Assembly: GCA_038496445.1 (NCBI GenBank) | Contig: JALMLS010000480.1 | Coordinates: 186,001-250,000, forward strand | Direction: 5' to 3' | Origin: Trichosphaerium sp. ATCC 40318 | Taxonomy: Eukaryota > Protista > Tubulinea | Length of the DNA: 64,000 bases | In this document: positions 1 through 64,000 of the stretch, one piece after another | Layout of the letters: each line of letters starts with the position of its first letter | How positions within the stretch are numbered: position 1 is the stretch's first letter | Notes under the pieces: generated by a model | Databases searched by the model: none | The model's input: the letters and a program-made list of their open reading frames with translations, nothing else | What the model was told of the DNA's origin: nothing | Translations under genes and position numbers: made by a program

Positions 1-1155
1 TTAAACTTGGATGAGTTAAGCGCTATCACGTTGCCCTTTTGCATTGTCGCTTTGCTACAAGGCTATCATGAAAGTGTGATAACAAGTTCAATAAAAATTA
101 CTTTGTACTTATGCAAACGTTATGCTGGTGACCATAGATATGTGATGTTCTCAAACATTGTTTTATCCCTTATACTAAGAACTTTGGGAACATGGGAATA
201 GTTTGATGTCTTTGTACCTGTTTGATAAAGAGTCTCAAGACTTTCAATTACCAAGAATCGTTCTTTAGCTTCTTTTTTATTTTCGGTGTATTAGTGTTAT
301 AGTTTCCTAACAAGTTCTAAAAATATCCAGTAAATCAACCTTGTAGGTTTGTTGTAACTAGAAACGCCCAAGGAGATGAGTATGTCGTGAAAACAGAAAA
401 CAAGAAGTTGAATAGACAAACATGAAGATTGCACGCGACATGATTTGTATGGTTATCTAACAACACAGTTAGTCTTTCGCTCACGTATTTGAATGTATAA
501 TAGTGTTAAAGTAGTTGTATTAGATGGACAAACAACATTGAGGTGTTATCATTACACAAAATAGTCATTCCCAGTAAGAAAACTGGCTCTGACATGTCTG
601 GTATTGATTTATGAAAGCTGCTCTTTTCAGTATTCAGTCTAATAATGTGTTATAGTGGAATTCCAAATAAGGAAACAGGGCTAGATTGAATTGATTCATT
701 GAGAAGCCCTAGGAGTCCTCGCTTCATTTAAAACGATACATAAGTATTACTCTTACTTGTAATCAAGAAGTATACAAACTCTCACTTGTGAGGCTTAACC
801 TGGTGAGTTCGTTGATAGAAGGGATATTATAAATAATTAACTTAAAAACAAAGGCACGTGACATCATGAAAGGCTACAACGTATGTGGTATACTGATAAT
901 GGGTGGCTTTCCTAGGATAAGTGTACTGATTAGATGCTGATAAAGGACTAAACGCAAATATAAACATGGTTTTTTGTTTTCTTTTTTTTTTTTATTACAA
1001 CTTTCTTTGTTTGTATTTTTTGTTTTCCAAGTTTTAATAACATCTCTGTCTCACCAAAGGTAGTATAAATATACTGTTGTGTAGTAAGCTCTTGTAATTT
1101 TTAGAAAAAAACATCTAAGTGACAATGGTCTCTATGGGTATTTCTTCCGCTCCTA

Positions 1156-1834
1156 TCAACAATCAATTAATTGGTTGCTCTCAACCTCTGGTTCTGAACC
1201 TGGTGTACTATCTTCCTGAGCATTGTCTTCTAAATATCGAATAAAAAACTGTCACTTCATACTTGAAGATAAAAAAATTATTTTAAACACGTGGTTACAT
1301 ACGCGCAAGTAACGCAATACGAAGGTAAATTGCAAAAAAAAATAAATCTCTGAAGCAAAAATAAAATAGAAATTCTATCAGGTATTAGAGACGTACCTTC
1401 TCCAAACACTCCTCCTGCTTTCTCTTTGAGCTCTGGTGGTAAATTTCTAGGTATTTGTTTTAGGATTTTTGGCAAACTGAGCCCAAAAAAAAAAAAACAC
1501 TATCGAAGTCTCAGACAACGAGCTAGTTAACTAAAGTAATCTAGAACCACGTGGACTGTAAATACCCATAACGGATGCGTATTAATCAGTCTGTTAAAAT
1601 CGATAATGTGACTATAAAGCTCCGTATACCACGTGTGTGTATTATTAACCGTTACTGAGTAATATAGGACGCCTCTAACGAAACCAAAAGGTAAAAACAA
1701 AAAAAGTTACGTTACCTTGCATCAAAAGAACCGTCGGGGTTATAACCCACGTGACCAGCATGTTGAAAACCGCTAGGACCTGATATTGAAAAGGTTACAG
1801 GCGCTTGTTTCTTCTTAGACCCAAAGGCTCCCAT
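1156..1834 (-). CDS. Small (~80 aa) N-myristoylated CRIB/PBD-only protein, 3 exons
   Basis: Spliced: MGAFGSKKKQAPVTFSISGPSGFQHAGHVGYNPDGSFDAR|NLPPELKEKAGGVFGE|EDNAQEDSTPGSEPEVESNQLIDC*. CRIB consensus ISxPxxFxHxxHVG followed by the WASP/PAK-like FDxxNLPPE; MGxxxS myristoylation motif; GT-AG introns keep the frame. Confidence 0.85.
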
Positions 1835-2654
1835 TATATGTGGACTAGAACTACAGTTAGGCTTGCCAAATTTCTTTAATGTTGTTTTGTGTTTTCAAAC
1901 TAAATTTCTTTCGGTTTTACGGGTGATTGTGGTCGATTTGGTATAGTTAAGCGTATTTTCTATTAACCCAATACAACCATAAAATCAAAACAATGTTAAA
2001 AACCAATCACGTGTTTATAGGAACGCGTAAAAGTCAATAAAATAATAAAATGAGAAGGATTTGAAAAAAAAAAAAAAAAAACTACAACCTGAGCTATTGT
2101 TTGCTCAGAAAGATACAAGAGTCTTAAAGTACACCATATGCGATCGCGTTGTAAATAAGTAGTAGATCATTTTACAACGGTTCAAGCACATGACGGCGTG
2201 ATTGCGTCACAAGGAGAACAAAAAATCATAAAAGGAACTTTGCAAATAGCTGTTATTTTGATTCTATTACGTACGTACTCAAGTGGTTTTACTTCGCGTT
2301 TCAAAAATTACAACGGCCTTCCGTTAACAGAATTGACTTGACTGGTCAATTTGACATAACGTCTGTAGTACATACTTAAAGAACAGCGAAATACTCATCG
2401 TAGTATACTAGAGTATCGTACTAGGTCATTAAAAGGTACGTATTGAAAAAAGGAAATGGAGTTGCTGTTTGGTTGGCTATTTTTTACAATTCCAAAAAAC
2501 AAGCTCCGAAGTAACAACTTATAAACGATTTTTTCAGGAAGGGAGCCTATTGACTTAATTAAATTCAGAAGCTCAGAAAAAACAAAAAAAAACCAAGCCT
2601 CTTTGAAAAAAAAAAAAATAGGTCGCACAACCCCTTAATAGGTATATTTCGCGT

Positions 2655-5291
2655 ATGCAATCTGTAAAGGTTGTAGTAGTAGGGTACCCAATTGATTTTG
2701 ATTAAACAAAAAAGAGACAAACGCTAAAATTGTAGTAGTGATGGCGCTGTCGGCAAATCATGCCTTTGCGTCTCATTCGCATACAAGGCTTTCCCGCGAG
2801 ATTATGTACCTACTGTATTCGATAACTTTAATGCAGTTGTAAAATTTGAAAACCGCTCTGTAAATCTAGGTGCGTAGTGTTATTTATTGGCTAAATTAGC
2901 TTTAAAAAAACGCAACTCGCGACATCAGCTCACCGGTATTTTAAAACAGGCCTTTGGGATACCGCAGGACAACATGATTTTGAACGTATTCGACCTGTAT
3001 CATACAAAGAGACAGACGTAGTCTTTATGTTCTTTTCCTTGGTTAATCCGATAAGCTTCCAAAATATCAAAGCAAAGGCACGGCAATTAATATATACAAC
3101 GTCTACGCACCTTTTGGCGTTATTTTAGAAGGCCGTTATAATTTTTCGAGTTTTGATTTTTGAAATTTTATTTAGCGTTTATTGTTGCTTCTTTACGTTA
3201 ATCTAACTGAGTATAGTGGTTACCAGAAATAAGACAGCACGTTGGTGATGCACCAGTTTTATTGGTTGGAACCAAACTAGACCTTCGTACAGATCAAGAG
3301 ACCCTAGATAAATTACGTGAGAGGAATCAAAAGCCAATAGAACGCAAAGCAGGCAAAAAGATGGCGAGAGATATTGGCGCTGTCGGTTACTTTGAATGCT
3401 CATCAAAAGAGAACCTTGGATTAAAGGATTTATTCGATGAGGCTGTTCGTATTGTTATTAATAAGAAACAGAACAAAAAATATGGTAAAGTATGCGCTTC
3501 TACATCTTGTCGCCAAGTGTTCACAAAGCTTGGACCAAAGCGTGCAGTACGTACCGTTTTTAGTACATTTTGTTTTGATCATTCAAACTTGATTTTTTTT
3601 ATTTCTTTATTTTAATGGCTGTATTATTATTATACGGGAGCAGTGATGGTCCTTGATACGTTTTTTGGTAAAAACGTTGCTAAGTATTGTTTGTTGAACC
3701 CTTTTTTTGATTTTTCTTTTTTTTTTTGGGTTTTCTTATTTTACTAAAACGTCATTTTCTCGTACTGACTACTTATTATTGTAATAGGTTAAATGTAGCA
3801 GGTGTTCTCATTTGTTTTGTCATAATTGTACTCAGTCATGGTCTGATGGGTTTAAAGGATGTCTAGAATGTACGTAAAACATCAAAAAAAAAAGCACATT
3901 GAGTGTCCACAAGAACGCTCATTTTTCTTGCTTCCTCTCGTTTGTAACTCTGTAGTTGGTGTATTACGTTGCTTATTTTATTTTTGCCAGGTTCTGCAAA
4001 CGAAGCAAGGGAGAGAAAACAAGCTGGTGAGACTTTACCAAAAGTCAAACGTGAGGTCACAACAGACTTTGAATCTGGTTTCGGTGGATACTTCGACCCA
4101 GAGAAGCCAGAGAAAAAACCTAAAAAGAAGAGGCGTATGACTAAAGGCGGGAACTTGATTGATCCTCACAGTGAGGTGACTGAAGAAGAAGGTGATAAAA
4201 CTGCGGATGATGCAAAAACTGAAGCATCCATGGAGAGCAAGGATAATAATAATGCAGAGTTGAAGAGCGGCAAGGGTAGTCCAAAGACAGCTCCTGTAGG
4301 CAAAACTGAAGAAAAAAAGTCAAAAAAGTCTAAGGCTTCTAAATCAGCGAGGTCTAAGAGCGTGTGCGTCATATTATCTATCTGCTTTAACCGTTTTTAA
4401 CTACAAAACCGAAAATAATGGTCCTGAACGTAAAACGCACGTAAAGCGTGTTCATATTTACTTTTGTTCCCATATTTTATTTATATTAGTGGTAACGCAC
4501 CGGAATTAATTATTTAAGGAGCTGTACAGTTCAAATCGTTCAAATTCTCTACTTTTTTTTTAACTCCCACCCCCACAGAAACGCCTTGCGTTTTAGTTGG
4601 CTTATAAAAACTGTATTTTCAAGGAGAATGCATAAGAACTGTAAATCATATTTTAACGTTTTTTTTTTATTTGAAATTTGATTATTGATGCTTTGTACTT
4701 ACTGTGGGTCATAGTAGTGAGCCAACAGGTGGTAAAGAATCAGTTAAATCGCCTAAATTGTCTAGAGATAAAGAATCTGGTAGCGTTCATGAGAATGGTG
4801 GTAGTACAGCGAGGGATAATGACGAGGTAGCGAGTCGCACAAGCGAATCTCAAGGGCAGCCTCCGGCCTGGTAGATTTTTTATATTATATTATAATGTTT
4901 TGACCTGCAATGGCTTCGTTGTAGTGTCAAAACACCCTTTGTATCTAGTATGTATTTTATTAGCTTAGTTTTAATGCAAAATCTTCATTTTTGTTTTTCT
5001 ACAAGTGTTTCTTGTAGAGTAAGACAAAATCAAAACTTTTCTCCTCTACAGTTTTTTATCGCAAGAAATTTTTTGTTGTTTTTGTAGATTGCTTTTTTTT
5101 TGACTATGTTTGTAAAAGAAATAGTTCTTACGAGTTATCAGGTACCGCCTAGTAGTGGACGAAGGAAAAAAAGCAAATCTTCGAAAGATAAAAAAAATGT
5201 AGACAAAAAAGGAGAGGGTGCAACAAAGTCAGCTGAAGATGGGGAGGTTGAAAGGAAAAGTTCTCAACAAAAGCTCGCTGCTACTACTTGA
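2655..5291 (+). CDS. Rac/Rho-family GTPase fused to a FYVE-like zinc finger and a Lys/Glu-rich tail
   Basis: [17 protein letters not shown]...YVPTVFDNF...LWDTAGQ...LVGTKLDLR...YFECSSK, then CASTSC...[13 protein letters not shown]...GCLEC, then a low-complexity tail ending ...QKLAATT* with no CAAX. About 8 exons; the last two are less certain. Confidence 0.9.
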
Positions 5292-5715
5292 AAATTTAAA
5301 AAAACGTGAAAAAAAAAAGAAAAAACCTTTTGAAACAAAAAAAACCAACCCCCACCTCCTCCCTCCGCTTGTTTTGCAGTTGCTGTACAATTCTAAAATG
5401 TAAATATAAAGTTCAATCTCGAAAATGGTTACTTGGTTGTTATGTAGATTTAGAAGCAATGAAGGTTTTGAAATTAGAAAAAAAATGGAATGAAATGTCT
5501 GTGTGGACCAGTTTCATGGATTGATGTTAATTTTTCTGTTTTGAACCAGCTAGGTTTGTATTGCCGAATAACAGTATGGTGGTTTGAGAAAAGTTCAGGT
5601 CTCTGGGAATGATATTATGTGCGTGCTGTCATTTTTTTATGAATCTTATTAATGTTTGATTAAAAGTCAACGAATGGACTTCCACAATCGCAGTTCTTCT
5701 GGTTTAGTTTCTAAA

Positions 5716-7703
5716 ATGCATTACATTGCATTATATTTATTTTTTGCTACGTTGGGAGTTTCTGGGTTAATTATACATGGTGCTCAAGACAGTAAGTCCA
5801 ACAAGCTATACACCACAGTTTACCTCCAAAATTTTGACGTTTTAAAGAGCACTTCGACAGTCCTAATATATCGTGGCTTTCAGGAGATTCGTGGAGCACT
5901 AATACAATAAATGGCACGTTATTTTTGAAAAACACGTGATCGGTTGCTTCATAGTTGTCTATGGGCGTCAGGCATCCATTACAAAGTTTCTTTGCCCTAA
6001 TGAAAAATATCCCAGTTTTAAACGAAATCCGACATAATCACGTGATACGAATACGACTTTTTTGACATTCTGCTTGTTTACTCTCATGCTATAGGCTTAC
6101 TTGTTGCCTTGACTCACCCGAATGTAACAAACAAAATTGTATTAATTAAAAACTCACTCGAAGATTGGAGCGCCACTGTAGGCGCAGCGCACCAGCTTGG
6201 AGCTAAAGCTGTTGTACTATACTCTACAGATATCAGTATGTACTGTATCTACATAGCAACAGTTAACTCTATTTTAGATGTCCCAGGCGCATTCAACTAC
6301 GTAAAGCTGAGTCGTATTGAGGCGCCGCAAAAGCTTCCTAGCATTCCAACAGTTGAAGTTGCTGGAGAAGAAATTGAAGATATTTATGACATGGTCTATA
6401 CACCAACTATTAATGGCACTTTTATTGAGTTTAATGTCACTCTCTTTAGCGATGGTACAGTCTTAGTTTATAACCAAGTGCCATGGTAATAATAGCGCTT
6501 AGAACCAAATCCATGGAGTGGTGTCTCAGTGTATGGAACTGTACGTTATTATTTTGTAATAAGCACACTTCTAAGCCTTTCTGATTAGATAGTTTTCTCA
6601 ATTGTTATTGGATCTCTATGTATTTGTGCAACGTTCCTGGCATGTCATAAGATATACATCATATACAAGTCACCTCAGGGGTTACAACTAACATCTCAGT
6701 TGGCATGTCTTTACATTGAAGTGTTTGCAAACACATTGAGGAGTATTTATGTTATCATTGATCCAATATACTCAAGACGTATCTTTCCAATGCCTTTCCA
6801 TTCATTCATGATCCTTGGACTTGTATCACTATCACTTGCAACAACAGTACTCATTGGGTTTTATTGGTACGTTATCAGTAGTTGAACCAAATTTATATTT
6901 GATCACGTGACCTTTGTTGCCATCTGTAAAGAAGAAAATGGAAACTGTTTTTTTTCTTTTAACTTCTCTTTAGGCATGAAATGCTTCTTAACGTCAAGAC
7001 TTTGAGAGAAAATCATAAATTCACTGTTGGCAAATTCTTTATACCAAGTGTAGTTATTGTTACCCTTCTTATACTGCTTGAAATAACAGTTGTCTTTCTT
7101 CTAATATTCTATGTATTTAATGCTGCTTACATTATTTTTGAAGCTATTGTTTTACTTCTATCTTTTGCCTCAGGTATATACTTACTTATCACTGGATACT
7201 TTGTACTCAAAAGGCTCAATAAAGTACAAGCGAAATCAAAAACACTGAAAACAATAAGACGTGTACGTCAACCCTGTTGGATCGAACTTGATACACATCT
7301 TTTTTCTCCAAACATTCATTTTTTAGTAAATCTATTGACCATTTTTCTGCTTTGTATAGACACATCCGGCCTTTTGTTGCTGTCTAGACTAAACACCATT
7401 GACACTAATTTATTGATATAAATCTTGACTAACAAAATTGTTTAGATAACCATACAAATCATGTCGAGTGCAATCTTCATATTTATCTATTCACTCAACT
7501 TCATTTTTTTTGTTTTCAAAACATACTCATCTCCTTGGCCGTTTCTAGCTACAACGTTTATGTATTGGGTTCCTTTATTACTTGTTAGTATCATACAAAT
7601 ATCAGCTATACAAAAGAAACCAAAGAAGCAAGATTCATCATCCGCAGTACAGACAATGACTCACATTCCAACTACCGCAATAACTACTTCACCGAACATT
7701 TAA
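5716..7703 (+). CDS. Signal peptide + PA (protease-associated)-like domain + ~7 transmembrane helices
   Basis: Hydrophobic leader MHYIALYLFFATLGVSG; PA-like motifs VTNKIVLI...AHQLGAKAVVLY...IPTVEV; then seven hydrophobic segments across exons at 6590-7610 and a Ser/Thr-rich tail. Confidence 0.75.
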
Positions 7704-8134
7704 CTAGTGTTGTGCTTACCAAAATAAAGCCAATAATCACAACAGACGTTGAGTTATATTACCAAAACATAGCGTGTTGCTAACATAGAATTTATGTCGT
7801 ATACTAACAATGAGTTGTGTAAGAACAATCTACTAGTTTGAAACCTGAGAAGTAAAGTTAGAGTTATAACACTCTCAGTTTACTTTCTTCTATCAACTAA
7901 CCAAGGAACACTAACTAAGACAATGTTGGGAGGAAGACAAAATGTCTTGTAGCTCTAAGTAATTAAAGTTAAACATGAGTTTACTATAGGAATACAATTG
8001 TTTTGTTTAATAGATAGTTGCTAGTATCGTTTCATCTCAAATGCATCAGTTAACTGTTAGATACTTGAAGTTTATTTTAAACTTTTCGCCATACCTAGTA
8101 CACAAGTAGATACCATTTGCATGATTTGAACTAT

Positions 8135-9327
8135 TTATTGCTTGGATCGGAGGTTATTTTTGAGTATGTTAGCACCATAACGATTGTTCTGTTCAGGATG
8201 TAAACGTTCAAGCCTTTCACCACAATACTTTCCAAGAGTACAACACGTGAACGTTTCGTTTTCTCCAACCAAAACAGTATGTTCTCCATCTAAAATATAG
8301 TTGTATAATCCATCAGATACACGAACAACTGAGTCATACAATTCATCTGGTCTGTACCTAACACGATTTTTCAGTCAACAGAAAAGAAAAAAATGAGAAA
8401 ATGATTTAAGGTTTTCTCTTTGTCCACCTAATGAATACACCTCTGTATTCAACGTGAAATAGACGCAATTATACATATCGCTTTCGTATGAGGTTACAAT
8501 TTTTTCATGAGCGTCTGAGGCATGAAAATCACTTTCTACAAAACTAAAATTTAGCATTCGTACCATTCGCCTTTGATGAGTATAGGGTGACCTCTAGTTA
8601 TCCAAAAGTCACCTAGTTTGACCATACGTTTCTTTACTTTCTCGCGAATGGCATCAACATATAAAACAGTTTGTACTGTTCCTGAAGATGATACAATTTT
8701 ATCACCAACACAAATAACTTTTGCTTTCCTTTTCATTATTGTACCATCATCTGTTACTATTTTTAGCATAAATTTTCCATCAAAACACCCTGGATCATCG
8801 TAATAGTATACTATTGGTTGTACTCTAGTGTATAGCTTCCTTCCATTCTTCTCACAAACAACATTGGCATGGGGCATTTGACGCCACTGTCTGTCATAGC
8901 TAGGGTAGACAACAATACTGCAAATACCGTCCTTGGCCTCTGAGCAATTGTGACGACCCAATACGACACTGTTATCCACAATTCCGTAATCTCCTTGTAG
9001 ATAGCTACTACTATCTTTCTCGGGTACTTGGGCTCTTACTTCGACAGTATATGTACCAGCACCTTTGTTTAGAAGCTCTGATTCTATTGAAACGCGTATT
9101 GCAAGAGAACGAGATGCGTTTTGGGCGAAACTTAATCGTTTAGGAAGTGCCGGATAGAGGCTTTTTTCGGCTCTTACAAGCACGTTGAAGCGTAGTGAAA
9201 CTGTTTTAATGCTATCCAGCTGTTTGTAAGTGAGGTGAGAAAAGATTGATAGTAAACAGTCATCATTAACGTCCTGTAGCGTTGTAGACAGCGTTAAAGC
9301 TGATAAATTGGTGTCTAAATTATCCAT
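8135..9327 (-). CDS. F-box protein with a C-terminal Vint-type Hint (hedgehog/intein) domain
   Basis: F-box-like LQDVNDDCLLSIFSHLTYKQLDSIKTVSLRFNVLV. Hint block A YYDDPG/CFDG (Cys codon 8785-8787), VGDKI, block B WITRGHPI. One GT-AG intron 8358-8563 joins GEW|YRPDEL...LYNYILDGEHTVLV...CCTLGKYCG. Confidence 0.85.
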
Positions 9328-10744
9328 ACGGTATTTGATGCTTTGGTTGATGTTTCGGTTAGTGGATCAACTTAATACCGAAGTAGCTAAGGCAACAATC
9401 AAAATCTATTTTTGGCTTTTGACTGTAAACACAGGTTATGAGTGTTACACCCACAAAAAGGTATATGACCAGTATTCATTAGTACTTGGAGTAACAGTAC
9501 TCTGTGTTTGAGTGTAGAAACCTCAAGGCCAAAACATAACAGTCAAAATAAAATGGTAGCTAAACAGAATTGAAAACAAGTTTGTGCCTTCTGTGGTAAC
9601 GTATCACGTGTTGAGATAATTTCAAATATAAAGGCCAGTAACTGTTCACATACATTGGTTGGGTCGGTAGAGGTAGGGTGCAGCACAGTTTTTGCACAAA
9701 GTTTACAATTTGTAGAAATGCAGAATTCACAAAATGCCGATTTGCTACTTTTACTGCATTTTATGGATTCTTTATAGTGCTATTTCTCATCATTGAAATC
9801 ATTTTTGTACTGTTGATTGCGCTTCATAGTATACAGTATACTATAGAGTACTTTTAAGTAATGAGAAAGTATTTCGTTAATGCAGTGGTGAGAAAAGGTA
9901 CTACCATTTCAATCAGTTTTTTTTTCACCAGGTAATTTCATTGTAAAATTACCAATTACAGAAAAGGAAATTATAGAATTTCCTTTTAGAGATGAACAAC
10001 GAGAGACAGATGTCTCTCCTGGATTTATCTAGTATGTTTAACTAATATCTCTAGGTAACTTGTATAGATAAATACGGGCCTTTTACAGGAAGGTGGTTGT
10101 ACTTCAGATTTTAGTCGGAAAAGAAAAAATAAAGATGCTTCCAAAATAGAACCACTTACATATAACTGTAAAACTAAAGGCACTAATTAAACGTGTCAAT
10201 CGTTTACGCATTACTCAAGGAATCAAAGCGTAAACGTCATAATGGGCAAGTTATACTAAAATGCAAAAAAAAAAGTCGAAAAAATGTCAAAGATATTGAA
10301 CTGTTCGCCACAAAGGGATACAACTGGGCTATGGTGCTCAGTCGCGGTAAGGCATAGCCCTTCAAACCGCCCCCCTACAATGGGGCTTTCTAAATAGTTC
10401 CTATGGCATAATATAGGATAATTAGTGCCGAATTTGACTTTTTGCAAAATTCCACAGGTTGGGTTTCCGATTTACGCACATTTTTGAAGCCTAATTGTCA
10501 GCCAGCTTCTAAACAGCCTGATGCGGCTTGAGATGTGTATACAATATAAATGAGTACATCTTACCGCTGTTTTATCCCACGTGGTGGCTAGAATTGGCAG
10601 AGTATTTTTACGCAGTCTTCTTGTTACTAGGTAACAGTAACGTTCTGTACAACTGACGTGATAGCCTTAAATGAGCGAGGTGAAGAGAGAAAACAAGAAG
10701 AAGAAAGCGGTATTGATTAAAACGGTCACAGTAAATTGTGTTGC

Positions 10745-11800
10745 TTACATTAACAATGCCATGCGAACGTTGTGAAAACTATTTGAGGATTTTGAAAAAA
10801 CGAAAACTAACACGTGTTTATTGCCTGTAAATGTTGTAAATGTTGCTGAATAACACAGCAAACGTCTTTTACAGCAAAATAATGAGGGTGCAAATAATAA
10901 ATCACAGGACCCATCTCGGACCAGATATTGGATTGTTGTCAGCATATTTCCAATAATAACAATCCACTCTTAAGCACATGACGTCATTACCAACTATCTG
11001 TTTGATTTTACTCTTTGTTGGCGCTTCGCTAGCACAAATGTCTTTTTTACAAGCTACAGTCGATTTTGATGATGCCGCAGCTGTTTGTGAAGAACAGTAA
11101 GCCAACTCCTTCCTACTCCGGATGATTTCGTTAACGTTTTGTGTTAACACGATACGTTAGGGGCTTGGTTTTAGCCGAGATCCTCTCTGATGCCGATTTC
11201 AACATGGCCAGTACCGTTTGCTCAACAGGATGCATGGCGTGGGTCAACGCTCAAAGAGAACCATTGAGCGCTACTCTTAACGACAGGCGCGCCAATTTTT
11301 GGGTTGTTTGAACTCTTTAACGTCCGTCATTAGATGTCAACAATGTCGCACTAACCCTACTCCATGTACTGACTGTGAAATGGTCCTAGATAGTATTGTG
11401 TGGTTGCGTAGTAACGTGAACGTTCGTCAAACGCCTCTATTTACAGACATTGTACTACCACAAAAAAAAAAAACGTAACACGTGCTGTTCACTTAACTAT
11501 TTTACAAGACTCCAGCCAACATCGTGACATACCTAAATATGTACTGGGGTGGCGCTGACCCAAACCGCCCAGCAATTGAATTGTGTGCCAATTTCTTTGG
11601 GACGGATGGAGGATTTTTGGTTGACATTGATTGTGGTTCTGACAATGGATTTACAACAGGAGTTCTTTGTCGTACGTATATTAATCTTACGTGAGCATTC
11701 AACTGAAATATAAAACCTAGAACCAGATCCATTGTGTCCGAATAGGTACATCCTTGTATAGTTTTGCATCACCACCAACCTATTCTTAGACTCAGCCAAG
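10745..11800 (-). CDS. Probable multi-exon hypothetical protein (Ser/Lys/Pro-rich); structure unresolved
   Basis: Open minus-strand segments (11502-11732, 10902-11150) with plausible GT/AG boundaries; no recognisable domain. Confidence 0.3.
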
Positions 11801-12318
11801 TAGATGCTGCTGCACGTGATGCTGTACGTGTGGCACTTCTTTAGCCTTTCTTAGCACCTACAATGTTGCAAAAGTAGCAAATTCGGGAAGTAAGACAAAC
11901 TTATGGTTGCGGCTTTGCATTACCTTCATTTAAGAAACTACTTTCTAATAAACAACATTGTTCACATATTTCTACTCAATCGATGCCTTCAAAGGAAGGC
12001 ATTAATAGAAACCCTTTTGTCCACAATTTGGTGACAGACGTCTGAAAACTGAACAAATGTTTGAGAAGACTGTCAAAATGGTTTTGTATGTTATGTATGC
12101 AATCATGCCTTTTCTTTGTCTTAACATGCATAAGAAGAAGTCAATAAAGATGTCGTCATGCTATAATCCCTTTAGAACACGTGGTTCTGTAAAGACAAAC
12201 CCTTTGAGGCAAACACGTTTCAATAGCAGGTTGATTAGATTGTTTCTTTTTGAGAAAGCACGAGTATAAAAAGATGGAGGTTTGTAACTTTTTTTTTACG
12301 TATTTTAGAACACGTGTT

Positions 12319-12895
12319 CTATAATTTATTACATTCAATACCAGCTTCGTCAAACATTTGTTTAAGCGTTCCATCACGTTTAGCACGCATTGTATCTACA
12401 CGTTGTAAGCGTCAGAAGTAGTTTTAAACAAACAAAGTGTATTTTAAGCTTTAATGGTACCATCACAACCGCCAACGAATTTACCGCCTATCCATACGTT
12501 TGGTACGCTACGTTGATGTGTTTCACGAGCAAGCTGTGCTTGAATTTCGCTTCCATTGGCTAGGTGACGTAAGTGAAAGCGTAGAGATTAAAATGGCGTT
12601 TGTAAGCGATTTGCTGAGATCAGTGCGGAGAATTTGAAGGAACCTTCAAAAAGGGAAGGTAAACGGCGTACTTTCTGTATCCAGTTCCATTAGACCGTAT
12701 TGCACGTCCAATGCCCGAAATAGCTTCTTTACCTGAGCGCAGTACCTAGAAACTAGTTATATTGGCATTAACGACGCGTGAATACCCGCAATATGTCTTT
12801 GAAAACACCATAATGTCATTTTCTGTTACTTTTTGTTTAATCAGCTCAGACATGCCGCTGGAATTCTCGCTCGTAGCGCTAAAGATACCTCCCAT
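12319..12895 (-). CDS. Dithiol glutaredoxin (CGYC), predicted N-myristoylated, 4 exons
   Basis: MGGIFS...MVFSKTYCG|YCAQVKKLF...MELDTE|TNGSEIQAQL...QRSVPNVWIGGKFVGGCD|DTMRAKRDGTLKQMF; all glutaredoxin motifs present. Confidence 0.92.
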
Positions 12896-13000
12896 TATTG
12901 TACGTTTGATTGTTGTGGTTTTAGCTTTGTTCGTATTTATTCTTGGCTTACAGTGCGCAGAGGTACGTATAACCTTGCACAATAGCATCCAAATACAAAA

Positions 13001-13677
13001 TCACAACCCGCGACATGGAGACTTAACCAGTTTAATGCTTTCTTCTACAAATATAGTCCTTACGCATTCACTACGCCGCTGTAGCGGCTCTTGAGAATTT
13101 TTAGCATGTTTTGACGCTTTTGAAGAGAATCGGTTGAAACTTGTTTGTAACTGTAAAGCTTGACATACTAACGCCCGCCTAGCCATGCCTAAGCACAGCG
13201 TTACAAATCATTATTTTTTTCAACTGAAAAGTACCTCCTGCCTCTACAAGGTGCCTTGATGCCAAGGTAAACGATTACATGCTGTTTCCTATTGAACACA
13301 TCCGCTAAGCTAGCATTTGTATGTACACAAGCGTACTACACGCAATAGTTTGTAAGAAACCACGTATAGCAATGTTAACGTACAGTATTGAACAGAGGGT
13401 TTTTTGAGTTTAAGCTATACAATTCTGTGTTTGGTTGAGAGTATGTGATGCGTAGGTGACGCTGTACGCGTTCGTTAACGATATTTATTATAGCTATCTT
13501 CAATTCTGTGACGGATATTGCTTCTGGCACTCTCAGGGATATTGGAAACACGTGTTGAATGCCCCAAGGGTAATCTAAGACACTTGTATCCATATGAACT
13601 TCAACGTACTTTTTAAATAGTTTTGTACGCTTTACTTTACGTTTGATAGGTGCCCTGGACTCCTTTCTATACGCCAT
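13001..13677 (-). CDS. Hypothetical basic protein, multi-exon
   Basis: ORF from MAYRKESRAPIKRKVKR with a GTACGT donor near 13384 and further open exons; no family recognised. Confidence 0.4.
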
Positions 13678-14828
13678 AGGGATTATTGAGTGTAATTGAC
13701 TTGCTTCTTTAATGCGTACATATTCATAGAACGTGGTTAACTTTAACCGCGCGAAACGTGCTATCAACTTGCTTTTTTTCAAGAAATTACACTTAGGAGA
13801 ATAATTGTTTAGAAGGGTCCTGGTTAACTTCGTAACAGAGTGTGGTAACTAAGTACAAAGCTCTAGTAGAGCAATATTGCGCCTAATAGTAGTGGTTGCA
13901 GGGATACTCAAAGGGAGATTGATAAGCAAGTGATGAATTGAGCATCGTATTCCTGCACGCTATCTTGTAATTGGTTGGAGAAAGCGACGTATCAAACAAT
14001 TCACAACTTAGACAGAATAAGATTACCCGCACTGTACATTGTTATGTGTTTAATATGTAGGAAATCAACAGTTTAAGCATAATATCTTTTGTGCTTGTTT
14101 CAGTAATAGTCTTACCCTTCACGTGGTAAACAGAAAAGAATGCCGAAGAAAAGTGTTTGTGAGTTGTTTATTTACAATAATTTGAATAAACAACATCGTG
14201 GTAGAGTGCAACGTAACAGTCAGATTTTGAAACAAATAATTTGTTAAACTCATCACAATACTTTTTTGTTGAACAGTAGTCACCTAGTTGCTATTGTAGC
14301 ACACGAATTGGTTATATAACAAGTATTGATAGAGTAGATAAATTATATATAATTATTCATGTGATAAGACGACACTGTGTTTTCACCAATCCTATTGCCT
14401 CAATGTAATATTCTCAAAAAATTCTTATTTTTTTCCTTAGAAACGAGACCAATACCAAAATCAAGAAAAGAAGCAGTAGTTTAATGATAAGATCATTCAA
14501 CACTTTACCTATGTTATGTTACTTTGTATGGCCTTGGTTAAGGCTCAAGTCTCTGTAAGACTGGTGAACAAAGTGCTCGTATCCCAACAATCGAAGATGC
14601 AACCTGTTGGTGCTAGCGTTCTATTTCAACAGAGAAACAAGAACGACCATTACTTCAAAACAAATCTTGTATCTGGTGTTGTATTTAATATAAACCCATA
14701 ACTTCTCAGTGACATTCTATTAGCTCGATTGATAAATAAAAGTTCGTAACATTTGAATTGCATTCTTCACTGCTTCAACATATTTTATTGTGTACTTTAA
14801 CTTTGGTTGGTCGTTCTTTTTTGATGCT

Positions 14829-16223
14829 CTAAAGTGATGCTTGTTGAGATTTTTGATCCTCTAAAAATTCTTCTAGACAAGCTACAATAGTTCCCTTGCA
14901 AAGAAGAGCGTCCAGATTTTGTCTGAGATAGCAAATTAAAACACAACTTCCATTAGGTGTTTTTTTAATGAAGACAAAGGACGTACTTGATGTACTCATG
15001 TTCTTCATCACTTAAAGATGATATATTAGGATAAGGTCGTTCTCCTTTATCATATTTATCCATAGACATGCCTCTGCAATTTAACAGATAGCGGTGTGTA
15101 ACATCACGTCCTTTATTTGAATTGAAAACTGTGCTATCTTTATTGATTTCAATGACATAACCAAGCTACAAAGAAAAAAGAATTTAAGCAACTCTGAGCA
15201 TCACATATATGAATGAAGACTTGATGCTATTTAAAGAAGTCTTTTGAGGAAGTGAAAAGTTGTACGAAGTTGGTTTTTACTATGTAAAAAAAACGTACAA
15301 CTGAAGTATGAATGGGAAGACTGTTGTCTGATCCGTCTCTTTTCTTTAGCTCTGATAAGCTCATTTTAGGTAGTGTTGAAATATCTGGTATCTCTTCACG
15401 TCTTTTAATAGTTGTAGAAGAAGGTTTATAAAAAGGGTGTCGTTCCAAGACCTCAATGTACTCTAGTAAAAATCAATAAAAAGGCAAGTCACTTTTCATC
15501 AATTTCATTGTGAATCCATGTAAATCACGTGCCTGGATCTAATTTACATTCTTTAGCACCCATTATAATTAAGTTAAGATATCTTTTAGATGGATATATG
15601 CCAACTGGAAGAGGCACCGTTCTTGAAGTTGCAATGTACGCCTTTTAGTTTTTTAGTTTAGTTGGTCATAGTCTGTTTTCGTTACCTCGGCTTTTATTTC
15701 TTTGCCATCATATGTCTTTGCATTTACTTGTACTGATTTATAGAAACGGTTACCACCTTCTTCTTTATCTAGTAAAGCCGCTTGGTCCTTTGTCATCTCT
15801 ATCTGTGCAGTTGTTACAATCGTTCCTGGAGGTGTACAGATAAAGGAAGAAAGCTCAAAGTAAAAAACTTATCGTACCAATACACCATGAACATGCTTTC
15901 CCTCACTAGCAACCAAGTTTGCAAAGCAAGGCTCAACTATTAAATAAAACTGTCAGCAATCATTGATTGACACGTGTTGTGAGTAACCATCGATTGGCAC
16001 GTGACAATTTGTTGGAAACATCAAAATTGTTCAGTTCGAGAATAGAAACGAAAAAACGTGTTAACTTGCCTAACGTTAGAAAAGGGCCCAGGTTGAATGC
16101 TAAAATCCAGTCTTGTACAATACCAGGTACTGCTGATAGTATTTCGACGTTTTTCTTGCTTCTAAGTATTGTAGGACTCATATTAGAGCCGTAACTGAAC
16201 TTCCAGACTGTTTGAGGCTCCAT
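14829..16223 (-). CDS. Gamma-glutamylcyclotransferase-like domain fused to a cytochrome b5-like (MAPR-type) domain
   Basis: FSYGSNM, VHGVL, LDKEEG and PSKRYLNLIIMGAKECKLDPEYI (GGCT); MSLSELKKRDGSDNSLPIHTSVLGYVIEI...GRDVT (cyt-b5/MAPR-like). 7 exons, two GC-AG introns. Confidence 0.85.
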
Positions 16224-16786
16224 GGGATGAATATCGTTTAAAGAAGCGTAATCAAGCGTTTGCTGGTATTAGAGTGTGTAAATGAGATGATGTACGCGAC
16301 AGCAGCTCGTAGAGATTATGACAAGTGGTTTCTGGTGACCTTTTCCGGTCTTTCTTTTAAGCGAAGTCTCCGCTGGTTTTTCCGATTCTTTATAATGTAG
16401 GAAGTTTATTGTACTACGTTATCAACATATTTGAGCTGAATGCTCTTAATTACAACGTAGTATTAGCAAAAGGAGATGGTTCAGATGTTGTCCCGAGGAA
16501 ATAGATGTGCAAGATTCACAACTGTATTGTGACGCTTACTGACCGCACTACTATGTATGCCTTCTCTACGCGCTTTCCTAGTAGTTCACGTGTCATGAAG
16601 CGTCACGATGACAATAAATGTGTAACAATGTTTAGTAATTAAACGCTGAAATAAACGGAAAGTACCACGGCAACCCAAGGAAAAAAACAAGTCGGGGGAA
16701 ACTACTTAGTAAACTGTCTTGTTGGTCCTCTATCTCCTATGGCGGCTTATATAGGTAAGGGGATACGCAGGTTATTCTAAAAAAGT

Positions 16787-18234
16787 TTATTCTTTTGTGT
16801 GGTACACCATGATAATACTTCTGTTGCTTTATCACTCACTTTTACATTCTTAAAAACATCTTTTACAGCTTTTGCATTACCACAGTAGATAATAATAGGA
16901 ATACTCTTCCATTTCTTTCGTCCATGTACTGCCCTATTACAAAGGGTGAATGGTAATTAATTACAAGCTCAACATGAGGAAAATACGTACGTGATGAGGT
17001 TAAACGCAGCATGATCTCCACCATCTGTTTTACGATATCTGTTTGTGATGACTATAAACTTTTTGCTTACACTTAAAAAAGACGACTTTGTAGCACTCTC
17101 CAGCCATCGTATCAACTCGTAATTTGATGTCATACTAACAACCTAAGTAATAATACTAAGGAAAAAGTACAAGGTAGCGAAGATCAACTATTAGTACTTT
17201 GACTTTAGGGTCCTTTGATTCAATTGTCTTTGTCAGTAGTTTATTTTGGTCAGATAAAGAGGCATCCACCCAGAGAACAAGTTTATCGTATTTACCCTTT
17301 TTTTTAATAGTGGCGACTTCTTTGTCAACTAGTACGAAGGAGTTAGTCAGAATACTCTCATGCTAACAGTTTAAGGAACCAAAGTTTTTTCGTTTCGCGC
17401 TATACCCATTGCGTTCACTATGCAAGCATCAAATACTTCACAAACATTGAAGGGTTGTGTAAAAGAGCACTCAATGTAGTGGAAGGCATCTATATCTTTA
17501 GCAGTTTGAGCACCTTTATAAAAGTCAACTGTAAAAAAAAATCACGTGATAAAAACCAATATCCACAACAATTGGTTCTTTTTCTTCTTGTATCGTACCT
17601 TGTTCATATGTGACTGGAGACTGCCCTTTCTCTTTTAATTTAGCAACAAAGTCTGCGTCATCTCTCAATTCTATTTGAGCACCAACAAGCAAGATTGGTT
17701 TCCCAGAGGCGAAGTAGTGAAGCTCTGGAGACCACTAAATACAGAATAAATCTTGAGGTTGAATGGGTATCTTTATTCACCGTCTCTTTTATACTTGTAT
17801 AACTACCAATATCACCTACTGAGAACACAAGTATAAAGACATCGGTATCCTGAAAAACCTTGGTTAGCAACAGATTACTACAGTGACCTTACAGGGTAAC
17901 AGTGTCGTTGTAAGCGTATGTATTCAGCCATTTTGTTCTAGATAATAAATAAGATCAAGTGAAAGCGTTGAACAAACGTACAGTGTCACAAATGCCAAGT
18001 TCCACTGGTTTACCTTCAAATATTACTCTCTCTGTTGTTTTGGTGTTAGATACAATAGTGGAGAGACAGAGGGGTTGAACACTAACGTCTACACCTGTGA
18101 TAGTGGTCCATAAACTCAACTCCAATTTTAGATCTTGGGCAATATGTGTAAGATGTTAACAGCCCTGCTTTTATCTCATTTTCATCATTGCCTACAATCG
18201 TAATACGCAAATCAAAAGAAATGTCTTCTGCCAT
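16787..18234 (-). CDS. Degenerate Rho-family GTPase fused to a receiver (REC)-like domain
   Basis: Rho scaffold YPDTDVFILVFSV, WSPEL, PILLVG, AKDIDAFHYIECS. C-terminal LVLWVDAS...FIVITNRYRKTDGGDHAAFNLI...IPIIIYCGN has receiver-domain spacing. Confidence 0.8.
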
Positions 18235-19141
18235 TATGGTCTTTTTTTGCTGAAACTGTCAACGCTTAGTTGTATTACGTATTCTATGTTATCTAGTCTA
18301 ATATACGGTTGTTTAGTTCATTATTATGTAAAATACGCCAATAATTGTTTTACGCACTATCAGGAGTTGTTATTTGCATCATAGATGCGTTTTTTAACAC
18401 TTTGAGAAGTTTGTAGGAAGCTTTAGTTCACAACCTGTTTTAGCTAATAACAAAAAACTTGGTTTTCGTTATTTAGCGAACCCATCATCCAATTAAGTTA
18501 GGGGTTTGGTTAATGGTGTTGTTCCAACACCGAGCGTTTATTCCTGCGCACTTCATAAAGTATTGGGTAAGTTGTCGGGTGTATTTGGGTACCCGACATT
18601 ATTTTGGTGAACCGAAAGGTGACAACAAAATTGGTTTTCGCGAACATTTCTTTTTGGGGCATAGGTTTAATTGCCACGGCCGTCCATTATTACATTGAGC
18701 CTGCTTTGTGCCATGAAGTAAGATACCCAGTTCTCAAGTCTTGCTTAGACCTCACTGAGGCTGAACTTACACAAGTAGTTAAAATCCTAGAAGATAATAC
18801 CTCACTGTATTTTACCCTGCTACAGGAAGGGTTTTTTGATACAGTGGATTTTCCAGCCAGGTGTATCTGCTCCACCTTCGGTTACTAGGGTATTGTTTAG
18901 AACAAGGCTATGAACTGATAACAAAGTGTTTATCTATGTGGAGCATATGAACTTTTTATTATCAATCATGTACGTGTCACTGAGTAGCCTTGAAGCATTT
19001 TATGGATTAGATGCAATATACAAGATTACGATTTCTATAAGGTTTTCTGAGTTAGTGTTTGATTATGATGAATACAAAAATCACGTGATTGCAAAAAGAT
19101 AATGACTTTATTTTTATAGCTGCGAATGAATATGTTACCTC

Positions 19142-19798
19142 CTACTCTGTCTTGAGAGTAGAATAATGCGAGTAGAATGATACGCGAGTTATATCATATT
19201 TGAGTGTGTTGTTAATATAAAACTGGTGAAAGTCATTAACCCTCTTACCATTAATATAAAAGCACGTATCAAACAATTGTCTACCACCAAAACACTTATA
19301 AACACCATGTTTTTTCCCATTAACATAATTACATTCAATCTCTATTGATCCATCATCAAACCATCTCTTATACAACCCATCAAGTCTGCCATTTAAATAG
19401 TTACTCAATACATACATTTGTCCGTTCCTATGCCAAGTTCTACACTCGCCATGTCTTCCACCGTGTACCCAATTCTCTGAACGTAAAAGGATATTTTTAT
19501 TCCTCTGACCAGGAGGTATCGTTGAGCTTAAGAGTTTGTGGTTTGAACGAAGAGACCATGAGAAGTCAGAAGAAGACGAAGAATAAACAGTTTTGTTTCG
19601 TGTAGTTATTTTTAACCATTTTCTATGTTTGTTTAGATCGCAGTCGAACCTGGTAGCCATAGCGGCTTCTTTAGATAATAACGGCCATTTTAGATAAACT
19701 TCAGGATCTAGATCTGTTATATCAAGTTGTAGCTCTATCGGAAGGCTTGTAATCGCGTAATCTAACATCGTTGGTGGTTTTAAGCGTGTATTTGTCAT
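19142..19798 (-). CDS. F-box-like + MORN-variant (MORN_2) repeat protein
   Basis: Single ORF: ITSLPIELQLDI..., then repeats HGECRTWHRNGQ, LDGLYKRWFDDG, KHGVYKCF. Confidence 0.85.
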   Translation of the reverse strand: MTNTRLKPPTMLDYAITSLPIELQLDITDLDPEVYLKWPLLSKEAAMATRFDCDLNKHRKWLKITTRNKTVYSSSSSDFSWSLRSNHKLLSSTIPPGQRNKNILLRSENWVHGGRHGECRTWHRNGQMYVLSNYLNGRLDGLYKRWFDDGSIEIECNYVNGKKHGVYKCFGGRQLFDTCFYINGKRVNDFHQFYINNTLKYDITRVSFYSHYSTLKTE

Positions 19799-20403
19799 CC
19801 AATGCGTTAGTTTATGTAAAAACGTACTAACGTTACAGAATGAGTTTTATTGCTTACGATATATGCACCGCTATAGGCTAGTTGCCTTTTTGAGCGCTTT
19901 TACTCTTAATCTGTACGTTCTTTGAATCAACAACGACAATATTTCGGCAGATCTTTGACAGAAATATTCCACTCAAACACAAACAATTAAAGATGGCAGA
20001 AATACCAGTCCGGACCGGTTACGGACCGAAACGCAAAAGACCGGTCTGTAAACGGTCCAAACGGTCCGCTGTCACAAAATCTCAGAACCCTCCATCTCTT
20101 GACCTACTCACTGTGCATGCACATACGGTGGCTGTACACTTTTGTGGCAGGTTTGAATATCGCACCTTTTTTTCAGTGCTGTTGATAGCTACTAAGACGT
20201 TGTCTTTCGAAAGGTTATTCTATCATCTTGGAAGAACATTGTTTACACGACGTGATGGAGATTTAGAGGTAATTAAGAAGTCATCTTTATACAATATTAC
20301 AGTGAGGTTGTTGTTCAGTACTACTAGGAAAGGGAAAAAAAAATACAGGCTTGTCTGGTTGGTCACTTGAACTTTTTTTTCTTTTTTTGTGGTTTTTGTT
20401 ACT

Positions 20404-23400
20404 CTACTTCTTCTCTTCAGAAGCGTTTATCTTTTGACTATTGTAGAAATGTGCAACCTACGACGCGTAAATATGAGATGACAAAGATAAGTGATACCAA
20501 GGAATGGTCACAAAGTCAAAGAACACATTTTTTGAAACTTCAAGAAAATTAACAAAGACGTACTTGTTCAGAATCAGTTGCATCTTCTGGTTTCTTATCA
20601 TCACGTACACGAATGAATCGAGGGAATCTAAGAGCGATACCTTTTGTCTCATGGACCTATACGAAAAAAATAAATAACGTGATAATCACGTGAGAAATAT
20701 GAGAACAAAAAAGGAAAACTCAAGCACAAGTTAGAAGAAAGAAAACATACCAATCCTAAGCCTGCAGTATATGTCGGAGAGATAGACAAATCAGCTGCTT
20801 TAATTTCCCATACTACTGCAGGTTCAAACCATACATCACAACTACCTTTAGCTTTTCCGAGACTACAACACATGTCAATAAAAAACCAAGAAAATAATAA
20901 GAAAAGAGATGTCACTTTACCTGTAGTAACCTGGTGGTTTATCAATCTTATGCTCGTCAAGTCTCTTTGTAAAGTCCTTCAAATTTTGATCCGACAACCC
21001 TGTAGCAACCTTTGTGATAGCTTGATATTCATCGTCATCAGGGTTATAACAAGCAAGGAGATAACCACCTAAAATGAAAAACAATTAAACCAACAATAAA
21101 TTACAAAAAACGAAAAATCTTTTTATTGTTTAGTCTGCAAGCAAGTCAAGTATTGGTGAACAATAACACCAGATGATTAATTTTGGTTAAATAAACGCAG
21201 ACAAATCAATGAAAAGTTGGTAAACCGACATAATATCCCAAATTGTTGAAAAAAAAAAAGTTTGGTTTGTAGTAACGTACCATATACACCAGTACGTTTT
21301 CCTGTTCCGTAATATGCACCAATAGGTACTAAATCTAGCGAATCGCCCATAGTGTCCATGTAATCTTTTTTCAACTAATGAATAGATTAGCAAACATAAA
21401 GAAACGACATGCAAGGCAAAAAGCATAAAAACAGAAAAACTTGGTGGAGGTTTTTAAGGTTTTTTTTACGAAGACTCACTTTAAACCAATTGTATGATCT
21501 CTTATCCGGTTCATAGGTATCTTTTAATGTCTTGAGCATAAGTCCTATAATATACAATTAGAACTACGTACAAACGGCCTATCATAGGCCAACACAAATT
21601 GATGAAATAGTGAAGTGGTTTTTTAGGTTTTTGTACCTTCGCAGTTGCTCTCAACAGATAACTCCAAGTATGCTTGAATATCATCAATTTCATCCAAATC
21701 TTTAGCTTCAGCAAATGTCAATTTACCAGGAATCTTCTTAAAAGTTTTATGAAGCGTAGCACGTCGTTCTTTGAGAGACTTGTGAATGAGAATCTAAAGG
21801 GAGAAAAAAATAAGAAAGGTTGTTGTCACAAAGCAACATTGAGCCGTAGGTCCCTCACATGCCGAAAAAGGTACTAATGGTTTGAATGCATAGTATGTAA
21901 AAATTACGAACCTCGTCATTGAGATACAGGACGTCAAAAGCGAAGAGGCAGACTTTAATTTTGACATCTTCGATTTTGATGTTTTTCCTTCCACGATGAC
22001 TTAGAGTCTGGAAACTTAAGATTTTATCATTCTCTACATCATAAGCTACTGCCTCACAATCAATAATGAAACTTGTAACATCTGGAGAGCAAATCTATAG
22101 TGAGTGAGTACGCGAGCTCAGTTTTTTGAAAAAATCTCAAAGAAAGAAAGTATTAAACTTTTTGTTTACCTCAGGAAGGAACTCGATGATATCAGGGTAT
22201 TTACTTGTATTATCCTCTAAGTTACGAGAATATATCTTGTAAGAACCATCTGCAAGTTTATGGACCTACAGGTAGAAGTGTTAGACGAGAAAAAATCAAA
22301 AGTGTTAAACTGTTAGTTATGCCATAAAAAACCAAATGAATCCAGTACACAAAACCCGGGTACTGTCTAATGATTTTATACTTACTTGGGCACGCTCGCC
22401 ATCATACTTGAACTCACAAGTAAACTTATTATTCTGGAATCTATCCAGGACCTGAGTAATACCCTAATTTTTTTGCTGAGTTTATGAAAAAAAAAGGAAA
22501 CAAAACTTACTGTCGAAGGTTGGGCCAACATGGGTTGTACAGGGATTCCCAAAGTCAAATAACAGTGTTTAGGAAGCTCGAAAATACCATGCTTGCGTAG
22601 TTTAGGCCATATGATATCGAAACTTGGGAGTTCACTAGGCGGGGAGTTAAAAACGTTTACAGAAAGAAAAAAATTCAAGTTGAGATTTTTGTAAATACGC
22701 ACCAATAGGTTCTTTGAAATATTTCTGCTGCACGTTTCTTTTCTTCATCACGGCCAGGACGACCTTCTTGAACAGCAACACATGCATGAGCGAGAGCAGC
22801 CTAAAGTAAAGTGAGCAGGGTGTTGTAAAGTATTCAAACAAAATAAGGCTTACGATAACAGTTTTTTGAGCGACACCAAGTCTCATCTTTCCTTGCAATG
22901 TACGGACAATATAAATGATTTCGGTTTCTGTACATGCAACGAACATATTGCTCATCATCTCTGATTTACGTTTCATAGACTTTAACAGTAGTTAGGCGAA
23001 ACCCGAAAAAAGAAAGAAAAAAGATAAAGCAAGAATCTCGTTTTTCTCTTTCTCCATTACCGAATTTCCTGATGCTTTTGCGATAGCAAGTAGTTTGTTA
23101 AACACAGATCTTATTGTCAATGGTTTCAATTTATGAAGTGTACGTAGTCTTGCTTTACTGTGCTAAACGAAAAGTAAGTAAGTTTTAAAAAAAATGTGCA
23201 GTTCCGAAACATTTTGAATTTGCGAGGATTTTGATGCAACACTGGCTATCCATACTTTATATTATGGTAGATAACAATGACGATTATATTATAAACGAAA
23301 TAAGAAGTAAAATAGTTGCGTACATGAGCTACTTTACCAAGATCGCCAAGTCGTTTGTAATCTTGTCTTAGTTGGCCTATCTTTTTGCCTGTAGCTCTAG

Positions 23401-24384
23401 AAATAGCCTTCATTATAGCAGCTTCACCGATACCCAACTCCACACCAGCAAAAGCGGGTGCAAGCTGTTATAAAAAGTAAGTAATGTCACATGACACAAC
23501 CACAATCAAAAGGAGAAGAGTAAGACATAAAAAAAAGTTGTACCTTGTTTGAACACAAATAGAGCGTTGGAAGCAAGTCATCTGGCGAGAGGATAAGCAC
23601 TTGGCAAAACAATTTACATAGGATATCCTGGAGCTTCAAGCGTGCTCTTGTTTTTACTAGTTGATCAAAAGCCTTTGATAGAGCCAAGTACGGAACACTT
23701 GAAAAAAACTGTTAGTTTTGACCTGCCAAAAAAAGCAAAAAAAACATTTTCGTTTTTCGCGGTTACGTACGATTCTCCATGTTTCCAAAGAGCTCCTTTG
23801 GCTAGTTTATGATCTGGTGGTTGTGTTATGGCAACATCTTCAAGCTCACTAGATGATAAGAGTCAGAAAAAAGTGATTGGTTGAAACAGGTCAAAAAAAA
23901 AACGTTTTGATGTTGTAACAGTTCAAAATGGTTCATTCTTTATGTGAACGCATTGCGCGATGTAATGGACAAACTGTAAGAAAATAAAATTCGTCGAAGA
24001 AAAAAATGTAACGAAAAAGCTGTTTACGTACAATTTTGGCTTGTTCTCTGTCTTGACCTCTTTTGTTACCTATGTATTCGTTAGTTTAAGGTTTTCGCGA
24101 TGTACAATTACTTGTTTCTCTTCTTTGATGTTTGATTGTATGTTAGGTGCGTTTTGTGGGTCATTTTCATCGTTCTCTGGCTTTTCGGTCTTGATAGCAC
24201 GCACTATCCGTTAAATCAATAAACAAAAAATTTACTGGTACGTACACTTCTTTGATGGCGTTTTTGATGAAGCGTCACTATTTCTCTTGCGTTTTTTTGA
24301 GTTAGGACCAAAAAAATCCCTACGTAACAGTTAGACTTGTTTAATTATCATAACAATATTAACTCACGATAGAGAGCTTTGCAT
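20404..24384 (-). CDS. LIG1: ATP-dependent DNA ligase I, many exons
   Basis: N-terminal PIP box MQSSLSDFF; [22 protein letters not shown], adenylation motif [63 protein letters not shown]. Confidence 0.97.
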
Positions 24385-24477
24385 AGTTGATTGTAGCGTT
24401 ATAAAGAAAAGTTACCGCGAAAACAGAGCAAAAAATTTTCAACGCATTTCTTTGCGCTTTTTGAATTTATCGTCCGA
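24385..24477. promoter_or_regulatory. Putative bidirectional promoter between LIG1 and the ADP-ribosylglycohydrolase-like gene
   Basis: Divergent start codons at 24384 (-) and 24478 (+), 93 bp apart. Confidence 0.6.
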
Positions 24478-26932
24478 ATGAGCGTCATTGCGAAGATTTC
24501 TAGGCGGTCACGCATAAATGGATCGTTATATGGCCTAGCATACGGTGGTAAGTTTATTAAATTAATAATACGTTTTATTTTGTTTTTGAACACTAAGAAA
24601 CCGCAAGTTTACATCGTTGAGTTCATATCATGTTTTTTTTGATTACTGCGAACTTGTTTTTATTTAAATCGCTACGATTACGCCACCTACGCTTAAAATG
24701 AGCGCAAGCGTTGTTATTTTTTAAGTTTTAGTACGCATTGTACTAAGGACGTTGACAGATGCTTACGGATGTCAACTTGATGGATGGTTGCCACAAGAGG
24801 TAAAGCTAGCTTACGGAGAGGGTGGGTATGACTTGCCATTGGATCATGACTGGGAGAAGTTAAAAAACATGGATAAAAGGGTGCAACACCGTTACTGTCG
24901 CAAAATTAAACCTCTGGGGTACTGAACAAATCGCTAAATGTGTTTTTGTCTTTTCGTTACGCCAATTTCGTTTTTGCTTGCAGAAAGTACTTCTATTGTA
25001 AGAGTACATAGATTACGTTGTGGTTGCGGGCGTCGAAAACGAAAAACATAACTGCTGATTGACAATAATTTTTGTATTTTCGAAGATTTTCTGATTGTGA
25101 AGTTCTAAAGCACTAACTTCTCTTGCAAAGGGTCTATACAATCACCACACAACAAGCCCTTACTCTTACATCTCTTTGTTTAAGAAACGGTTTCTCTGCT
25201 CGTGGAATGGCTTCTCATCTATGTAATGGTGTAAAACATCGGTAAGCTTATTTTATGGATATTTTTTTATATTTTCATCAAAAACTTTTTTGGTGCTCAT
25301 CTAATATAACCCAGAGCTTGGAGGACACCATCACGTACATTCCAGAAATTGGTTTCAAATCTATCAGTTATCACAGCCTCTCCTACAGAGAGTGGCATAA
25401 TGAGAAACTCCTTAGGTTAGTTACAATTGAATTTTTTTTTTCAAAATAATTTTTTTTGGCTTTAAATGCCACTTTGTTGTGCAGTCTTTTTGCGGAACAA
25501 CTCAGGAATTTATAGGAATCCTATGCCATTGTTTTTGATCTTATTTTTATTTGATGTGGCTACTTAGGCCGATCAATTATGACTTACTTTTTTATTTTTA
25601 GAAGCTGGTGCCAGAATAGGACCTATTGGTGCATTGTACTTTGATGATCCTGAACAACTAGAAAATGTGTCTATAGAGTCTAGTCTAGTATCTCATTCAT
25701 ATCTTGTCAGTGCCTCTTATGCTTATGGTAAGCGTTCTTGAAATCCTTTTTTTTTTTTTTTTTGATTCAGATACCATCTTTTGTTTTCAGTTTTTTTTTC
25801 GATTCCTAAATCAGCTTTATCGCCTACACTTCTCCTATCTATTAAAAAACCCCACTGCACTCGTTATGTTTTAATTCTATCTTGTGAGGTGAAAAGGAGA
25901 AAGGGATAGACATAATTCTCCTTTTTCTTTTTTGTTCAATTTTATTAACTTTTTTTTGAATAGCTGTTGCTTGGGTTGTTTCTCAGTTTGTGCAAGAAAA
26001 AAGTGTTGAAGAAATTAGAAACGGTTTAGTACCTGCTGTAAGATCAGTTGAAGAATCATGGGAAAGACGTAGGCAGCCATGGCGGTATAGCTCTGATGTA
26101 AAACTCTCAAGTACAACAAATTAGCTTTTGTTTTTGTTTTTTTTTATTTTATCAGCTTGCGTTCTTTGAAATAAGCTGGGTTATATATTGATTTGGGTTG
26201 CTTACTCATGGTTTACAGTTACAAAAAATTTCGAAGAGCTTTTAAAAAATAGCAACGACTGGAGCGATGTTGAACATATTCGAGGATTGTGTGATAGTAA
26301 AGAAAATCCTAATCAAGATTGGATTAGTCAAGGAGGCTTACATGCTCTTGCTATGGCTCTTATGTCTGATATTGAACCTAAAGATATGTTAAAAGATGTT
26401 GCTAATCTTGGGTATGAGTTTTTTTGCCATCTTTTATCATAGTGATTGACAACACGATAAAAAACTCTAAATCTGTATTTTTTTGGACACTTTTTCAATT
26501 GTTATCTCCTAACTTTTTACGTCATTGAAAGTTCTTTTCACTTTTCTGTTAGTACTAATATCGTGGAAGAAAAAAACATTGTGCATAATGTCAAAAAAAC
26601 TTGTTCAAATTTTTTATCGCACCTTCTTTTTTTTCTCATTTTTTTCTTGTTTGTTTTTTACCTAACCATTGTTTTCGCTTAGTGGCTCTTCCTCTCATGT
26701 TTGTTCTGTTATTGGAAGTATATTAGGTGCAAGATTTGGTGATGAATGGATTGAAAAGAAACGGATAGAAAACCACCAACAATTTGAACAATATTGTGAT
26801 GGCATAGCAAAAAAAAGTGCAGAAGAATTAGAATTTCTTGATAAGTTTTTTGAACGTGAAAGGAATTCTATTACAGAGACTAATAGATGGGCAGCTAAAA
26901 TAAAAGAACATTTTGGTATGATAGTACGCTGA
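24478..26932 (+). CDS. ADP-ribosylglycohydrolase (ARH/DraG-fold) family protein with degenerate metal-binding motifs
   Basis: RINGSLYGLAYG|DAYG, KPLG|VYTITTQQAL, AGARIGPIGALY, SSLVSH, NLG|GSSSHVCSVIGSILGARFG. Confidence 0.85.
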
Positions 26933-27169
26933 GTCTAAGAAAAAAAAGAAATCAAAAAAAAAAAAAAGAAAAAAATCTTCAAATAAAATAAGCAAAACTT
27001 TACCTCCTTCTCTTTACCTTCCACTCTGTGATTTCTGAACAGTTGCAACTCATAAGACAAGACAGATACTAGTTAGAATAGAACCAAAGTCAACATTTGA
27101 TTAGTGTATCTTGTGCCAACCTACAATCAGATTTTTTAGCTCGTATTCTATTTCCTCCAAAACCGTTAT

Positions 27170-29511
27170 TCGAATAATAAGGTGTACACTATTGAACTAT
27201 TTTACTGTAAGAAATTGTAACAGGCATAGCATTAAACACAATTTCAGGTATCATACATACTATCTGTTCCAAGAGCAGAACTATTGTTCAAAGCCTCACG
27301 TTTTTGCGACATTATGTGCACCTAAAGCTTTAAGACCTTTTTTTTTTTGTCACGTGTACAATAAATTGATTTGAGACACCACTTAAAACCAGGTTCAGTT
27401 GAAAACACCAACAAAGAAAGCTAGCTAGCTGTCTAACTGAAAATAGAGCGTGATATTTCTGGAATTGGTAATTGTAATGGATGTACACCTGCAAGCTGTT
27501 TCAAAGCACTATTAGTGATATCATATCCTTGGCATTGCTTTGAGATTTTGCATAAAAGGAACCAAGAAAAAAGCAAAGTTGTGTTAAACTCACGTATTGT
27601 GATCGTTGGTCCTACTCTGCATAGACTATTGCGGCATGTATATGAAGATGTGCCTAAAGGCAATAATAACAGCTACTTGAGGCACAGTAGTTGGTGGTAA
27701 TTGAGTAACCGTTTTATTGGTTTTTGACTTTATTTCTGTTTCATTGATATGTTTCTGTGGGTTATTATAAAGATATCTTTACTATATACGATATACTTGA
27801 TGACATTATCCTTGAGAATAAAATGAGACTTTTTTCTAAAGGGACATGGATAATTCTTGATGATGATAAGTGTTCTGGTAATTTAATAAATGTACTCAGA
27901 CGCAGTTTGATAATACAACTAAAAATATAAAGTAAGCGAGTTTTCAAACCGAAAAAAATACTCCTCAAAGCCGCTCTCTGTGTGTACCCTGTTTTAGTGT
28001 ATATCTTGAATAAAGTGCCTTCTCTATTTACAATATATATATCGTACTTGGCATCTAGTGAAGCAATGAATAGTGGAAAAAACTACAGACTCGTGTTTGT
28101 TCTGTGAAAAATAAAAAAAAACTTTTGCTGTTTGTTCGAACAATTGAGTAGGTGTAGAGTGATCACACAATTTATAGATGTGCTATAATTGATGATGAAA
28201 TTAAAGAAAAAAAAGGGAGTACCTAAACCAAAGTCGGACATGACACCCATGTTTAGATGTGATGTCTTTTGATTGTACAGATATTTATATGTATTACTGT
28301 TCAAGTTGAGCTCAACAACACAATCTTTTCCCATGGCATACATAATATTTGAATGTGCATAACATATTCGCAATGGTATGAATGGAAGTCCAATGGCGTT
28401 GTATCCAAACATTTTAGATGCAAACCGAAGCTGGTATGCAATCCATGTCATTCTTAAAAAATTCCGAATCAGTAATTTTTTTGAAGCTTTTTTTTTGGTG
28501 TTTCTATCACGTACTGGTTGTTTTTCAAATTTATTTTTGTTATCACATCGCCACAATTAACATCTTTCGTTATACATATGAGATTTTCCTATGATTAAGT
28601 AAGCAATGATTGTTACCATGCCTTCAACAAAAAAAATTTCAATGAAAATGATCTCAACTAAAACAGTACGTCATCATCAAGGCACATATCTATAATTCTT
28701 GAAACTTTCTTTTTACCGTAAAATTCAATATCTAAAGTAGAAACTTGTTTTGTATTTAGGTCTATAGAGCGTAAACGTTTAGGGAAATCTTCTGCTGCAT
28801 AAATCACTCTATTTTTAGTGCAAACACATCCAGTCAATGATCGAAACTGTGCCTCGCTCATATCACCATCTTTGCTTCCTGATTCACCATTTCCAGTTAT
28901 TGTAAATAATCCAGGGTCATCACCAAAGTATAACTTACGTATACACTCTCTATTAAAGTCCGTAAAAATCACCTAAACAAGAAATCAAAAAAAAAACAGC
29001 AAAAAAACACAAACACGTGCTTAACTCTATTTTTATTTCAACGGTTTATGTGAACCGCAGAAAGTTCAATATGAGTTTCGCCGTTTGAATGGTAGTCTCT
29101 ATAGACCACAAAACCGCTTTTTTGCTTGTTTTCAGTTAATGTACGTACAGAGCCGTCAGTATCAAGCGTGGCGCCTCGAGTACACGATATCTGTGCTCCT
29201 CTCGACAAAGGTCCATCACTCAAACCTAAAATAATAAATATACAATACGCGCTTTAAACGCCAAAATACTTGCCTGACTTCTTATCCTTTAGTAATTCAG
29301 TAATTTTAAACACCTTTTGCATGTCCTAACAAAATAATAAGCGAAAAACCGTTAAAGGCGGTCGTACTCTGCCTTCGCGTGTAAGACTAATGAGCTTACG
29401 CGATACAGTGCTAAAACAACACATTTTCAGTGTTATTGTTGTATCCATTGTACCAATCATACATATAAGCTCTGGGGGCAGGTCAAGAAACAAACGCGCA
29501 GCATTGGCCAT
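27170..29511 (-). CDS. F-box + NHL-repeat (beta-propeller) protein; 3' end approximate
   Basis: FLDLPPELICMIG; NHL-like GLSDGPL...LDTDGS|VIFTDFNRECIRKL and TITGNGESGSKDGDMSEAQF...PKRLRSIDL. Downstream exons only partly resolved. Confidence 0.7.
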
Positions 29512-29882
29512 TGTTAGTTAATCACTAAGCGAAAACAATGTAGCTTAAATCCCTTAAGCCGTAAAAGTAAGCGACCGGCACTCTGACGCTATTTCTGAGC
29601 TCTCCAACGACCTTGCTAGTAGAACCTTCACTGAATGCCATTTCAGAGTTAAAACGGCCAGTAATGTCGGCATCCACTAAACATTTCCGCTTTGCGGCAA
29701 AAAAGCCGAATATTGTGCGAGTTTCCTGTATTTTAGAGCGCTTTTTACAAAGAAAACTCGCAATTTTTTTTGCTTTTTTGCTTCTCTCACAACGCCCCTG
29801 GAACGCACACAAATAGTCAAACTTGTCTCTTCTACGCATGTAAATCCCATACAGAGGCGGAAACGTTTAAGGGGATGTCGAC

Positions 29883-30083
29883 ATGTACGTTATTGGTGAA
29901 ACAAATGGCCACTGCAACAGCTTGGTAAGAAAACAGCTCTATTGACAAGAAGTTTGATGGTGTCAATCTTAAAGAAATGTATGCTCTTGATAAAATGAAT
30001 GGCGAGTACAAGAAATGGGTTGAAAATGGACAACTCAATACACGAATGTTAGAACCTCACTCCACATTTTTTTACCTAGAATA
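29883..30083 (+). pseudogene. Relic of a MORN-variant repeat gene
   Basis: KEMYALDKMNGEYKKWVENGQL preceded by a broken repeat (YVIGETNGHC / AW*EN) with a stop and a frame change. Confidence 0.55.
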
Positions 30084-30439
30084 GGCGGTTGTCCTTTTTG
30101 GAACAACACGTTAGACCAGTCCTCTGACCACCAATAAGCAAAGCGAAGGAACTACATTCTAAGTTAGGAAGTACGCCAAACTTGGTCATACAAAATAATG
30201 CAGGCGGGAAGCTCCTCTTGTTTTTGATAGCACAGGTACTAGAGTATCCAGTTTATGTATAATCCGAGAGTACTTTTGTAATTTATGCTAAGAGTAGCAA
30301 TTCACGTGATCGCTATCAGCAGTGACCTTTTGAACAGTAATAACATAATAAAGCGGTTCGTGTTGGTTACATTTTTATTCATTGATTTCAATCAATCTAC
30401 AAGCTTCGCTGTATTATACCCTGTAAGGCGTGTATGAGC

Positions 30440-30753
30440 CTACGTGGAACCAGAGCGCCATACTAGTTACACCAGTCAGGGCAAAAAGATGTCGGTCTTT
30501 TGCTGTGGAGGTTTTTGAACTCACACTGCATTTTTTCGACATTGGCTGACTCATCTGTTACATCAGACTCAGAGGAGTCTTGAAAGTTACCTTCTTCTTT
30601 TAAAAACGGGCGCAGTGGTACTTTGCTTGTTCGTTGTTCTGGAACTGCTCCTCTGGAAGGTAGTATACTAACAAAACAAACTAGTGTGAATGATTGAAAC
30701 AAAATAAAAAACTGCTTACGTGTCATCACAATATGTTTCTTCAGAGCATCCAT
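30440..30753 (-). CDS. Small putative secreted protein
   Basis: Hydrophobic leader then an acidic spacer; a GTGAGT...CTGAC...TAG intron gives the C-terminus ...VEKMQLWRSGST*. Confidence 0.4.
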
Positions 30754-32916
30754 TGTTTATGTTAGGGTTTGCAAATCCAGTATTAAAGGTGTTTTTCATA
30801 GGAGCTACTGGACGTTTTGGAATACCTAAATACTTATTATATCAACAACACAACAAAGGTATCGGCTTTAAAAACCAACGAAGTTTGCAACATACAATGG
30901 GGTACATAATTATCAATGCTGATTGATGAAAAGTCGGTTCTTCTTGGATCTACGAAACTCCCTGTATGACCTAAATAGTCGTTTAATACAACGCACACTA
31001 AACCAAAATCAGGGTACGTCTTGGAATATAAGAAGGATCCTGTCTATGATCTACTGGTAGCTCTGAGTAGTAACCTAAATACTTGTCATTACCAAACCTA
31101 AACAGATGACAATGTACGTTTTGGCGTTGTGAAAGGCTTGAAGTCGTTGTTACTGGCGACTTTAGGGGCCAGGATATTGCCTGGGTGACGTAAGTAGCCG
31201 CCTAGAATAGTTATTTCAAACATCAAAAAAGATACTTCATACCTCGTTGTTCACTCAAATCATGATTGTTATCTTCTCTACAGTCCATAAAGCTCTCTGG
31301 GTGATCTAAGCAAGTATTAAGCAACATGCTTAGGGGTTTTTTGGAAGTGTAAATACGAGGTGTTTCGTAGAAAACAGCTAACATCGTACTCCTAGTAGGT
31401 TTGTTCTTTCGTCTGAGATCTACAAAACTCTCTGTGTTACCTAAATACCTTGTTATACTATAAAACGAAAGAATAATAGCGTACTCCATGGTGCGCTCAT
31501 ATCAGGGATTGTTGTTGTTTAATATACTGCGAGCTGCTTTGTTTACAATGTATACTGAGTTAACGTTTTAAATTACTTTTCTTTGATTGATTGATATCTT
31601 TTCGTATCAAATTGGCGTACTAGTACTAGATTTACAATTAAAGCAGCCTGTGTATTAATTTGTGTCCATACAATATTTAGTTTTGTGGTGACAAATATTT
31701 AGCGTTCGGTAACCTCATTAGCACCAAAAGTCGTAAGCGGACTTTGAACAAAATCATTTACCATTTTGGGTATCTACATTAATCCCATTTCATGACCATG
31801 AGATTTTTGTTTATCACTGTTAGCATGCAGTTGGTTTGATCAACCAAAGTGCGTTTTGTTTACCTGCTGCACCTGTCACACAAAATATGACATGGAAAAA
31901 GTTTACGGAAAAATTTTGAATTTCTCTATTCCAAAAGTGACAGACTGACAATTTATAAGGTCACTTCTGTTCGTGAGATAATGCTTAACAGACAATATTG
32001 CTTATTATTATTGCATGAATACGTGACCAGAAGACATAGATCCATAATTGCACGTAATACTTTGATTAAAATTCAAATGCCTTTGCAAAAAGTACGAGCA
32101 ATCTCACTTTTAGCAGTACTGGTATTACAGTTGAAGTTTAAAATCACTGTCATATGCTCATATAAAGCATCAAATCACATGGGTCTCTATTCCCAACAGT
32201 GTAAATCTAGCCACACATATATTCGGCTAATCGCTTAAAACTAAAGTTCAGAATCTCTTCTGCTGCTTTGCTGATGTAGGATACTGGTATTGACTTCTTT
32301 CACCACAAGATAAGTAGAACCGTCCTTCCAAACACGGAAAGTACATTAAGCACACCTGGCGACCCTTTTGAGGAGCGTGACAATTTTTATGTTTGGTTGA
32401 AAAAACGTGTTCACAAAAAACATTATTTGGGCAATTCTTGTACATTGTCTGCACGCTTCTAAAGGATTCAATTGTCACAATCCAAGTGGTTTAGAGCCTT
32501 CTAAACAATACACGCGGTCCTTTTATCCAATTTCTACCCATAGAGCCGTGTTTGAGATAGTTTTACCCTCAGGGGCACGTAAATGCTTACACTCGTCTCT
32601 GGATGTTGTTATGGAGCAGTAGATGGCGGTAGAACGATAACACGTGGGAATCACATTGACTGGCTTTGGGCTTCTGCGCCGTATCTTGGGGTAGTCTTCG
32701 AGTTTAAGCCAGGGCATTCTAGTTTCGATACATCAAAGAACGACCACGTACAATCTTAGAAAAGGTAATTTCTAGCAGTGGCAATACACTGAACCTTAGG
32801 TACGTACAAAGGCATAAACGCACAATCTTGCCCAAAAAATTAATCTGTTTTTTAATTATTTCCAAACTAACTAGTTTGTAGTTTGAACGCCTTCATTACC
32901 ACCTGAATAAAACGTG

Positions 32917-34181
32917 ATGTTTCGTATTCTATATTCGCTTTCTTTGCTACTTATATACACGAGCTATACACTAGGCGTGAGAATAAAAAATTTGAACGAT
33001 GCCATAAGCCACTGTGAGCAAACGCACGTGATTACTACATTATTTTCCGAAAATCGCTAATTTTTTTGTTTTCAGAAACCAGACACTACCAGAAGTACTC
33101 AGTATAGACGACTTTAATAAGTATAAGAACATGAGTCAAGCGTTGGGTGGAGACCATATGTGGCTTAATGTTAGAAACCGTAACGATGATCCGAACTACG
33201 TAACTAGTGTTTGTATACCTTGCCGAACAGATAACATGGGATGTGAGGATTGTAGGGTTGCGTTATCTTTTTTTAAATGGCTGGATAGTGGAAAGACTAT
33301 GATAACAAGTGACTTGTTTCTAAAGTCCGCAAATGGAAGCCTTCATGTGTATTTAAATAACTACTTTATGCCTCAGAATACTATTGGGCTAACAGCTAAA
33401 TGCATTAATATGCGTAATGCAGGTAAAGCATCATTAGGTCATTGGTTATTCAGCTATGATTTGTAGGGTTTCATTTCAGTCCTTGTGACACAAGAGGCGT
33501 AGTACAAGCCATTTGTGCTAATAACTGTTCGATGGACCCTCCACCAACAGATCCCTCATCAACTATTGCTCCACCGGTAACCGATGATGTGGTAATTAGT
33601 GAAATTTTCTATGTTGTCGGAACTTACATTACGCCTGGTACGATTTAGCATTACAAAAAATGATAAGAAAGTAATGTGAGTTTAGGAGATGTACTATTTT
33701 TGGAGAATACCATAATCTCTGTCGTGTCAAACTCTTCAATATTAATAGGAGGATGTCCTACTTTTAGTAAGAATATAGTTATTGACATAGATGAATTATT
33801 AGAACAAACAGGATCGTTTACCTTGATGAATTTCCAAGAAAATTGTGAGATTGCTCGAGAAAATATCAAGCTATCAGATACAAGTAATGCATGCCTCAAG
33901 CAGAGTACGTGTTGTTTCGAAGAAAGTTACTTATTGTTGTTTCTCTTTGATTCTTACTCTTTTACATAGCACGTGGAAAGTTGCTTATCTTGTTTTCTTC
34001 ATCTTGTACATCCCTATCAAAGACAACTTCAGATTTTCCGATAGTACCTGTAGTTGTTGCAATCGTATTGGTTGTTCTTGTTGTGATTGTGATACTGTTG
34101 TTAGCATTTTTTGTACCTTTATCTTCAGTTTGTCCATGTAAAAAAGAAGTTAGAGAAGAGAACCAAACAATGACAGCATAA
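32917..34181 (+). CDS. Type I membrane protein with a C-type-lectin-like domain
   Basis: Signal peptide; DAISHCEQT|NQTLPEV, MWLNV, FKWLDSG, CINMRNAG..FSPCD...AIC; Pro/Thr stalk; TM helix IVPVVVAIVLVVLVVIVILLLAFFV; short tail. Confidence 0.75.
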
Positions 34182-34407
34182 CTAATAAAGACTGTGAATG
34201 TAACTTTCTGGTGTATCTGCAATCATATAAACATATAAAACTATGGTTGTCCTCCTCAACAGGATTTATGATAGCTCCAATTCTAGGTGGGATCATAAAT
34301 AGTAGATGTAAAGAACTCTCAAAAACCACAGCTACAGATCAACAAATTTCTCAAAGGCTCTGCTCTAAAACTTGTACAACTATACTGAAACTTTTTTAAT
34401 TGACATT

Positions 34408-35963
34408 TTATGCAGGAAAGTTTTGCGGTTGGTAATCTTGTGCTGCATCTTGACGTGTCAGAACAGTATCAAAAAAATTAGGTGAATGATAGAATTCATG
34501 AGAAGGTAGAATATCTCTATTGAAAGCTTCCAAGTCACGTAAAAACCCAGTCTGTGTAACATTTCTAGCTTGGAAAATACCTTGCCTTGAGTCCCAAACA
34601 AATATACTTCTACCAGTATGATAAAGATCAATAAGCTCTGTATGCTGTACGCTAACTGCATGGTATCTATTCTCCTTCATATTGATCTTAATACCTATAC
34701 CTTGATACCCAACAGTGATGTAATTACGGCTTGTACTAAGCCCGTAAGGATACAGTTCAAGAGGAGCAGCAAAGAGAGTAGGTGTAACAATAGATATACC
34801 AACAAAGTTATCTATAAGAGTGTTATGAGTAACAACAGCTCTCACTGGACCGTTTAAAGATAAAGCTCCCTTTGGTAGACTTCCATCGTCAGTATCACGT
34901 TGACCATTGATATAATTGAATCTTATGTAGATGACATTTGCGTTTGCAACATAAACACCACATGACTTAGGATAATTGATAGTATTATGTTCAATTATGA
35001 CATCCGTAGGACGAATACCTCCTGTATGATAGGCTCCATCCTCATGTGTATCATCAATAACATAAGCGTTATGGTATACAAGAATACCATAGGCACCGCT
35101 ATCATTTGGTATCTCACTACTATACCCGGCACCAACAATGACATTGTTAGTTACAGTAAGATTTTTTACACCTACACAAGAAATAAATAAGAACCAATGC
35201 CTTCTTATATTGACTACGTACCACTCCAAGCGGCTAAAGCGCCCTTGATATACTGGGCTTGGAATCCGTTACCATCGATAACTATATCTTCGATAGTTCC
35301 ATTAGGAGAGGTCCGAGAACCAATCAAACCGATGCCAAATGCTGCTGAACCAATGTTGTCCGGATATTGAGCGTTCCCTGTCTTTGAATGGAACTGACAT
35401 CTTGTGATACTTAATTCACGTATCTTTAGCGTATCATGAAGATTTAATAATGATATCCAGTACGGTGCCATGAAGTTCTCAAAAGAGCAAGATGTTACTT
35501 TTATATTGACCATATCTTGACTTGGTACAGGAAATCCGTACGTCGCTACATTTGCACCGTCGTTATCGATAGTAAAGGAAATAGCGTTACCAACAGCGCC
35601 ACGTCCTTTAAAACCAATACTGGTAAAGAATACGTTGCCTGCAACGTTTCTTACGTGAAAAACGCTCGCAAAGCCCTGAGCGCCCGTTCCACCGATAATA
35701 AGCTGTGATATTGCAGCTCCGTCGCCATAAATATGTACTGGGCCGCGTATTACGAGACCTAGAGCGTTGTTTGCGTCGAAGTAGTATTGACCAGCAGGAA
35801 TGCGAAGATTGTTGTTTTGCGCTATAGCATCGTCTATTGCAGCTTGAAACGAGGCTGTATTGTCAGTAGAACCATCACCTAACGCTCCATAATCTAACAC
35901 GGAAAGTTGTGCTGAAATAGATACGCAGGTAATGCACAACAATATAATTAGTTGTGTTTGCAT
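34408..35963 (-). CDS. Secreted pectin-lyase-like right-handed beta-helix protein (Pectate_lyase_3-type N-terminus)
   Basis: Signal peptide; LSVLDYGALGDGSTDNTASFQAAID, IPAGQY, IYGDG; repeated 'V.I..N.I' coils; a single short intron (~35173-35222) joins the two long ORFs. Confidence 0.88.
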
Positions 35964-37519
35964 CACTAGAAGTGTTGTTTGCTTTTAGATTGAGCTATTT
36001 GAAATTGCTGGACTTGACAACTCTTACAGTAGTCTTTACGCAACTGTTAGGTGTAGTACTAGTCCGCTAACAATGCAATGTGAACGGCTTACAAAAAAGG
36101 AAACAATGGGCTTTTTCGGAAGAGAAATCCTGAAAAACAAACTTGTGTTAGATTTAGTGGTTGGTTTCCTACTATTGTATGAACTTATCTCTGAGCACAC
36201 TCAATAAAAGTCACCTGTTTCTGGTAGTTACGTATACACACCTCATAATCCTTACAGGAAATCTATTGTACAATTACACTACTTTGTTTTCTGATAATCC
36301 TGTCTTCATACATCAAGCTTGGTGTTCTTCGAGAAAAAAGTTTACCACGCAAACCTTCATTTGTATACGACTACTGAACTATCAAAGAAGTATCATGGGC
36401 TTTGCAAAGCTTATAAACCCATGTTCCTTATGGTCAGCCCCCTCCACAACCTCCCATAAATCCAACATTTCCTAAAAAACACGTGAGCCAAAAAAAACAA
36501 TTAATTAAGTTGAAACTGACCTAAGTCTCTTCTTCTTCTTGATGGTCCTGTTCTTGGAGTATATGTACGTCGTTGAGGTTCTTGTTTATCCCCAGAAGGC
36601 GTAGCGGTAGGGTTTATAAACGAATTGAAGCTTTGAGAGCGTAAATAGGCAGAAGTATCATGATAACACGTACAATAGCTGGAGGTGTTCGTAAAACGCC
36701 AAAATGATAGCGTATAAGTACGTCAACAATAAGTTAACGCTTTCTTTACTATTCCCATATTGTGTAGGTCCAGAGGTACCAATAGCTTTTACTTTACACT
36801 TTGAGCAACATAGAATGTTGTAAATCTCGTTTGGTGGAAGTATTTTGCCTTTATGTACTAGAACCATTATGTTAGTGTACTACAAACGTTTATAACGCGA
36901 ATAAAGGCGTTTTTGGTAATTTGTACTTGCGTAGCTTCAAGCGCCTAGTTGATACTCCAGTCGCTTTACAAATGCGCTTGTAAAGGTTCCAGGATGCTTC
37001 TTTTGGGTTGTATAATACCTACATTTACAATCAATACTAGAACGCTTTTTACAGTTATCATACATGATAGTTAGTACCCGAGTAACGAATGGTAATCTTT
37101 TCAGTCATAATACTGGTAGTGACTCAGCATGCCTGTAAAACACTTAACGATTCTTAAGCGGCAGAGATTTTCGACCTGGCACGTGGTGAAAACAATGCAA
37201 TGTGAGCTAAAAGTTTCCAGTAGCCACTGTACAAAGTTACGCAATGTATTTATGGAGTACTTTTTATCTCAAAGAAAACACGCGAAAACTAATCTTATGA
37301 ACAATTTTTGCTTTGCTTCATCAAGTATTTGAAATAGAGGGAGGGCTTAACAAGTTGTTTCAATAAACAATCACGTGGAATTTGTACCAGTAAATGTAAA
37401 TGTAAAAGATTGTTTCGTTGCTTTTTGACATTAGCACTGGAACATTTGCTACGCCTCCCTCATTCTTTCAAGACATTCCATGGAGTCCTTATTTCCTTGA
37501 GATAATGATTGTTTTATTT

Positions 37520-39045
37520 CTATTGGGACAATAATTGAATCCTAAGAGCGTTCATCTCTGGTGTGATCTTAAAATAGACATCAATCACGTGTTAATATTT
37601 TTGAAACGTCAAGTAATTATATTGTGGGGTACGTACTTTGATACATGTTGATGTTGATACACCAGGGTAAAATACGTTTATAGGCAAAGTTATGGTGTCA
37701 GGTACTATGTTGTATAGTTCTCGAATGCCTAAATATTAAATGATTATTGTTATCCTCTTTGTATTTGTTGAAATACCTGTTGTCTTATCAACAAGAAAAG
37801 TCGCCCTTGAAAACAAATCTGTTGTTAGAAGTTTACTCTCAGAGAACATCGTTAAAAAAATTATTGAGCTTTCATAGTCAGTTCCAAGAGGTTCAAGTGC
37901 TTTTACATCAATTATGCAAGGATCTGTACTGAGAACAGATGTGTCAAATTTCACTAAGCGGGAAATCGCATCCATAGATACAGACAAGTATGAAGTATCA
38001 CCATCAATCTCCACTAAAAAAAACAATGCGAGTGAGACAATTGTCCGTTTCAGTCAAGTTAGTCAACCCGTTATTTCGCCAGTTATTTTTGGCTCTTCCA
38101 GCACTGTATTTGTATTGTAGTATGCATTGGAGCACTTATGACGAAAAAAATAAATGGCGAAATAAAGGGTTGACTAACTTTACTGAAACGGCAGTTAAAA
38201 TGGCTAACGTACTTGCATAGACCCGTGCCATACTAACTATTACAGTACAAGAGGTGATTGGCTGTATACAATCATTTGGATTTGAGATATCAATATGATA
38301 GCGGTTAATGAAGAACCCACGGGCAAACGTGATTCCATAGAAATCTGTTTCATCAATAAATTGCCCATCAAAAAATTCAGCTGCTAAAGAACCCCTACAT
38401 ATCTCGTTATTTTCTAAGTCTTTGTAAATAAATTGTGTATTTGGTCCAGTTGAGGATGAACAAGTAAGAAGAACTCTTTCGCCATCTAATGAAGGTACTA
38501 AATTACAAATCAGTCAAGTTTCATTTTCCCACAGATATTCACTTGTTTCCAGACGCACATAAAAATGGAATTTCAAACTCTTCAGTTGTAGGCATGAATT
38601 GAGCGGTAATACCAAATGATTCCAGACCTAAATCAAATTAGTAAAAAGAACCTTTGAGCTACTACAGTATCGACAATGCCTTTCCGGCATTGAAGTATTT
38701 TCACGTGCTCACAATTTACAATTGTGGAAAGCCAAAACGCTAGGCGACATTCGGCAAAACAGGCACCTTACACCTGACACGCCATATCGAAATACAACAC
38801 GCCGAGATGAGCGAAAAGTAGTGTAATACATCCACTCAAAATTGTTTTAAGCTAAAATACAACAGCGATAACATTTGCTGCGCTGTACCATTTAATTCCA
38901 AGTCTGTTTTGTATACTTCGACTGTAGCAGTGTCAGAATCTGTTTCTACAGGATGAATAAAGCCAGGAAGATAGTTCTGGCATGTAGAAAGCGTGAAAAA
39001 GATAGATATCACAACGAATAGTGTAGCGTTGGACATGTGGTTCAT
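37520..39045 (-). CDS. Secreted hypothetical protein, paralogue A
   Basis: MNHMSNATLFVVISIFFTLSTC signal; 6 exons ending ...ITPEMNALRIQLLSQ*; no lesion noticed. Confidence 0.75.
38045..38191. repeat. 46-bp inverted repeat pair (hairpin/MITE-like) inside an intron
   Basis: ccgtttcagtcaagttagtcaacccgttatttcgccagttattttt ... aaaaataaatggcgaaataaagggttgactaactttactgaaacgg, 3 mismatches; absent from the equivalent intron of paralogue B. Confidence 0.85.
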
Positions 39046-39608
39046 ATTGCGACAACTTCTTGAAAAAAAAACTGCCAAACAACTTCAAATTGATTTGACC
39101 GCTTTTATTGATAATTACACCAACTAATCAAGTAACCATAACACTCTGAGTCTATTTTTTAGCATTACAGAGATAATTGACAGTTCTGATACACATAGAA
39201 CATCAATGTGAACCCACATGTCAACTTCTCAATGACAGCCTAGGTTTTTTTTGAAGAAAAATATGGAGTAAATAAGACAATCTGTATATTGTCTCAAAGC
39301 CTCCGTATCATGTGCTTATGTGAGATCGATATTGTAAAAAGCATCATTGTGGAAACTAGCTATTTTTTCTTCAAAAAACAACTCGCCAGTTATTGAGAAG
39401 TGACATGTACGTTCACATTGAGGTTCTATGTGCACAAGAACTGTCAATTATCTCTGTTATGCTAAAAAATTGGAAACACAACGCCACAGTAATCTGATTA
39501 GGTGTAATCACTAAAATAGATATCACAAAACGGTAGTCAGCAACCTTTCACCAAAATGTTTTTCAAAGTTGTTGTGTGTTTTTTTTCTATTCAAGTACTT
39601 GCCGCAAT

Positions 39609-40975
39609 ATGAACCACATGTCCAATAAAACACTTTTGGTTGTGATGTCGATCTTTTTTACGCTTTCCACATGCCAGAACTATCTTCCTGGCTACGTTCT
39701 TATTGTAGAAACAGATTCTGACACTGCTACAGTCGAAGTATACAAAACAGACTTGGAATTAAATGGTACAGCAGCAAATGTTATCGCTGTCGTATTTTAG
39801 CTTAAAACAATTTTGAGTGGATGTAATACACTACTTTTCGCTCATCTTGGCGTGTTGTATTCCGAAATCACGTTTTCCTGAGCCTGTTTTTTGCAATTGT
39901 ACAAAAATTGGTGAAAGCTGTTTTTGTGAGCAAGTAATACTTCAATGCTTTGATTGTCGTTGTTGATACTGTAGCAGCTCAAAGGTCTTTTTACTAATTT
40001 TCTTTAGGTCTGGAACAACTAGGTATTACCGCTCAATTCATGCCTACAACTGCACAGTTTGAATTTCCTTATTTATGTGCGTCTGGAAACAAGTGAATAT
40101 CTGTGGGAAAATGAAACTTGACTGATTTGTAATTTAGTACCTTCATTAGATGGCGAGAACATTCTCCTTTCTTATGCATCTGCAGAGCCTGAAGCAAATA
40201 CACAATTTATTTACAAAGACTTAGAAAACAACGAGATATGTAGGGGTTCTGTAGATGTTCAAATTATTGATGCGCAATTTATTGATGAAACAGCTTTTTA
40301 TGTATTCACGTTTGACCGCGGTTACTTCATTAACCGCTATCATGTTGATATCTCAAATCCAAATGATTGTATATCTGAACCAATCACAACTTGTTCACTG
40401 AGGATTAGTTTGGCCCGTTCTAGTACATTACCTTTTAAAATGTAGTGTTTCTAAGTTAGTTTTTTTTTTACTTCAGTTCTGATTGATGGTGATACAACGT
40501 ACTTGTCTGCAATTTTTGAAACTCCTACAATGCAGACTGGGTAGATATTGAAATTTGATACATCTATTCTCAGTACAGATCCTTGTGTGATTGATTTCAA
40601 CATGTTTGAACCTGTTGGCCCTGAATATGAAAGCTTAGCCATATCTTTAACAACATTCTCTGATACTAAACTGATGGCTACAGATATTCAGAGAAGAACG
40701 ACTTTTCTTGTAGATAAGACAACAGGTATTTCAAACAAATACAAAAGAGGATAACAATAATCATTTAATATTTAGGCATTCAAGAACCATACAACATGGT
40801 ACCTGACAGCATACCTCTGGCTTTAAATGTATTTTATCCTGGTGTATCAACATGTATCAAAGTACGTACCCCAATATAATTACTTGACGTTTCAAAAAAT
40901 TAACACGTGATTGATGTCTATTTTAAGATCACACCAGAGATGAACGCTCTTAGGATTCAATTATTGTCCCAATAG
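39609..40975 (+). pseudogene. Secreted hypothetical protein, paralogue B, with an in-frame TAG
   Basis: Same exon layout as paralogue A; TAG at 40542-40544 (TMQTG*ILKFD) where A reads AISRLVKFD. Confidence 0.65.
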
Positions 40976-42093
40976 AAATAAAACAATCATTATCTCAATA
41001 GAAATAAAGCAAGTATTTTGATATCATGTGTCAGTGCACAGCGCAGTATTGTTCTGTGGCGGGTTTAATGTCTGATAAAGCTTAACATATCGGCTTAGCC
41101 AATGGAACAACCAAAGTCAGCCAAATAGCTCCCATGACTTTTTTTCATTGCAAGCCATTTGATAACAGTTAGTGTATTCAAAATCACGTTGTACCATGCC
41201 TTGTGCTAATGTCGCTAACTTTACCCTGAGCCAGTTACATATTATAAAAATACTCAGTGCTCCTATTGTCCGTTGCAAGCAAGTTTGCAGAGAAAAACAA
41301 CAAACATCATTTCCTTTTGATGAAAAAGGTTGTTTGTTTGGTTGTAGTGGGAGATAGGTTGAGGAGTTTGAATTGTACAAACCATTGAAGGTAACTTACA
41401 TTCGGACGTTTGAGAAACTAAAAGAATGAAAGAGATATTGCTCAACTCTGACTTAAGTTCTACAATCACTTATTGAACGCTATAGTGCTCCGTTCAAATA
41501 TGGGTTGCTGTACATCACCTGAATAAATGATTTCAAGGTCATCAAACGTCACATTGGACGGAAGTGTATTATCTACACCTTTAATGCGGTTGGTGCTTTT
41601 GAGTATGAGAAAACACCAGCTGATTCGATGTAAAAGATGACGTTTGTTGTATTGTCATCAAAAGATACTAGCGAACAGTTAAACAACAGTTTATGGAAAT
41701 AAAAATGTTGCAAAAAAAACATACATTAAACCCTTGAATTGTGACCGCTGGACGTGCATCTCCATAAACAATTAATATACCTATATCAACAGATGCACCT
41801 AATGCAATAATAAGATGCTTGAGGTATTGCAGCTGGGAGAAAAGGTGTCTACTGGCTCAACAATAAAAGGATTATCAGATCTCTTTGACGACTAGATTAT
41901 CATATATGATACATTCTTTCTCTTATGTGGACTGAATTTCTAATCACAAAGCTGGCATGGCTCATCCCTTCACTTCGAAAATTTCGACTGTTGTGAGTAC
42001 GTAGTACTTAAATTTTGCAAGAACGGCTTTTGGTGAATATTTGTTGACGTTCCAACAAAGCTATCAAATCAGTCTAATGAGTGAATTGAGCAT

Positions 42094-44569
42094 TTATTGT
42101 ATGTACAATGGGAATATTGAAATGAAAGGGTTCTTGAATCCAACAACATCAGAGCGTAGTATGGTATCACTTTCTGCAGCAACCATCATTCTTGACTCTG
42201 GTTCTTGATCATCTGACTTGTCATCATCCTCACTATTGGCCAATTCATTGTCGTCATTGCCCAACTTATCTTCGCCATCATGATGCTCATGCTTTTTATT
42301 TATTGAAGGCCCTGTAGCAGCTGGCTTTTTCGATTGTTCTTCAAGAAGACTTGAGTATTGGCTAATGGTTTTTAATAAGAAACCTGCGAAACACGTGGTT
42401 GCTACAAGAAGCTGTTTCAAAAAGATATTTTTTCAAAAAAAATGAGAAAAAAAAAGTACCTTGCTGCTAATGATACAACACTGAATCCACTGTCGCTGCT
42501 GTTACCTGAGTCTTCTTCTGGTTCAAATTCATACTCTCTATGGATGTTCATTTTTTTAATCTGTCTATCACGTGGATGTCCACATACTTGAACTGGAAAC
42601 GCAACATTGACACGCTTAACTATCAAAGATTAAGTAAACCTCAATGTTTGTAGCAATCATCGATGACGTACATGTGCTGAACTTTCCTTTTACTTTGACT
42701 TGATATGTACGTAAAACAGCAGATGTATTATGAAGTGATGGCCAGTATCGATTATTTGGAATCTTGAAGTTCATTGTATACTGTTTCTTAAAAGTATCTC
42801 CTGGTTCTATTTTAATATCTTCTTTGATATTGAACATTGTACACCTTAACACGTTTAAGTGAAACAAACGTATTGAACGTTTTTAGTGTACCTATTTGCT
42901 GTAGCAGACCCCATAGCTCTAAGCGTTCTCCTCATCTTGAGTTTGATATTGGTTATTTTAAGTGGCTTTGCAGTGACGTTTTCAATAGTCTGGATAAAAC
43001 AAACAAAGTAAGTTTTGTTGAATACTTCACATAGTCTATTAAGACTTTTTTGGAAATAAACAGCTACTTACCATTGAAAACTCAAGTACTCTTGGGTCGT
43101 CAATGTAGATCACTGGATTTTTATACTGAACAGTAAATTTGACACCAGTTTTAGGATGAGCGAATATTAACTTGTCTGGAAAGTCAGCTTCATCCATTTG
43201 TTCTGCCACATCAATAAATGCCGCTACAGCTCTGATTAATATTTACACAAGTAACAGAGGAACAGTAAAATAAGAAAGACAGTCGTACCACAACAAAGTT
43301 CAGGATGAGTTGGTGCTCTTTTCATGTGCTTCAGCTTTTGGTATTTACCATGGTATGCTCTAACTTGATAAATAATCTTACCGATATCGCCACTTTTTGT
43401 CATGTAAGATGAAGGGAGACCATGAGGTATTGGTAAACAAAAAGGGTATGAATGGTGACCAGGCGGGATACCCTTTAAAAATAACTTAATCAAAGAAAGA
43501 AGAAAATATTATGCAGGGTTTACAAACAAACTGACAGACGTACATCTTCAAAAGTGCCTTCCAACTTGTACTGCTTATTTATAATTGGTTTTGTTGCAGT
43601 GTATGTTGTACTGCTTTTTCCATGGCTCCTTGTCCATGTACAATACTCCTATAATCATACATAAGTTTAAAGGATATCTTGATCTCAAGGATGAACTTAC
43701 ATAGCCATGGAGTACGATGCAAATACCATCTTCTGGTTTAACATGAAATGGTGTTGAGAAATGAACAACACCAGAAACGGTTCCTCCTGTGTGATACGTC
43801 TTAAGAGGGACACTCATTGACATTTCAGGTAGACGTCTATCATGTGTGAGCAATAAAGCAAAACAAAAAAAAAAGAGATGAAGTGCAAGCATTGCCGGTC
43901 ACGTCTTTTTGTTTCGTACCTTTTAGCATTTTTAATGACTTTGGGTATCATAGATTCGGTACTCATTGTCATTCTGAAATGGATTTTCATGTCAGGGAAT
44001 CCTTGAGCACCAAAATCGATCCAAATATCTCTGTACAACAATTAGTCAGTAAAAAGTAATCACTGAACACAACTTACTGTTCATCTCCTGGTTGGAATTT
44101 CATAAAGTCAGGGAACAATTGAGCTACAACCTAGTGAATGTCATAAGTTGATGCGTTTGTATGGCTATCAAAGAACAGTTTTCAGCAACAAGTTGCGTTA
44201 TCTCGGTCACGCGCTTCGAGCGCAAATATGATATAATGTGCGTAAACTTTGTTACGCACGAGATAATGTCAACACGAGCAAAATTATAACTCCCACGTGT
44301 TTTTTTGGCGTAAAGTGACACTTACCTCTTTCGAAGACATGAACTTTTTTGTCTTAACTTTAATTTCTAGTGGCGATAAAACGTCTTGATTTATCAATAA
44401 GATGAGTCGTTGATAGTAAGGTCTCTTTGTAAGGTTTATTGCTAATAAAAACTTGTAAATACCTTTCTTTCGCGTTGAATAGAGTATAAAAAGCGATTAT
44501 GAAGGTTTTATTGCTGTTCGGAGTGCATCGCCAGAAAATAGTTTTAAAACGTACCAGATGTCTTCGCAT
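42094..44569 (-). CDS. Arrestin-fold (alpha-arrestin-like) protein, copy 1
   Basis: KTYHTGGTVSGVVHF, GIPPGHHSYPFCLPIPHGLPSSY...GKIIYQVRA, IEPGDTF, PSLHNTSAVLRTYQVKV; acidic tail. Confidence 0.8.
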
Positions 44570-45102
44570 TCTCTTTGTTATGACTAATACTCACCAACAC
44601 GTTGTTCTCTACAGGAAATCCTATTGCTTCGCAAACTTCAATCCGTACGACGCGCACGGTTTGTAGTTGTTTACTTAAACGATATTCAGCAGAGTAGGGA
44701 AGCATCATAGGAGGTTCCATGGTTGTAAGAATACTTTCAATAAACCCTTGTTTAAGCCTGGGTGTGCACTACCCGAAGCCAGTTCCCTGAACCTGTCCCA
44801 AGATTATGCGCTATTGGGTCAAAGTCTACAACTCTGTTCGTCAATTCTCAAACCGTTCTGTCCTATGTTTATCCTGTTCTGGACACCCTTCCCAACATTA
44901 TTGTTCATTGAACAAAGCACGCACTGTACAACCCAAACACGTGTTCAATTTTGACTTACTGACCTGCTCTGGTAAAAGTTTTCGTTCTTGTTTTCTCGCT
45001 TGCAATAACAAACGCCTGTAATAATACAAAAAAAAAAGTAAACGCTTTTCTTTTAAAACACGTGGTCATCAAACATTCTCTTTGTCAGAAAATTAGCCTC
45101 TA

Positions 45103-45693
45103 ATGGCATCAAAGCGCAAGGCACCAATTATTAAGATATTCCATTGCCATAATTACAACTAACACCACAAATAGCGAGGCACTGCAAAATCGGCTGCTTC
45201 TGGCTTGTTGAACCTTCCAGTAGAGTTACACCTCTATATTATCGATTTAAGCTATGAGGTGTATTTGCGGTGGCCTCTACTATCAAAATACGCAGCGACA
45301 ACAACAAGGTTTGATGATTGTCTGAATAAACACGGAAAATGGCTGAAACAAAAGAAGAACTCTTCATATTCACAACTTATAAAACAACAATATTGGATGC
45401 ATGGTAAACGACATGGAGAGTATAAGAGTTGGCACACGAATGATCAGTTATCAAAGCAATGTTGTTACATCAACGGTTTGAAAGAAGGAGAATACAAAAC
45501 GTGGTACTGTACTGGTAATGTGTTGCAAGAGTTTCATTTTGTCCATGATAATCTAAACGGAGACTACAAAGTGTGGCACGCCAATGGTCAATTGTATGTC
45601 CATTGCAATTATATCAACGGCATACTCAATGGACAGTACAAACAATGGAATTGTAACGGTGAAGTAAACACTGATTGTACATATGAATGGTGA
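45103..45693 (+). CDS. F-box-like + MORN-variant repeat protein, paralogue of 19142-19798
   Basis: MASKRK|RGTAKSAASGLLNLPVELHLYII via a GC-AG intron 45121-45174 with CTAAC branch site; shares EVYL(R/K)WPLLSK.AA..TRFD with the other copy; HGEYKSWHTNDQL-type repeats. Confidence 0.85.
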
Positions 45694-45920
45694 CAGAGCG
45701 TTGGCAACAAACATTATCTTTCTTTAGTCCAAACTTAGTTTATCAACTATTAAATAGTTATTGAATGACAGTAAACTGTTTACCATTCCTTCTATCACTA
45801 AGAAAAACAACTAAATGCAAAGTTCAAGTAGCTCATGGATTTGGAACTAGTACACTTGATAACCATAATCTTATGGCTACCAAAGACTAGGGTGCTTTCT
45901 TATTCAGTCATTTTGTATAT

Positions 45921-48319
45921 TTATTGTATGTACAATGGGAATATTGAAATAAAAGGGTTCATGAAACCAAAAACATCAGAGCGTAGTATGGTATCACTTT
46001 TTGCAGCAACCATCATTCTTGACTCTGGTTCTTGATCATCTGAATTGTCATCATCTTCACTATTGGCCAATTCATTGTCGTCATTGCCCAACTTATTTTC
46101 GCCATCATGACGCTCATGTTTTTTATTTATTGAAGGCCCTGTAGTAGCACCCGGCTTTCTTAAGCTTTCTTCCAGAAGACTTGAGTATTGGCTAATGTTT
46201 TGAAAATAAGAAAAACTGTGAAATATTGGCAAGACCATGGAGAAAAAAGTGAGAAAAAAAAGTACCTTGCTGCTAATGATACAACACTGAATCCATCGCT
46301 ATCTTCTTCTGGTTCAAATTCGTATTCTCTATGGATGTTAGTTTTTTTAATCTGTCTATCACGTGGATGTCCACACACTTGAACTGGAAACGCAACATTG
46401 ACACGCTTAACTATCAAAGATTTAGTAAACCTCAATGTTTGTAGCAATCATCGATGACGTACATGTGCTGAACTTTCCTTTTACCTTGACTTGATATGTA
46501 CATAAAACAGCAGATGTATTATGAAGTGATGGCCCGTATAGCTTATTGATGTTCATTGTATACTGCTTCTTAAAAGTATCTCCTGGTTCTATTTTAATAT
46601 CTTCTTTGATATTGAACATTGTACACCTTAACACGTTTAAATGAAACAAACATATTGAACGTTTTTAGTGTACCTATATGATGTAGTAGACCCCATAGCT
46701 CTAAGCGTTATTTTCAAATAGAGTTTGACATTGGTTATTTTAAGTGGCTTTGCAGTGACGTTTTCAATAGTCTGGATAAAACAAACAAAGTAAGTTTTGT
46801 TGAATACTTCACATAATCTAATTAACACTTTTTTGTTAAATAAACAGCTACTTACCATTGCAAACTCAAGTACTCTTGGGTCGTCAATGTACATCACTGG
46901 ATTTTTGTACTGAACAGTAAATTTGACACCAGTTTTAGGATGAGCGAATATTAACTTGTCCGGAAAGTCAGCTTCGTCCATTTGTTCTGCCACATCAATA
47001 AATGCCGCTACAATATGATTAATATTTACACAAGTAACAAAGGAACAGTAAATTAAGAAAGACAGTCGTACCACAACAAAGTTCAGGATGAGTTGGTGCT
47101 CTTTTCATGTGCTTCAGCTTTTGATATTTACCATGGTACGCTCTAACTTGATAAGTAATCTTAACGTCATCACTTTTTGTCACGTAAGAAGAAGGGACAC
47201 CACGAGGTATTGGTAAACAAAAAGGGTATGAATGGTGACCAGGTGGGATACCCTTTTGTCTTTCATTTTCAACGAAAAGATCTTCAAAAGTGCCTTGTAA
47301 CTTGTACAGCTTGTTTGTAATTATTTCTGTTGCACTGTATGTTGTACTTCTTTTTGCATGGCTCCTTTTCCATGTACAATACTCCTATAATCGTACATAA
47401 GTTTAAAGGATATCTTGATCTCAGGGATGAACTTACATAGCCATGGAGTACAATGTAAATACCACCTTCTGGTTTAACATGAAATGGTGTTGAGAAATGA
47501 ACAACACCAGAAACCTGTCCTCCTGTGTGATATGTCTTAAGAGGGACACTCATTGACATTTCAGGTAGACGTCTATCATGTGTGAGCAATAAAACAAAAC
47601 AAATAACACAAAAAAGGGAGAAAAGATGAACTGGTTTCCTACCTTGAAGCATTTTTAATGACTTTGGGTATCATAGATTCGGTACTCATTCTCATTTTGA
47701 AATGGATTTTCATGTCAGGGAATCCTTGAGCACCAAAATCGATCCAAATATCTCTGGGCAAAGATTACACTCAAAAAAAAAAAGTAGTATCACCGAACAA
47801 CTTACTGTTCATCTCCTGGTTGGAATTTCATAAAGTCAGGGAACAATTGAGCTACAATCTAATAAAATCGTAAGTTAATGTTGTTGCTACTAAAGAGAAT
47901 AGGTTTTCGCAAACAAATTTATTTTCTCAGTCAATCGCTCAAGCGCATGCCACAGAGGTTAAACAAATCTATCGGAGTCAAATAGTAGGCAAGAAGACAA
48001 CACGAGAAAACGCGAATGATAAGAGGGATAATACTATCAAAAAGCAGAACACGTGGAGTTATTTTGGCGTAAAGTGACACTTACCTCTTTCGAAGACATG
48101 AACTTTTTTGTCTTAACTTTTATTTCTAGTGGCGATAAAACATCTTGATTTATCAATAAGATGAGTCGTTGATAGTAAGATCTCTTTGTAAGGTTTATTG
48201 CTAATAAAAACTTGTAAATACCCTTCTTTCACATAGATGTAAAATCACCAACAAGGGTTTATTTCGTTCCCTAGGAATCGCCAGAAAATAGTTTTAAAAC
48301 GTACCAGATGTCTCCGCAT
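45921..48319 (-). CDS. Arrestin-fold protein, copy 2
   Basis: Same motifs as copy 1, with substitutions and small indels. Confidence 0.8.
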
Positions 48320-49364
48320 TCTCTTTGTTATGACTAATACTCACCAACACGTTGTTCTCTACAGGAAATCCTATTGCTTCGCAAACTTCAATCCGTACGA
48401 CACGCACAGTTTGTAGAAGTTGTTTACTTAGATAGTATTCAACAGAATAGGGAAGCGTCATAGCACGTTCCATGGTTGTAAGAATGGTGTACGATTATCA
48501 ATAAACTTTTTTAAGCCCAAGTGTACACTACTTTTCGCGAAATAGCTACCCGAAGCCAGTTCTCTGAACCTGTTACCCAAGATCCTAAACGTTGTCAGAA
48601 TAGGGAAGCACCATAAGAAGAATATAATCAATAAACCCTTTTAAGCCTGTGTTGCTCTACTTTTCGCTAACCAGAAGGGTTGTGCACTACTTTTGGTTCG
48701 CGAAAACACAATCGATATTTCACGAAATTTCGCATAGTATCTCAAGATTTTTTTCCTACAAGCGTATACAGTAATAAAACAACAGTGGTTAGTCAAAAAC
48801 ATAAGCAACTTTGTAAAAAGATGTATTTTATTTACCGACAAACAAATCTATCTGATCTGAAGAGTTGGAGGTTCTGTGTGCATACAGAGCGTGTGAAGGT
48901 ACAATACTTCCGTTAGCAATTGGTTGGTACACGTGACATGCTTCTTAGCGTTTTTGGTACATATTGTCTGTTTCATTCAAGTTTTACTAATATTTTCCAG
49001 AAAGTGAGTTTTTAGCACGTTTAGCAGATCTAGCAAGATCTGACACTTCTGTCAAATGGTGTAGATCTATCACAATGTGAACTATTTGTGTTACAATGTT
49101 GTCCTTCATTGTGTGACTTAGGTACCTTACGGTAAGTGATAGCAAAATTGTCAAAGTAAGTTTCAACAGACCATATGGAAGATGATCGCAGCATTTTACC
49201 ATTGCAAACTGTACACGGTACAGAAGTGTTCAATGCGCTAAAAGCGAATTAAAAAGGTATGATGTCCTACAAAGCTATCGCATTACCACCAAACACGGTA
49301 TGATGCCTCAAACACTGTTTGCTTTATGTTTTGCTTCAAAAAATCAACGTACGTGTATAACTTA

Positions 49365-49402
49365 CTAGCGCCTACCCCACGTACGCTAGCGCCTACCCCA
49401 CG
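49365..49402. repeat. Short tandem duplication (period 21 bp)
   Basis: ctagcgcctaccccacg occurs twice, separated by tacg. Confidence 0.8.
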
Positions 49403-50568
49403 CTAACAACAGCGCTATGGCAGCATCCAAATAGCAAGGCAGTGTACTAACGTTAAAACCTCCCAAAACACCACCAGCATTGCTGTAGGCTTTGTAACCG
49501 TTCAAATATGTAAATACAAAATTTTGCTATGGGTTGGTTAAATCACGTGGGTTTGAAACGGTTCAACAGGCGTGAGGGGTAGCTCACATTTAAAAAATGA
49601 CAATTTGCAAGATCTGTCAGAAGTGTCAAATCCGTCAGATCTGTGTTCTGGAGTTTGATAAAATCACGTGATGACGCAAACCTTTTCTGGTAGGGCGCTA
49701 GATTACCTTATCGAATTGGCTCACGTCTACACAGTAAACAACAACTTGAAAGCGTTCACAATGGTTTGATAAATCTACACTTGTTTCTTGATCTCCGAGT
49801 AAAGTAACTGTTTTGAATGATATTTTTGGGAACTGTAGATACTCTTCTTCTATGCCTGTGATAATAGAACGTGCCCTAGAATATACGACATTAATAAATA
49901 ATAGAAATCAATCGCACAAACTAACCACAAAGAAGGGAAAAAACCGTTTGTTGGATTTTTTTTACCGCTACTACCACTTACAAAATAATGTCTTGTATTG
50001 TTGGTTGATATTTTGGATCTGCTACTCTTGAAAAATTGTTACGCCAACTGAAAAAAAAAAAAAGACGTAACAACAAGTAGCAGGTTCATAATCGTTGCCG
50101 TCTGCTTCTGTCTCGTCCGACGTCTGTTATCTACTGATTTAGCCGACCTATGTCTTCTCCTCTTTTTAATGGAGAATAGACGACTTCTTCTGGAATGTGT
50201 GGGCCGTCCAGGAGGTGGTACACGCTCAGCAACATCTATTGTCTTTCTTAAAATGTTTGTAAGAAATGAAAAAAACCAAATGACTAAAATAGACTAAGTT
50301 ATTCTTACATGCTTGTTCCTGTACAAAGCGTACCTAGGAAGTAAATACATACGATATACACCGCAACACAAACCAGCGTTAGGAATTATTGGAGAGCTAA
50401 TTAAGGTCTTTGATAAACACGTGAAAACCACTCAGCCTTTCTGGCTTACACTTGAAGTTTAGGCGGATTGCTTGCTTTGGGAACATACCACTAAATCATA
50501 GATCAAATTGCTTCGTCATTTCAAACTATTTTATTTCTACAAATTGCACGTGGTCTTCGTTATTGGTG

Positions 50569-51102
50569 CTAAGGAATTTTCTTTTTATCCGTCAGTACCT
50601 CTGCGGTCCTGTTTTTACCAAAGCAATTACCGAGCAACTCTTGCTCAAAAACACTCATATATGCTCTTGGGCTTCTACGACGTGCATTTATAGCATTGTT
50701 AAAAACAGACTTGAACGCCTTTCTATTGCTGGTGCTGATTGTCCATCCGCTGACTTGCCATTCCTCAGTGTTCTTCTTGATCCAAGATTGTTGCTTGGCA
50801 TAAGCAAACAGCCTTTCATGCTTGTTACCATCGCCACTCTTGAAGAAATCATTCGTGACAATAACATATGTTGTTGTCTTTGTTGCGTATACAGTCAAAC
50901 AAGTACAAGCAGTATATGTATCCTGATGCTTATTGTCCTCCTCTGCTCGTCTTTTTCTATTTATCTTTATGACAAAGTTCTTTGACACACTGCATTTTTT
51001 AGGTTTAGAGTGCTGTTCCTTTTGTTTATCGCTCATCTTTTTGTATTCGGCTTTGGCAAGTTCAAGAAGTTGAGTTTCGATTGCAAGTTTAGATTTACCC
51101 AT
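50569..51102 (-). CDS. Hypothetical Lys-rich protein (probably continues in further exons)
   Basis: 177-aa ATG-initiated ORF with protein-like composition; no family recognised. Confidence 0.5.
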   Translation of the reverse strand: MGKSKLAIETQLLELAKAEYKKMSDKQKEQHSKPKKCSVSKNFVIKINRKRRAEEDNKHQDTYTACTCLTVYATKTTTYVIVTNDFFKSGDGNKHERLFAYAKQQSWIKKNTEEWQVSGWTISTSNRKAFKSVFNNAINARRRSPRAYMSVFEQELLGNCFGKNRTAEVLTDKKKIP

Positions 51103-51773
51103 GTTGTTGGTTTGTTTGTTCTAGTGGTGTTGTTGTTGATTGTGTAGGTTGTTGATGTTTATGACTGTAAGGATGACCTTGCCTTTTCACGTGATTTTCT
51201 TGAGACACTTATTGCGTCATACACGAAAAGTTCACGACGCCTATTGCCAATAAATCGATCAAAGAGTTATAGCTACAGCGTGTGGTGTGACCGAAAGTCT
51301 CCGAAGATTTCCTGAACCTCCAATAACCAATCAAAAACTACAATAGTTACAAAACCTTCCATATTGCTTCAAGGATAATTCTAAGACCACTGGTATTATA
51401 AAAACGTTGGCTATGACGCAATAAGGTGTTACGCATGAATCACTCATATTCTCAAAATATTAATAACTCCTCTTTCCCGTACTTTGAGCAGTCGCCAATG
51501 ATCCAATCATAAGCGGTATATCAAAGTACACCTTAAATACGGTAATTCAACGAATTCATGAACACAAACACGTTTTTACTCGCTTTCAAACACGTAGATC
51601 AAGCCATTGGCGAGTGTCTCACAACAGAGTATTTCCTAACAAACCAAGTAGGTCTCTTCAAGAGAGTGGTTGGGCTGAAGCAGACTTGAAAACATTCTAA
51701 CTTTATACATCGAAAACCAGAGAAAAAAAGCATGATTGTCTCTATTTATTGTTGATCTCGTGTGACTGTGCTT

Positions 51774-52655
51774 TTACGTAACAACCAACTCAATGTTATT
51801 TATGATATTTTGTCATTTGTATGAGATAAACACAAGGTACTTTCCAGGTACAGTTGCTGTGTACTCAGCTAGATACCTTCCTGTCTGACCAGAGTGTGAT
51901 ACACGAGCAAAGAAGTTATCATTACCTTCCATACGAACACGTACATCCTTGACTTCGATATCTTTTAACAGAAAACAAGTAAGTAAGCAGGTTGTATATA
52001 AACCCAATATTATTTGGTGACTTCATTGAAGAAGACTTTTCTGTTTATTTACAAATTGTTTAGGCATTCGAAATGGGTGGTGGAAACAGAGGAGGCGGTG
52101 GAGCTCCTACTGTAACTAATTTTAAGGTTGAAGATATGGGTCTCACTTACGCTAAAACAACTCAAACAACCAACTTTTTGATGCTCGTGAATGATGGCAA
52201 CGAAAATCCTAAGGTAATTTTATTTGTACATAAATATTCAACCTTTGATGGCGACTGGTTTGTAAAAAATAATCACGTGTGATTTTCTTGGTTCTTGAAA
52301 ACGTTCTGTAGAAGACGTACCTTTAATTTTTGAGAAAATAGAGGTTGGTTGTTGTAGTTTATGGATACGGTGTAGTTTCCAGGAGCTTGGAAAATGAACT
52401 CTATATTAGCTGCGCCATTAGTTCCATTCTTCACTTCAGCATGAACCTCAGCTAGAAAACGGACCGTGAGCTTGAAAAGAAGAAAACAATGCCAGAAACG
52501 CAACGTGTACTTGGTCCGTATGCGACTCCCTGAACGTTGTGCAAGTCTATTTGAAGGTGATTTCCAGATGCTTCTTTTGCGCCAAATTTAAATACGGCAG
52601 CACAACCAAGCTGGCTCGTTTGTGGGCCCATGAAATTAAAAGAATATGAGAAAGC
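51774..52655 (-). pseudogene. Two-filamin-repeat gene with its third visible exon (52064-52213) inverted
   Basis: Minus-strand exons give FKFGAKEASGN...FQAPGNYTVSINYNNQPL and DIEVKDVRV...EYTATVPGKYLVFISY; the missing first half of repeat 2 is a splice-flanked exon on the plus strand; in-frame TGA at 51813-51815. Confidence 0.75.
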
Positions 52656-53346
52656 CTAAACAAGACAGATCAGGCAGAAACTGGATTTTTTTGCTAAAAG
52701 TCAGTCTGTCTCAAAACTTGAATGAAACAGACAATATGATGTGACTTTGGATTACTTGGTAATGAAGAAGGCATTTTTTCTTTGCGTCTTTTCTGAAAGA
52801 TGCAATTGGTGAGCTCCTACATCACACATGATGCATTGGAACCTTTTCTAGGTGATGGTGCTTACACAATAAAGGGTTGTGACACGAGAAGTTTGTTATT
52901 CCTTGTTGGAAGCCAAGCAAAGGTAAGTTGAAGAAAAACAAATTATACGTAATGCATTTTTACAACTGATATTATTTTTGAATTGAGGACAATTAGTTGT
53001 TTTAGAATGTCTCAGTGTCCACCAAAACCGACACAAAACGACTAAAAGTGCCTACTGATATTGCTTCACGTGCAAAAGCATGTGTGGGATCAGTTGTGGA
53101 GTAGAATATCTTGTAATAGTTCACGCCAACCAACATCAAGTCAAAACAAATGAACTTACCTTAAAGCAATGAAAGTAACTGGCTGTACTAAGAGGTGCCA
53201 TTAATAAATAGAGGTGGACACTTTATACTCTAAAATGAGTATTTTGGACACAGTACAATAAGCTGTACTATTCTTTTATTGATTGATGTGCCGTCTTTGT
53301 CACAATGTGCTTTAAACAAACTCTATAATGTTCAAGTGTCTGTCCA

Positions 53347-54477
53347 TCACTTCTCTATTTTAATCACTCCTGGAAGTAATTGTAATACATCACAAGTAGC
53401 ACTTGAATCTTCAATGTTGATGAATTTTACACCAACAAGTGCTGCAACACCAGCATTTGTCACCAAACAACAATTAGATAAATCAATCTTATAGACACCA
53501 GCCAATGCCTTTACACCATCGTCAGTTACTTTTGTACAGCAAAGGATAATAGAATGAACACCGGCCAATGCTGTCAATCCTTCATCTGTAACATGTGTGA
53601 ACCCAAGATCAATTGTATGAACTCCAGCTAAGGATTTAATACCATCATCTGTTATAAGCCTACATTGGCAAAGACTAATTGTATGAACGCCAGACAATGC
53701 TTTAAGCCCTTTATCCCCTACTTTTGTATTGGAAAGATGGATTGTATGAACACCAGATAAAGCTCTAACACCTTCACATGAAACGAAAGTATAGTTAAGA
53801 TTAATTGAATGAACACCACTTAGTGCCTTGATTCCGTCATTTGATACTATTGTATCAAATAGATTGATTGTATGAACTCCTGCAAGAGCTTGTACACCTT
53901 CATCACTAACATCAGTAGAACTTAAGTTGATTGTATGAACTCCTGCGAGAGCTTTGACACCTTCATCACTTATTGCACAGGAACTTAAATTGATCGAATG
54001 AACCCCAGCCAGTGTTTTAATGCCTTCATCTGTAACACATGTGTCAGATAAATTGATGTTTTTGATTCCAGAAAGTTGTTTTAGATGAACATCATTAATG
54101 AAGAGACAAGATCTAAAGTCAATACTATCAACAACTTTAAAGTCAGTAAAATCAGCTTTTATCTTCCTCTTAGTATAAACCCTCAAACCGTACACCCCTT
54201 GTAGGTACTTTAAGTGCTTTTGTTTAATGTTAAATAGAATATGAATCGTGTTTGTTGTTATAAGATGCGGTGCGCTTTTGAATAGCTTTTTGAGCTTTTC
54301 TTTGTTTTTAATCACTATCACCCTTCTGTTCACATATCCCACGTGTTGTATTGCGATTGTTTTTAATAATTTAGATGTTCGTACTACTGAATGCATAGAT
54401 TTATCAGGAATTAACTGTATAATGCAAACAATGACTTCAACAGGAATCTCAGCAAAGAATGCGCTGTTTTTGTTCAT
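53347..54477 (-). CDS. F-box + short (21-22 aa) leucine-rich repeat protein
   Basis: FAEIPVEVIVCIIQLI...VVRTSK; about 10 repeats of GVHTINLSxTxVSDEGVKALA; body uninterrupted by introns. Confidence 0.9.
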   Translation of the reverse strand: MNKNSAFFAEIPVEVIVCIIQLIPDKSMHSVVRTSKLLKTIAIQHVGYVNRRVIVIKNKEKLKKLFKSAPHLITTNTIHILFNIKQKHLKYLQGVYGLRVYTKRKIKADFTDFKVVDSIDFRSCLFINDVHLKQLSGIKNINLSDTCVTDEGIKTLAGVHSINLSSCAISDEGVKALAGVHTINLSSTDVSDEGVQALAGVHTINLFDTIVSNDGIKALSGVHSINLNYTFVSCEGVRALSGVHTIHLSNTKVGDKGLKALSGVHTISLCQCRLITDDGIKSLAGVHTIDLGFTHVTDEGLTALAGVHSIILCCTKVTDDGVKALAGVYKIDLSNCCLVTNAGVAALVGVKFINIEDSSATCDVLQLLPGVIKIEK

Positions 54478-55600
54478 TCTTGGTTTATAAATACACCACA
54501 GTAACCCAAACACTATGTGTTACTCTCTTTGCGATAAGGGAAATCCATTATTAAGCCAACATGCCAGTTAAGGGCGTTTACAAACATCGGAACTCAATCA
54601 AGAAATTGTTGCCACGAAACCGAAAAAACTTACAAAACATCTTGAAACCATTAAACACATCAAATACACGCCTTGTACAACAACTTGAACACGCAGAATT
54701 TTAACGCTATTTAATTACGTTTTTTACATCTTTCATGAGCCCTATCACTGCCTACACTCACCCAATTTATGAACTATGATTGACACTCACTATGACGTTC
54801 CAGAAAAAGATTACATGTGGATATGGCTGACCAAGCGTTGTTTCCAAGCTGCCTGCTTTTGGGAACTGCTGGAGATAGTCGAATCCTTCATTTCAAGCCA
54901 GCTGACCATCAAACGGCGAAGATATCATTAGACCTAACATAAACAAACTGGGTTGTTTTTGTTTGTACCGCACATTTATGTGAGCAATTGGTAGTTAAGC
55001 ACAAGGTCATGCTGCACGTCAAAAGAATATGTGGGTGAACTTCATACTCACAAGATTGTCCAAACAGGAAGTTTTGGTGCATTGCACTGTTTTTATGTTT
55101 ATGGTCTTTTACACAAAGAGTGGATTCGTTGTGTCTTGATATACTTAAACCATATTTACGTCAATGGTAAGAGAAGTCATCTAAGAATTAAGGATGTGAC
55201 AAATGACCTGATTATCAATAACAAAATTAACAATCCCAGTTTTTAGGTCATTACTTATAACCTAAACCTTTTTCATTTCTGATAGTTTGTATAATGGTTG
55301 CTATAATATAATTAAACCTTATACTGTTGTTAACATGAACTACATACTCACAGTGACGAACAAATCCGAGTTCAAAAAATGGACTATCACTGACTGTGGT
55401 TTTTTTGATATATCCTTCTGTACATGCTTCTGTTTTTTAGTCGAGCTAGCCACTGGTTACAGCCACTACATACAGACACCTGCAAGCTTTTTGATAAAAT
55501 ATATATTTCAAGACAAGTCAAATGGTTTCTCTGGGTCATAATCGTTAAGTGATTAAACGCTTGTACTTGTACAAATATTTCATGTCAAGTCATCGTATCC

Positions 55601-56584
55601 ATGGACGACACAAAAAGAAGCAAAAAACGTCAAAAACCTTTGAAGAACACCACCTACACCTTGCATAACACGTAAATATCTTATTGATTGCATAACGTTC
55701 TAAAATATTACTTCTAGCGCTCAAATAACATTATTGGGCATGCCTATTGAGATTCTAGCGTTTATATTAACGAATACAACAACAGCTCGATTTGCAGCTT
55801 GTCAAACATGTCGTATCCTTTCTTCTATCATTCACGACATTGTTGGGTATGACTGTATACGTATAAGAACAGGAGAACAAGTAAAAGAAGTCATAAAACA
55901 CAGAGGAATCATTAAACACACAGCAATCAGGTTTAGGACTGATGCAGCTACCGGGTTTCCGTCTGACAAGATTGTGAACAAATTTGCAGGAGTTCATGAC
56001 ATTGCCTTTCCCATACCTATGTGACAGATGAAGGTATCAAAGCTCTTGCAGGTGTTCACACAATCTACCTAAATAATACTCCAGTAACAGATGAAGGTGT
56101 CAAAGCTCTTGCAGGTGTACACGCTATTAACCTTGAACTCACCAAAGTGACTGATGAAGCAATCCAAAGCCTTGTTGGTGTACACACAATTAACATAAAT
56201 TGTTGTCATAGCATTACGGTTGAAGGAATCAAAGCACTCAAAGATGCTCACGATGTTTCTGTTTCTCATGTTAAAAACTCATGGCTAGAACATCTTAGCA
56301 AAGTTCATACGTTACACTTAGTATGTGGGGCAACAGATGATCAACTCAAAGAGTTGACTAATGTCAAACACCTTGAGCTTAGTTGTTGCTATGATGTAAC
56401 AAACTTGGGTTTGAAAACATTGGTCAACCTTGAAAAACTACATGTGTTGGGTAACAACAATATTACAAATGATTGCTTGAAGCACTTAAAATCTCTAAAA
56501 CATTTATGTGAACATAATACAAATATTACAAGGGAGGATGTTGAGTCAATGGGTATTCAATATACGAACTATGTAGATGACTGA
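55601..56584 (+). pseudogene. F-box + LRR paralogue with an apparent 1-nt frameshift
   Basis: First exon MDDTKRSKKRQK..., intron 55672-55717, LLGMPIEILAFI; the frame changes at ~56004-56012 inside the first GVHxIxLSxTxVTDEG repeat. Confidence 0.7.
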
Positions 56585-57007
56585 GAGCTTTATTTCTTCA
56601 AAAAGAATTTCTTGACCGGCTGCACCTTGTACACATATATCTGTCAAATAAACCTTTGACGACCTTGCCCACCACCGCCAATGTGCTCCCCATCTGTTGT
56701 TCTCAAACAAGCTGTTTGGGGGTCCAATTTAACCAAACACTGGCCGCATTATACCTTTTCTATCTGCTACTACATTGTCACTGGTACACTAACTGCGCAA
56801 GCACTTCATCCAAGTGAATAGGCATTGTTAGTTTGACTTCATACTGTCAAACGATTAATATCAATACTTACAATATACTTATAGTTTATTTTATTGTACA
56901 AGCCCAAGTTGAGAAGGAAGAACAAGAAAGTTGGAGAATCCATAAAAAAATTGCCAAAAAAAAATGACAGTAAGATCGCAACTCTTGTAAAAGAAAGGTT
57001 CATTTGT

Positions 57008-60000
57008 TTAGCCAAGTAATGTGTTAACAACGCCTCCTAAGTATCCAGACCAACCTGATTCGTCTTCTTTGACAATAGGATCAGGTTTAGGTGGTAAACT
57101 AGAGAGTAAGAGTCAAGGACAAGCGCAAACAGATGGAAGAAGAAAATGTTGAGAAAAAAAAAGAGCCTTGTTGCTTTCTTGAATTGGACGTACACTTGAG
57201 GAGCTGGTAATAATGTTTCTTGCTGTTGTTGAACTTCTTTTGATGCAACACGTTGTTTAAGATCTTCTACTATACTCTCAAGTTCACTAAACTCAAAGTT
57301 AAATATTTACATAAGGCAAGTTAGAAAAGGAAAAAAAAAGTGACAAGTGTAGTTAGTACCATATTGTTTGTTGCTTTTCTTGTAACAACTGTATTTTATC
57401 ATCAGTATCTAGGATACCCCGTAGAGAATCAAACTTCATCGTTATAGAACTCAAATCCTCCATCTTTTCACCAAGATCATTCTAAAATACAACATAAGAA
57501 AAAAAGAGGAAAAGAAAAAAAAGCACAGACTTTCAACAACGTTAACCGTAAAGCTTTCAAAATGAACAGAGCGAGTACAAAAAATATACTTCGAACTGAA
57601 ACAAAGAAAGAATTCAGAAAAGTAGTCATACATACCCTTAAAACCTCTTTTTCTGCCTCAAGAATCTTAACTTTTTCTTGTAGTGCAGAATTAACATTAA
57701 TACTATCAGCACACGTGTCTTTATCATCCATGAGTGTCTGCATTACTTTTGTTTGTTGATGTAACCTTGCAATTAACTGTTCCTTTTCTCTCTTTAATAT
57801 TTCAAACTGTACATGGAGCTTCTCTAACAGTAAAAGTCAACGCACAATCTTTGGATGCAAAGAAAGAAAAAAAAAGAAAAACTCAAATTCTATGGTTCGT
57901 TAAAAGTACCTTGCTGGTCTGCTTGGCCATGTATGGCCATTTTTTCTGTAAGAGAAACATTCTCACGTGTCAAATGGGTCACAGCTTGACTCTGACGCCT
58001 AATATGCTCACGGAATCGAGAAATTTGGACTAGCAAATCTTTCTTTGTTACATGCTCATCAAGATCATCTGCCATGAGCTTTGCAAGTGCCTAATCATAT
58101 AAATTATGAGTACACTCGTACAAAATTATGTTTAACAAGAGTGACAAATAAGTAGCAAGGCAGTAATTTGATATGTCAAAAAAAAAATACCTGTTCATCT
58201 GGTTCTGACTCTACTGGCTGTACTACAGGTTTGATGTGCTCATTAACTGCTCTCTCACGTTCCATTGTCTGCAATCGAGTCAAGTACTGTCTCGTTTTTT
58301 GGTTGCTAAACAAAGAGTAAGCAAACTTACACAAATATTGTTTTGTGCGTTGGAACATACGCATGTCGTAGCTCCTCTTCCAAGTGTTGTTTCTCAGCTT
58401 TTGCACGATCACGTTCTTGATTAGCTACATCAATAGCATTGGACATACGCTCCATATGATGAGCTCTAGTCTCATCTAAGGCATCATGCTTCAACTGCCA
58501 CTCTTTAGCGTCCTTAAGACTAGCAGACAACCTATCCTCAAGCTCTTGTTGCTCCACAGATTTCTCGTCTCTAGCAGCTTCAAGTTCAGCTTGTTTATCC
58601 TTAAAAAGAGTCGAATTAGTTAGGTCACAAAAAATTAAACGTCCAAAAAAAATACAAGTGTGTAAGCACGTGACAAAAAGAAAAAAACTTCAAAAAGAAG
58701 TTACAGCCGCTTCCATGCTACTTAAAGAACAAATGGACATACCTTCAAGTCATTAACTAAACCAAGTTTGTCCTCTTCAAGTTTTTGAACAACTTCATCA
58801 CGTTCTTCTAATTCTTTAACTTTATCTTCAGCATCTTTTTGTAGTTTTGTGATTGTATCATCACGTTGTTGTATGACTCTCTGGAGCTCTCTATTCTTCT
58901 CTGTCAGTTGTCTTACTTGTGTTCCAAATGTTGTAAATCTTCCAGCGACTTCCAAGCTTTGTTTAGTCAATGAAGCGTTTTTTCTTTCAAGACCTTCAAT
59001 TACTAGATTCTTTTCTCTTTGTAATAATGTCGCATTTTCTTGTTGCTTTTGTAGACTCTTTGCTTCACTTTTGATTTGTTGATGAAGTGCTTGTTTCTCT
59101 CTTTGATGTTGTTGATTAATTTTAGTAAACTAAAAAGTACATTAGAAGAATAATACCAATCTTTCTACGTCATCCTAAAAAAAGGTGGAAAAAAAAATCA
59201 AAAAAAAGAATCTTTCTTTGAGCTCTATGTCGCCACTAAATTTCAATACAATAGTACTATGACTTGGTTCATATAACCCAATAGATATTTAAGAAAGAAG
59301 TAATAGCATAGAGACAGATAAATACGTACTTTTTGAAGCACAGTATCTCGCTGTTGAATTTGATCTCTAAGATTTGTAATGGTAGTAGCCTTTGTTGCCA
59401 CTTCTTGTGTCAAGGCTTCCAGCTCAGCCTCTGAACGTTTTAAATTATCTTGAGAATCCAAAAAAAGCGTTTCAAGCTCATAAATTCTTGTTTGCTTAGC
59501 AGCAAGTTCGACTTTTGTAGCTTCAATATCTTGTTCAGGAGGCATATTATTTTGATGCTCACGCTCATTCTCATCAAGCTATGAAGGTGTCAACTCTTTT
59601 AAACATATATAGCAACATCATTAGTTATATTAGAATCCAAAAGCGATTAATTTAATAGCGCTAAAGTCCAAAAACGCAAAAACCACTTCAAGAAAAAAAA
59701 AGTTTCAAAAAAAAAAACACGAACCCTTTGACGTAAATTATCATTTTCGTTGCTCAGAGTCGTACAATCACCTTGAATCCTCCTATACTGCTTCTTTAGG
59801 CTACTTATAGCTGATGTTTGCGCTTGAAATTCAGCATCCCAGTCGTCTTGCATTGTTTTAAGTTCTTCCTTTAAATGATCATTTTCTGATTTCAAGTGTT
59901 TTTCAATTGCAGCGCTTTCATCTAGTCGTAAAGATAATTTTTTAGCCTCTCGTTTATAACGTGTCACTAAGATTTCCAGTTTCTTCATTCTAGACGCAGC

Positions 60001-60335
60001 ATTCTGAGGTGAAAAGGACTAGGAAGGCGTTACTTAAAATAATAAATAAAAAGCGTTGAAGGTTCGAGCATACATACCGGTTTTGTTGCGTCAGTGTGTT
60101 GAATAGTCTCACTTCCATCTCCAGAAGTGGTTTGCATTGAAATTGAGTTTCCATTTTGCCCAGAGATTAATTTTGGCGCTGGTGTAGTGGTGGACGCTTT
60201 CTTTCTCTGATTTGCAGCGCGTTTACGACGAAGCTACAAAAAAATTATTAAGAAATACCATCAACTAACGCGTACACGCTCTTTCGTAAGAGCAGCTAGA
60301 TCCTCGTCGCTTTTTGTGTTACTGGCGAGCGACAT
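57008..60335 (-). CDS. Long coiled-coil protein, many exons
   Basis: E/K/Q/L-rich heptad exons from MSLASNTKSDEDLAAL to ...SGWSGYLGGVVNTLLG*. Confidence 0.8.
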
Positions 60336-60542
60336 AACCTCTCAACGCCACTATTGAGCGTACACTCCAAAGATATTGCCTACGTCGTTTTTTGTATGGC
60401 TACGTAGGCAGTCAACCAATAATAAAATATGTTGGTAACCAGGGTTGACACTCCAAGCCGAAAATAACTCAGAAGTGCAAGTCAAGAAATTTAAAGCAGA
60501 GAATTTTTGTTTCCATAATTATCTCCTTGAAATAGATTAAAC

Positions 60543-61108
60543 ATGGTAGCTACTTTCTTCGCCCAAAACCCCGCTAACTTTTATAGTCCACTGGTGTAGC
60601 TGTAGCTTCTGAATGCGTAAGTGAATTCGAACTCTTTAAATTGAAGAAACAGTATCGCTACTTGATCTTTAAAATTAACGACGACAACACCGAAGTAGTC
60701 ATTGAAAAGAAGGGTGAGCCTTCAGCTACCTACGAAGAGTTCACTAGCTGTCTTCCTGACAACGAGTGCCGTTACGCCGTATACAACTTCGAATACGACC
60801 AAGGCTCTGACGGTAAACGCTTGAAGCTCCTTTTCATCTTGTGGTACGTGTTTTTTAGCGATCTACGCTTGCGGTTACTAACACGCTCAGGGCTCCTGAT
60901 ACCGCTAAAATTAAGTCTAAAATGATGATCGCTGGTACCAAGGACGTCGTCAAAAAGTCCCTCGAAGGAATACAGGTAGATCAAGCACTTTTTTCTTTTT
61001 ATGTCTCTTTCGCTCACAAACTCGCTCTAGATTGAGATCCAAGGTACTGATAAGTCCGAGGTCGATCAAGAAGAAGTCCTCGCCAAGTGCCGTTCTATTT
61101 CCAGATAA
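60543..61108 (+). CDS. ADF/cofilin (actophorin-like), 4 exons; first coding exon is ATG only
   Basis: M|STGVAV...KLKKQYRYLIFKI...LPDNECRYAVYNFEY...FILW|APDTAKIKSKMM...LEGIQ|IEIQGTD. Confidence 0.97.
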
Positions 61109-61334
61109 ATGTTATTAAAGCTTGTAAAGCTCTAGTATGTGGGACTATTGTCCCTGTGCTTATAATTGTTAATCAAATAAAGTACTCTAATTAAATAATC
61201 GTCTGCATTTGTTTATTTCGTGCTGGTATGGCGTAATTATTACGCGTAGATGCAACAGTACAAGTTTCGAAACGTAATTACTTTATTTAACAAATCTACA
61301 GTCACGCATCGCCATAGGCCGGTACGCTATTTGC

Positions 61335-63843
61335 TTAGCTCAATTCTTTGTCCTCTAGGAATTGATAATGAAACGTAAAATCCTATGCAAATGTGAGATG
61401 TCGAATTGCAACGTGACAAGTCACTAAAATAGTCTCGCACCGTTTTCTTTCGTTGACACCAACCTGTCTCGTAGTCGAAGTACACGTACGTTCCTTGCTC
61501 GTAACTTAAACGGTGTCAGTTTGCTAAAAACAACACGAAAAATGATGTTCCTTAAAAATAGGCATAATGTGCACGTACTCTGGTGTGATTTTCTTAGGTT
61601 CCTCATGGCGTTGAAACCACGTCAAGTACTTTTTGTGATACCGCCAAGATTGTAACTTTAGCTGTTTCGCCGCGAGATACTGCTGGTAAGTACCTTGCTG
61701 GTAGTAGAAAATAAAAAATAGCAAATCGGTATCAAACTTTGCGAAGACGTTAGGGTTCTCAAACGCTGGTGAAGGAACCTTTGGGTAGTATGGTGGCGTA
61801 GAAAAAGGGTTCTTTGGCTTATATTGCTGTTTTGGCCTAGAGCGCGTAAATCAGCAAAAAACTCCGTTGGAAAGTTTATTTTGAGCGTAAGCACTAACGC
61901 GTAGCATAAAAACTGGATGAATTTCTAGTTCGCCCAAGTTTGTAAAAGGGCACTGAGTTTTTCCGGAATTAACATGTACGTACCTTTCTATTGACTCTGG
62001 CAAGTTGTTGAGGCTAGTGTCGAGTAATGTCAATGGAGATATTGCCTTTCCGCGACCGACAGGCTCTCCAATAGGATTCTGTTGCATTCTGGATTGACCA
62101 ATTGGTTGTGAGCCTATTGCAGACTGACTACCAAGTGCATTGAAGTTATTGGTTGCTGGCACGTCATTAGTTTTTTTTTTGGCGCTCTACAAGTTCTTTT
62201 ACATACTCTTTTGTGCGTCGTTGGAAGAAGGAGTGTTTAGGTTACTACTCCTTGTGCTTTTATCTCCAAGATGTGTTGCAATGAGTTTATTCAAAATCTC
62301 TTGTTCTTCATCCCTTGGTGGTTCAGGAGCCTAAGTGACGTTAGTATTACAAAGAGGGTTCGCGATAAAATTTGTAGACGAGAACAACTCAATCCGCATC
62401 TAGTTTACCTTTTGTTCAGGTTGTTTTTTAGGTTCTTCCGTAGGCGTTTTAGTCGTTGTTGTCTGTGTTTTAGTATTACTCGTTTTTGGTTCTGATGATA
62501 CTTCTGGTTTTGCTATAATGCTACTAGTAGCCTCATGTATCAATGGTTTATCAATACGCTCTAGTATTTCTGCCTTTGGTGATCCGTCTTCTTCAAGAAT
62601 GTCATCGTAAAGGCCCTCAACTGAAATAAAAATAAGTATTAAGTACCCTAAACATGATATTGTTGTAGAGTGTTGCTCTACAAAAAATATCCGTTAATCT
62701 CACCTTCAACGAAATCAGGTTCCTGATTAAATTCCACATAGTACTCAAGAGAGTCTTTAATATCCTCTACTTCTTCTTCGGTTATTTTTTTCGCTATCCA
62801 AAGTTTTAACCATTCTCCAAGGCGCTTAATGTGAAAAGCATGTCTATCTCTTGTGTTTTGTAAGAACTCTAAGTAATCCTGTTGAGGCCTTTTTAAACTC
62901 TTTTTACTTTCAAGAGACTCAATCTTTTCTTCCATCTCTTCAGTCTGTAATAACTTAGTAAGTAAACCTGTAACAACAACGAGCGAGAACAGAGAAAAAC
63001 ATTTTTTTCCTTTGGTTTTAAGTCGAGCTACGCGAAACTCTCTAACACAGAGCTACGTTGATATGACATTACACTCGGAGATATCTTTGGTACAAATGAT
63101 GGTTGATAAGCGAGTAAAGAACCTTTTCTTCCAACAACAAAAAAAAGATTAAAAAGTTTTTCTATTCAACGCACTTGGTCATTGAGTTGCTTGAGTTGAT
63201 CTTCAATCCACAGCCTAGTCTCGGATTTTTCAACATCTTCTTGTTGTTTGGCTGCTTCCTCACGCTGAGCTGCTAGTCCTTCTTTTGAGAACGCTTTAGT
63301 ATTAGATTCCTTCTCATACGCGCGGTATTTTTCCATTTGCTTCAAGTGTATGTGAGATTTGTGACATTTCGTTTGTATCCAAAATAATTATTTTGCGAAA
63401 GAAAGGATTGAATCAAGTTGCTGCGGTTGCGTGGTATGTTTTTAAAGCGTATTGAGAAGTTTTTATATGTTAATTATTTTATGTTGGTTTAAAAGAATTA
63501 TTGTATCTTGCTGAGCGTTTATAACGGTTCTAGCGTACCCTCTCGATGAGTTTTTTTGCTTCTTGAAGTGGTGTTTTATTTCTTACGTCACCAGAAGAAA
63601 TCCAGAGCTTTAATTGATCTCTCATGCGTTGTAGCTTCTTAATATCTCTTTTCAAATTGCTTTCTTGTTTCACGCGTGTATTCGCTGATACACCATCTCG
63701 GAGCTTTGAAAGCAACTCTTCAAACGCTGAAACGCCTTCATGGACTCTTTTCAGAGTTCTGTCTATTTCTACTACACAATGCCACGTTAACGCTATTTAT
63801 TGCCTGTTTATAACGTACACTGCAGTTTAAACCGTGTTGCCAT
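61335..63843 (-). CDS. CNOT3: CCR4-NOT complex subunit NOT3/NOT5
   Basis: KLQLEIDRTLKRVHEG, LKRDIKKLQRMRDQLKLW, KAFSKEGL; NOT box FYYQQGTYQQYLAAKQLKLQSWRYHKKYLTWFQRHEEP...EQGTYVYFDYE. Confidence 0.96.
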
Positions 63844-64000
63844 GGATGAAGCTAATTAACAACTCCTAATCACTTATTTCGTTGTATGTACGCGCCAAGA
63901 AGACAGATTTACGTTAAACAAGAATTAAGAAGTCAGCTGACCGTTGCTAAAAAAACTTCGTGCATTCTTTTCTCTCAAGTGCCCAAGAAAACAGCTTGCT

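Follow-up and report, generated by a model that had tools for sequence, protein, structure and literature searches.

The gene considered here lies on the minus strand of the window, by which is meant the whole 64,000-nucleotide stretch that was analysed. It has two predicted exons, and its 328-amino-acid product (37 kDa after splicing) is read as an F-box followed by a middle region and then by a C-terminal Hint domain of the Vint type. The features, in the order in which they are transcribed or translated, are these:

8564..9327, minus strand: exon 1, an ORF from the ATG at 9327, running from Met1 into the Trp255 codon, of which it holds two bases
9154..9273, minus strand: predicted F-box, approximately residues 19-58 (near-threshold Pfam match, model matches and family profile)
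8803..9150, minus strand: middle region, approximately residues 60-175 (low-confidence model, beta-rich)
8785..8790, minus strand: predicted scissile bond Gly180-Cys181 in YYYDDPG/CF, with G/CF as in hedgehog (motif and model alignment)
8564..8787, minus strand: N-terminal half of the Vint/Hint domain, Cys181-Trp255, with blocks A and B (Pfam Vint and model matches)
8587..8598, minus strand: block B TRGH, Thr244-His247, of the form TxxH (sequence motif and family conservation)
8358..8563, minus strand: intron of 206 nt, phase 2, GTACGA...TGTTAG, with the GT donor at 8563-8562 and the AG at 8359-8358
8135..8357, minus strand: exon 2, with the last base of Trp255, then Tyr256-Gln328 (8357..8138) and the TAA stop at 8137-8135
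8231..8308, minus strand: block F/G-like segment LYNYILDGEHTVLVGENETFTCCTLG, residues 272-297 (aligns to 8r2c)
8138..8230, minus strand: Vint-specific tail KYCGERLERLHPEQN..., residues 298-328 (subfamily motif; helical prediction in relatives)

In the unspliced DNA, the exon-1 ORF closes, after GEWYEC, at a stop just past 8564. Removal of the intron in silico joins TG/G as Trp255 and leaves the frame open to the TAA, and homologues run GEW/YRPDEL straight through the position of this junction. The product of an Amoeba proteus Trinity transcript, P0014, is matched by exon 1 up to its residue ~617-619 (phmmer) and by exon 2, with 54% identity, over its residues 618-686, so that the two matches are collinear and ungapped, in agreement with the two-exon reading of the preliminary description. 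A profile search with the spliced protein had also been proposed there; an HMM of 13 relatives, from which the window protein had been left out, aligns to it at 179 bits over residues 180-322, and no gap falls at the junction. The splice is thus strongly supported by these sequence comparisons. The product has neither a transmembrane segment nor a hydrophobic N-terminus (maximum 19-residue hydropathy 1.09), and is predicted to be soluble and cytosolic.

The exact exon-1 product is absent from a collection of 15 billion proteins, and a word-index protein search with exon 1 gave no match. The former, together with a middle domain lacking detectable relatives, would suit a silent or decaying paralogue, a recent duplicate without a function of its own. 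Against this, neither exon is interrupted, the splice sites are canonical, every residue that is invariant in the family is present and the 179-bit HMM alignment contains no gaps or frameshifts, all of which makes such a decayed copy very improbable.

The N-terminal F-box named in the preliminary description is borne out by several lines of comparison, though the isolated N-terminus falls just short of the Pfam thresholds, with 20.0 bits for F-box (gathering cut-off 20.5) and 21.4 for F-box-like (cut-off 24.3). This part of the AF2 model of exon 1 has a pLDDT of 81-90, and residues 8-66 of the model align with seven F-box chains from Skp1 complexes (5ibk, AnkB 5k35, FBXO42, FBXL17, FBXL2, FBH1 and FBXL5) with Z scores of 5.1-5.7. 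A profile that combines nine N-termini from the family finds almost exclusively F-box proteins in the PDB, led by Cdc4 (8e-5) and FBXL5 (1.4e-4), with FBXO3, KDM2A/B, FBXW8 and FBXO44 among the further matches; Pfam F-box itself matches six of these nine N-termini, at best with an E value of 2.9e-6. Both the window protein and its relative P0011 have Val-Asn where most F-boxes have Leu-Pro. The F-box scores over the Pfam cut-off in relatives P0006, P0011 and P0022 and can be recognised in P0007, P0021, P0030 and P0031. In L001 (5' of the called start), L003/4, L006 and L007, too, an F-box precedes the Vint domain, lying in the last two in a different frame from Vint, which would reflect an intron or a frameshift. 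The general plan is that of canonical F-box proteins such as Cdc4, FBXL5 and FBXO3, where an N-terminal three-helix F-box is followed by a protein-interaction domain (here Fn3 or an Ig-like sandwich); unlike them, the window protein has a predicted self-processing Hint domain after the interaction domain. No F-box protein with an autoproteolytic module was found in the literature searched.

Between F-box and Hint domain, where the preliminary description had placed a middle domain, a beta-rich segment is indeed found. Its AF2 model has about seven strands, with pLDDT values of 45-73, and shows middling matches to MG (macroglobulin), Fn3 and Ig sandwiches (Z ~5.0-5.6); on this modelling, the region is probably an Ig/Fn3-like beta sandwich. 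No sequence relatives of it were detected, an exhaustive phmmer search giving a single weak match to a repetitive FctA-type adhesin, and the idea that it is a divergent copy of the Fn3-like domain of the relatives was rejected at the sequence level (hhalign probability 0.2%). The middle domain varies across the family: it is an Fn3 domain in P0011 (Z 9.9) and GRDP-like and helical in P0006, P0030, P0014 and L005, while P0022 has an added LIM domain.

The Hint domain begins with Cys181, which in the models aligns with Cys1 of inteins, of hedgehog (1at0) and of 8r2c, the PDB entry 'Crystal structure of the Vint domain from Tetrahymena thermophila'. In exon 2, a block-F-like segment, LYNYILDGEHTV, occupies residues 272-283 and CCTLG residues 293-297. 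The block-F-like LYNYILDGEHTVLVG is followed by FTCCTLG, with Cys-Cys at the position of the intein His-Asn, and the block F/G region as a whole aligns to IYQFVLKTGHTMNIGG-YECICLG of 8r2c. The protein ends 31 residues past CCTLG, with no terminal His-Asn and no C-extein. Cys1, TRGH, the block-F-like segment and a CCTLG ending that lacks His-Asn were thus all read correctly in the preliminary description. Exon 1 alone scores 23.8 bits against Pfam Vint (PF14623; E 4.4e-5, profile positions 1-70), under the cut-off of 27 bits because the intron leaves only that part of the profile to be matched; full-length relatives (40-58% identical) reach 42.7-57.1 bits. The two exons match 8r2c collinearly, exon 1 at its residues 22-78 and exon 2 at 81-129.

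The preliminary description had made its case depend on the presence of a Hint fold, and such a fold is predicted. Residues 178-258 of the exon-1 model, which cover the N-terminal half only, match inteins and 8r2c with Z scores of 5.8-6.9. The Hint part of the P0011 model has a pLDDT above 90, and its best match is 8R2C (Foldseek E 8.6e-8; VIA-align Z 16.2 over 137 residues at 28% identity, model residues 183-328), aligned at residues -1 to 140 of the 169 in that chain, the last ~29 being unaligned. Inteins, BIL2 and hedgehog 1AT0 match the same model with Z scores of 11-13.6, but only over residues 185-297. Since the alignment to 8r2c runs through 328 while those to inteins and Hog end at about 297, the C-terminal helices would be a Vint-specific extension. 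The family profile finds 8r2c with an E value of 8e-21, and a tail motif, ER(L/V)..HP, is common to the two. It is confirmed, by sequence and with the C-terminal half of the fold modelled in relatives of 40-53% identity and the window's own domain assessed in pieces and with the local HMM, that the window protein carries a Vint-type Hint domain with intact catalytic Cys1 and TxxH. A 2024 paper on the 8R2C structure reportedly proposes ligand-regulated cleavage and an adduct-recognition region for Vint.

About 30 relatives were found, of which at least 10 distinct ones join an F-box to the same Vint subtype. A phmmer search of 1.84 billion representatives gave 21 matches, nearly all through the Hint half, with every significant one falling on the segment Cys181-Trp255; two more searches supplied a few extra relatives, and a metagenome scan only three loci. 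Their sources are environmental contigs of JGI, similar in size to mRNAs, together with Logan assemblies and EukProt transcriptomes. The named hosts, both from EukProt, are Amoeba proteus and Pyxidicula operculata, which represent two Tubulinea genera, and most of the others are environmental. A search for longer proteins with this Vint subtype returned only the query's own cluster. ESM-Atlas feature searches gave no usable match; most of the Vint clusters in the Atlas are viral. A giant-virus origin of the window's Vint subtype was considered and is not supported, an IMG/VR scan with the family motif having found none. The nearest relative is 53% identical to the window protein, which in the tree belongs to an unresolved remainder outside a clade (support 100/100) with the ending CSSLGGYCPR...DPYTD.

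Pfam Vint matches in the relatives start at position 1 and stop at 102-122 of 166, and the invariant or near-invariant elements of the domain are Cys1, I-T-x-G-H-P, W-x-RPDE, N-F, a His and V-G. Block B has an invariant G, H and P and a near-invariant T (T/S-x-x-H), and practically every relative whose boundary is intact retains Cys1 together with T/S-x-x-H; the sole exception is L006, in which Tyr replaces Cys1, so that not every family member need cleave. The tail motif KYCGxRLxxLxPxxN is conserved within the window's subfamily. Variation is seen in the residue before Cys1 (G, A, S, C, P, F or Y) and in the two residues at the place of block G (CC, CA, CS, VS or VC).

The setting of the domain differs from the architecture after which the Vint family was named. 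The VWA-Vint architecture, cited as precedent in the preliminary description, was indeed described by Burglin 2008 (PMC2362128), the only description of the Vint family in the literature searched; that paper argues that Vint proteins are probably processed intracellularly, lists four that carry a U-box (U-box-VWA-Vint) and treats the plant RING-VWA-Vwaint proteins as related. The VWA-Vwaint-Vint proteins (PF14623) have the same Cys1, block B TxxH and block-F-like segment as the window protein, with C-x-C/T-LG replacing His-Asn; they share the ER(L/V)..HP tail motif, and neither group has a signal peptide. Some of them also begin with a ubiquitin-ligase module, a U-box, where the window protein has an F-box. 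The window family differs in having an F-box and a variable middle domain with no VWA or Vwaint, in its shorter C-terminal extension (Pfam positions past ~115 of 166 are unmatched) and in the W-x-RPDE that follows block B. The usual VWA partner is missing, as had been claimed: Pfam finds neither VWA nor Vwaint in the window protein or in any relative examined.

Among other Hint systems, hedgehog/Hog (1AT0) has the same fold (Z 13.1 over 107 residues of the P0011 model) and shares with the window copy G/CF, Cys1 and TxxH, and in both an N-terminal cargo would be freed by way of a thioester without splicing, a step that for the window protein is a prediction. Unlike hedgehog, the window protein is predicted not to be secreted and has no sterol-recognition region, and its cargo is an F-box adaptor rather than a signalling ligand; with no signal peptide either, a secreted, hedgehog-like role was ruled out. 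Pfam Hint (PF01079) matches the relatives only below threshold. The Tetrahymena BIL2/BUBL structures (6TMM, 6Y75; PMC8616854) match the P0011 model with Z scores of 12.8-13.6, and the likeness would extend to an intracellular Hint domain that makes its upstream cargo an acyl donor, again as a prediction here, and to a conceptual tie with the ubiquitin system. Without ATP, BIL2 couples a ubiquitin-like domain to substrates (PMC8616854), a precedent that the preliminary description had cited; it possesses the terminal Asn, is flanked by ubiquitin-like domains and forms an isopeptide, whereas the window protein has neither the Asn nor a C-extein and its cargo is not ubiquitin-like. Inteins have the same fold, recognisable blocks A, B and F and Z scores of 11-13.6 to the P0011 model, but the window protein lacks both their block G His-Asn and a +1 nucleophile or C-extein. 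Intein-type splicing was ruled out, there being no terminal Asn and no C-extein, and with the Hint domain itself terminal, only N-terminal cleavage would be possible.

Formation of a thioester at Cys1 with the assistance of the block B Thr and His belongs to the chemistry of the Hint superfamily. As the window protein has Cys1 and TxxH but neither a terminal Asn nor a C-extein, an N-to-S acyl shift at Gly180-Cys181 would be the one Hint reaction open to it. The reading that we favour, at a probability of roughly 55%, is that the gene encodes the precursor of a cytosolic SCF-type F-box adaptor, and that autocleavage by the C-terminal Vint domain matures or switches this adaptor. Cys181 would attack the carbonyl of Gly180, assisted by Thr244 and His247, and the thioester would then be resolved by water, a thiol or a small nucleophile. 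The chain would thereby be split irreversibly, residues 1-180 becoming an adaptor of F-box and beta sandwich and residues 181-328 a free Vint fragment. The variable middle domain would be the substrate- or partner-binding part of the adaptor and Vint a constant, removable regulatory module whose loss matures or switches it, with cleavage perhaps gated by a ligand acting through the conserved Vint-specific tail. Maturation or switching is favoured because the constant parts of the family are the F-box and Vint, because the variable part occupies the place of the substrate receptor in F-box proteins, and because Vint recurs beside ubiquitin-ligase modules (the U-box and RING relatives). Against this reading stand the Asn that the window protein has for the Asp of intein block F, the Tyr that L006 has for Cys1, the lack in the family alignment of an apparent conserved counterpart to hedgehog Asp46, and an F-box that scores just under the Pfam thresholds and is without the usual Leu-Pro.

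The same Asn, and the Tyr at position 1 of L006, would also fit with a Vint domain that does not cleave at all, but serves as a C-terminal binding or structural domain and is itself the substrate receptor, its catalytic-looking residues being kept for the fold or for a ligand. This binding role is the main conservative rival. Ordinary F-box proteins do use their C-terminal domain as substrate receptor, and no publication of a cleavage assay on any Vint domain was found in the literature searched, so that Vint cleavage is nowhere documented there. Cys1 and the block B Thr and His are, however, kept in ~20 divergent sequences with 35-54% identity over the domain, which is hard to explain without catalysis, and it is the middle domain rather than Vint that looks like the diversifying receptor part; a purely binding Vint is accordingly judged unlikely.

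A more far-reaching fate for the thioester had been proposed in the preliminary description, namely a covalent degron: the Cys1 thioester would be resolved, instead of by water, by an amine or hydroxyl group on a target, either protein or lipid, so that the adaptor became attached without E1 or E2 and brought SCF to that target or membrane. Hint thioesters do serve ligation, to cholesterol in hedgehog and to substrates in Tetrahymena BIL2 (PMC8616854). The window copy has the hedgehog-like G/CF site, and the Vint-specific tail, which is conserved and lies outside the Hint core, could serve to recognise an adduct. In hedgehog, the incoming nucleophile is activated by Asp46; the family alignment shows no conserved Asp between blocks A and B, and no conserved general base equivalent to Asp46 is apparent there. 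The tail is also short (~30 amino acids), with Pfam Vint matched over positions 1-115 of 166 only, and the BIL2 reaction relies on the terminal Asn that the window protein is missing. Nor does the suggested resemblance of the product to activated ubiquitin, as a C-terminal Gly-thioester, hold up across the family: the idea is tied to the window copy, and with so variable a residue at -1, mimicry of the ubiquitin C-terminus cannot be a conserved point of design. Coupling to a target is for these reasons not the best reading, and we consider it quite improbable. A ligand-gated version would be a long shot, in which the Vint thioester is a built-in acyl donor that plants the SCF adaptor on a target or membrane without E1 or E2, in effect a degron or anchor that installs itself. 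It is just as doubtful that, under such gating, the C-terminus of the adaptor would instead come to carry a small-molecule or lipid adduct, and an equally slender possibility that the choice of target would come from the variable middle domains (Fn3, GRDP-like, LIM or the window's sandwich).

Leaving the fate of the thioester aside, the window protein is, as judged from its sequence, a Vint/Hint protein of the autoprocessing type with a new N-terminal partner. The preliminary description had taken the F-box-Hint architecture to be undescribed, and full-text literature searches indeed found no description of an F-box-Vint or F-box-Hint fusion; its proposed search for the architecture elsewhere gave a different answer as to rarity, for in sequence terms the F-box-Vint combination is not unique but occurs in other amoebae, in at least two further amoebozoan lineages.

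Hint domains act on secreted signals (hedgehog), exteins (inteins), toxins (pretoxin-HINT) and ubiquitin-like domains (BIL), which they release or ligate, and Vint is the least understood of their eukaryotic branches. Taken with the older observation of U-box-VWA-Vint proteins, the F-box-Vint family points to a recurrent tie between Vint autoprocessing and ubiquitin ligases, for which the small, soluble and easily expressed window protein offers a test case. Should ligand-gated cleavage or transfer of the adaptor to a nucleophile prove true, a new means of regulating or aiming an SCF ligase would be at hand, and possibly a tool for induced degradation; should self-cleavage alone prove true, this would be the first proposed zymogen-like F-box protein.

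The window also carries other ORFs outside the F-box-Vint gene, as follows.

6981-7703, plus strand: a pair of hydrophobic ORFs, 146 aa and 80 aa long, lying a short way beyond the 3' end of the F-box-Vint gene and on the opposite strand
19142-19798, minus strand: MORN_2-repeat ORF (E 1.5e-9)
34408-35966, minus strand: adjacent ORFs matching pectate-lyase-like right-handed beta-helix families (PF12708, E 1.2e-8; PF13229, E 6.7e-5)
45205-45693, plus strand: MORN_2-repeat ORF (E 1.1e-11)
53347-54513, minus strand: RNI-type leucine-rich-repeat long ORF (Pfam LRR_6, E 2.6e-24)
56021-56584, plus strand: RNI-type leucine-rich-repeat long ORF (Pfam LRR_6, E 2e-6)

The beta-helix ORFs are probably exons of a single gene. 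No significant Pfam match was found for the two hydrophobic ORFs, which could both be exons of a gene for a small multi-pass membrane protein.

Not all family members have their intron where the F-box-Vint gene has it: in two genomic relatives from Logan contigs the Hint-domain intron sits elsewhere. That of L002 comes shortly after Cys1, the predicted cleavage nucleophile, and that of L005 follows FIKIG. In a further relative, L006 (JGI contig Ga0247657_10004692, 82-1161), the Cys1 position is occupied by Tyr (FKG/YFDG), and the F-box piece lies in a different reading frame at the start of the contig; L006 could be an inactive family member or a pseudogene, or else reflect a sequencing error. 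The Amoeba proteus Trinity isoforms P0014 and P0026 encode a Bud23-like methyltransferase domain followed by F-box-like, GRDP-like and Vint parts; the Bud23-like domain could represent a true fusion, or else a read-through or chimeric transcript.

Scanning of IMG/VR with the family motif gave no match. A fold search of the ESM Atlas was carried out using the structure model of P0011, an F-box/Fn3/Vint relative, and most of the Vint-domain clusters listed came from Nucleocytoviricota. A viral cluster of 541 aa aligned to residues 12-322 of the P0011 model, so that a multi-domain look-alike may exist in giant viruses.
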